The notes under the pieces were generated by a model, which saw nothing but the letters and a program-made list of their open reading frames with translations, was not told the DNA's origin and did no database searches. Source: Orbicella franksi (Eukaryota). Taken from it: DNA of 64,000 nucleotides. The DNA is taken from positions 62,001-126,000 of the forward strand of contig OZ116712.1 in the NCBI GenBank assembly GCA_964199315.1, read 5' to 3'. Shown here in pieces: positions 1 to 64,000 of the stretch. Position numbers and translations under genes: made by a program. The number at the start of each line of letters is the position of its first letter. Within the stretch, counting starts at the first letter, position 1.

Positions 1-1299
1 ATTTGAATACCTTTTTTCAAGGGGTGCCATCCTTTACGTATTTTCTTAAAGGTTCATTGCCTCTAAGGCATTACAGGGGCACTATTATGAACATGACTTC
101 GAAAATCAAAACCCGACAGACAGCTATGGAAACCTAACCAATGCAAATACAGTGCACTGAATATGGCTTCTATAATGGTTGCGCATGCACTAGGTTGTGA
201 TATTAAATTGAAAAAGTCTGGCACACTTTTTCAAATGTTGTCGTCATGTCTTGAAAAATTCGCTAAGAACAAATTGCAATTTGTTCCCCCTTCAATAATT
301 CACAAAATATCTACGTCATGATGCTGTAAAAGCATCTCGGGTACGAGCAAAGGCACTTCATGCAAGACTTCTTTGGTTAGGGCAGGCGCAGTGTTCTGGT
401 TATTGCACATGAACTGGAGTAAGAGGATCATGAAAGATTTATTTTCACTAGAACTGTAAGTGTTCCCCGCTAACGCAGGAAGTGGCACATACTGTCGAAC
501 AGTTTAGAATGGAGATGCCAGTGCTGTTGTGAAGCAAGGAACAAAATCAAGTCCAGTGTCGGACCCCAGTGTTTAGTATAAAAATTCGTACACGCCTAAA
601 TGAAAAAGTAATACGAAATGAATAAGTCAGCGACAAACAGCTGGCTTACTTGATCGGTTCCTTTACTAGTCGCGAATTTTTTCAAAAAAGTATGAAATGG
701 TATTTGAAGGAAAAATATTGTGATTTATAAAATTGTCTATCTATCTATGGAGGAACAGGTGAACAAACTAGTTTGTTTAAGTAATAAAACTGTAAGGAGC
801 GTTGAATGTTAGAATGGTAATAATGAAAAAACAAAAACAATTAAAAACATGGCTCTTAAGATTAGTCTCCATTACATAAATCCTTATTGTTTCTTAAATG
901 GTATAAGAACTAAATGTCGTAGTAAGATTAAAGGACACCTTTATTTTAAGTTGTCAAATCTGATTCTTTGGTAGTTATGAACTTCTTATTTTCGATTTAT
1001 AAAGCGGATACTCATTTGATCACTTCAAGTTACAACTCATATTTGATGATCTAGTGCCTTCATTTCTTTGAACTAGATGGAAAGAAATTCTCAAAAGTTA
1101 TTTTTATTGATAACCTTGTCTCAAAGAAACTTACGGAAAAACAGCTGGTCGATATCGCATTACATTAATGCAGTAGTCCTCTTGCATGTTGTAGCTGTTA
1201 AGGTTGACAGAATTAATCGATTGTTTGCCTGACAGAACTGAAACTCGTGTACTCTTGCCAGAAAAAAAAAATAGAATAAAGGCCAAACTACGATTCAAA

Positions 1300-1453
1300 T
1301 GTTTTTCTATATAATTATTATTACTACTAATACTACTGTTACTATTGATACTTTTATTATTATTACTATTAGAATTTTTACAGTTGTAATTTTTTATAAG
1401 CCACTAATAAACATTATTATTATTATTAAAAAATAAAAAATTATTATTATTAT
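1300..1453. repeat. Degenerate (ATT)n/(ACT)n microsatellite region
   Basis: Interrupted runs of tattattat and tactac directly beside the RTE tail. Confidence 0.8.
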
Positions 1454-1960
1454 GTATGTATGTATGTATGTATTGGCATTATCGGACAATCTAGTCCATA
1501 ATTTTAGCGTGTGTTAGTAATTGTACATTTCCTTAAACATTTCCTGAGATGGCTTTGGAGTCCGATTCTTGATCGGCAGATGCAGTGACAAGAACCACAG
1601 ACATAAGTGGAATCAGTGGGTGGAGCAAGGGTCCTGGCCTTCTGACATTCTCTCCTGGTATCCACTGTAATGTGCAAAAGCTTTTCTCCCTCTCGTAGGG
1701 CTTCGGTGCAATTTGTTATCCACGCACTGCTGTCACTGGCAAGAGTCTCCCACGAATCGATTGGAAGACCAATGGCCTGCATGTCCCTCTTCGCCACGTC
1801 CTTGAAACGGAGCTTCGGTCGTCCTACCAGCCGTTTTCCTTGTACTAGTTCTCCGTACAAGAGTTGCTTGGGAATGCGGCCCTCATCCATTCGATGTACA
1901 TGGCCAATCCACCGCAGACGTCTCTGGCGAAGAAGGGTGTATACGGAGGGGATGCCTGTT
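1451..1960 (-). mobile_element. 5'-truncated RTE-clade non-LTR retrotransposon, 3' end (ORF C-terminus, 3' UTR, (CATA)n tail)
   Basis: The minus frame reads TGIPSVYTLLRQRRLRWIGHVHRMDEGRIPKQLLYGEL..GRPKLRFKD..WETLA.D.SAW..CGSCHCICRSRIGLQSHLRKC to the stop at 1504. This is the typical RTE C-terminus with a terminal zinc finger. It is followed by a short UTR and five TATG units (1451-1470 on +). Confidence 0.9.
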
Positions 1961-1980
1961 CATTATCATTATTATTACTG

Positions 1981-3316
1981 GAGAATGCAATATCTCAAAT
2001 CCTTATTCCAGCGATAACGGAACGTAACTGTGAACATATAGATAGAGACATCCTAGCGCTTCCAGTCCGTCTGGGAGCAGCTTGTGCCTTGGAAATCCAA
2101 GCCGGGAAGCACGTCGGGAGTATCCTTCATGTGTCAAAGTGACGACGCCCCTCGTTGAGCATATTATGTCTTAAACACATAAGCTGCCAGACGAGTTAAG
2201 TCGGCAAAGCAGACAGTTAAGAGCGAAAGAGCAGAAGAACTAAGGACACGGTGGAGAGGCTCAGGGAGAGTACATCGTGAGTGCAAACGAACACTAGGCC
2301 TGGTAGCAGAAAAAGGGTCATCGGTCTGGCTGACAGTGCTTTCCCTCAGAGAAATGGGCTTCAACCTAAATAAACGGGAGTTCCGTGATGCTGACCAGTT
2401 GATGATATTCCCTCTACCTGTGTTTGTGGAGAAATCTTTATGGTAGACCACGCCATGCATACGATTTGTAAGCGAGAGACCTGGAAGCTGAACTCCTGAA
2501 TATTCACGCACGTGGTTCCTGGGAACACCAACGATCGGCTTTCTTTGATGTCAGGGTTTGCCACCCAAATGCCGAATCGTACAGGGACCTAGAGACACAA
2601 AAGATTTACAGAACGCATGAACATGAGCAGAAGCGTCAGTACTCAAGCAGAGTTCTCGACGTTGAACACGGAACATTCACGCCCTTAGTATTCACTACAA
2701 CCGGAGGACTGGGTCAGGAATGCTTGAGGTACCACAGTCGCCTTGCCGAGTTGATAGCGCTAAAGAAGGGGGAGCAGTACGCGAAGACGATGTCCTGGAT
2801 CAGAGCAAAAACGTCGTTTGCACTCTTGAGATCTGCCCTAATCTGTTTGAGAGGTTCTAGGACAACCAGAAGAGTCCCCTGTGATTTCAAGGATGCGGAC
2901 TTTGACGTCGAAACTGCAGAGGGAACCATCTATTAGCTCCTTTCTTTTTTTGGGCGAAACTCTGATTTTTAATACTGGTTTTATTTATTTTAGCCTTTAG
3001 CTTTTTTTTCTTTAACATTTCTGCAACGTTTATTCTTTCCTCTGTTAAAAAGAAGGACATGTAGGGTAGGAATTGCCTAGAGTATACACATTTCTATCAT
3101 TTCACATTAATTTGCCATTACTTGTGTACATAGCTACTTAATGCTTGTCAATGCTTACAGAGTATAATTATGTAGGTAGGCTATTGAAATGTTTACAGGA
3201 ATAATTTTAGGGAAAAAACTTAAGGAACAACTGAATTTCTGAATTTTTACCAGATACATGTAAGATTCAAGTTTGAATGAAAAAGTACTCCATAAAGTTT
3301 GTTATTTTAATTATTA

Positions 3317-3347
<31 letters not shown>

Positions 3348-3350
3348 TAT
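1981..3350 (+). mobile_element. 5'-truncated, degenerate CRE-like non-LTR retrotransposon (end of RT, zinc knuckle, restriction-like endonuclease, 3' UTR, (ATT)n tail)
   Basis: Frameshifted translation gives [114 protein letters not shown], with the stop at 2936. An (ATT)n tail lies at about 3310-3350. The element is flanked by a 19/20 direct repeat (1961-1980 and 3351-3370). Clade assignment is from recalled motif consensus. Confidence 0.82.
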
Positions 3351-3370
3351 CATTATCATTATTATTATTG
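3310..3370. repeat. (ATT)n/(ATC) microsatellite (LINE tail plus target-site duplication)
   Basis: Read directly: ttattattat...attatcattatcattattatcattatcattattattattg. Confidence 0.95.
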
Positions 3371-4324
3371 CTATAACCTTTCACAAGAGACAGTTTTGTC
3401 CCATTTTCTTCCACGTACTATGAAAGATTTATGTGCTTTAAAATTCCAACGATCTTATTTACTTTTCCATCAAACTATGAACACAGTCACAGTTATACCG
3501 ATCAGTAATGAAATAAAGTCATTGAGTGGCCATTGAGAGACCGTCACTACACATATGGAATATTGTCATCAAGGTTTTTAAAACGTAACATTAAATTGCC
3601 TGTTGATCGTATGCAGTTATGATGCAGTAAGCAAACAACTCCCATTTTAATGTTAGTTCCAGCAGATAATATGTGCCCGTTCAAGTTGGCGTTGAATTTA
3701 TAAAGCTAGAACTTTAGTCAGTAAGTCTTTGCCAATCATAGGAAAATAACGCCGCCGTCCCCTTCCCCTTTCGGGAAATGCTCTAGTGTCTGCTTTATAC
3801 AAGATATAAGAACACATAACATTGTGCGTCAAATGTCATTTCTAATCAGGCACGTTGGATACATATATGGAATTAGGGTCATAAGGCTGATGTATTTGCG
3901 TTCAATTGCTTTGTTTAAACTGGAAAAATGTTCAAAGTAATATGTATAGTTCCATAGATTATGCCGCAAGGTTCAGTTAATTACATTAGAGAAATAGTTT
4001 GTGTACACAAACACAACTGAGACATGACACAGTTAAGAACCGAAGAGGGGGATCTAAAATGCAACCGTAAGGAAATTTTATAAGAAAAACACATAATGCG
4101 AAAAAGTTAGTTGAACGGTTATTACAATTTTCAAGAGGACATTTTATCTTGTGAAGAAATTGCCGATGTATGATTGTTTAAGTTCTAGAGTTTCTGAAGC
4201 TTTTGAAATCTGAAGCAACTGATGGCTATACGAGAGATCCTTTTTTCCACAATAGCAAGAATACTGCAGGGCTATTCAACCTTGGAAGCCCCGTGGGTTT
4301 TTCCGGAGGTCGAATATGAATACA

Positions 4325-4611
4325 AGAGCACTTTTCAATATGAACCCAAAATTTCGTTCTGACTTTCTATAAATTACAATGTTGAGTGGAACATTGTTTT
4401 CGTTAAGAGGATCACCTGGTCACGTTTACCAAATTTTATGAGGGTTTCTGCCGTGAAATTTGGGGTCGTCGTTTGCTCCAGCGTTTTCCGGAACGTTCGC
4501 ATCTTGGAAATTCATAAATTGTAGAATTTTCAGGAAACCTTCAAGGAAATGTCGGTACCATATGCCCCACTTTGACAGTTCCGGAATTTTAGGTCGCATA
4601 AAAAGCGCTCT
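4325..4611. mobile_element. Old MITE with degenerate terminal inverted repeats
   Basis: Left end is AGAGCACTTTTCAATATGAACCCAAAATT. The reverse complement of the right end is AGAGCGCTTTTTATGCGACCTAAAATT. The interior ttccggaa/ggtacca/tatgcccc pattern resembles an abundant coral repeat (recalled, not searched). Confidence 0.55.
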
Positions 4612-7600
4612 AAATATCCGTTATTACAGGTTTACATCATAGAAACGACTATATTTCAGCTGCTTTCTTGGTTTCTGTATAGTTTACAGTATATAGGGGA
4701 AATGTATGTTGGGACCTTGGCTGCTGTCCGTTTAATGCTGAGTCCCCTCTACAGGTATTTAGATTTTACAAGTTATTTTACAACGTTCCTTTTACCGATT
4801 TACACATCTCCAACATCTCGGTTTTACGGTGCGGTGCTTATGTCTTAGTCATTATTATTCTTGTGATGATCAGTGGGTTCTAATCCTAAGGCGGTATATA
4901 GATAACTTCTCCTGACAAATATCAAACTAATTTGTCAAAGAGACAAACGATCAGATAGAGATCGGAGATTGTTTGATGTGTATATCACTAAATTCTTAGA
5001 ACTAACTTTCTGAGAAATATACGGCAGTAAAATAGAGAATATACATTTGAAATTTGGGTCTGAATGGATGAAGGAAATCGTCTTGCAAACAGAGGCAACA
5101 GCAAAATACTGTTTTGAGCTTTTACGTAGTTTTCTAGGAGAAATAACTGATGCACTTTTGCTGAAGGACGAGGCTTTTTGTAGATAATATAAATGATTAT
5201 TCTTATCAGACAAATTGACGAATACGATCTATCAAAGCTTCCTGCATGATCTGAAGCGGTCTACAAGGGAACAGAACTGTGCATCTACAGGAGGCAAGGA
5301 CTCATGTAGGTTGTTCCTAATTTTTATTGCCTTCCTGCCAAGGATCGCGAGAAACCAGAAACAAAGGCTTGCCGTGCGAGATAAAATATGAAAAATGGTC
5401 AAATAACAAAGTAGTAGAAGTTCTCATTTGCACTGAAAGTCTCGAAACAAAATCCGGCCTAGCATTGTTTCTATTTACACTTTAGGCTCACTCTTCATCA
5501 ATCCAAGAGACGCTCGTTCGTTCGACAACTTTAAAAGAACCCGTTTACAGTTGAATTGATCGGATAAATGTTTTTCATGGTTCGATAACCCGTCTATTTT
5601 TGAAGGATTGCCGTCAAAAGATGTTTACCGCCAAAAGGGGTGCGCAGCACGTATCCAGGCGGGACAGCAGCATTGTAGCGAAGGAGCGAATAGAAAATGA
5701 TTAATACTCGTCATATTGCAAACTTGGAAAGCCTTCTTTTAATCATCTAATTTATACCAAGGTCGAAGAAAACCGATATGGTGGTGTTAGCCTCTTATTT
5801 ACCTGAAAGTAGCAGTGATTTAATTAATTATTCTCCATCCGTGAAGGACGTGAAATTATTGCTCGTTTTAACGAGTACAAACTGACTGCCCTTGCGTGAT
5901 CTGCTCAGGTTTCCAGGATAGAGTGTCTGACGTTCTTTCGTGATTACAGACAGCGAACAGATTAAACGCAAGAGTTAATGGATATTGAGAAGCTAAGAAT
6001 GAGCAGAAAGCAGGTGTTTTCAAATCGAACCACTTGCAAGCTTACCGCTTTGTTCATGGCTGTTCACTTCTTAGTACCTCATTAAACAATCCAATAGCGG
6101 TATATTCTCCACAAAGTAAATGGCGGCAAGCGGGCTGTTTTACTAACAGATATCTCGCCCTTTTGCCGTTCTCGTAAGGACTTATTTGAAAAGTCTGTTC
6201 AACAAAGAACGTAATGCCACAACGATAAAAAGACAAGTCATATCAGTAGCATTAATACTTGCTTAAGTTGCTTTGCTGAGACAGTTACCAACTAACTTAC
6301 ACTGTGCGTGAGAATAAGTGAGACCATGAGATGATCATAAAACAAAATCATCAAAGATATTTTTCACGTAACTTGGAAATTTTTCTAGCCTACGCTGAGA
6401 AACAAAATGTAATTGAACATTTTGTCATAGCCTCGAATTTAATTTTCATAACAGTTATTCCAGGAAAATTATCAGCCACATATAGCCAAGTTTATATAAT
6501 TGGTAGAGAAAACGATAAAATCAGAAATGGCTTTGTTAAAAAGCAACCTGTCCTCATCATTTGAATGTCTCATGAAAAGAAAGTGAATTGGCTGGCAAAG
6601 TACGACAGTAGCATTTGTGTTTTCCTTATTTAGTCTAGAACAATAGCAACAAAGGCTGTTAGGACGCATATTTGGCCGCTTCATAACTTTCGTTGACCGT
6701 GCTTTGTCTCAAAATAACCCGGCATTTAGCATTTCTTTCACGTTAACAAATTTTAATACGGACAATGGTGATCTATTGTAATGAATAGTGGCTCGAACCA
6801 TTGACAAATACTCTTTTAATAACACGTCACGCCTTCTAAGTTTTGCCACTCAGAACGAGTACTTATTTCCGCAAATTAACAATTTCATATGTATTTCCTA
6901 TTCGCTTTACTCCTGTGAAGTATTTCAAAGTGCCCGCCTGATTAAAAGATTAATAAGATAGACGCATGAAATTCTGTTCAAATGCCAAACATGATTTTAC
7001 TCGACAGAAGTTCTATTAATGATAGTATATTGCTTTGTTTATGTATAATCTGTCCGCTCTACAAAACCCATATTTAAGATTGCAAACAGTCTTTTATTAA
7101 TATTCTTTTATTTAATTCCGCTATATTTGGCGGAATTGTTGTCATATAGCTTTGTTTTAGGACTATTATTGAAACACATTTCAATTTGCGGTAACAAAAA
7201 TATCTTTCAAAAACAAGACAATGGAAAGTGAATTGCTTGAAGTTCGATTTTCACAGGATCGATTTTTATGTCACATACCGGGAAGAGTCTTCTCAAGTCA
7301 AAAACAGGATATGGTAAAATTAACGCCGGCTTATTTCATTGGGATATTTCTAAGTAATTCGGTATATAATAAGCCGTTAACTCAATACCGGTATTCATGT
7401 CACAAGCGACAATCATTCACAAGTGATGAAATTATTGAATAAGACATCAAAGACATTTGCCGCCTTTGTAATTTTTTATTTTCGCCAAGTTATTCAAAAA
7501 TTCTTGAGTATGTCATTTTGAAAAGTCGCGGAGCCATTCGGAGATCAGGTTTTCGCACTGTCACCAATCTATCAGTTTCATTCAAAGCAGATCTTCCTCG

Positions 7601-10600
7601 GATCAAGTTTTCTTTACTTGTGAGGTAAGGGTTCCTTTTCAGCCTATGACCGAATTTCCATCTTTAACCTCAACACTCTAAATTAAGTTTTAAAAATTCA
7701 AGAGGTTCAGCTCCGAGGCATCATTTATCGCAAAATAAAAACTCTTCCAGTTCTTAATGCATAAAAGCCGTTGGAACTTTTTCACAAAGATCTAGGTAAA
7801 ATGCTGTGATTCCGTCAGACAAAAGATTAGTTCAAAAGGTTTCTCATCGCTTTTGTTTGAATACAATAACATCACCTCTTATGAGCTCGCTTTTGTGCCG
7901 TATAGACTTCTGAAGGAAGCCTGGGTTTTCAAGAAGTACCATTGCTCAGCATACAGAACGAATGTTCAGAGATCAGAAGCCGACTCTACGTACAACAGTC
8001 TGCGCAGATAAAGAAAGCCTCTTCGCGGAATGAGACCAGGCATCGATGCCATCCGCATTTTGAATTCGCAACCTATAAAATACCAAACTAAATTCAACTT
8101 ATTTAGCGTTAAAATCTGGCTAGTGGAAGTCAAGCCAAGCGACACTCTTTTGAGTTCTGCTTGTATTACTGGGCTTTTACAGGTCAATGTTTGCCTTCAG
8201 TTTATCACCATTTAGTAAGAGGGTCAATATTGATCTCAGACAAAACCCTTTCGCTGTGTCATTTAGTGTACACTTTCGAAGAAAATATTTACACTACTCT
8301 GGAAACTCCGACAAACAGAAATTTAAACTTTGCTATGACAAATATTTCTTGTCCATAAAAGGTTGTTGTTGATAAACATGATTAGCTGAGTTAATTCTAA
8401 ATTAACTCGCCGCGTTGTACGTGGTAAAGTAATGAAGCAAGATTTGTCGGAATCGGGGTAGGGTATTGTTAACAACGGCCCATAAAAAGTATAATATGGA
8501 CAATCGACGTCTCGCAGCAGACGCGAACGAGTCAAATACGAGAAAGAAAAAAACTCCTACAATGTTTGAGCTGCGCCTTTTAAGAAGATAACAATCTTTT
8601 AATATGGGTTAAAGATAGACAGTGGTTTACCCAAAACGTTGGAAAATTTCTCGGTTTGAGTTTCAGAATCTTACTGTTCCGATCTGACATCAACTGGCAA
8701 ACATTTGTGATGTTTATTGAAAGAGTTCGCTCTATTTCTTTTGTGTTAGCTTAGATGTGGTCAATGAAATGAAAGATGCCTGATATAAGACTCCTCCAAA
8801 ATCAGAGCCAAAGCGTTTATGTTTAGGTTTTATTTTATGCTCACTATATAGCTGTTGGTATTGAAATGGTTTTGAGAATTAAGAAAAATGCTTACTCAGT
8901 TATTTAACTGGGTTGAGGCAGAGTGTGCGACTGAAATATACAGAAATTTTATTATGAAATATACAAGTGAACTTAATTTTTCGTCCCTTTGTATATGCTT
9001 AAAGCAGTAGCTGACTCTGAAATTCTGCGAGGGACGACTATTTTGGGACTCCCGAATACTAGCAAGCATTTTCGGATTGTAAGATTATTGCTGGTGTCAA
9101 CGACAATAGTTGGTTTTCACTTTCGAAAAATCAAAATCGTACGTTTTGTAAACGTTTTTCTCTATTGAATTTAAATATATACTGAAATTTATCATAAGGA
9201 ACACATTTTCTTCAGGCATGTCTTTTCCTGGCGAATTTTACTCACAAATCATTGGTTGAAAATCATGAGCCATAAATTGCCATAATTGTTGCTAATTAAA
9301 CCTAGCAAAGACAAGGAGGAAATTAGTCACACGAGAGAAATTCTCCTAACATAAAAATGGACAGTTTAGCTTCCGCACTGGATATCTTTACAAAAACACC
9401 AGCTGCAACCGAAACTACATCCTCACCTCCTCGACCAAAAGATAGTGTTATATACAACTACAAGAAAACCCTCGCCTGACTTCACAATAAATGACAACCT
9501 CGTAAAGAGAAAGTTTCTGAATCGATTGACATTTTCCTTTTCCTTAAAAGTACTTTTTATGTTATGGACCTAATATAAACAAGGAAAACGGTAAATGCGT
9601 GTATTTTCGTTTACCTAAGCCGCGGGTGCGGTTTATTAAGAAAGCGAACTACATTTCGAATCGATTGAGGTTCTTTGCCTTGACAGCATTCAGCTAAAGA
9701 TTATATGCCTTCTTTATTGTTATGTTTGACGTAGATCTGAAAGGAAATCTTGCTAGTTTGGCGGTATCTAAAACTGGTACATCGTTATTGTTTTGGTAAA
9801 AGAGTGCTTATTTTTCGTGACTATCCTTCTACAGAGCTAAAACGAGGAGCGAGCGAATTCCACAAACTTCGAGTTAATGCTTCTCTAATTCAAACTTGTA
9901 AGATCAAACGAAGAAAATCTCTTATCATTATTTATTGATTTAATTCTTGATTATACCTGAAACAAACGAGGCTCTTCTAAAATGTGTGGAAACAGTAAAT
10001 CTAAGAGAAGACTTTGCTGCAGGTTGGTTCTTCCACGAAAACGGTATGCCCACTGCACAATTTTATGACGCATTCTGACTTCCAAGCAGTTGGAGAGGTA
10101 CTTTTTTGTTCTGTTCTTCAAACTAATATTTTTCTCTGAAATGGAAATGCAAGCTCTAGTACGAAGTTGATTTTCTTTCTTCTTATTAAATTCTTAAATA
10201 AAACCTCCCAGAAAGTTACGCCGGTGACTTCTGAACGTTCAGCTGATTTGATTCCTCCTGTCTTCTTGTGCATTGTAGTAGTTCATCACCAGTGATTTCC
10301 TTTACAGGTAACAGCATTCAGTTTACCCTGTTACCCTGTTTGTAAAATTCTTAGAGAATTTATTTCTTCCGTAAACCTCCCGGCTTTTTTCTTTTTTTTT
10401 TTTTTTCTTTTTTTTTTTAACAATATAGCATTATTTCTTATCACAAACATACGTAAGGGTGGTGGGCTAAATTCTACCCACAATTCCCCCCGTTCGTTCC
10501 CATGATCCCCGCGAAAATGCGTTGTAAATATGTCATGCAAATAGAGAAACAAGTACTTCCATCCTTATATATGATCGAGTGCGTATCAGACAGGTTTTTA

Positions 10601-13600
10601 TGGATTGAATTATCTGAACGGCGTTTTATATCCTTTTGTTTACGAAACTCAGCCTAGATGTATTCTTTCTTCCACAGGCTTCTTGGATTCAAGATCAAAT
10701 ATTTTCAAGCTGTTCAAATTGTTTGTCAACCTTGATCGTTTGAGAGGTGAGACGGAACATTCTTGTTTACACAGTTTGGCCATATAAATTCCATTCGAGT
10801 ACTGCACGACAAATATTTATCTTTCTTTACCTTTACTCGTCTTAATATTTTTTGTTTGTTTGTCGCTACCAACTCATGACATGTTTGTAGTTTCGTTGTT
10901 TTGATTCAAACGTCCAGCTAAGAAAACTTGTTATGTTAGTGAATCAATAGACGGAAAACGACAAAGTCATGTTGGAGAAAGTTCGCAACTTCTCATTGTT
11001 ATTTGATATTTGAGCGAAAGAGATGTGTTTTGGATACCACGGGGAAATTCATCGTCAGAAGATAAGTTGAGACCATTATCGTGAAGTTATATTTCTATTA
11101 GGCTACCATTATGCGCAGCTTAAATTAAAGGCAGTTGTTAGGACCTTAACTAGCTTTCGCCCTCAAATAGACGAAGAGGAAGTTATTTTTTACAGTGGGA
11201 GATAACATTGTTGAAAAGGACTCGAATGTAAAAGTTCGTGAAAAGGAAAAAAATGTTTTTTTCTCGAAACACGTCAGTGATATCGAAACGCATTTGGCCC
11301 ATGTGTTACTGTAACCCGATAGTTGAAAGGCTTATTTATTCTATGAAAATTTTGCGTATTTAAATTTCGCTTTTCATGTCTATGAAATGACAGAATAGAG
11401 AACAAAGCTGTCAAATGACATAATGGTGCAATGTTTTAATTTTGTATTCCACTGCATTTGAAAATTCATCGAACAACGTACATAGATTCTGGGAGATCTT
11501 TTCCAACGTTATATTTATTTTAACTTAATGATTTGGTTAGCACTCACTCAATCGCCCTAAGAAGAGTCAATACGGTCAGAATCGTTTTCGCAAAGTCTTG
11601 GCGTTGTCACTACTAAGTTAAATTCCGCCTTCTGTGTTTGAAAGCGCGAGTGTTTTGGGAAATTCTATATCTCTCTTTTCACTGCTTCCTTTATTCAATT
11701 TAATCATTTCACACGGAAGATTATAAGTGGACTAAATGAAGGCTTTCAATATTTCGGAAGCTGAGTAAAACTGACTTAAGAGCCTCGTGAAAACAATATC
11801 CAGGAAATAACGATAATTCCCGGACTTTTGATAACAGTTCATAGTAAGTCTTCGCGTGACTATACGCTGAAAGTTAGGTCGTGTCAATTTCAGTTGTTTA
11901 CAAGCCGACGTGAATTTCATTCAGTGAAATCTCCGACAAGGCCGGCCAATAGTTAGAATTCTGTTCTGTTTGAGTTGAAGAGTCCTTGAGAAAGAGTCAA
12001 AATCCATCAAAAGTTTCAAAGTAATGAACATGAAATCCACATGACATTTCAAATTTTACTTTCGGGTAAGCAGTGATCGGCTGTCAAGGCTGTTTGCTCG
12101 CGGAATTCCAAGAAATCGACGGAAACAGACGAGGTCCACCGTCAAATTGTTAGGTTATCATATTGAAAACTAACAAGATGGTAACCCCCCCATTTGATCA
12201 AATTTTGAAATTGAAGCTTCGATAGGATCAATATTGGATTAAATGCGGCTGCATCCTTGAAACAACCACAATTAAAGATAAGAAAACTACTGAGTTCCGA
12301 GAGTGACGTAATTATGGCGGGTAATTAGTTAAACTTCCCGGCGTTTTACTTGTAATTACAAAAATACGTCAAAAGCTTTCCTTTTTCCATTATCTTTAAG
12401 AAACTAGATCTTTCCAACATCTTGTAAAGCCAAAGTTTTCTCTCGGACAAGGTGTCGCCTTTAGGCGACGAGGAACGTTTGCTCGAGGATGGTTTAAATT
12501 CACGGATGGCAAATAGGAGGCGAAGATAAAACTTTAAACGTTTAGGTTTCACGTTTTATGTTCAGGCTTAATACAAAGAGAAATAAATTAGTCTTTGATA
12601 ACTAGGGTTTGTTGATGGTGTTTGTGATCGCTGATAGAAGAAGCAAATGAATTTCTTGACGGGTGAGGATTTTCTTTGGCTGATCGCCGCGTGATATTTT
12701 GGCGCCAATTGTCACATTACTTAAAACATCTATCGACACCGAAAATACACTGGAACGTTTTGTCTTTGATAAATTAACCATGTAATTTATTTTGTTCAAG
12801 CGGGTGAGAAGTGCTGAAATTAATTCTGGAATACTTGTTAAACTGAATTTCAGTTGCCAGAGGATGAAGATTACACAGTAAAACACTTCAACTGTTTTCT
12901 GTCATTGAACAAAAACAAAAATGCGTCAAGGAAGATCTCATTTACTTGGTAGACGTGAGCTAAAGATCAGTTAAGTTGAGCTAGAAATTGGATCAGAAAT
13001 AAAGCTATTAAAAAACACGGAATAAGGCAGTCTAAACTATTTGTGTTATCAAAATAGGAAGCCTTGGTCGGAAAGACATGTTTGCCCGCGGGTGAGGATG
13101 GCAACGAGATTGTGTTTAAAAGGTAAACATGCAAATTCAAAGAGTATTGTCAAAGTGCTCCAAAACACAGGATATTGTTTTAAATTGTTTTCCGTTAAAT
13201 TAATAGTCTTGCTTCATTTAAGTCGCCGCAACAATGAATCCGTGCTGAGGCAGCAGCTACCGGGAGAACTTCTCCTTTTGGTCAGATTTGGAGCAAACTT
13301 TTATGTGTATCCTTAGTACTTTGAGTTCTCGGTTTTTAGTAATAACAATGTTTTACGAAACCAACAGAGTAGTTTTTTGTAATAAATTGGACGATGTTGG
13401 ATTAGTAATAACAGCAGTTTCATTGTAAAACATGTTTTACTTTTTGTAGTAATAAATAATGAATTTGTTCATTTCTTCGTTTATTTCTGGGTTTCCTCAG
13501 TTGTGTTGTGGAGTCAGACAATTAAGCTCATGAGTTGTCCGGAACAAAAAACAAGTTTCAAATAGATTTTTCAGTGTTTTATAGCACCTTGATTTTCTGA

Positions 13601-16600
13601 GACGATTTATTTTTTGTAATATCGACAGTTCACTATTAGGTGTAAGACAAGTTATTTTCGACGTCCTTTATTAAGTATGACTGTAACTGTAAAATAAAAC
13701 TGGTATTTAACGCCCAAGAAGGCGAAAGAAGTGATAACTGACATCTTTTGCTGGTAAGACTAACCTAGCGTATTTACTTTAACTAGGAAAGCTATCACTT
13801 CATATTCATAGAAAAATGACACATACGACATATCTCTTTCTTATTCATCTAAAATCTTCTTGAATGTTATTATTATGGTATGACTGACGTATTCTCGAGC
13901 AAAAAGAAATACATTATCGTTGGAATGGAAAAGAAAATGTTCAAACGTACAAACGGTAGACAATCCTTTGGACAGGATGAGACAAAGACAATTAAAAACG
14001 TTAACAGAAAGCAACGCTTAATTCAGTAAACATTCTTAATGAAGGTAACTTCTAATGGATTTTGATCAGCAGCGGATAAAATCATGACACAAAAAAATGT
14101 GTTTGATATTTTTCAAGGACCATTGCCTATTTTTCTTGACCTGGCATTCTTTTATTTGATCGTCCATTAACCGTGCATGAAACGTGACAAATAACAAGTG
14201 TAAACAGGGCCGTGACCGAAAATAAATAAAACATAAGTGTGAGCAAACAATATTATTTTACTTTACAGTAAATAGCATTGAAAAAGTAAAATTTTAAAGT
14301 TGCTTACTAATACAGTTAATTATGTTTCTCAAGCTGACCAAATGTCCTGACTATTGACGCGCTGTACTTAGGGCCATTATTCCAACTATAGCCGATCAAC
14401 TTCAAATTTCTTCTTGTCAAAAAGAAAAGCGAGGAAAATAAAGCAGAACATCAATGAAGCCCAAATTCTTAGAACAAATAATATTCGAAGAACTGTAGGG
14501 AGATTAGTATTAGTCAGTTGATATACTTGATATAGAGTTTCTCATGCTAACTAATCTTGACTGACAGGAAGGACAAGATTAAATCTGAGTTTTCCAGTTG
14601 TAAGCATATCAAGCGTTCAAATTCAAATGTCATTTTTCGTTTTATTAAAAGGCAGCATATAGATGCAAGCACGTACAAAACATAAAGTGCGTCCGAAATT
14701 TAGAATATCCCAGATATTATAACCTTATTTTAACCTTTCTCCTTTCCCTAGTCAGCTCTCTGGTATCTAGGACGGATAGACAGCCTATAAAACGCATATT
14801 AGTTGGAAATCTCAGATTGAGGTTTACGCTGAGACACGAAGGGAAACTCTCTATACGCGCAACTCAATTTTATTTTCTCCGTGGTTTTAGTGAACCTCCA
14901 GTCAGTTACTTTGGTTTAGACGTTTACCCATGACTTATAAATGAATTATAATTGAACAACATACGAAGATAAAGCTATGGCGTAGGAAATAAAGGCAAAG
15001 GGATCATGTGTAAAAATGAAAATTGTTTTCAATACGCAACTTGAATATCTGGGTGATTTTATTTAAGATGTGTAGCTGGAAATTGGATGCTTTGTGCACA
15101 CAAATTCGTTTTAAGAATGACTTTTTCGGGCATCGGAATAATGAATGTTTGAATTATTTATCTGGTTTAAGACCGTTAGGTTAACTGTAGAAGTCATTTA
15201 GTTGAGGGTAAGAAAGCAATTAATGAAGGGGTGTTTGTACAAGAAAATTGGACTTCTAGTTTACTTGGCAAGGTAAACATCATTTAATGGTTCAGATAAG
15301 CTGTCTTTGCACAGTAATTTGTTAGAACAAGAACTATTAGCTTTTCGTTGTTCCATAAAAACTAAACAAATAATGCAAATCTTGCAGAAAATCGAGCTAC
15401 TATTCAGTGATCTCTGAAACACAGTTAAGGGAAAGAATAACATCTTGATTTGTACGTGAACCGTGTCAAAATACGAACTATTCGTCATGATTGGTAAGAG
15501 TCCAGTTCAACCGTTTTCTATGGAGTGTGGTCCGTTAACACATCGTCGACGCCATTTTTATTTCTTACAGACTGATATCTCAGTCAGCTTATACGTTCAA
15601 ACCCTCGGGTGATTCCTCTTTTGCCCAAGGGAGTTCTGGAACAGACAGGGTTGAATGTTTTTTTTTCAAATATAACTTCATTTATTTTTCTTTGACCTGT
15701 GCATTTGGTGTCTACATTAAGAAGTCTTCTCGAAAAACGATTACTTATTTGGTCAACAGACTTGCACTAATTTTTCTTTTATCCCAACCTTGGTGGCTAT
15801 ATTTATTCATTCACTATGGTCGTGTCAATGGCACTGCTTGTGAATAGAATCTGACTTGCAAAACACGTGGTCGAGGCACCCGGAGTAAAGTGCTAGATTT
15901 CTGCTAATGTTTTTTTTTTTTTTTTTTTTTGCGCCACGGCTCGATTGTGTTCAGCAAAGAAAGACTAGTGAAAAAGCCAGCGTGGTTTAATCATTTTGCA
16001 AATTTTTTGCATTGATTCAGATATCGACGTCTCCACAACTGCAAACGAAAATACAAATTTTCTTCCTCGGCCAAAACGTAATTGGCATTTTGATTTTGAT
16101 CTCCCCTTGGCACAGGATTCCAGGTCTCAAATAATTAAGGAGAATGATTATCAAGAAGATTCTCTCATCTAGCATTATAAAAAGTGTATGGAACCAAAGT
16201 GTATGGGCCATTTAATAGAGGAATTGTATTTGCCTCACAAAGTTTTTTTGAAAAAAATTAAAACTTGTATTTCACCTTTTTGCTTCTTACACTAAGGGAC
16301 ACGTTAACGTAACGACCTATTTAGCATGGCTGAGGATAATTTTCTTAATGAGGTGTGTCAAAATGTGTTAGCTACGTTAAACTGACAAGATAAAAGGGAG
16401 GTAAAGGGGCAGAGACCTCATTAAACGAATTCACTGCAGGGAGATCTTCACTCGTAACTCAGCGAGCTCCACTTTGAACTCAACGCAGAGAGAGTAACCA
16501 GTCATAGTGCTTTTTGGATTAAAGGGACACGGTCTGGCTCTTTGTGTTTGTAAGTACAAATTTTCAGGATTCTTAGTAAGTTAAGAAAGGTCTAAACACA

Positions 16601-19600
16601 AAGGAGAGATCCATTTTAGCAGCAGGTGAAATTTAAGCAAGCATATGAACCGGTTATTGGCGCGTGTCAGGTGAATTGCCAAGGGCAGGTTGTTCCTCGG
16701 TGCAACTTGTTAGTTAACGAAACGTCGGTAACATCGCTGACGCTAGAGCTTCAATTTTGTTCACAATATTGTATTTGTCGTTCATCTTATTGTACATCCT
16801 ACTAAATGCTAAGGAAACAAACTCTTCGACACTGTTTTTTTTTTTTTTGCTGGTGAACCAATGTTTACTTTGTGATTGAAAACTTATCCTTGACCTTGTT
16901 GTTAAGCTTTGAAGCTCGTAGGTATCTGCGCCTTGCTATATTTTACAGAGTTTTATATGGAGTGTATTGACCTGAAAATAAACTTTTTAAAGTTTTAACT
17001 AAATTCAATCCAAACTGCATTCGTAATCCCTGAAAGACATTTTCTGTCTTTAAAATATTGGTTGAATTTGTAACTCTGTTGAAATTCCAATAATATCTTT
17101 TGCAAATGGTAGCGATATTAATACTAATGGAAAAACCACCACATAAAATACAGCAGACATAATGCATTGAAGGAAATGATATTCCCTTTTAGGCATTAGC
17201 GTTATTTATGGATACTTCGCCCATAAACATCTTTTGTCCTCGTCTAAGACATCACAACAAAGAAAAATTACAAATAAAAGATTACTTAAGTTCCCGGAGG
17301 GAATGTTTTACGTACAAGGAAATAGATCTGTTATTTTGGAAAGTTTTTATCTAGGCCAATTGTCAGTGATCTGTTTACTTTACAGCAGTGTTGTTCACGT
17401 TATTTATTTTTCCCTGCTGTTTTCAACAGCTTATGTTTACTCGGATTATCATTCAGATTTTATTGACCTAACTGAGTAGCTTGGTTCCTGTTTATCGTCG
17501 TCTTCTCATCAAAGATGATATAGAAACGCGCTGACAAAAACATCTATTGTCTTGGAAGGACAAATAGTGAGTAAGACTGCTTTGAAATTAACTTGCGTGT
17601 GGTTAAGTGCTATCGCTTGAGGTTACGATAGCGTAACGATGGAATTTTGTCACACGATGTTTTGTCTGTTATTTTCAAAAAGTATTTAATGAGCAATAAT
17701 GTTAAAACGCTGCAATGGGAAGTACCATGTAGGTTCACACGTCCAAGCGAATCACTTTTGCTGTGATTCAGTTGTCACCTGCTTTTCTGAGCGAATTCAA
17801 GTTTTTGATTTACAAGTTGCAACCAGTTTAAACACCCGCCAGTGACATGAAAAGCTAAATGAAGAATTGTTCTCTGAAATGAGCTCCCAGTATTGTCATT
17901 AAACGGACAGATGGAGGCTTTGAAAGTCGTGACAGGTTGCTGGTGAAGTTTTAAATATTCAATGGTGATTAAAATCGCCTATCTTTTGTTTTCTTTCTCC
18001 GCCCAATTCATTGGCGTGAAAATGACGGGGGGAAAGAAATTAAAGCTGTGTGTCAGTTTTCATGGGTTTGCTGTGAAGACATAATTAGTACAAATCAGTT
18101 CTGCTCGGAAGTTGTCAAGATACAACTCAAAATTCGTTGAGAAGCCACACTTTGGAAAGGCTTGGACCGTGACTGGAACAGCTAATAGGCTTAATCTTTG
18201 TTGACTTTCTGGTAACAAAAGAGCAAACAGCGCGCCTCTAGAGCTGGTATGGCGCTGGCAGCACTTGGTTACTGAGCGGGCCGTCTTCAAACTATTTACT
18301 GTTTATCGCGCGATTTCATAAAACGAAGCACAAAGACAAACGGCGGGGCAGGTCTCATTCAAAATTTGGAAGGTTAGTGATTAGACATTTCGCTCTACGA
18401 TCGGCAAAAATATAGTTTAACCAACAAATACATCAATTATAGCAAATATGTTTTTGCTTGCCTTATATATTTAGAAATAATCACAAATATATACCTTGTA
18501 TAATTATAATAATTTCAGCAAACTCTTGCTCTCAGGTTTAAATACTTAATGGTAAACATAAACTCTCCCCTAACAAAACAGCTTAAAATGCTAATTCATA
18601 TATCGTTGCTACGTTTTCAAGTTACATATCAAATCAAAAGTTTCAGAGTTCGTCAGTAGCGATTTGAGCTTCAAAGAAATAAAATTTAAGCGCAAAATGT
18701 TTGAAAACCTGACTTTTTTGATGTTTCAAAATCTTTACTTAGTATTTAAGTTATGTTGATTTGTATCTATACAGTGTAAATATTTGTGTTTACTTGTTCG
18801 CAGGAGACACGGGAACCGAATCTGACCTATTTTCGCTGACCTTCAACGCTACATTATATTTTACTCACGAACACCAATGAAAAAGATAAATGATCGTTTT
18901 TCGGTCAAGTTTACATTTACTTTATTTCACATCCCAAGATGGAGAAGTTCCTTCGTGCGTTTTTGATTATTACTACTGGGAAAATGGAGATCTTCGTATT
19001 AAAATGCTTGATCGCTTATATTGAAGTGAGACGAATCAGGAACCAAGTGATGTTCACCTTAATTGATCTTATCCACGACAAAATTGTCAGCCTGGGTTGC
19101 TGCAGAATAAGTGCCATAATTTACGGCGATCATCTTTAGTAAGCAAAAGAGAGCTGAGTTAGCTTTTAGACTCACTTTTAACAAAGTGGCGTTGAAACTT
19201 GATCAGACACTGCACACTAGATAATTTCAACAAAAACTTCTTCCGTTTGCTTGCTTTTCACCTGTTCAGTGTCTGATCAGTCAACAGGGCGAACGAATTT
19301 GCTGACCCTATTGACTGCTTAATTACGTGTGATGAGTTTCCTTCCCTAAGTTTTTGCAAAGTGATTCTGAGTGATGAACATCTCCTACTGAGATCAGTCG
19401 GCAGTTTCTTCCACCATTATGGAGATGCAAACATGCGGGAAATTCAATGTTTGCGATTAGAATGAAATGTCAATCAATTTCAGTAAAATTTGATTTCTGT
19501 AACATTTACCGTGTTTAAAATTATGATCCCTGGCAAAAGATTTCAAACACGACAGAACACTTCCGTCTTTGCACATTTTCATCTGGGACGCTTATCGCAG

Positions 19601-22600
19601 TTACTGTAGATTTTACCTCGCACGTTTCGTTACATCTCATGCAAACCATCGCGATTTCGTGCTATTCCTATTCTTTAAATATGTTGAAATTACGTAAACG
19701 ATTGCAAACATATCTTTAGTCTCCTTACAATTTACTGTCACGTAGATGGGTGTTGAGACTAACAAATAAAATCAATCATTTTTGCTGTCTAGTTGAAATT
19801 TGGTAATCAATCACAAGTTAGACCAAAGGGTCTGATTTGAAAACTATATTTGCCTCAATTTAGTCAGAAATCCCACAAAACGATTTAAAAACATACAAGT
19901 TAGGTTAAAATCAAGTCTTCTACTTTCCGCTTTATTTTTTTAAACCGTTAAAAAAGTGACTGTCTGGAGCCCTCCAGGCATTTTAATAAGTCAGGAAACT
20001 TTTTACTGCCGAAGGCAATTGTCTTTCTTAATCAGTTTTCATTAAACACCAACTTCAACTAAGGAGCTAATTGTTTTACAAATTGGACGTGTTACAGCGT
20101 GTGCCGCACTGAAAGAGATCAATATCGTGGATCTTGCTTTGAATTCTCTTTTTTGTTAAGAACTAATTGGATACAATGTTCTTCACAGCGACACGGGGCA
20201 ACTGAATACGCAAGTTATCTTGAGCTGAAGTTAACATTCAATCACAATACGGTACATTAATACCTGCAAAAATCATCAACCACATTTAACAAACTGGCAC
20301 GAAGGGTTTCTTCATTTCTGTGCTGCTATCAGACTCTTACTGCGCATGTTACTACGCCCTATAATTCGTCAATACCTTATCCAAATTATCCTTGAAGTGT
20401 TAGAATAAAATAACTTACCAGAGAAATATTTGAATGTGCCTTTTATAAGGGCGCTATTCAACTGAGCACAGAACTTAGCATGTAAGAAATATGTTTTAAA
20501 ATACAATGATAATGTTGATCCTCAGTAACGATTATTTTTGGTCGTTTGCATAAACTTGACTGGAACATGGGGCTCTAGGAAAATTTCTGTCGCCCTACCT
20601 ATACAGTAATTCGTTTCCCTGCTTGATATCAGCTAATAATGTGTCCTTTAAAAAAATTTGGCAAGGTTTGCAATATTGTACTCGGGTGAGTCACCAAATC
20701 ACTGGGAACTTTGCACTGACTGAGATGAGTTCGGGATGAATCACGAACTGATTTTTTTTTTTTTTTAGCCCAAAGAATAATGGGAAACTTAACACAGTGC
20801 TTGATAATGAAGTTATTACTACACAATTAAAGTTTAATTAGGAAAGGACTTAGCAAAACGCCGATTAAACAAATAATCACGATCGTCCTCGGATGAAAAG
20901 AAGTTCACTTGAATTGGAGGCAGAGGAATGTTGTTTGTTAATGTGCATTAAAGTTAATGTCAGAGAACTTACTTCCGTGCTGTTTCTTCAGCTTTTACTT
21001 GTCATCATATTTGTCAGAGAATAACTGTCCTGATACACTCTACACTGCATCTTTGAAGATGGACAAACTTTTGGCTGAAATCTATTGTATACTGTTATAT
21101 AACTGATTTATAACATATCAGTTGTGCGATAAGAATTCAACATGGCTTTGAGCATGGGCCGTTGAAGTTTCCTTCACCGTGGTTCAGGTATTCAAATGGT
21201 TTTGGCACCTGTTGAAAATCCCTTGATTTGCAAAATAAAGAATTGATGTTTATGCACGAGGCAGCCCTGGCAGAAATTAAAACTTAAAGACTTAAGTTGT
21301 ATAAAAAGACTTAAAATCGGTGCCTGCCGGTCGGGCGAGCAGAACGGAGAAGAGAATTAACCATAAGGAGCTTTATATTAATTCCACTCTGTATGTAGCA
21401 TTGTCAGATTTCCTTATTCGTGTTCTCTAAATACCCCTTGGTTCTCCTTTACTCGCTCATAGTAAGTCAAGATTTAACTCGTTCGTGTTTAGTATTCTCA
21501 ACCTGCATTGACGACTGAACTTTGCAGTTTCAATATATTCCTCTATCTTTGCTGTCGATCTATGGTTTGACAATTCCTTTGGTACTCTCTGAAAGGAGTA
21601 AAGATTGACGAAATTATTTTGATTATTCGCCTAGTCGCAAAACGTCGTATAAACGTAGCCACCTGATCGCTTTTTGAGAGATTCCTCTCACGTTTAGTCC
21701 TAAAGATCATGCGATTTCACACGTGCATAGATTTATATTATTATACAAAGGTGGTCTTAGAGGAAAAAGCAACGCACCAACAGTCGCAGATAACTTGAGC
21801 GTACTTCTGTTTTTGCCTCTTTGCCAAGTTCTTCATTGTGACTGAAATTTTCTCACGACTTATAGCGACACTGTATAACCACTCAGGTCAAGTATTTCAA
21901 GTGTTAAGGCATTCTTCTCTGGAGGCGTTGTTTCTGCGAACTTCACAGGGTAGAGGCTGCATTGCGTGCTAAAGTACAAGCTGTTCTACTGAACAAAATT
22001 CTCATGTTACTCAGTCAGGAATGGTGGTTACCACAGGCGATCGCCAAAGTATTAGTTGTACGTCTTTTCAAGTGAAAGGCTGAGTAAACAAGCTTTTGTT
22101 TGCAACGAACAAGGCGGAATTACAATGACTTGGCTAAGGCCCTAATAATGAAACGCGGTAAAACATGTAAAACGGTGTGGGAAACAAAGCTGCTGAAATT
22201 AGACTATTGCCCCAGAAATTTTAGTCATTTACACTGTTACAAAAGAACTTATGAAATTGTTCATATGGGATTTTTTTAAAGAAGAAAGTTATGTTTGATC
22301 ATTGCGCTGAATCCATGAATTATTGGCAACTGAAACCATTTCTTTTTAAGAAATTCATTCCGTGCAAACCTTTGCCTCGCAAATGAAGTGTTTTTTAAAG
22401 GCAATGTTACTCTCTCAAGCTGTCTTCAGCAGGTGTCAAAGAAGATTATACCGAGCGCACGTTTTTGTCTCGCCACGCGGCGAATAAAGATAACACGACA
22501 ACACCTTTACACCGCGAACTCGGACCAAACTAAAGTCTTCCCAGGCTTACAGGCAAATAGTTGAAATTTACAATCTACCTGATTAGGTCGGTCACGAGCC

Positions 22601-25600
22601 TGATAATAACAAAATAGATAGCTCTCACAACGTCCTACAAATAATCACTTACTGCCTAGCAAAATTAAAAACAAGCGAAAATTTATACTTGAAGGAAAAA
22701 TGCAGGAGTAACAAAAAAAATATTAAGCGTTTCAGCATTCACACGTATAATTGAGGAAAACTCTCTTCATACTACAAAATAAGTTTAAAAGAAGTGAACT
22801 TGAAGATTGGAGAAAATCTGTTTCCAAGGGCAACGGTTCAGGAACTGTTACAGTGCTGATAAAATCTGTGATAATGAAAGTTTTGGAGGTTTATTTCGAC
22901 ATTTCTCTCACGCGTTTGTGGCCTGTCACTCACGAGCGTCATAAAAGGTTCTGATTTAAGTAAACAAACAGACACGTTGCATCTTCTTCAAATAATTTTG
23001 GGACGAAATTTCACAAGCCAAATGCTGCTTATTTTTTTTTTCCTTTTCGCTAGTACACATTTTGCATTTAGGACTCTTTTAATGGCTTATTCACCTGGGG
23101 CTAAAGGTTCATTAAAAGCCATTTTGCTTTCACCTCATCGTGGTAACCACACATAAAAGAGTTTATGAAAAGAATAATGAAATAGTATCAGCGACGCAGT
23201 GTATCCCAAACTACCACTATGCTTAATAAATCTGTTTGTTTAACAAAGCCACCGTCACACAATTCTAACTCGTTATATTACGCATTTGGAAAGGAAAAAG
23301 AAAAGAGGAAAGATTCGACAAAGAAATATTTTGCGAGTTAAATGAAGATTCGCGAATATTTTTCAGTTTGTACTTCACTTTTTAATGGTGTCGAGTTAAA
23401 ATTGAAGATTAATCTTTTGCGAATTACAGGCACGAGGTACAGTTACTGACAGCAAAAAAAAAGGTTCTATTTGGCTAATCTGGAGAAAATATTCGACGTC
23501 GGTTTTCTTTGTTAGTATACTTGAATATGTTTGAGCCGCAAATATGCCAGTGTTTCATTGAAAACAAAAATAATTTTTGCCGACAAAGGGAAAATCATTA
23601 CGTGACAAATAAACGACAAAGCGACCGAGCTAGACATTGACAGGAAAACGACCAAACTGCTAAATCTGAGAGACGGAACAATGCGTAAAAGGACGAGACA
23701 AATCAAACATTTACCGAGCGTCAAGAAAAGCGAAATGTTTAGCATGAAAATACGATTTTGATTAACCAATCGTTTGTGAGCATAGGAAGTTTGCTTAAGG
23801 CGCTTGTGAATTTTAATTGGAGGAGGACATAGGAAGTCAGTATAATACACAAAGACGTTGCTATAAAAAGCGAATCATATACGTCTCCCAACTTAGTTGT
23901 AATTTAGCAACTTACAAGGAGTATAAGACTTCTCAATCAAAACGCACAGAAACCTGAAAAAGTGACGTCCTTTACTGAAAATTACAAAGTTCAACTGAAC
24001 TGAATGCTGTAGAGGTAAGCTATTTCCGTGGAAATTTCTTGAAATATTTTCCGCGACTCAAATTATTGGAGGGCAAATACCCTAGTTTTAAAACTGCCGT
24101 AGGAAGAACTCGGGGAAGAAAGACCCAATAGAGCCATCGCGAAAGCTCTCGCCAAGGATTCTTTCTCCAAGAGCTAGTACGTTAGCAATCGATAGAGTAA
24201 ACATGGGTTGTGTTGGTTGTTGAACGTTTATAAGCTTACTGCCGTTTAAGTTTGAACAGTTAAGAAACTAAAGCACCTCTTAAAGTAAATCTTAGTGAGC
24301 GTTTGACTTGGTTTTTTGTGGCGACAGAAACCTAAGATTATTTTTGCTGTAACTAGTGCGTAACACAGCGATGCAGAACGATAATTGACGATGGTTATGT
24401 TCTTTCCAGTTACTGGATAAACTAAGGTTTCAAAGGTAAACAAGTCTATCGATTTTCTCACGGCGAAATACGTTTTCGTTTGGTAGATATATTTGTGATG
24501 TTTAAGCAAGCAATTTTACATAACCTGTTGTGTTGTAATTTTTCACTCGGTCCAATATTTGGACTGTTTTGTTGAGTCGTGTTTGTAAATTTGATATGAT
24601 TGTGTGCCGAAGAAAGCTAACTGAACAACAGTTAACCTCAAGCACCGTAAGCCCACTGAAAGTCAGTTCAGTTAATGTGGCCTGATTCCATTTAGTGCCA
24701 ATGAGCTTTAAACTGGAAGCTTGTGGTGAACGCGTTGAAAGTTTTAGCTGCAAAGTTCCTGCTCATGGAAGTCGGTAAGGGGATTAAAGCTAAAAGAGGC
24801 AGTTAAGTGTTTGATAATTAAGCGCCCTAGGGCAAACAGCTATCTTTACCTTTTGTCATCGAAGCTGAAGATCAAAAGCCGATAGAGTTCTAGTTATGTG
24901 TCTAAATATACATCGTTCATAAGTTACGGTTCAGCCGTGGGTCTGCTGCCGATTTGCGCGCCAAACGGACATGACTCGGAAACATGGAATCTCACTCGAA
25001 GTTCGGCCATTATGTTTTAGTTCTCAAGGTACACTTTTTATCTAATCTCGTGTATTGAATAAGCTCGCTGACATTTTTTCCAAATCCCTCAAATATTTAG
25101 AAAACAGTGTATATCTTGCGAATCTTTATCTGTCAGCACGCATGTAGAGTTAAATTAGCTACCATAGAATTCATGCGGTTTTGCTTTTCTTGGGTTGTAC
25201 TGAAAGCCTGTCAGTTGTCTCCAAATACGATGTTAACATTATCCAAAATAAACTACAGAACAATTCAGTCAATAGTCTTTTTATCAAGGTCTAGCGGTGT
25301 CTCAGAAGAATCTTCCACCATAATTATTCACTCAGCAGCCAAAAGTTTTCGTTCAGTGTATTCACAACAACAGATATCAGTTCCTTGTATGACTTCCTAC
25401 ACCGTTACTCGATTTTTTCGGAGTTTGGAGGGTGAGATAAGATAATTCTGGGTTGTTAACCGATTATTGAATTAAACGTCAAATAGTTCTCGAGGAGGCA
25501 AAAAATCCTACTGAAATTTCGACGAAAGTTTAATAATGAAACTCTCTCTCTGTCTACAATTGTCGATTGTTTACCTTTGAGAAGTCACACAAGACATATT

Positions 25601-27859
25601 AAAATTTAAGCTCATTTTCCAAACAGAAAGAGCACTTTCCAAAGTTGACAGTTTTCTTCCTTATTACGAAAACGAAATGTCTTATTTATTTCGGGCCAAA
25701 CTAAACGAGAAATAGACAAAATTCTTTTGAAGAACGAAGTCTAGCTCGCGAAAGTCAACGGTATATAACTCTGGTGGGGACAAACGCATTACCATTGAAG
25801 GACGTAAAAATTAATGAACACTTTGCAGAAACTCGGGCAATTGGAAACGAAATGATTGCAATTAGGGTCGCGCATCAATTGCTAGTCGGCTGTCGAGTAC
25901 TTCCTTTACTTATTGAATGAAGACTAAGAGTTTAGCGAGATTAGCGAAAAACCAACATAAGCAAGGTTATAACACACGACTTCTCGCTGACAGGTGTACC
26001 AAGTAAATTAAATTTAACCGCAAAATTCGATTCCTTCCTAATGTAGGGCCAAACTAGTCAAGAATAGAATGATGGCAAAAAATTTCCTAATCACCGATAA
26101 ACGTTTTTCAAACCTAGGACACTTTTTATTGCGTGAAATTGCAAGAGTTGTAACCATCACTTAAAATTTCTAAAGAAAGCCGACAGTTAAGAAAAGCGCG
26201 CTTAATTGGGGTGTTTTTTTACATTGAAAAGGCTTGGCTAAAATAACGGCTCAATATAATGGAAGAAATTGCGCCGACTTATAGCGTGGCAAATTAAAAG
26301 AAGAATCGTGATGTTTGAAAAGCCTCGACAGACTTGAATTATTTTAAGTTTAGCGCGTCCCTTCGATTCCTTGGTATTAAAGGAATTGTCGCGCTAAAGT
26401 CTTTTATAATCCTTTTGCGACACCGTTCAGACTCCACTCGTTCGCGCAAGGCTGTTGCTTTCGTAGCTCTTTACGCTGGGCGATGCCTGATCAAAAAATC
26501 TGCTTTAGACTAAACAAAGGCACTTTTTCACAACCCAGATAGGGTAATAAAAACTAAATTGCGGCAAACACTATACAATACAAGCCATTTCGACACAGAG
26601 ATAATGTTGCCGGCACTAAGCAAACACCACAAATTGAGCATAATTGAAACTACTCCACTGTTTTGCGAAATGTTGTAAAGTCTCTTTACCAGAATAAAGT
26701 TCCTTAATGCTCGCATATTGATAGAGATCCTGGGGGGCAAACATTTAGAAAAAGAATCCTTAAACACTAAGAGTCGGAAACAACCAAATAATGTATGTTT
26801 GCAAGGGCGAGCAGTGTTAAGTTGGTCGGTCAATAATTCATCTCGTTCGATTGCTCATTTCATGAAGATAAATCTTGCTCGTAGCAGAACGCGTCTAGTC
26901 TTAAGGAAGTTTTAATTGCGTTTGAGCTTTTTGAGGTCCTATTCTGCCTCATGAAATAAGGGTGATATCAGCGTTTGGCACATTCATTCAACGTTGGCGG
27001 CTAGCAATACATGTAGGTCATTTGAAATTCTTACCATTATAATCACACTACATCTACAGCTGTCTTTCGAGGCACCTGGAAATGGCTTTTGTGAAATGAT
27101 TGACGCGAGCCAAATTTGTTAATTAATTGCCTCAGTTTCCGGAAATGAGAAATTGGATTCTAAAAATTCTGCATTTTTCTTTCCGTCCCACGCGCCCATT
27201 TGGCCACAAGAAGTCGCAGATTTTATCGCGAGCTCAAAGGCGCGTGCTAGCATTCCAGAGAAAAAAACAAGAGGATCCTTGGCAAATTTACTGCATGTAA
27301 ATCGCTTGGAGCCGCGGCATAATGATCGTGAATTATCAATTCAAACAATTCAACCGAACGATTGGTCGAATTTGACAGCAGTTAGCAAAACTTATTAAAT
27401 AAAACTCAGGTTTTTGTGTTTCACTCACAGAGCGTTTCTCCCGGACCGATCATAATAAGTCAAGTAAACTCAGCACAAAACATATAACGAGAGCTTAAAA
27501 TAATACCAAACTATGATACAGGATCGGGGCAGATCCTGGCAATAATCCCAAACGTGTAGCAGGTGATTTGGGAGAAGTTCTTTTCTACACGAAAGACAAA
27601 TGTTCACAAGGCTATTGGTCGCCGTATACCAAAAAACCGGTCCCTAAGAAGTTGAAAAAGTTATTGCAACGAGGAGGTTTCCAGCGGTAATTGCTTTTGT
27701 TTGTGGAATTTATGTTCGCAGTTGTTATGCTAATTGTGAAGCCAATAGCACTGACAGGACCTAGGTTACAGCTAGGCTCCAAAAGAATGTTAAACGATCC
27801 CGGTTTTAGAGCGGTCAGTTTTTGACGTGAATGATTTGATCACTCAAACGCCAAATTGC

Positions 27860-28440
27860 ATGGCTTTTAAGGTGTTGTGTGATGACGGAGGCCTTTTACC
27901 GCTTCAATCTATCCCTTCTTCCTGTCCTTTCAAAGATATCAGCACCTTTGAATCTTTTGCCGTTAATGTTTAGTTTATCCTGTGCGAACGGTGATCTTTG
28001 TGTAGTGTTGACATTAAGGATACGAGATAGGACCGAACCATAAAGTGTCCTATCGAAATAATTGTATTTGCTCATAAATTATGAAACGGCAATTTGTTTG
28101 TGGGCCTTCGTGATGGACAAGCGATAATGGACCCCACAACTTTTAATAAAATGTCTCCCCACGGGTGGTCGCAAAGGCCCCTATGTCAATAAACGTAGCA
28201 AGGCTCCAAAGGGCTTTCCCATGGAACAATAGCGAGGGAGGAGCTAACCGACATGTCACGTTAAGCCTGTTTACGTACTGTCACTAAAAATAAAACTTCT
28301 TTATTGCTAGGAGGAAAGAGTAATCTACGCTGGTCTCCGCGGCAGAAGGACGTGACGGGACGGTACGAAAGCTACGTTCAGTTGGTTACGAAACAGTTAA
28401 AAGAATCTACCTGCTTATAGAATAGAGAAAAGGCAGCATC
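27860..28440 (+). promoter_or_regulatory. Proximal upstream / promoter region of FoxA with candidate TCF, forkhead and T-box sites
   Basis: Lies directly 5' of the FoxA ATG. TCF-type TTCAAAG at 27929-27935 and CTTTGAA at 27946-27952. Forkhead-type TGTTGAC at 28006-28012 and TGTTTAC at 28268-28274. T-box-like AGGTGTTG at 27870-27877. The transcription start site cannot be determined. Confidence 0.4.
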
Positions 28441-29328
28441 ATGATGGAAGCTATGAATCCTGGAAATCCTGCAGCCGCTATGGGAGTTGGAAACCCGCAA
28501 ACACAAGGCCATCCTATGGACGACGGCAAAAGCAAGCAGGCGAAAGAGAAAGTTTACCGCCGCAGTTACACGCACGCTAAGCCACCTTACTCTTATATTT
28601 CGCTCATCACCATGGCCATTCAACAGTCGCCGAACAAGATGCTGACACTCAGCGAAATTTATCAGTTTATCATGGACCTGTTTCCGTTTTACAGACAAAA
28701 CCAACAGCGGTGGCAGAACTCCATACGACACAGCCTCTCGTTTAACGACTGCTTCGTCAAAGTGCCTCGTTCACCCGACAGACCTGGTAAAGGAAGCTAC
28801 TGGACGCTGCACCCAGACTGTGGCAATATGTTTGAGAACGGCTGCTACCTCCGCAGACAGAAACGCTTCAAGGCGGATAAAAAGCCTAGCCTGAGTGACC
28901 TTCCAAAGCCCGGATTGCTGAGCCCGGTCGTATCTTCGATGCACCATCAAAAAGTTCAGGGACCCAAGAGTTTAGGAGCGCCAAGCTTTCTTGCGCCGTC
29001 TCCTTACAGTGCTATGAGTGCCATGGGAGCTATGGGTGCAATGGGTATGGGAGCTATGGGCTCAATGTCTATGAACAAATCATTTAATCATCCATTCGCC
29101 ATCAAGAATATCATCGCGTCCGACCATGAAGCCGACCTCAGAGGCTTTGATCCCATGCATTTCAGCCCTTATCATCCAGCGGGAATGTCTTCATCTATGA
29201 CATCTCTAGGACTGCCAAAACCTTACGACACAAACCCCATTACAACAGAGCCTAGTCCTTACTACCAAGGTTGTGTGTTTACACCGTCCAGTTGCGCGGG
29301 AATTGCTGGATTTTCAAACCTTTCATAA
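28441..29328 (+). CDS. FoxA: Forkhead box protein A (FoxA/HNF3), single coding exon, 295 aa
   Basis: FoxA-diagnostic [23 protein letters not shown]...[54 protein letters not shown] (forkhead domain about 28576-28875). An eh1-like HPFAIKNII lies at 29089-29115, and there is a C-terminal YYQG motif. The ORF is uninterrupted from ATG to TAA. Confidence 0.98.
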
Positions 29329-32300
29329 ACTACACATATTTATCCTTACTCGGGACTTCGTACGTTTTAATTATGTTATGTGGGCCTCAGGACTGAGCTG
29401 CCTGTAAATTGAGTTATCTGTTAAGATACATTTTGCCAGTGTATACGAATTAATACTTAAATTCCAAGGTGATTTCGATGATTACATGTCAAATAGACGT
29501 TTTCTCTCGACTAAAGAGAACCATAACATTAGCGTAAAATCGGAGAATTTTATCAAAGTTAAAGAAAATTATAGAAAGTGTAATATAGCTTGTACTATTC
29601 CATTCAGTCGCCGTGCTCAGCGTGATTATTGAGTATTTTGACGAGAGTAAATGTGTAAATCAAAATATTTTGAAACTGAATTAATAAGAAGCCATGATCG
29701 TTTTAAGTTATGTTTGGTGCAATTGAGAATTAAGAGCATATGCTGTGAAGTCGATACGTTATAGTTTAGTGTTGTTTTGCTGCTGGGCAAAGAATAGCAA
29801 GAATTTTTTCTAAACTACCGAGTTATTCGGTAAAGACTGCTCTTGTGGTTAGCGGTTCGCATGTCAACTGTGTATTTAACACTACATTTACCATTATTTA
29901 TACAAGCAGGGAGAGGTTTTGTAAATTTACAGTCTTGCCCAAATAGCAGTTTGTTAGTTCAACGAAATAAATTTTTAACGAAGAGTTTTCTTGACGTATT
30001 CATTGTTTTCCCTGTCGCCATTGCAGTAACTTGAGGTTGTTGAGAAGCGAGTCAAATTAATTATTTATCGGCTGGCAGCGAAGCCAACAGCCTTCCAAAT
30101 GCCAGCTTTTTTAATTAAAAGTAATCAACAGTTCGACATTTCTCGTAACAGTTTTGACAAATACTTGGCAAACCTAGCTATAACATTTAAGAACACGATT
30201 ATCAAGCCTGACTGAATGAACTGTTGCGCGCGAGGGTTGTAGTACAATTCCCGCGCCCGCCGTGAAATGATCTCAGTATGGGCCCGGTTCAAGCCAACTG
30301 AAAAGTGTGGCGGTAACATTACGAAGTGTGAAAACCACTTTACTCTCAGTAATCGAATTTGAGAGACTTTTTCCTGGATAAAACATGTAGTAAAGGTGTT
30401 AAAATAGCTCACCGATGACTAGCGGTCCCTTTGAAATTCCTCTCTGCATCATCTGTATCCCTTTCTCTAATATTCGGCCCAAGTTTGTTTTTTCTTTCTT
30501 TTACAACATTGATATCTTAAAACAGCTTGCCTTTTGCTTACAGAAAATAGCCTATAGCGGCTTGGTCTTCAACGATGTGATGATAGATTAGGGTCTATAG
30601 CGCGTACCTGCGTCAAGTCAGCTCTAGCTTTCAAAACATTCTAAACATAGATCTTCTTGAATGATTCTAACAGTCAACACGCCAATCTTTTGCAAACTTT
30701 GGAACTTGTGTTTGGAGAAGTCCTCTTTCAGGAGATCAAATTTCTTGAAAGGGTTCTTAACTGCCCAAAGTCGACTGAGTTGTTAGTTTAAACACCAACC
30801 TGTATACACAGAGCTGAGGCATGCATTATTAGATCAAAAAATACATTCAGTGATTGATGACTGTAGGGCAGTTCGTGTCGGCCGCCCAAACTAAGTTTTC
30901 TTCTTGTTATTTCGTCGCGAAGCTTAAGACAAAGGTTAGATGGAACCTTGTGAGACATTCCAAGGAGTTATAGAGGAATGAGGCTGAGTTCAAGGTAAAG
31001 TAAATACATTTTGCTATTACTCGTGTAGGTCTTCGCTGTTCTTCTGGCTCAAGTGAATTTCCGTGGGAAAAAGCGGTCTTCTCTTTTGAGTTTAGTAAGC
31101 GGTCGGCGACCGTTTTACTCAGTTTTGCTAATTCGCAACATGTTAATCACCTACTTCTATTGTTTCTGACTTTCGGACACTCTTCACCTGGGTAAACGCT
31201 CGATCGGTTTTACTGTCCGCGTTTTAGTGCGCTTTGCACAGCTCTTGCGCGGCTCTATTTCGTCACGTAAGCGGATTAAAAGCTGCTGAAGGGAAACTTG
31301 GCAATGAGAATCGACGTAAGAATATCAAGACATGCTTTTTTCGAATTCAAATTGCTCCTGAATTTTGTGAGTGGTGAAGTCATGATGAGGTGGCAGTCTA
31401 TTCGCCGCAGATGAATGTCAATTCCGCCATCGTGCCGAGATTCTACCCTGCTCGCAAAACGCTATCCGCCGGCCATCGACTTTTATGATGCGCTTTACAT
31501 CGAAGCCGAGAGATTACTAGGTTAAGTCGTCTGGAGAGCTCCCGCATGAACACATCTGTTCAGGTACGTTTATCACTCGTATTAATGGTAGGTCCGTACT
31601 GCTCGCCGTGCGTTAAACAGTAAACCCGATATTTTGCTCAAACCTGTGAAATAAGTTTCGTGTCAGAGTCGCTTCTTTCTCGAGGAGTATTTTCAAGGAT
31701 CGATTCAAAAAGGACCAGAGAAAAGGGAATCATAGCATCATTAAAAGTGTAATATGTTTATCACCTAAGGTCGGCAAAATGAACGTTTAGGGAAGCCGGA
31801 AGGTGCTATTCAGCAATTGTTCTCCTCCGCCTTCATCTCAAAGAGAAAAGAAAAAGAGCTTTACGAATCTCGATCGGGCTTTACAGAAATTATCTTCAAA
31901 AATTTGCCTCAGGCGTTTTGGTGGAGGAGTGATGCGGTGAAGAAAAGTTTAAACGAGTTTAGCTAAGTAACTAATTTAAACTCGCTTTATCCCACAGTCG
32001 AATATCAAAGGCCCCGAAATCTTTTAATCAAACTATCATACGCCCCGGCCTGTGAGCTGGCGGCATTTCTTTCTTAGTTTTAAAGGAATTCAATCGAATT
32101 TTAAAATGTCGGGAAGAAGCGATGGTTGTATGTTGATTTGGAAACAATGGGCTTTTGTTCTGTTCGTATTAGGGTACATGAGTTATAATTATGGAGCACG
32201 TTATGTTCAAAGCTGGGTCAAGTTATTTCGTGTTTTCATATCGGATGAAAATGCCAGATTTTCAGCGGCATTTTCAATCGTCTTTACTGACTTGTAATTG

Positions 32301-35300
32301 TTATTAACGTTCGAGTAAAACTGTATTGAATAGCCATGTTTATGTGTTTCCTTTTTCTATCGGTACACGACGGCAAAAGCAAGCTTCTCCTATTGAATCC
32401 ATCAGCAAAGAGTTTATGAAGAGCAACAGAGAAATGATATAATGAATCACGTATTTATTGCCACCAAAATCTCTCGATCGAAGAAGTAACGAGATAACTA
32501 AATGCGAAGATGAAAACACTATTCAAGATGATACATTTTCAAACATAGGAGAATCCGTCGTGTTTCATGCCTTTAGGGTTTCGTGACCTGATCGATTTAA
32601 CTCGCTTTAAATTCTCTTAGTTTACAAGTGGTTTACAATGGTTTTCATTTGGTCTTGAAACGCGAAAAATAAGCCCAATGAGACGAAACACGGAAAATAT
32701 CTTTGTTGGTTAAGTGGCTTTTTATAGTTCATCTTGAATTTCATGAGTTTTGTCTTGCCAAAAGGTTTAAGCGATAAGGGCGCAATTTATTCAGGCAGCT
32801 TTCGTCTTTAGTGTAGGGCATAATTCAGTATCTGACTTCACTCTAGTGAAAATGAAAGTGTCGCTTTTGAAGCATCTGTAAAAGCTGCTTCGCGATAAAA
32901 TTCAGCGCGTGATTGTCATGGAAAATGCGGCGGGCAGGTAGTTCGGCTGTCGTCCGTCGCAGTCGACCTAAATTTCCTTTTGATCTTATCTAAGTTCGTT
33001 GCTGCATTAATTCATTTACGATGGGAATTGTGTGCAAACTTAGGAATTGACGTTAGAAGATGATTGCTTTCATCAAGGGCAGACTTAGACAGATTAATTT
33101 CGAAGATGGCACCAAGATGTTTTGAGGTCAGCTTGAAGATGGCCTCGCCAAAATGGCGTGCAAATTCATCCGGTGAGGTTGCAATTTAAGCCTTCGTAAT
33201 ATTCATTGAAACATTGGTTTAATAAACGAAACTTGAAACTAAATCGATATTTTCTCAAAGAGGTTAGAGACACGCGCCCGACTTGAGTAGAGGGCGAGTG
33301 AATGATTATCAATCGTTTTAGTGAACAAACATCACGGCCACCCATATCGGTTAAAGCGAAACCATGCAGCTTGTCTTTGCTTCCAAACGTATTTTCTTTG
33401 AGGTCAAAGGCGTGTTTAGCTTCCAAACCTGAAATAATAGGTGTGTCTGAAAAGTGAAAACCTTCCCGGTAGCATCTGTTGTTTGGACTCGTGTTTTTTC
33501 GACTCGACGAGATTAGCGTTCAGGAAGGAAGTTTCGAAAATGAGCTGAGGAAATGGCGACATTAGCGGCTACAGGGAGGGGAATGTAAAAGAGGTGCGGT
33601 GCCGGGTTAAACACTCGGACCGCTGTCAGCAAGGTCCTTGAGATATCAGAAAGTATTTCTGATAACAATACCCCAGATTTTCCCATCGCCAACGTAAACA
33701 TGAACGTATTTAGCCTTTGCACAAAATAACAAGGATTAAACTGAGGGTGTACAGTAAAAGGAGCTGTAGGCTGAACATATGCGCGGCTCTGAATTCAGAC
33801 GGACTCTGACATCTAAACTCTTCTATTCGGCGACTCAAGAGAATTTTCTTAAGTTCAGCTTAAAAACTAGGGATGTTATCATTACGTTCCACGATGCTAG
33901 TAAACAGTCACGACACAGACGAAGTATAAAAGTTTACAGTATAAACCAGTGATTCAACTTGATGAGTTAAATATTTGCATGTTATATAGTTAACTGCTGG
34001 CAAAGGGAAAATATTGTTAAGTACACAACTCAGTTAACTGACTAAACTATAAATGTTCACTACAAGCAGGGTCTCTGTCAAGGAGCCCGGTGTTGTTTTA
34101 TTCAAATCTAAAGACTAGCAAGACATTTCCGCTCTTTGTGACTCGATTCCAAACAAGTATGAAGCGAAGAAAGTCTCAGAAGCTGAGAGCCAGCTTCTCA
34201 GTTACTAGGTTTTTACTACCACAATTATGGATTTCTCAAGTCTTCCTTTTTTTTGCGGTTTAGCGTCTAAATGGCGGAGAATTCTTGTTGGTGATCGAAA
34301 GTAAACTTGAGATGCTGTGAAAGCGATATGCTTAATGGATACTGGTAGTACACGTGGGAACAAGAAGCACAAAAGAACCTAAAAGGTATGGCAAATGGTG
34401 TTTTGATATTTATCAAGTTCTGTGCACAGTCTATAGAAACCTAATCGAGCTTAATCTCATACCCTTAGCTGTTTATAAACTGCTTCCCTGACTGCGGCGA
34501 AGCTTGTTGTTATCATGGTAATATCTGCTTAAGAGGAAGCGAACCAGCAGAAATCTCTCTCGTTTATAATAATCGTGTTAAATGTTACTCGTTGTTAAAT
34601 TGCACTCATCTTTTGCTTCGGTGAAATTCTAAGGTTCATGCTGGGTTTTAGCAGGAAGACAACGTTAAACCCGATAAATTGAAACAGAGTCCTGTTATGT
34701 TACGTGAAAGTTGGTTTTGTGCTGCAGTAAAATTATCCTGAATTTGGTATTGCTCGTAACAAGATTTGTCATATTACATCAACTAATTACTTACGAGAAT
34801 CGGTATTTTCAGGCAGATTTTACATTTCCACGGGCTTAAAATTCAGTGGCCTCTTATAATTCTTTTTGGGGAATAAGGTAATAGTAAATTCAATGTTGGA
34901 CCTGTCTAATTACTGAAAATGCTTAGATTTGGGGTACAACTGTAAACCGAAGGAGCTGTAAAACAGTCTTGACATGCAACAGCTTTTGTAGGTTATTACC
35001 GACACAGTTGTTCCATAGCCGTCTCTGAACGGTCAAATTTGCCCTGTCTAGGAGAACATCTTTTAGCCCCAGAGTAAATTTTCTTCTGATCTTTTGAAAA
35101 TGTCATCTGTGCTTTGAAGAAGGGCAGTAATTATTTATCTGGCAGAACGTATAGCAAACAAATAAACATGGCCGAACATGTCTGTTTGATCATTGGGCAA
35201 GGTTGAAGACATGGTTACAATTGCTAAAGATGACAGCGTTAAAGATGAGACCAAACAAGCTTTAGTCAAGAAAAAAGTCAAATTAATCTGGAAAACGTTT

Positions 35301-38300
35301 TGGGAAAATTTTGGAAAAAATTCGGCTGTTTTCTTTGAGAGTAGCAGATTAGATGGAGGAAATTATGTGAGCACATGGGCATTATCTTTGGGCGTGGGTT
35401 TTGAAACTCCGAGAAAGGTAGGATTCTATCTGAACAGCTCTTAATACTTTTTCTAGCTGAAATTTTAAGAACTGTAACTCAGTATTACATAGAGAAATTT
35501 ATACGGCTGCAATGGTGTTGACCTTAGCGATGAAACTTTTTGTTTTAATTCTCAAAACATTATGAGCTAAGAAGATCTGTCTCGCAAGAATTAAACTGTT
35601 TTCCCAGCTGTCGCCGTAAAATCGCAATTTCCTTTTCACTCGAAACTTTTTTTTCTGCGATGTCAGATTTCAGGAAAAGTTTCGTTCGACAGTGAAAAAT
35701 TGTGAGTGGTATCTTTAAAAAGATTACACAGTCAGTTTTGGTAATAATATTTGCAAGAGAACAAATTTTTTTCTTTCTAAAGAAAGGGCTATTCCACGCG
35801 AATGACATGTTTACACAGTGTCTTTCAAGAGATGAGTTTCTAACCCATATTATTCTGCGCTCATTTTAAATTTTGCCTTGGATTAAAGACCTTTTTCAAT
35901 TCTTTTAGCATGCCCATACCCTATAATCTACTCATTTGTTATTTGGCAATTTTTAATGTAAGAAATCTGCAGTATTTCACAGGGTTGGATGTTTGAAAAA
36001 CAAGCCAAGTCTTATGCATTTGGCGGGTGTTTGTAGAGGCTTAAAGCGGATAAAAACTTGCTTGGCAACCGCGATATTACAGGCGCGAAAGATGACCTTA
36101 AAATGGTTCGCGTAATATTCTGCTGCTAAAAAGGAAATTTAGTTTTCCCCTGAGCGTTTCTAAATGAAATTCAGTGGTAAGTTCCTTCTACCAAGTGTTT
36201 AAGAACTTTTTAACATAATGTTGTTATTGTTGTTTCTCGGAGTATTTTCAATACGTTTAATTTGAGCTAATCCATTTTGTTACCTTTCAGGTTTAAAGAG
36301 CTTTCGGGGCCTACAGGAGAAAGCAGTTAACAAGTGATACGATATGTGGTCTGTGCTTAGTGACGGTATTAACATCGAACAAATGCAGGAAATATACAAC
36401 TGAGTAGAAAAATAAGAAAAGTAAAAGACAAGACGCTAGACAAAATCGAAACTTAAAGAGAGATGTCGTGCAATCCCGATGAATCTATGCACGTCCGTCA
36501 TCTGAAAATAACAGGCAGATAATTGTATTAAGTTATTTCGTAGTGCGCCAAATATTCGCCTCAAGGCAAGCCTCTCTGGATTATGTGATCGAGAAAGAGA
36601 GTTTTCTAATCCGTAAATCCTAGAGTCAACTCCATGAGATTAAAATAGCAAAGTTTAATTCAGGGTTTAGACGTTGCATCGATGAAAAATAACCCTCATT
36701 TATTTGATAGTGATTCCATTTATACAATTCGAAATTTTTCGCATTACGTTTGTACAGAACTGTTTGGGGGAAATTTGTGACAGAACCCATCTACTTGTTG
36801 TCTTTTATTTGTAGGAGTCTTTCGCATCGTGTTTCCTTCAATTCAAACCATATCAACTCGCCTTGTTTACAGTTGTCCTAGCTGTTGAACTTCCTGCGTA
36901 GTTTAACCTCCAATTTTCGCAGTAAAACCATGAAGGCTTTTTTTTTCTCAAATAAGTACCAGAAGTAAAGGAAATCATTGAAATTCTTATGGACGTAATC
37001 AGAAGGTTCGTACTTTCGTTTCTAGCGTGATGTGCTTCAGGTCTTGTGCGCGACGCGGCGGAGAGAGAAAACCTTTGTGACCCACCCAGATGAAAAAACT
37101 AAATAAATCGTTTGTGTGAGAGTATAAAGTACTTTAAACTCAGTTGTTTTCTGTCGAGTTAACCTCTCGAATACAAACAGTGAAACGTGAAACAGTTGAC
37201 TCAAATTTCCCTTCGATAAATAGTTAGGAAAATATTTTCTCGCCTAACAAGCTAGGTTAGTTTATGTTGACTTTGTTTTTGTGTTCTCGGTAGATCATTC
37301 AGTTGAGCTTGCAGGAATATGACTTGGTTGTAATTCAGTTTTCTTTTCAGTTTTCAAAAAGGGATACTCCAAAGCAAAGAGATGAACTCTTTCCTTCCTT
37401 TAAGAAACAACCTTGCGACAAGTTTTGTTTTACTAGAATAATTTATGTGGCTTATTTTTTTTTTTTTTTCTGTAGTGTCGTGAGAATATTTGGAGAAAAT
37501 ATCTAAGAGAATATAGGAAAATACAGAAATAGGCCCAAAGAAATACGCAGCTGTCCCATTGAAATTTTAATTGAACATGACTTCTTTGACATCTCTTTGA
37601 CGAGGCGGCATTGAACGCGAAGGCGTCACGGAACTAACTGAGATTTTTTAAAACCTCGTAGTGGTTTCTAAGCGAGATATATTTCTGTAGTTTTGCTCTA
37701 TGTTCTACAAGACAACCGAAAGTAAAAACAGCTGTGATGGAATCTTAAGCAATGCATCCTCCGCTAAACATGACCTGCAAGTGGGTGTATCAAGATTGTC
37801 GCAATTTTGCCTTCGTTTTCCATTTATTTTCTAGACATCTCTGGTAGTAACGGTCAGCAGGCTAAACCGTCATGAATACACACGTTGCTTTCATGCCAAG
37901 CAGGTTATAATAATGACAACATTTTGAAAAGGTTTTCGTCACTCCACAATACAAAGATTTGTTCATTCTATTTGTTCTCAGAGCAGTTATGTTCGCACGG
38001 AAAAGTGAAGGTAGAAGGTAAAGTCACCAAGTAAACATGATATCGAATTTAAAGAATTTGTTTTCTATGAGGAAGACAGTGGCAACACACCAATTGCACC
38101 GATTGAAACAATGTCAGCAGCTTTTGGGATCTAAATCATTGCCGTGGTACAATTCGTTCACCGTGGAAAAATCTCGTACCCATTAAAGTACTAAAACAAA
38201 AATATGTCCGAGATTGTTTTGTGTATGTATTTGAGTAACAATATATGTTGTATGGATATGTAGACGTATGAATGTGAAATAAGTTAATAAACATTGATAT

Positions 38301-41300
38301 ATATGGCGAATTAGCTAAACCAACTGACTGAGCAAGCAAAAATTGTTTTAGTTTCTGCAGTTTATTTGGGATGTGAATATTAGCTGGCTCCTGCAAGTTT
38401 CGTCCACGGTTTTTTCCTATAAATGTTACGAAATACCCATTTTAAAGTCCCATTAGAGCTCAAGCAGTACCTTAATCCGGGCTATGAGCGTCAGCAGTAA
38501 AAGTTGAAAGTGTAATATCAAGCAGAGAGAAGAGTGTTGAATGGTCTAAAGTAAGCTAAAATGTTTGGCCTTGTCTTTGACAGCCTTAAAATTAAAAGGA
38601 GACATTGCCAAGAAGAGAGGAAAACATTAAGTTCACTCATTATTTTAACCTGAGAGTTAAAACTATATCAAGTAAAGAAACATATAAGGCTATTTTGATG
38701 TCAAGTTTCAGTTTTCAACAAAAATTCTTTTCAGAAAGTTCATATTTTTTGGAAGGCCAAGCCGCCTTTTATAGTCTCATAGTTTGTTTTTATTAACCTT
38801 CAAGATCAATATATTTGTGTGCACACAATATTTCCCTAGAAATGGCATTTTTAATTTGTGTGTTTGGTGTCGAGTGATGAAAAATTCGTTCTTTTCTAAT
38901 TGCATTTTCAATTATAAAACTTATTTGCTGAGGTGCTCTCTGGGAGATGTTCATTTCTGTTTTTCATTTAACCAGCACCTGTCTTGAATTTAATGGATTT
39001 CATTTGCCAAGTGTATTACTTTAATGCCAGCACTAGATAAGATTTTTCCTGATATTCCCAGTGATGATGTATACTTAGAATGTCTTGAATAATCAGCTTA
39101 AGAACCGAAATAGATAATCTTTTTAAGTTCGTTTCTGCTTTAGCCAAAAAACAACAGATAACAATATTTCCGGGCAAGAATCTTAGACAAATCGCTATAG
39201 CTTGAAATCTTATATTTGCAAAATCGTTTTTTTTTTTGCGAGCCATTTCAAAAAAATTTTGGAAACCTGAAAAGTCATGTACGATAAAAATTACGAGAAA
39301 ATAAAACAAGGTATTGCTACTCAAGCAAAGTGAAAACAAGTAATTTTTAGGATTGTGTTTGTTCTCAGTAAGATGTGTTTCGTATTTCCCATGCTATTAG
39401 AACTGCCCTACTGGCAGACAGAATTGCTAAGTCCTCTTCTCTTACGAAAACTAATTTCCGAACACAATTAACATAGTTTAAACATTTTAATCTGCGTCAT
39501 AAGCCCAATTTATTGAAAATAAGATGTAGCCTTACAACGGATGAACCAAGATATTAAATGACAGCGTAAAATTACATTTTCTGAACTCCGTAATATACAA
39601 GGGAAAATCAAATGTCTCACGAAAATATCCTGTTACAAAAGGTGCGTATCTGAGCATTTTTTGTTGTTGTTGTTCTTTTTTGCCAATTCAATAAATGGAA
39701 GTAAAGGGCACAGTTGTATACTAAAGAAGGCCAAATTATACAGCAAAAAATGAATATGTAAAATCTTTTAGGATGATATCGAATAAAAGACGCTTTTGAC
39801 TGACGAAAAATATCTATTATAAAACATAGATTTCAGAACTCTAAAAATTTTCAGTTTGCCCTTTCCCTTAAGAACGGGGTATTAAAGAGGGCCCGTTTAC
39901 TGGCAGTGTCTTATACAAGCCAAGATAAGGCACTTAGAGAACAGTTTAAAATTGCCACGTCTCTTCAGAAACTTATTCTCCGAAAACGATTGCTTAATAG
40001 CTAGTAGGAAGGATGTGTATGGATGTGTAAAATGATCCCATGCTTCCCGCCTTTCAATGTGGTTCGCCCATTGTTCCACGGAGGAAGACCTTAAAAGCTT
40101 TTCCTTTGTTGTGGCTGATAAACATTTCTTCTTATCTGTTTAAACTTAAACGAATTCGCAGAAAGTTAGTAAAAGGAAGACTTTCGATCCCTACTACTTT
40201 GTTTTGACTTTAAACTGTCTTTTCTTCATTGTAATTTGGCCACAACTCTATCTGTATGCGGGAACTTGCTACAAAAAAATAGACTCGACCCAAGACCGCA
40301 GCTGTGACAATAGGTCAGTCTCCAGGCACTTAACTAATTTGGTAGTCAGCGCAAAAAAATGAGTTTTCAATTTCCTGCTTGCTAGAGCAAGCCAAAACTA
40401 GCTAACAGAGTTCCCACGTTCAAGAAAGACAAGAGAGAAAGTTAAGCTAACTTAAGCCTCACCACTGTAGTTAAAAGTTTTCCTTTTGTATTTCACGTGT
40501 TTGCCGCTTTGTTTTACAAAATTGTCTTTACAACGCTAATCCCATCGTTGTAAAGAACTAGTTGAAGCAATGAAATTGTAATAAACCACAATTTATCTTA
40601 CAGCCGTTGGTTGTTCTTTGTCTCTTTATTGTTAGTACATTACTTTCTTTGTATTAATATCAGTTAAAACGCTATTTCTCCAAAGAAAAGTAGACCGATT
40701 TTCAATCATACATTACAGCCAAGTTTCTAGCAATATCCAGCGATCATTCAGTGAGGCGTACACTGCTTCTCCGTCCCTTAAACCCGGAACTTTTCGATTT
40801 CTGTTGTCATATAGAGGTGTGAGGTCGGTTTTAATTACAAAATTGTCCTATTATGCCTTTTCAAAAGCCTTTGAATCGGAGCCTAATATTCGCGGTGATG
40901 TTCTGATTATTGGTAAATTCGCTACACAATGGGCGCTTTCTGTCAATTAATTTGCAGTAGAGTCTTTGTCGGTACAAACAGAAAACGTGATCAAATAAAA
41001 CAACTGAGATCTCACCACGATGTAGCAATCTTAAAGCAAATGGTTTGTTTTACATTTCTGCTTGAAATGAAATGGAAATACCGATCAAAATAATTATTCT
41101 CTCGTTTAAATGATAATGAATCCAGGCTACTCATCGTTAGGATGAAACACTGGGAGTTTCGTATAAGTGATGTTTGATATATTACTTACCTAAAAACACT
41201 TGAAATTGTATAAAAGCAAATTTCGCTGCGATTATGAACAGGGATGTTTTTTTTTCTTGAAGACAGTCGAAGTTTTTGCAAAACTTAATAATTTCCGACA

Positions 41301-44300
41301 CAAAAACACAATAGAGACAATGAAGGGATCAGTTACGGAAGAATCTTCCACTACCATGGACATGCAACTCTTTTATCTTTGATTAAATTTCTTCTGGTAA
41401 GGTACTCAACACAAAAAACGGCGCTGTGGTACCTTTCTGAGCTAACATTTAATTTCACGCCACCTTTGCAAATCTTATCCACTGCGTAGAACAAATTCTA
41501 TTTTTTCTTAATAAACACATTAAGGCTTGTGTGACACATGTTGTCAACTCTTTATCAAAAAGTCCGTTGAATTTATGAACAGTTCTTTCACGCATGATTC
41601 TTTATTTATTAGAGAGGTACATTTTTGCATAATCACAGGCTTCGAGGAGGGCTTTCCTAACTTCCGCAGATTGACATATTAGCAGGGCAATGTTTTTGCG
41701 TGCGGGAGAGGCATTTTTGCTCCAAATTTCAAAACGCACGCGGAGAAACGCTAGAAAAAATATTTGGGAGCGGTTTGTTGGGAAGCAAACATATAACATG
41801 TATTACCCCTCAAAAGAGGATTTTGCTGTACATAGACATATCGTACACAAACACGGCACAAAAATATTTGTTCTCGAATATTAGTTGTTGAAATTGTGTG
41901 TTGCAAACGCTAACTTTTTAAGCTCTTTCAACTGATACCCCTCACATTGATATTTTTCAAATGAATAGAGGTATGCTGTTTTAGCTTGGTAGCATTACTT
42001 CAGTTTTTCATGAAGTGGGAAGCTGTGAAAAGCCCTTTGTTTTAGCCGTTTGTTTGTTTAGAAGTAAATTGATTTTTTTGCGTGGGAAAAAGTGACAGCC
42101 AAACTGTCGCTTCTCGGGATTAGAAATGACCCTATGTTCGTCATAGGCAAACCTCATCGATTTTTGCATAAAAGTAATTCGTCGCAATTAAAAGTAGACT
42201 CGGACCTCCGTTTACACACCTTCCCAGATCAATCGAGTCGTTTGTTCAGGGGTTGACACTCATTCAAATCCTTTGTCTTACGGCATGTTATTAGTCAAAG
42301 AAATAATGTTTATCGTCATCTCTTTCCATTTTTTTAAAATAAGAGATATTTCTCGCTTGTCTTTTAATACCAATTGTATTCCACGGCGTCTAATTGAATG
42401 GCAAAAACAATTTTCACTTTAGCATGTTCCCCCTAAAACAAAGCCATCATCACCGTCGTTTGAATTTTATGTAGGCGTCTCAAAAAACTTGACAGCCAAT
42501 TTTGCTAGTGTACTTTAATAAATGTGAAGCAAAATTCCAAACTGGGGACTCGGTTGATAAGGTAGCCGTGAATTTTAATTATCTTTCTTGCTTAAGCCCT
42601 GGGTAGGTCTGGCCCAACTAATGCCAAAGTCCGCCATTTTCGTAATCTGGATCGTGCAATAGATTATTGTAATTGTTTGATTTCGCTCGATGTACAAAAA
42701 AAACGAATTCAAACAAGTTAGAAAAATAAACTTATAAATTTTGAATTCTGTTGACTTAGAACTGGGGCGGTTTGGTTTGCTGTTAGTGAGTTAAATATTT
42801 TGTGGACTTCAAGGCTCAGCGAAGAGAAAACATTTCACTGAATAATGAATTTGTTTTAGAAGAGAAAACATCTCATGAATAGGAACTTCACATTAGCCAC
42901 CGATCGTAAGCAGTTAAGCAATGTCATGCCTTTCCCTCGAGGACTTCGCTCCGCTTGTAAAACCTAGTATAACATTGGAAACAACTGTCCTATATTGTTG
43001 TCGAGGAAACGTTAATCAAGTTTCTTGCGCTAAAGCTACTCATTGTGTCTCTCCTCTTCACCAGAAGTGAAAAGCATATATAACCTGGGAGTCAGCTTTC
43101 ATGATTTTGACGGCAGCCGGCAATACCAAACAACTCCTTACTCACAAACCACACAACAGCAAACTGCTGCTTCAATTCTGCTGCATGCTAAAGCTGTGAT
43201 CAAATCCAAAAGTTTGAACATGTAACTAAGATTGTCCAAAACATTTACTCGGTGAAAACAAAAGTAAAGGCAAAGGAGGCTGAATTTAGGGCTACGGTTC
43301 TATGCTCTAAACCCGGGGCTCTAAAGCGCAATATGACTACTGTGATGAACACTTACAAAGAAAGAAATGTCGGATATAACTGGGCAGTTAGGTTCTTCGC
43401 CACATTATTTCAACTTGTTTGGGAGCACGATCTTGGGTTACGAAATCAAGAAAAGGTTATTGTCTTGAAAGTCAAGCGAGACAAAACAACTAGCGTAATA
43501 ACTGCAACGCTTAATTTTGTTACTGGGAAATTCCAAGGTTTCTTTCGAATGAGCTCGGTCCATTCGCGTTCAGCGCGAGAGCATCGTGACACTGAGAAAA
43601 TCGGGGGTTCTAATTTAACAAGTAATCCGTAGAGTATTCATAAAGTGATAGAATGACCAACGTTTGAGTGGAATTACAAATATTGGGCTATGGAAGACTC
43701 CTAGGACAAACATTCTCCGAAAATATTGTCCTTCGGGCAAACTTGAAGTCAAGTCAGAAATCAGTGAGTAGAACGTCCTAGTAACTGCAAGTGTATTTAC
43801 TGCAGAAATTAAGAACATCTGCCGTCTTTTTTCGTGAATTCCATTTTTTGTGGTTGTTTTCTTCGAGCGAAAAGTGATGGTAAAATTGTATTCATGTCGT
43901 GAATGTAAATAAGCGTAAACTAATCATAATGACGCACACAATCTTGGAACAAGATGCGAGAAAACCCTTGACTAACTTCACCGCTCTGTTCGAAAGGAAA
44001 CCATGTTTGCTACATCTAAAAGGCATTTGACGCGTCTAGACGACCGACATGTTATTCTCGCCCTGTATCACAGCATATAGCAGGCTGTTCATGAATTATC
44101 CATGATGTCTACTCCATACCAATATTTTAGTTCACAGTTGGTTTAGTAGTGAACGTAAAGATCACAAGGTAGATATGGTGCTTCAGTTCGTAGGCAGTTT
44201 GCCATTTGGTGTTCTGTTTTCTTTCTTTTTTAGTATCGCTTATTTTCAAGATTCTTCTTTACCCTAAACATCGTTTTGTAAATTACATCAAGAAGCAGCT

Positions 44301-46874
44301 TAAAATGCTTTAATTTTGTTCATTGTCGATTTACTTGGCCGTAAGATTGTTATTATTCATTTCAAAGTCTGAGTGCAAGAGAAGCAGTTCAGTGCTTTGT
44401 TTGCTTCAATTTCTTTCCTGCTCTCGTCAATTTATGTGCACTCCTTTCCTTTTTTTTTCTTTGCCTTTTTCGATAATATTATAATTATTCCAGTGCATCT
44501 GCGAGTGTATTCAGCTTCACAATATGATAAAATAACTCTTTATTCAAGGGCAAAAGTCTCCCTTTCTGCTTGCGTATGTCATGAATAGACTTACGTGGAT
44601 TGATCATGCTTCAAATGACAGCTCGTCACCGGCTTTTTTGTGCAATAGACATTTTCAACAATGGAAGATCTTGCAAAGTTTCTGTTCTAATGGAACAAAC
44701 AAGCGTTGTGAAATGTTTGCAGAAAGCTCCGCCGCACAGCTGACAAATGAACAAGGAAATTGTCAGTGTTAAAATCATATGTTACTTCAGTGATGTCAGA
44801 AGACATCTCACAACCGGAAAAAAAATTATGAGAACAAAAATGCATTTAAAAAAGTGAGGTAAAAATTGACCGAGGCGGTTCGTAAATATTTCCTGTGGTA
44901 CCGCACAACTAAATTGAAAATGGGCTTTTGAACTTATATCCAAGCAACCCATGAATCTATTTGTGAAGGAAAATTGAAATAAATGACTGCTTCTTTTGTT
45001 TTCATTTGGTGACAGGGCAAATAATTCTTTTTAGTGAATCTCCGCTCCTATGAATAGCAGAGTCTTGCTGAAATACTAGTACCCTTCACTGACACAAAGA
45101 TTATGATAAAAACTGAACATTTGGGCAACGTTGTGTTGCCCGGTATAGCCAGCTTGATTTGTCTTGTTACGCCTGAGAATGATTCCGCAAAGAAAATGAG
45201 AATAGGAGATGAGAATTTAAAAATCCATTTCTTATGAAAATGATATAATATTATTTTGAAGGACGTTGTCATATTAAAGCAGTTGGCTTGTTTCTTTAAT
45301 TGCTTTCTTTGTTGGTTTTTCCCTAGAGCCGTGGCGAACGGCAAGAATTCTATGGTCGATGTTCTGTTTACTTTATTATTATGTTGCTATCATTGGAAGG
45401 TTGCATAAATAGACTAGATCACCGCGAAAATTGCTTTGTTGAAACCGCGAGCTATATATTTTTAGATTTAATATCATTTAACGACTCTCGAAATGTTGTT
45501 TGGGCAGAAAGAGCTTAATTTTCACATTTGTTTTAAAGAAGAATTAATTTCTGAATTGGAATTTTATACAACTTTGTATCTGTCTTGAATCACATTTTGG
45601 TCACCGACACTGACATCCTCTCCATAACTCATCTGATGTACTCAAACATTCATTTCCATTAAGTTTTGTAATATTTCTTCAGCCAAGGCAAATATTTCAT
45701 TGAGGGTGAAAATGATTCTAGAAGCCTCCGTCAGATAAGAAATTGTGCATGAGTAAAACCTGATCGTTTTGTCGCCTTAGACGAGTCTTGTAAATACATG
45801 TTGTAATGCGAGCTACGTACTAACCGTACTATCATGCTGAACCCCTCCCCCCCTCCGCCTCTACCATAATGGATGGTAATCAGGGTCGTTACTAAATCAA
45901 GTCTTAATATCAACGCTATTCTAACAAACGACACCCCAATATTTCCGATGTAAAGTACCATTTTAAACACAAAATTTAACAAACACCTCTGGTGCTTAAT
46001 CGAATTTTTACCATTACTGGACAAATTTTGCACAAGTAAGCATCTAAAATAACGATTACTAAGTGATAAAGCCGGTGGCTACCATCTTACTTCACCACAT
46101 TAAAAGAACAACGTTTTTAGGTAAAGGAGAAATGAAAGGGGGCTTTGGTTCCGATATGGGACAGAAAAAAGGGGAGCCTATATAGGCACTTTTGCTTAGC
46201 ATCTTTATTAATCTTTTTTTTTTTAGATTAAAAAGAAAATTATTTATTACAATTTAATGGCAGAATTATGAAGTGAATATAGCGAAAAAAGGAAGAAATG
46301 CATGGAGCAGTGACATGCTGGGTAGTATTAGCAATGTTTTCTTGCAGCATATCCCCACTCACTCCATTTTTGACCACAATGTGTTTTTTTTTTCTTTTGT
46401 TTTCTTTTATTTGAAAGATCTCACTGTCCGGACCCTTACATTGAAAAGGCAACTTCCGATGAAGAAATTTCTGGTCAAAGAAACAAAAGGGATTTTGAGC
46501 TCACATTACCTGATCTACTTCCTAAGAATAGTAAACACGAAAATATTTCAAAACTATATAAGAAAAACGGCTAAGCAATGTACCCTGAGTACAGCGTCAT
46601 CGTCACCAGTCCTTGTCACATCAACAACATTTACAATCTCTGGCGCCAAAGCTGAGTAAAAAGAACCTAAAATCTAAGATACTTCAAAAACTACAAAACG
46701 GCCGACAGAATATTTTTTAATCAGTACGGTAAGTTACGTAACACGGTCCGTCCCGAAAATGGAATGGAAACTAAACCAATTCAAAGTTCTACTGGTAACT
46801 CGGCTTCCCCATTCTTTTTTCTTTTTTTCTTTCTTTTTCTAAGAGGCCTTATTTTTCAGTAGTTACACAATTAT

Positions 46875-48545
46875 GAATGCAACAGAGTCCAGCGAGAGAT
46901 ATAGTGTGTCGTGGTGATGAACAAGTCCGATTAACGAGAGTAAATCAATACAATGCTCCAAGACTGACCAGCCAATTACGGACAAACGACGGAACCCCAC
47001 TACAAGAAGTGTATCAGATCTGCAGAGGAAGCTGCAAGACCTTAACAAGTCAGGCAACTTTTCCGAGGAGTATAAGAAACTTCAAGTTTCCGGTCCAAAC
47101 TCTGCATCTTTTTATGGACTTCCAAAATTTCATAACGAGGAGCCTCAACCAGATAACGACCATTTCATAACTGATCCCAGCGGAGTTGAATTGCGTCTCC
47201 CTGAGACCAAGAAACAGTTGCATTGCTGCACCTATATTCCAGGTATCTAAGTACGTGGCGAAGATACTCAGAACCTTACAAGTGGATGACCAGTATACCG
47301 TGCGCAACTCAACTGAATTTGCAGAGTTCGTGCTTAGCCAACGGGTCACTGACGATGAGGAACTCGTATTCTTTGATGTCGTTTTACTTTTCACTTCCAT
47401 CCCTGTAAAGTTGGCAATTGACGTTGTAAAACCGAAGCTCCGATGGATAGAAAGAAACACGTGTCTTCAGTGAGTCGCAGGCAGTTATAGACTTTCTGGA
47501 ATTATTACTGGGAAATAGCTTCTTCACTTATCAGGGGATGCAATACCAGCAAGTGTTTGGTTGCGCAATCGGGTTACCAGTCAGCGCAATGGCCGCAGAT
47601 CTTGTCATGGCCAACGTAGAGGAACGAGCAGCGTCTGCCTCAGTCTCCAGTTGCTCCACGTCGGTGGTGGAGCTAAGGTATGTGGACAACTGCAACGTAC
47701 GTTTGATGAGAACAGACGCAGACCTTCTCCACCAGCATCTGAACTCTATTGACGGTAACATCCAATTCACAATAGAGTGCGCATGTCAGACTAACAAGGG
47801 TCAGAGTATTTCCTTTTTGGACTCACGAATAACCGTGTTGAGCGATGGTTCCATAGCGACTGATGTTAACAGAAAATCAACCCAAACCCGCAACACAGGC
47901 AACACAAGGAAGCTGCCGCGGTGGAAACACTCTTCAACGGGAGCCAGCCTCTTCTTCCCTCCGCGTCCTGTACTAAGAACGGAAGAGCGGGAATGCGTTT
48001 TAAACGATTTAAAAGCGAGTGGTTATCCTGGTAGTCTGTTAAGGAAATATCCTAACAACAAGGCTGAGAGGCCACTGGGGTTTGTGATCCTTCTTTACGT
48101 AAAAGGCGCATCTGATCGCGTGGGCGGCGTCGTCCGAAAATCTCACGTTCGGCATGGCAGCCTTGAGGCCAGTGAGAACACTGGGTCACATATTTAAAAA
48201 GCCCCAGGACCGACAAAAGTTCGACCGAGTCCAAGGGATCGTCTACAAAGTAAGCTGCCATGACTATACATTCACCTACGTCGGGGAAAGCAAGCGCTCG
48301 TGGAGCTCACGCGGGCTAGAACGCTGTGTTACAAACTAGTACAAGAGGCTTTCCTTGGAGTCGTGGCACTAGACTTTTGACATCACCGTTCCCTCGGGCT
48401 TACATACTGTTGATTTTAAAAACCAATAAACCGGCGGCACACGGGCTTGTGGTGCGGGTAGTAACGAACCTTAACATTGCTATTTTGATGAAGGTGGACA
48501 GAAGCCACCGAAAATCCAGAACAGAAAACAACGGAAAAGTAACCT
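46875..48545 (+). mobile_element. Decayed Penelope-like element (RT plus GIY-YIG endonuclease, probably Poseidon-type), 5'-truncated, with stops and frameshifts
   Basis: RT motifs: VVVMNK, SFYGLPKFH, VRNSTEFAEF, FFDVVLLFTSIPV, YQQVFGCAIGLPVS, LRYVDN (47679-47690, degenerate YVDD), HLNSIDGNIQFTIE, ISFLD. GIY-YIG motif GIVYKVSC..YVGESKR at 48235-48297. No Cys-rich linker is seen between the domains. Confidence 0.92.
48485..48513 (+). ncRNA. Decayed hammerhead-ribozyme-like core in the Penelope 3' terminal repeat region
   Basis: TTGATGA (CUGAUGA with C>T), then A, then a perfect 5-bp stem GGTGG/CCACC with a 7-nt loop, then GAAA. Helix III and the UH cleavage triplet are not intact. Confidence 0.45.
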
Positions 48546-51524
48546 TACTTCTTTAACCCTTCTTTAACCGAGTACAGAAGTGGGCCGGGGCCCCGGAACG
48601 AGTATTGACGCTCGTTGCATGAATCGTTATCATTGTTTGTGGACGTATCATTATGAAGGCAAGACATTATGTGAGTCCACATTCCAATCGGGGTATTTCT
48701 TAACGTCTCTTATAACGTACTATGTAAGAATATATGCATCACTAAGGATGGAGGAATTGAACTATTTAAATCTAAGTTAACTAGTCAAAACAAGTTCTAA
48801 CTTACCAGTTATCACCCGATTTATTCCACAGTCACTTCTCGTTTTAATAAGCTCCCTGGTATCAAAGAAAAGAACTCCATGACCCAAATTGAATGAGCAA
48901 AATAATCAGTTTTCTAATTAACTAATAATGATAAATTTACTGCCATAGCGAGTTTGTGAAATTGACATTTGAACCTTAGCACCTCTGATAAAGTACTAAA
49001 ATGCTCCTACAAAGTGCTCAAAAAAGTTTCACAAGCGCGCTAAGTTAGTTAATTTACTATTATCAACTTCAAGTTATTTGGAGGCGGGACTCAAAATGTC
49101 AACGTTTTAGTCTAGCTGACCTTCAATAACCTAACATTTCACGAATCATATTAGATTCGTGAATAGATCATCTCATTTCGTCTACCGAACGAAATTTGTG
49201 TTCTTAGTATATGAACTTTGATAAAAACGGGAGTAGATTACAAAATAACTCATCATTTACCGAGAAATACTTTGCTAAGAGTTGTAGGAATGGTCAGCTA
49301 GCCCACCTCTAGGGGTGTGTGGGAGTCTGCTGACTGGGAAAATTTACACTGAGTGACCACATTCACTTTCTGGGGATTTTCTGTGCATTGCGAGAGAACC
49401 AACGTCCAACATTTCTTGATTGACATTTTTTGATTCTCTGCTAAATCGATTCGTTTTTCCTTCACAGCATACACCATTGAAAGTTTGTCTGTTAACTGGT
49501 TTCCTTGAAGATTCACGAGTTTTCACTTGGTTGATGAGCTTTGCGTCATTAACCCAGGGCCTCAGCTATCAGTTTTGAGATTTAACCCCTTCAGTACATT
49601 AAAAATTGCGGTTCATTTCACTCTGTCAACTTGAACTTCAGCGTATTTTGGTTATTTACCTTACGGTGTTATAATAAGACTATGGCGTAAATAACCAAAA
49701 TTGGCTCAAATCTTATAGTCTTTTTTGGTTAATTTAATATCCACACATTGATTGATTTCAAGTTTGTCTCAGTACTAATATCCACACAAACTCTTATATT
49801 TCAGCTCCTAAAGATTCTCCATGCAAAATCTTACATTAAATTCTAAACCTCGGATAATACATTTCCAGCTTTCTGATTTAGATTTCTGAACGGAGAAATT
49901 GCTGAAAACAGCACCTTTGGCTTCACAGTTGACTCAACTACTCAGAGTTTGACAGAAATGATTAATTGAAAGAGTTCTTAAATGCAGTACAACCAAGGCG
50001 AAGGGAGGATCCAAATTAGTGAAAACAAATTAATCTTTAGGCATAAAATTAAGCTAAGCATTCCTGTAAAGTTTGGGTAAAGTTTGTTACCTTACATATG
50101 GGTCTTGTAGTTTTTATACTTCAGTAAACTTGACCGATTCTGAACCACCTGTGTGAACAACACAATGTCAATTCTTGATTATGACGGTCGCGTAAACAAG
50201 TAAGATCTTACTTTGTTTGACTTGAAAAGGCGTATAATTTTCAGCGACGCCTCTTCATCGGATTTTCCCGTTAACTTTTTGTCGTTTGCCAAAATGTCCG
50301 GAATGTAGACACCTTTGGAGGTGATTATGCGAAGAATACTTCGGAAGGAAATTGTCTCGCTCGCTTTCCTCCATGACAAGCTGCAATCATCAACTCAAAA
50401 ACTGAACAACGCGCGACAAACTTTCCCGCCTTTCCATACTATCTCGTCGTTTAGATCTCACTGAAATGTCCACATTATTCAGTCGATTGAGGCAGCTAAT
50501 CCATTCGCCCTTGTTGGATACGCGATTACAGTTGTAAATTAAAGTCAAGTGAAGTGATAAAAATGTCGTTTTGGGTACCGAAATAGGTCAGCTATGATTT
50601 TAGGAAAGGCAATACCTAACGATAAGGTTTTCGGGAAATAGACAAAAAAAGCCCTAATAAATTCGAGAAGACTCAAGTTCCCCTAAAATGACCGAACGGA
50701 TAAAATTTTTATAGCAAAGGGTCCTTAAAATAAACATATAGAGCTATAACTGAAGCACTCCAGATAGCCTAAACTGAACAGCGTTTGAAAGCATTTGAGA
50801 AAAACCCGTCGCTGGGTGCCCTGACTCAAGCCTTACTTCATTTCATAAACTTGCGGTGATGGTTTAGACCGGACGTCCAATGATTCAGATGAAGCCTACT
50901 GCATCAGTTGAGCTTCAACGAAAAGTTGCTTTGTCATTCATGCCTTCATGCAGTGTTTGGGAAAAATTTAAGCCGAAATGTGCAGAAAATTCTATAAAAA
51001 TCCTCTAAAGCTCTCTCCATTGCAATAAAAAAGCATGTCTTGTAATTTGGGTTGCTTTCTTTCTACTCTTGTTTGTATTAAGTTTAAGTAGTTTGCGAAA
51101 AGGTCGGTCACGAATGCACTTTTGTGGGTCAAGTGATATAACTGGTTCGTTGAGAAGCGAATCCCCTTTGTATCGCTGAATATTTGTATTGTGCGAAGAC
51201 AAGAGAAGATCAAGATAAGCCAGAGAGTAAATCCCAACTGATAGAGGCCTTATACCCAAGGTAATCCCTCTTAACCTAAAATGCATAAGATCGTTTATCG
51301 GCCCAAATGTTGCTCGTTAGAAACTTAGATAGGTCAATTGGACAGAATTATGGAGAAAAAAAGAAAGTTTCGGGAAAAAAAAGTGCTTTTCCTTAAGTTA
51401 TTTTTAGACATGGTAACCAGTTCTTGGAGGGTGTTAGTCGCGTGATGCGTGGACAGCCCAAGCGACGTTCTCGCAACTACAACAATGTACCTCAGACGAT
51501 TTATGTGTTTTGACTTCGGAAAGA

Positions 51525-51857
51525 TGTTTCAACGGCAACGTGCTAAACAAAAGGCTTAATGAGCAGAACAATGGCTTTGCACGTGCGTTATAATTTTTGG
51601 TACATTTCTTTGCCGTCCTCTGCAAAACAAGAACGTGAAATGACCGAGTTCTGCATTGTCTGGAGAACGTGAACTACGATGGCTAATTTTTTAAATTTTT
51701 ATTTAGAATTTATCGGTGTCCTAGATTCAGTTTCGTGATAGCTTTGACAGTGATAAACAAAGTAAATTAGGGTGTCGCGAAATTCGTAGATAAAATATAA
51801 AATCATTTTTTTATCGACGTTGTCCTCGGCGTCGCCGTCGTGGTTTCTTAAGCTCCT
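51525..51857. mobile_element. Partial non-autonomous DNA transposon (right end of an abundant coral-type MITE family)
   Basis: Ends in GTCGCCGTCGTGGTTTCTTAAGCTCCT followed by TAA. Interior has TTTGCACGTGC and TACATTTCTTTGCCGTC, recalled as typical of the AGGGAGCTTAAG-terminated family. The left TIR was not found. Confidence 0.55.
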
Positions 51858-52036
51858 TAATAACCTCTCAACAACGACTGAGGAATGGTGTCTACAAAAC
51901 CCATGATATTGTAAAAGGTCACGAAACTTGATCCCACCGCGCGACGTTAGTTTCTGTTTTATTGTGTTAGAAATTTATATGCTACAATAAGCATTTTTTT
52001 TTAAATATCCAACCCCTGAAAAAAAAAAAAAAAAGA

Positions 52037-52137
52037 CGGGTGTCATATTACACCCCTACCTCCTCATAAGGGCCACCTCTCGACCACTCTCGACCTCCTC
52101 ATAAGGGCCACCTCTCATTGTGGAGAGGTTTGACTGG
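52037..52137. repeat. MITE fragment with a 24-bp direct repeat
   Basis: ACCTCCTCATAAGGGCCACCTCTC occurs exactly at 52058-52081 and 52093-52116. The segment ends GAGGTTTGACTG, resembling a CAGTC-type Tc1/mariner TIR. Confidence 0.55.
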
Positions 52138-52845
52138 GCTGTATTTTGTTCTGGATTTGATCGCTAGCGTTACATATTTAGTTTGAGCTGGATTTTATAC
52201 CACTCGGCGTACTGAATCTTCTCTTGACGAAGAGTAACAGCCACTACATCGCCACTGCTATGATTTTACGCTCAGTAAATTTGTGTAAATAAAGAAGTGA
52301 AGAGTTCTGAACACAAACCATTTCAACCTCACGTTGCGTTGTCCGTAGAGTGGGTAGGTTAATTATTGACACGATCTTTACTTAGGGATCATGTTTGTAA
52401 CTATATCACTACCAGATATTCGTAAGCTTTGGTGTACGATTGATTGTCGAACGATTTCGCTTTTCTCTTTTTCTTCACCTTATATCGTTCTTTTACCTGT
52501 ATCGTTAAAATGACAGCGAAGACCAGGTCCACTAGCAGTACTCAGCGCCATTTGAGCACAGACTTGACAGACTTCGAGTGGGAGTGTCTTCTGTCTAGTG
52601 CATCGTTTGCTTTTCCCGGCCACATTGCCTCCAGCTCCAGTCTTCGACAGAGTTATCGAACTCAACGAACTGAAGAAACCATCAGCGAACAAAAACCATC
52701 AGCGAACTAAACCAAGATCTCGCCGCCATCCTCCGCCCGCGGCACGCACAAACCATTTCTTCAAACTCGCGCGCGTTGCTCGTAGGAGTGAAAGTGAGGC
52801 TGTTTAGAGCCCAGGACAACCGTTTTTGATCTTTCGACATCCAAG

Positions 52846-52898
52846 ATGGCGGAAGACATGCGAGCGAAAGTGGCACAACTTTTGAAAGGAATAGACAG
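52846..52898 (+). CDS. eIF3K: eIF3K exon 1 ([17 protein letters not shown])
   Basis: CCAAG-ATG-GCG start context; donor AG|GTAAGA; phase 2. Confidence 0.95.
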
Positions 52899-55800
52899 GT
52901 AAGAAAAAGTGGAACGGTATCCATTAATTTGTAGAAAAACGAATAAGTGTACATTTTATAGATTAGTGTAACAATCTTCTGTTTAGGGACCCATCTTAGG
53001 AGCCCAATGATTCTCTCGATCCGCGTGGATCAAACCAGGACGTAACATGTCGATCAAAGTCGATCATCGAAAACGTAGTCGATAAGTCGATAGTACTCGA
53101 TATTTGTCGATAATTGTCAATCGACAAGTTAAATTTGTCGATAAAAGTTGATAATCACAAGATTTTCAACTGATTATCGATTTTATCGACAAAAATGCAG
53201 ACAAATGTTTCAATCAGCTACGAAATTCAAGTGACCAAAGCAATAATAGCTCCAATGACTTTTTTTATGCCGAGTGTAAACAGCTTGAAAGTGAATCTGT
53301 ATGGCAATAAACCTAAATAAAAACCTGAACAACCAAGTGGTCTGTTATTCATTACAGAATTGAATGTTTAAATTACCTTGAGAAATGATCGATTAACAGT
53401 TTCAGCTGAACTAAATCGCGATCTATAACATAACTCGAACCAACCTAATTCCCAGGGTCTCTCTAGGCGGAGGAGATGAGAGATCCTGGGAACTCGAAGT
53501 CGTGGTTCTTCGGGGGAACAGAACGGGCCAAAGTTTAGACTAGATGTGGGATAAAATCGAGGCAAGCAAAGTAATTAAGAAGTAAAGTAAAGTAAATTGA
53601 TATTTTATTTCATCGGTGTTTTTACTCAGTTCAACATGTGACAAATACAAGCTGCTACGACTCTCCTCCCTCTCCGCTAGGTTGGCTAAATTTTCCCAGT
53701 TTGTATGCCTCTTGCTTCTCCTTGTGCCTGTGACTGTTGTACCAGTCCACAACCTACATATGCCTATGCCATACATCGTTTTTTGTATTTCGGATACTTG
53801 TTGATTGAAATCGAACAAAATCGATCAAAATTGATCAAAATCAATCATAATCGAACAAAGTCGATAATCACAATAAATTGTGTGATTGACTTTTATCGAT
53901 TTCCGATATTTGTCAATTGATTAGTATCGACAACGATCAACAATGATTGATTTTTATCGACTATCGAAATAATCGACATGTTACGTCCTGATCAAACCCT
54001 TTTAGTTATATGAGGGAAAAATGTACGTGACCATTTATGGTTGTCGATAAGCTTTACAACGACGACAGTCACTCATGTGTTAACTGTTACAGATGCCCTT
54101 CCCGATTCCCCTCGATCGTCCATTTGTCGACAAGTTTATTTTTATGCTTGTGAGCTTAAAATGGCTCCTTCAATTTCAAGACAGCGCAGCCTTAACCTCT
54201 TACAGTTAAGTGATTGCCTTCTAACAACTGTGATCATTCATCATGTTACAACTGAAAATTAATAAGCTTAAATATAATAACAATAACATAAAAAAGCGTA
54301 TCACAACTGGAAGTAAAGGCTACATCTTAAAGCTAAAGAACAGTTACTTTAGGGTTACCTGAGTGTCTGTATTAACTAGGCTCTCAGCATCGACATGAGA
54401 GTTATTAATAGTCACTTGTTATATCTATTCAAAGACTAAAGCAAGAAAGAGAACAATTTTCAATGTCCTAACTGTAATTTAGATTCAAACTGAATGAAAC
54501 ATATGCCTATTGAAATAGTCAGCTGTTTTGCACCAGGGTCTACAGGGGTCAAACACCAGACTGAAAGATACAGTCATCAAACATGTCACACTGTAAGGCT
54601 ATTTTGTAACCTTTTTTTAGGAACAAAATACATTAACCTGTAGAAAGCTTTCATTTAAGAGTTCAGTAAGCGGATTTTATTCAGTGAACAGATAATCAGT
54701 ATCAGTTAAACTGAGTTTATGCAAGAGTGTGTCACTCAGGGTCACAGAAAAGTGTCGGTTGTCTATATGATATGGTGTCCGTATTTAGGGGGCTAATGTA
54801 AGAGAACATGTATGAGCTTTCCATTGGGATAAACAAAGCTCCCTGAAATAAGATTGTGTCTGTATTTTAAGTGTGTGTTGTCCATAGAGTGGGATTACAC
54901 TCTAGTTATAAATTTCAATCTTAAATTAACAATGGCAATTTTGTCACATTTTTAGGTACAACCCTGAAAATCTTACAACTCTTGAAAGCTATGTTCATCT
55001 GCAGGTATGAATATCTAAAGACCTAGGTAAACTAACTTGTAGTTAACTGAAGTTGAATGTCGCTAATGCCAGTAGTTCTGAGTCAAAACGTAGCATAAAG
55101 GTCAACAAAATATCCCCTTGTGTGGAGTCTTTATAAGGTACATTGTGTTTCACATTATTTCACGTATTGTCTTTGTTAGGTTTATAATAATGCATATGAT
55201 GTGGATGCAAATTTAGCAGTATTAAAATTGTGAGTAACATATGATTTCTGTGGTTGTTTCTAGAGTTATAAATTGAAATGTTTTGAAAGCTGAGAGAATA
55301 AGCTGTGGAAACATGAACCACAGACCAACATTGTTTGATTTAAGTTGTGTTGAAACCTCACAGAGTTAGGCTATAGTGAAACCTTGAGACATGAAATGTA
55401 ATTCTATCTTTTCTGTGGGCACAAAATCCTGAAGTGTGGCCATTTCTGAAATGAAAGTTATGGAGCATTATTTTTGTGTTGTGTTGGTTTTTAAAAGTTT
55501 TGGATATATTTTATAAACTAAGCACATATTAAGCACTTTTTCGGGTAGTTTGCAAATGCAGTAATTTGGTGAATGTAACAGCTGGAAATTTGCCTGTGTT
55601 CACAGACAAACTTTGCAAATAACAGGTTAACAAATTGATTTTTTTTTTGATGTTAGGTATCAATTTAACCCTGCCTATCACCAAACTACAGTCACCATGC
55701 AGATCCTGCTGAAAGCTCTCATGACATTACCAAATGCCGACTTCATCATGTGCAGATGTTTAATTGATGATGCCAACGTATCCTTTGTTGTCAGAGCAAC

Positions 55801-58562
55801 ATTAGGGTCCATTAAATTTAGAATTCGGTAAAAGTATGATCACTTAATGAATGAATAAGCAAGTAATATTCATGATTGTATTTTACTAATATTAATGCTT
55901 ATTTCATAATAATTTATCTAGTACTGTAACTGAAAAGCCCTTGTTGGGTATGATTTAAGCTAACAAAATAATAGCAGTGTTCACTGTTTTGATTGACTTT
56001 GAATTTAAGCTGACTCTAATCCCATTGGGCATTAAGAAAACTAGGTTCTGGTGACCAGTGTGTATCTGAGTTTTTAATAACCACTTCCTGGAATGCAAAT
56101 CACTGTTAATATCCTTGACATTGAATTTCAGCAACAAGATCCAGCTATAGCACGTGTCATTAGACTCGCAGAGCTACTGGAAACATGTAATTTTTTGGAG
56201 GCCTGGGTAGGAGTTTTATACAAACAATAATCATGTACAGGGCACTAATGAGTAAAGTAATTCAATCTTTCTTTCAAGGGGAGGTCAAACTGTTGTTGCA
56301 AGTAAGAATTAGGTCTTTTTTTCAGAAATACTTAGAGGAAGAGAGTTCACTTGTGGATGGCATTGTAGGATTTCATGATGCAATAAGAAAATGTGAGTAT
56401 TGTGATGAAAGTACAGTGGATTCCTGATTTTCGAACCTCCAAGGGAAACAAGAACTGGTTCGAAAAATCAGATAGTTCATGAAATCAGGGGTAAAATTAC
56501 AGTGTTTGACTGAGGAGAGGGAGACTTTTGGTTTGAGTTATCAGGAGGTTCAAAAAATCGAAAGTTTGAGAAATCGGGATTCCACTGTAGTGGTATGTTG
56601 TTGATTATAAGCATATTACAAACAAGTTATTCTGTTGTCTTCATAATGTCAAACAAATTAGGAAATGCTTATCAGGTAGCTCCCCTGAAACACTACATGT
56701 AGATGATGGTAACTGGATTAACAAGTGCAACAGCTCACTATTGGATTGCCACAAATGAAAACAAGAGGCTGATCAGTGTGGTAGCCAGATGTTCATTCCA
56801 ACTAAGCCAGGTTTAGTCAAATAACACCAATTCTTCTGGACTTCAGTGGCTACCAATTACGTATTTTGTTACTTTGAGATAAATGTTACAATTAAGATCA
56901 AATCATAACTTTTTCTGGATATCCCACCTGGAACAATGCCACGTAGAATGAGCATTACAATTTGTAGTATACTGGCTAACAGTTCCATGGAGAAAAGGAG
57001 CTTTCTAAATGGTTCCCAAAGAGTTAATTGTTTGCATTTGTTTAGATCAAGTAGGAACCTCTTTCTTACCTTTTGTAGTATTAATTTTTAGCTCACAACT
57101 TTTTTTTTTTTGATAGATGCCAGTTATGTCATAGGAATAACATATCAAACAATAGATAAAAACCTTATATCAGAACTTCTTGGAGGGTTGCAAGGTATGT
57201 TTCATCACTGTCAACAGATTAACATTTCACTGACAGAAGTGTTTGTGTTGAGACCAGTTTACATATTTTGTACAATTTTTGTTTGTCTATTTTGCCGTCA
57301 TTTCACTTTCAGGGTATGTTCTTAATTTTCCCCAGGACTATTGTCTATTGACAATGCAATGCCCCATTTTTCAGGTCTGTGTTTGGTGATCAGGCCTTTG
57401 AGTAGAAGCAAGGCTAGAGTTGACATTGTTATGATACAAAATTTGTAACTTTTCAAATGTAATTTATCCAGTTCTCATGCTAGCTATTGTAGTTTCTAAT
57501 CTCGTCAACCATGGCCTCACTTTCATGCAGAGGCTCAGTTACACATTTCACAGAACTGTAAACTGGCCATTGTTGAAGTGGTTTTCATTCACAGTGATGA
57601 GTAACGAGTGTTCTTGGACTGTTGATTAAACATGCAGGCCAGTTCATGGTTTAGTGTCGCCATCATAGTGNNNNNNNNNNNNNNNNNNNNNNNNNNNNNN
57701 NNNNNNNNNNNNNNNNNNNNNNNNNNNNNNNNNNNNNNNNNNNNNNNNNNNNNNNNNNNNNNNNNNNNNNNNNNNNNNNNNNNNNNNNNNNNNNNNNNNN
57801 NNNNNNNNNNNNNNNNNNNNNNNNNNNNNNNNNNNNNNNNNNNNNNNNTCAACTCGGGATGATGAGGCTGATTAGGCCTCTAGCAAGATTATGCTAATTT
57901 ACCGAGAAAAATAACTTTAAACGAAAGAAAATTGAAATTAAAAAATTACAAGAGATAAAATTACAAAATTACATCAGGCTGGATGGAGCTGAAAAAGCAT
58001 AGTTTATTTCAGAGCAATCTATGAAGTGGTTCTGTTACATGTGGTTTATGTTAACAATTTTCAGGTGAAGAACTTGATGACTGGATAAAAGCTCAAAACT
58101 GGACAATCAAGGACGACGGAAAAGTATATGTTTGCAACCAGGAAGCTCATATCAAGTCCAAGAATATTGCAGAGAAAATTGACTTTGAGAGTAAGTTCTA
58201 CTGACCAATTAAATGAACAAATTATGAATGACACTATTTTTCCTTGATCAACACATAAAGCAGAGGAAATAAGAAATTTTGAGGAAACTCGTCAATTTGG
58301 GGATATTGTTTTGATGTGCCGAGTTCTCATTTGCACATTTCAAGACACTATGCGCTCAACAAAACTGCAATCTTATGCATGAGGGGAGAGATGGGTGGGG
58401 TTTTACAGTCCTGTTGCCCAGTTATGTCCACTCACTCAACGGTTGCGACTACAAAAAAAGCCGCTTACCGCGTGTAAGTGTTCTGTAGAGTCTCGTCTCA
58501 CAAACCGAGTTTAATGTCGTTATTTTTCAGGTGTTGCTGGGATAATTGCCGCGGCCAAGTAG
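52846..58562 (+). CDS. eIF3K: Eukaryotic translation initiation factor 3 subunit K; whole-gene span, 9 coding exons, 651 nt, 216 aa
   Basis: Join 52846-52898, 54956-55004, 55180-55229, 55657-55777, 56132-56206, 56326-56392, 57117-57194, 58065-58190, 58531-58562. All eight introns are GT-AG and phase-compatible, giving one open frame: [125 protein letters not shown]. Confidence 0.97.
53036..53990. mobile_element. 955-bp non-autonomous DNA transposon (hAT- or P-like termini) in eIF3K intron 1
   Basis: Perfect 19-bp TIR CAGGACGTAACATGTCGAT / ATCGACATGTTACGTCCTG. Flanking duplication ATCAAAC at 53029-53035 and 53991-53997. About 11 and about 9 TCGA motifs in the two subterminal ~160-bp zones. 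No transposase ORF. Confidence 0.92.
53442..53493. mobile_element. Small hairpin MITE nested within the 955-bp element
   Basis: Imperfect inverted arms TTCCCAGGGTCTCTC / GAGAGATCCTGGGAA around a short purine-rich spacer. Confidence 0.6.
54956..55004 (+). CDS. eIF3K: eIF3K exon 2 ([17 protein letters not shown])
   Basis: Acceptor TTTTTAG|, donor CAG|GTATGA; 49 nt. Confidence 0.95.
55180..55229 (+). CDS. eIF3K: eIF3K exon 3 ([16 protein letters not shown])
   Basis: Acceptor TTTGTTAG|, donor |GTGAGT; 50 nt. Confidence 0.93.
55657..55777 (+). CDS. eIF3K: eIF3K exon 4 ([10 protein letters not shown]...CLIDDAN)
   Basis: Acceptor TGTTAG|, donor |GTATCCTTT (U12-type); 121 nt. Confidence 0.95.
55778..56131 (+). 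other. U12-type (minor spliceosome) GT-AG intron, eIF3K intron 4, 354 nt
   Basis: 5' splice site GTATCCTTT. Branch sequence TCCTTGAC at 56112-56119, with the branch A at 56118, 13 nt from the 3' end. No extended polypyrimidine tract. Confidence 0.93.
56132..56206 (+). CDS. eIF3K: eIF3K exon 5 ([25 protein letters not shown])
   Basis: Acceptor TTTCAG|, donor TGG|GTAGGA; 75 nt. Confidence 0.94.
56326..56392 (+). CDS. eIF3K: eIF3K exon 6 ([22 protein letters not shown])
   Basis: Acceptor TTTTTTTCAG|, donor |GTGAGT; 67 nt. Confidence 0.94.
56414..56587. mobile_element. Complete 174-bp Tc1/mariner-type MITE in eIF3K intron 6
   Basis: TA flanks at 56412-56413 and 56588-56589. Left TIR is CAGTGGATTCCTGATTT; the reverse complement of the right end is CAGTGGAATCCCGATTT. 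Confidence 0.88.
57117..57194 (+). CDS. eIF3K: eIF3K exon 7 ([26 protein letters not shown])
   Basis: Poly-T tract plus GATAG| acceptor, donor AAG|GTATGT; 78 nt. Confidence 0.94.
57671..57848. other. Assembly gap (178 N) within eIF3K intron 7
   Basis: Run of N. Exons 7 and 8 join in frame, so no coding exon need be hidden. Confidence 1.
58065..58190 (+). CDS. eIF3K: eIF3K exon 8 (G-EELDDWIK...IAEKIDFE)
   Basis: Acceptor TTTTCAG|, donor |GTAAGT; 126 nt. Confidence 0.95.
58531..58562 (+). CDS. eIF3K: eIF3K exon 9 ([10 protein letters not shown])
   Basis: Acceptor TTATTTTTCAG|; TAG stop at 58560-58562. Confidence 0.9.
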
Positions 58563-58636
58563 AAGTTTCGCGCTGATAACTTATTTCCACGTCTGATGTT
58601 ACTTCTGGTTTCTGTATTTACCGAGTCTGCTGAGAA

Positions 58637-58642
58637 AATAAA
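58637..58642 (+). terminator. Probable eIF3K polyadenylation signal
   Basis: First AATAAA, 75 nt after the stop codon. Confidence 0.6.
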
Positions 58643-59506
58643 ACCAGTTTACCAATGGTTGTAGCAGTATCAATTCTAACCGTAAAGTCTTCCACAAAAA
58701 CATTTGTGCTGCGATTCCCGTTGAAGGTGTTTTGCGTAAAACAATGTTACGTCATGAGAATGTTAGTAATCCGTCTGGGTTAGCAGCCTATCCGAAGCGG
58801 AAAAGAACTTTCTGATGGCCAACAACCTGACCAGTGTTGTATTTTTCTGACTGTAAGGGACGTTTTTGCCTTTTTACTAGTGCTTTCCTGTTGGTTAGAA
58901 GCGTTGGGAATACAAATCAATTTCTTTTAACTGGACTTATAAACGGGAAATCTTATACTCGGGTATTGAAAGCGAGCTTAGAAAACGGAATGTTATGAGC
59001 CGGTAACTGGGTAAGAAAGAAACTGAGGCTAATTAAAGGGTCACCCTAGGGATTCTTTCCACAGAATTCCCGCAAGGTTTCCCGCGAGCTAGAAAAAATT
59101 ATTAGGTGGACTAGCTTCGAAATGTGCTATGTCTCTTGGAAAATTCTTCTTCTGTAACAGGGGGTTGAAACGCTGTTGAGTTACTCTGATAAGCGCCGCT
59201 AAATTAAATATCCATTCCAGACATAACCCCTTTTTGCCCTGAAGGTGGAATTTCTGACCTTTTGCTTGTCGTCTCGCCGATCACTGCTAGGAAAATGTTC
59301 AAATATGCCTAGTTCATTTTCAGGGCCGTTGCACTGCTCATTTAACGTTTTCTCTGCTACGTTCTCGTTGTCGATGCCGTAGGAAGTTCCCCGTCTGACT
59401 GATCCTATAACTGAAGAGAAGGGGCTAGGAAGTCAAATATAATCTGCACAGCCGCCATTAAACCACTAGGCCTTGTTTATTTATTGATAACGTCAAAGAA
59501 TACAAG

Positions 59507-59726
59507 AATCAGATAGTGTTCCGTCCGCCAGTCAACACCCTTTGTACGGGGTGCTACCTTCTACTCGGAGTACCTTGTTTCCCCACAGTTGCTTGACTTG
59601 AATGTACTGTTTCTAAATAAAGGTCGTATTTTACGGGGTGGGGTCGTCAACCACACGTCCAACCCTCCTCCTTTATCCGGGCTTGGGACCGGCTAGATGT
59701 TCCTAAGGAACGTCTAGGCGGAGTTA
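59507..59726 (-). mobile_element. Candidate ~220-bp twister-headed non-autonomous retroelement (RTE 5' UTR-like)
   Basis: Starts at the ribozyme cleavage site and continues GGTTGGACGTGTGGTTGACGACCCCACCCCGTAAAA, recalled as RTE 5' UTR-like. Bounded by AATACAAG at 59499-59506 and 59727-59734. No ORF. Confidence 0.55.
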
Positions 59727-59731
59727 AATAC
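59658..59731 (-). ncRNA. Twister self-cleaving ribozyme (P1-type core with a P3 insertion; P1 poorly paired)
   Basis: The minus strand reads UAA-CUCC-GCC-[UAGACGUUCC-UUA-GGAACAUCUA]-GCCGGUCCCAAGCCCGGAUAAA-GGAG-GAGGG. P2 (CUCC/GGAG) is perfect and P3 pairs 9 of 10 bp. The 22-nt core is identical to the rice Osa-1-4 twister as recalled from the literature. Predicted cleavage is U|A between 59726 and 59725. Confidence 0.93.
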
Positions 59732-60419
59732 AAGTAGGATAAGTTTATCAGTATAGCGCAAGAATATGTTCAGTGAAGAAGTAAAGCGTTCCCTTATATG
59801 TTCTTTAAATAAACGCAAAATTGTTCCTAACCGAGGTAAGGACGTAAGATGTCGTGTAACCTGAAAAAGAACTCAAAAAATGTTTTGAAGGCAACGGGCA
59901 CAAAACCTAGTGACCTCTGAGAATATGGACGGAAATAAAATCTTGTAAAATATAGATAAAAGGATGGCATTGAAGACTTATGTCACATAATAGTTGATAC
60001 AAACTGGGTGGCACCAAGCTAGTAGGTAAGAAAGAAAATTCAAGAAGAGAATGCATACTTGACACGCAAGGCAGTACGAGTATGGCTTTGATTTTCGATT
60101 GAAACAATTGTCAACGTTTCCGATCATTAAGCGAAAAAAAAATGAATTTAAGGCGCAACCTTTCCTGGGGACCGGCGATTGGCAAATACAAACCCTGGGT
60201 AGAAAATGAAAAACGTTGACAGAAAAGCAGCGATAAAAGAAAGCACGAAAAAGGCACACATGTGACGACATAATCTTGTCATTACATTCAAAAGAACGGG
60301 AGAAAAAGAGTTTAAAATATCCGGAACAATCCAAGGAAAGGGGAAGTACATCGAAATAACAACTTTACGACAGTCGCAGGGTTTCCTAAGTATATGCTTT
60401 CATTATGGAGGAATATCAA

Positions 60420-60693
60420 AACCGTGACTGCTTTTTTATTAAAACGTCGAAGTTTCTACCAAATCTACGACTTTACAGATCCAGAACCTCCGGATACCAT
60501 TTTGTTTATGGACTGGAATGTTTGGTTACGTTTACGTTTCCCAGAGGCTAACTGATCTCTTTTGAGACCTCGGCCTTATTATTAGGTGTAGGTTTTTGAT
60601 TGAATTGTATTTTACTTTTAGAGGGCCACAAGTTTGTATGTAATTTTAATTACTGTTGAGTGTTACCCTCATAAAATAAAGTTTCTTACTTAC
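60420..60693 (+). mobile_element. Possible 3' end of a non-LTR retroelement
   Basis: AATAAA at 60675-60680 followed by a short (CTTA)n-type tail. No recognisable RT motif, so the 5' boundary is arbitrary. Confidence 0.3.
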
Positions 60694-60702
60694 ATTCATG
60701 GC

Positions 60703-60753
60703 CTCGATTTCCCAGAGCCCTCGCATCACAAAAAGTAAGGTTCTGGGCTCGAG
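60703..60753. mobile_element. Small hairpin MITE (CCCAGAG/TTCTGGG family)
   Basis: Arms CTCGATTTCCCAGAGCCCT and AAGGTTCTGGGCTCGAG. Similar architecture to the element at 53442-53493. Confidence 0.5.
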
Positions 60754-61021
60754 ACTGCTCTCCTTTCCTTCATCATGCCATAAGATTGAACACGATCACA
60801 CGTGACGGAGGAATTTTGAAGTCTGGTTTTGAAATCTTTCTTAGATGGCGTTATTTTTCGTCGCGTTAGAAATTTGTTGGTGTCGCGGAATCAATTCCCT
60901 AGACCGTGACAAAAAATGGTAATAAAAAACATTCACAAGGGTCAAAGTAGGCTGAATTATGTTCAGCACGATTACGTAGCACGGCAGGCCTTGTCCATGC
61001 CGCGCGGTATTAGCACGACTT

Positions 61022-61248
61022 GGCCTCAAACGGCGTGCTCTTGCCGTGCCCAACTGAATTCACAGCTTACTGCATCGGCTGCCGCTGCTTTCTACCATTT
61101 CAAATGGCCTTCAGCAAAGCAAACTTCTTCCGATCTTCCGCGACTGGACGAAATTCGACGTTTGAAACTACTGCCGCTCTTTTGTCATGTCACTGCTGGG
61201 CCAAATTCATTTGAGTTTGGCACGGCATTAGCACGACGTTTGGCCTTA
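61022..61248. mobile_element. MITE with ~40-bp imperfect TIRs
   Basis: Left end is GGCCTCAAACGGCGTGCTCTTGCCGTGCCCAACTGAATT. The reverse complement of the right end is TAAGGCCAAACGTCGTGCTAATGCCGTGCCAAACTCAAATG. An extra partial end copy lies at about 60965-61020. Confidence 0.75.
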
Positions 61249-64000
61249 CAACCTTCGATCTATACTTACCCAATCATTCCCGACTGTCTATATAACGAGT
61301 TTAATTGGCAAGCAAAAAAAAAAGGGCGTGGTTAAAACAAATCAGCGCTTAAGAATATTGTCATCTTCAAACTGTACTCCACAAATAAAGTTTAAGATAT
61401 AATGCAAGAGGATCCTTAACTTTTTGTTTCGCATTGAAACAACTCACAGGGTTGCTCTAATTGGTGAATAGAGCTCCCGACTATTCGAAGCTCGCGTTTG
61501 GATGCGATTCTCTCTTAGAAATGGATTAATTAAGTTTAATCAAGTTTCTCCGGGGTCACTTGGTTAAGGAAAGATAATGCTGTCATCACAACATTAGGGT
61601 TTAGAGTTTTCTCATTAGAATAGAGACCGGGTATCTGTCCAACAAGAGCGCCACGCGAACGTGAGACACGCGCGACCAGGGCTTAAGACCAGAGCACGAA
61701 CAGTGTTATCTATCGTTTTTAACCAGGCTTGAGCAAGATTTTGATGACGTGTCTGTCAATTTATTTTCCGAGATTGGGGCCAGCTAGAAAAGATCAGCAA
61801 GGACAAAGGCAGACAGAGAATTCAAATCTCCTGTGAGATTCAAGAAATGTCAAACCACCTTTTGTCTTACGATTCTTTTAGCAGATGGTCTCCAGACTAA
61901 GAGAACCAAAGGCTCTGGAACTAGAGCTGTGACCATCATTGTTCCCGGAGCCCATGTGTGTGTTAGCCGACGGAGCCTAAGCATGTAAGAAAGAAAGGCT
62001 CGCCTGGATGGGTTTGGTTGTTAATGTGGGTGTGGTTATTTGCACATAACTTCCTTTAGATGGTTTGGCTTTGTTTATAACACTGTGGGATTTCTCGGCA
62101 ACGATTTCTGTAAATGGTCAGTGTAGTTCTCTTTGCAACATAGGAAATGTGCATGATAAACCACGTTCCTTGATCCTCCTTTGGCGCTTCCACCTTGCTT
62201 TGCCGCCTCGCCTTTTTGGTAATTTAGTTAGATATTTCCCAGTCGTCTCTCTTTGAAGTAATATGAGCGTGTCGCTTCCGTGTTGGTTCTGTTCGCGCGA
62301 GTGTGACAACAGTACAAGAGAGGGTTGTATTGCTGCCGTATTGAAAGACAGATCAGACACAGGTTTTAGCTCGTGAATGCGCACGAGTTGCGCACGAGTT
62401 TATTCCTTTCAAAATAAAGTCGGAGTTTTGTAGTTTTGCTTTTCACAAAACCTGAGCATTGCGCCCAAGCGCTTGGCTGTGAGACAGCCCGTGTTCCCCT
62501 CCGAATAAGACCAATAATACAAGTTCAATTTTATATTTATATACAAGCCGAGGAGATAACGACTGTGCGGCTTAGAAAGCTGCGAGGCAATAGGCACGGC
62601 GGTTTCTCAGAGGAGTGATAACCCACCAAACGTCTAGCTCGGATTTATTGATTTAATGGACACGAAATACACAGCGAGTCTACGAGATGGACATTTCAAT
62701 ATTCAGGATGATAAGTTTCCGAACCGTGCCACGAAATCTTCCAGTTGCAATGACAATTTCGATCAAACGGTTTCTGAAGTACAGTTTCACGTCTCCTTAC
62801 CAGCTGGCAAACTCTTTCAGTAGGGAAATGATTTAACGGAGAGAGAGAGAGGCGGCATAAAATTGGCGTACTTCAATGCTCCCCATTTCTGTCAAAACGT
62901 GTGAATTTCCTTTTATACCATGCGTTCTGTGATTTTCACGAAAGATTCAACATTGAACATAATAACAAATGACATCAGATTTCGAGTGTTGCTTGACTAT
63001 TTTGGTATCTCCACTTTCCGACCGGTTTGATCACGGTATATATCGTCATACAATAGCTTCTTTTCGTCATTTTCCCATTTCAACATTTGGGTAAAAATTC
63101 TCGTTTGGCGAGGAAAATGTTTCCTTTCTCTTGGGACCGCTTCCCTTTCTATGGACAGGACAAAATGCGGCGTTTGTCACGCTCTCACCTCGCGTGTTTT
63201 ATTTCTGATGTATCCCTCGTTATGTTCACATAAGCCATCAGTTTAGTCAGCTCATGACAAGTCATAAGAACTACAGGAAATGAAAGAAAATTTACAAGGA
63301 CTCATGAACAATGAGATGCATTTTTAGCATCTTTTTAAAATTTCTCTTATTTTATTCTTGTTGAATTATTTGCCTGCAAAATGTTATTGGTGTCATTTTC
63401 GGAAACAATTTTCTTTGGTGGGGAGGGTTGTAAGTTTATAATGCCAACTTATAAACAACTTAGTAACCTTTATTATTACATCTGTATTCCCGGCATTGCT
63501 TGTTATTTAGGAAGTGATTTTCTTTGTGAGGGAGTGCTTTAAACGGAGCACTGACCACGATGAGTTGAGCTTTTATTGGCTCTTTGTTTTTTCGGAGGGG
63601 GCGGGAGGCATTTTCTATAATGAGCTTTATCTTCAGAGCTTTACCCAAGGAAACCCGCCATGTTCCTGGTTTTATTCTTCGCCAATCAGGTGAAGTTAAC
63701 TTGGCATCTGCATCTTTTCTTGCGTGCGGCACCCATTCGCTCAGTTCAAGTCGTGAATACTGGTGATTTAACATTGGTCCATTTCGCTTTTTGTTTTCTG
63801 GGTTACTTTGGGTTAAGCTTGACAGCAATAAACCGTCGCTACAAATAATTGTACAACAACAAAACAAAACAAAAACACGCATGAGAGAAAAACTTCAAAA
63901 TTGCCGGGAAACGGTAACTGCCTTGGACGATATTGAGCCACCTGTACACACAACTTGTTTGGCAGAAAAGGCACTTCGTTCTTCAATTCAACGACCTCCA

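Follow-up and report, generated by a model that had tools for sequence, protein, structure and literature searches.

The window, a 64,000-nucleotide (nt) stretch of the Orbicella franksi genome, carries on its minus strand a type-P1 twister motif (59730–59659), which is followed in its reading direction by a two-tier stem-loop (59660–59635), a GUAAAA element (59634–59629) and a non-coding stretch (59628–59507). The interval is flanked by an exact 8-mer, CTTGTATT on the minus strand, at 59734–59727 and 59506–59499, and two overlapping AATAAA hexamers lie on the same strand at 59485–59480 and 59481–59476. The original prediction had read 59726–59507 as a ~220-bp non-coding retroelement headed by a twister ribozyme, a possible twister-SINE or retrozyme-like family with the 8-mer as its TSD. 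Read base by base, the minus strand at 59734–59499 matches that description of the sequence.

The conserved blocks follow one another on the minus strand in the order UAA (59726–59724), CUCC-GCC, P3, CCG-GUCCCAAGC-CGG, AUAAA, GGAG (59671–59668), GAGGG (59667–59663) and UUGG (59662–59659). A permissive local scan of 59300–59950 with the Rfam twister-P1 model (RF03160) returned a single match, at 59730–59659 on the minus strand, with a score of 64.6 bits and an E value of 2.4e-14, in which model positions 1 to 68, that is, all 68, are aligned. The claimed twister core is thus borne out by a full-length alignment. The comparison with Rfam supports the assignment by its E value and complete coverage, whereas the score lies 2.6 bits under the RF03160 gathering score of 67.2 bits, and a scan of the whole 64-kb window at the gathering threshold gave no match. 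Against the whole genome, the window twister has an E value of 4.4e-12 and ranks second-best of 37 twister matches; all 37 fall below the gathering score, the pair that heads LINEs included (52.7 and 51.0 bits). Each strongly conserved (upper-case) consensus position is matched in the alignment, and the core nucleotides UAA, GCC, GGUCCCAAGCCCGG, UAAA and GAGGG are all present. The P2 (CUCC/GGAG) and P4 (CCG/CGG) helices are intact, and the partners of the T1 and T2 pseudoknots are available as well. P3 comprises 11 positions, with ten pairs, one C·A mismatch and a UUAG loop, and a consensus-structure comparison revealed covariation in P3 among the paralogues. By its sequence match, the motif is a genuine twister ribozyme.

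The predicted scissile bond joins U59726 to A59725. The nominal 5′ strand of P1 (UAUU, 59730–59727) is flanking DNA and forms at most one G–U pair with UUGG at 59662–59659, in line with the poor pairing that had been claimed, and the score falls below the gathering cut-off because P1 is unpaired. The original prediction had attributed this to a 5′ end made by self-cleavage, with the upstream P1 strand replaced by target DNA on insertion. That proposal gains support from the paralogues described below, in which homology starts at UAA with unrelated sequence upstream, and from two full LINEs that begin exactly at A+1, with 12–13-bp TSDs abutting the scissile bond. Natural twisters tolerate imperfections in P1 without reduced cleavage, and P1 was found to be dispensable in high-throughput assays (PMC11662667). 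Furthermore, in Schistosoma mansoni, T-variant twisters whose P1 is mismatched and whose cleavage site has two As undergo cleavage both in vitro and in cells (PMC8501958). On the strength of these reports, the window ribozyme is probably still cleavage-competent. One RNA fragment from the polyA run X23 extends 6 nt beyond the scissile bond on its upstream side, to 59731; this molecule had therefore not been cleaved.

Copy number was assessed in the 497-Mb assembly (805 contigs). A BLAST search with 59400–59850 hit 23 other places, all within positions 123–225 of the query (window 59728–59626); the part that recurs in the genome is about 59726–59629 only, comprising the ribozyme, the stem-loop and GUAAAA. 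For 59628–59400, BLAST found no second copy in the 497 Mb, and this sequence is single-copy. We also counted the twister lineage with a pattern, the conserved 31-nt twister core with up to three mismatches, which occurs at 30 sites genome-wide, as compared with none for the reversed pattern used as a control. None of the 30 shares the 3′ part of the window sequence, and within the window itself the pattern search found only this one twister. Since the BLAST matches are confined to the head and the 30 heads are without the 3′ part, the genome holds no 220-bp multi-copy element. The proposed twister-SINE family fails on this single-copy 3′ part: copies with both ends in common and different TSDs were looked for by BLASTN, and the matches stop at the module, leaving the 3′ end unshared. 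The suggested likeness to retrozymes is likewise contradicted by a single ribozyme and no repeat of the unit. That the unit lacks an ORF did hold, as no minus-strand ORF was found downstream of the module. The stretch at 59628–59507 has no ATG, no paralogue, no LINE similarity and no excess structure, and the similarity of the window to the 3′ end of the partner LINE is no better than that of shuffled sequence.

The recurring part forms a module of about 97 nt (59725–59629, minus strand), delimited by BLAST and by alignment of the window copy with C14:810429, C14:2918947, the LINE heads, the C177 copies and the "F56" copies. It consists of the body of the cleaved twister, the stem-loop and GUAAAA. 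Its nearest relatives are C14:810429 (82% identity) and C14:2918947 (73%), and these two and the window copy are the three CUCC-type orphans. Similarity among the lineages runs from U|AAC to a conserved (G/A)UAAAA, and the upstream flanks are unrelated across all twister lineages. The stem-loop lies directly 3′ of GAGGG-UU and, as folded, incorporates the two Gs of the nominal 3′ strand of P1; separate folding predicts it in each lineage, and a consensus-structure comparison returned it as a helix in which four pairs show compensatory changes. The module closes with GUAAAA, its last conserved element, which is similar to the GUAA unit in the 3′ tail of the LINE. A head of the same make-up, with ribozyme, stem-loop and GUGAAAAA, stands beside a related truncated LINE in the snail Pomacea canaliculata.

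Homology ends right after GUAAAA in five independent orphan lineages (the window copy, C14:810k, C14:2918k, C177 and F56), and the Pomacea copy shares this 3′ limit. Pairwise Smith–Waterman comparison of the flanks beyond the A-run yielded no pair above shuffled controls (z ≤ 1.2) except the two LINEs L055 and L056, and 59628–59440 compared with the whole LINE gave noise-level scores only. tblastn with the ORF pieces of the paralogous LINEs detected no signal in the window at 50000–64000, nor any LINE protein in the 10 kb that follow C14:810k; past C14:2918k it found just a weak, unrelated RT fragment 3.4 kb away. A GTAAGT-type tail was sought in the 7.7 kb downstream of the window module and was absent. 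Judged from these sequence comparisons, the window element is a solitary 5′ module, and neither a LINE nor an internally deleted LINE with both its 5′ and 3′ ends.

Two of the 30 lineage twisters, at C8:5458830 (L050/L055) and C10:10358808 (L051/L056), head LINEs on the same strand. L055 and L056 are 91.8% identical across 3.15 kb, and their homology begins at L055:536 and L056:514, which correspond to A+1, the base just past the cleavage site. Their ORF pieces match Exo_endo_phos (PF03372, APE) and RVT_1 (PF00078, RT), and at their 3′ ends a small hairpin is followed by GTAAGTAAGT, a (GTAA)n tail. Both are bounded by TSDs of 12–13 bp, CTATCCGCGCGT and AAG(A/C)TTTACAAGC, the 5′ copy of which reaches twister position −1 (p < 0.0003 in the anchored test). 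By their architecture (3.15 kb, one ORF with APE and RT) and their ribozyme, rather than by a tree, we class these elements as RTE-like. Other corals, as well as molluscs, have unnamed relatives of this RT. The surviving LINE subfamily has CUCU/AGAG as its P2. Copies of the family are few in this genome: its last 288 nt have 17 matches. In addition, six copies on C15 and C579 have, in an arrangement like that of twin priming, an inverted twister head of ~85 nt joined to the mid-part of the LINE; short 5′-terminal pieces of the LINE RNA therefore do get copied. Upstream of a LINE copy from Oculina (L063), no twister occurs for 6 kb, and this copy is probably 5′-truncated.

The 8-mer CTTGTATT recurs ~220 bp away, exactly as described in the original prediction. 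The repeat ends one base before the cleavage site, position −1 being T at the 5′ copy and C at the 3′ copy; it thus stops at −2, whereas the bona fide TSDs of the element family reach −1. No GTAA-type tail precedes the 3′ copy. For an exact 8-mer ending 0–2 nt before a random anchor in the window, the rate of chance recurrence is 2.3% over a distance of up to 300 nt, 7.5% over 1 kb and 24% over 4 kb, and two other 9-mers from the same 16-nt 5′ flank recur downstream, at 57056 and 53651. Among random pairs set at a fixed distance, 1.1% attain the anchored score of 7 obtained for CTTGTATT; the 220-bp distance was picked after the fact, and with the distance free the chance rate for the 8-mer is 2–8%. 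The repeat is real, yet close to chance level. The proposed 8-bp TSD cannot be upheld on this rate, the stop at −2, the missing tail and the lack of an empty site reported below. We also considered an imperfect repeat of the 5′ flank, TAC(GAC)CTTTATTT, which directly follows GUAAAA at 59628–59614 and is a candidate TSD for a mini-copy of ~100 nt. It mirrors the 11-mer TACTTGTATTT at 59736–59726, which ends at position −1, with two mismatches and a 3-nt indel, for an anchored score of 6 (p about 0.03). The same test at the A-run boundary of the other four orphan lineages found no such repeat (p = 0.19–0.98), and we regard the case for a TSD at this boundary as unconvincing.

In two other coral species (labels C and D), contigs from DNA runs span 58400–60600 without insertions or deletions, and their sole breaks fall within the repeated twister core. 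An empty site, which had been expected to carry a single copy of the 8-mer, was sought in both species and was not seen; both have the filled locus, and the insertion is therefore older than these species. The 348 nt at 59448–59795 contain no substitutions in either. We discarded this as a sign of selection, since the right flank likewise contains a substitution-free stretch, of 474 nt.

The transcript data come from X23, a single unstranded polyA RNA-seq run, and from a survey of further RNA runs. In X23, the neighbouring plus-strand gene has a spliced polyA+ terminal exon from 58532 to ~58690, and no reads lie between 58696 and 59435. The idea that the ribozyme could cut antisense transcripts of this neighbour finds no support in the same data, in which the reads of the gene end about 1 kb away. 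About three X23 reads cover ~59470–59731 (limits estimated from bin depths), none extends beyond this stretch, and the AATAAA pair lies a few bases before its lower limit. In contigs of 13 RNA runs from at least eight studies and three species labels, polyA libraries among them, 76–100% of the sampled words of 59465–59735 are present, and for several of these runs the same is true of most of the 1.2 kb around the stretch. The stretch at 59470–59731 is transcribed at a low level. The fold of all 262 nt is no more stable than that of shuffles (z = −0.66). A scan for sigma-70 promoters and terminators was set aside as having no bearing on a eukaryote.

The RF03160 match, the extent of homology, the copy number, and the architecture and TSDs of the LINE paralogues point to the window twister as a LINE head. 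We consider it likely that 59725–59629 is the solitary 5′-terminal module of a twister-headed, RTE-like LINE of the Perere-3 type, derived from self-cleaved RNA, and we infer that the window copy arose by retrotransposition of such an RNA. A LINE of the window-twister lineage would have been transcribed, its twister would have cut its own transcript between N−1 and A+1, and a copy of the RNA 5′ end would have been reverse-transcribed into a new site, with the insert beginning at AAC. The 5′ strand of P1 would then be upstream target DNA, here the unpaired UAUU, and the sequence from 59628 downwards, the second CTTGTATT included, would be ordinary unique host DNA. Since at least two other congeneric coral species have the window copy without indels, it must be old, and it founds no family.

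How the body of the LINE came to be missing can be answered only tentatively. The route that we favour, and hold to be possible, is a 3′-truncated mini-copy primed on the internal stem-loop and GUAA. The hairpin and GUAA of the head resemble the true 3′ end of the LINE, a hairpin followed by (GUAA)n, and priming on the head instead might yield 3′-truncated mini-copies. Such mimicry would explain the shared end point of the five coral orphan lineages and the snail copy. A bolder and unlikely extension is that the ~100-nt head is a minimal retrotransposable unit that scatters ribozyme-only mini-copies, the window copy perhaps also being a 5′-trimmed small polyA RNA gene.

Several observations run counter to the reading as a solitary LINE head: the sub-threshold RF03160 score, the absence of a clean TSD bracketing the 97-nt module (best p about 0.03, with none in the four other orphans), the uncleaved RNA fragment reaching 59731, and the placement in the RTE clade by architecture and ribozyme instead of a tree. 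Moreover, LINE copies are normally 5′-truncated, and a copy of the 5′ end only needs a special, conjectural route. On a rival reading, a longer or full-length LINE of an extinct subfamily had inserted here and its body had later been deleted or had decayed beyond recognition, so that the sequence from 59628 downwards would be LINE 5′ UTR or ORF that can no longer be recognised. We regard this as somewhat unlikely. The three CUCC-type orphans do differ from the surviving CUCU/AGAG subfamily, as an older, lost subfamily would, and in S. mansoni ~30% of T-variants stand in places without an RT within 10 kb (PMC8501958). However, random deletions would not make five lineages and a mollusc copy stop at the same point, neither 14 kb of the window nor the 10 kb past C14:810k gives any LINE protein signal, and the 82% identity within the module drops to no detectable similarity directly beyond it.

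Another possibility is that the locus is, or has become, a small host unit producing a ~260-nt polyA minus-strand RNA from just upstream of the twister to past AATAAA, with an exapted ribozyme that trims or uncaps its 5′ end. The confinement of the X23 polyA+ reads to ~59470–59731, the AATAAA pair at 59485–59476, the recovery of its words in the 13 RNA runs and the freedom from substitutions at 59448–59795 all agree with such a unit, but the reads number about three from an unstranded library, several runs cover most of the surrounding 1.2 kb as well, the right flank has its own longer substitution-free stretch, and the RNA folds like its shuffles and has no ORF. We judge this reading to be quite improbable. 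Transcription and the exact 8-mer at both proposed ends, with a score seen in so few random pairs, are also what can be said for the ~220-bp twister-SINE with an 8-bp TSD, moved by RTE machinery. We consider it highly improbable and largely refuted: its 3′ two-thirds are single-copy in 497 Mb, the distance behind the low chance figure was chosen post hoc, the repeat ends at −2 and not at −1 as in the true family, there is no hairpin, (GTAA)n tail or similarity to the LINE 3′ end, two other species show no empty site, and the partner LINE, whose 3′ end has 17 matches, is low in copy number too. The data fit better with the alternative that the original prediction had itself named, a LINE 5′ remnant accompanied by a chance 8-mer.

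The known counterpart of the coral element is Perere-3, an RTE-clade element of S. mansoni, of which the T-variant twisters form the 5′ end; its TSDs adjoin the cleavage site and supply the 5′ strand of P1, and GTAA repeats mark its 3′ boundary (Liu et al. 2021, PMC8501958). The twister core given there in Table 1, CUCC GC ... CCG GUCCCAAGC CCGG (A/G)UAAA GGAG GAGGG UUGG, is nearly identical to that of the window copy (PMC8501958). L055 and L056 resemble Perere-3 in their single APE and RT ORF, 3′ GTAA repeats and TSDs at the cleavage site. Unlike Perere-3, they belong to a low-copy family in a coral host, and the window copy has no LINE body, tail or clean TSD. After the ribozyme, the window copy and its paralogues have the stem-loop, which uses part of the P1 3′ strand, and GUAAAA; the available portion of the Perere-3 study makes no mention of such a structure (PMC8501958). 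Compared with RF03160, the window copy retains all 68 positions, the conserved L1, L2 and L4 nucleotides and the P2, P3 and P4 helices, while its P1 is unpaired.

The same logic applies to the HDV-like ribozymes at the 5′ ends of R2, RTE and other LINEs, where self-cleavage frees the element RNA and sets its 5′ end. HDV-like ribozymes are of another class and need no upstream strand, whereas the twister nominally has a P1. Retrozymes are non-autonomous retroelements that bear hammerhead ribozymes, repeated in an LTR-like or tandem arrangement, and form multi-copy families and circular RNAs. The window resembles them in having a small ribozyme of a self-cleaving type in a short, non-coding, transcribed stretch, but differs in having one twister, one copy and no repeat. 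No unusual property has been established for the locus in the window; it is a solitary example of an already known type of element. As a caution, twisters found alone in animal genomes can be the heads of such LINEs and not new families. The common 3′ boundary of the orphan heads bears on how LINE RTs choose their priming site. The same head of ribozyme, stem-loop and GUAAAA is also found in a mollusc. Collectively, these comparisons extend to a reef coral the partnership of twisters and RTE LINEs, for which experimental proof comes only from a flatworm; in the coral, base-exact support is given by the paralogues that start at A+1 and have TSDs reaching −1.

The twister head of the LINE, a 3.15-kb RTE-like element encoding APE and RT, also occurs in reverse orientation. 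In six copies in the 497-Mb coral assembly, an inverted head of approximately 85 nt is fused to the middle part of the LINE, which then continues from the fusion point through to its usual 3′ end. Five of these copies lie on contig C15 (19247998 (L052), 19041662 (L053), 18443129, 19092018 and 19229985) and one on contig C579 (5430). This arrangement looks like the outcome of twin priming, with a 5′ inversion extending as far as the 5′ end of the cleaved RNA and segmental duplication afterwards. At its 3′ terminus, the LINE carries a small hairpin (GUGUUU..AAACAC) and then GAAGUAAGUAAGU (L055:3640–3687 and L056:3626–3673, in the two full copies), similar to the stem-loop and GUAAAA located after the 5′ twister.

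Two other groups of twisters were found in the same assembly. The most abundant twister (56.1 bits with the Rfam twister-P1 model), present on at least 16 small unplaced contigs (L033–L047) and at C3:6621, C10:2108093 and C177:50616, is embedded, with identical flanks on either side, in a repeat of more than 3 kb, and is followed by no LINE ORF. It multiplied via duplication of this larger repeat, not as an independent element. Three twisters at C15:5223125–5239991 (L027, L029 and L030; 59.7–63.6 bits) are spaced 6–10 kb apart within a duplicated gene-like region. With P1 completely paired (CUUU/AAAG), they represent a type different from the LINE head.

Around the window twister, a splice junction at 58531/58532 on the plus strand, supported by 31 polyA RNA reads, marks the start of the terminal exon (58532–58690) of the upstream gene, putatively eIF3K according to the original prediction; coverage of this exon stops near 58690. 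On the minus strand, the sequence 1.8 kb downstream of the twister (positions ~57670–57850) is a run of N, either masked or a gap. A TATA-like CTATACTGATAAAC (59742–59756, minus strand) lies 12–25 nt upstream of position 59731, where the polyA RNA reads reach their upper limit, and, judged by pattern matching alone, may provide the start-site context for the possible ~260-nt minus-strand transcript.

The same head, comprising a twister, a stem-loop and GUGAAAAA, is present in the snail Pomacea canaliculata (CM009759.1, L064:8961–9070). Its twister scores 44.3 bits with a decayed core, and no LINE ORF was found in the following 3.9 kb. A truncated LINE related to the coral element lies 2 kb away. 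The twister and stem-loop head is shared by the coral and the snail, so that conservation of the module extends across phyla.
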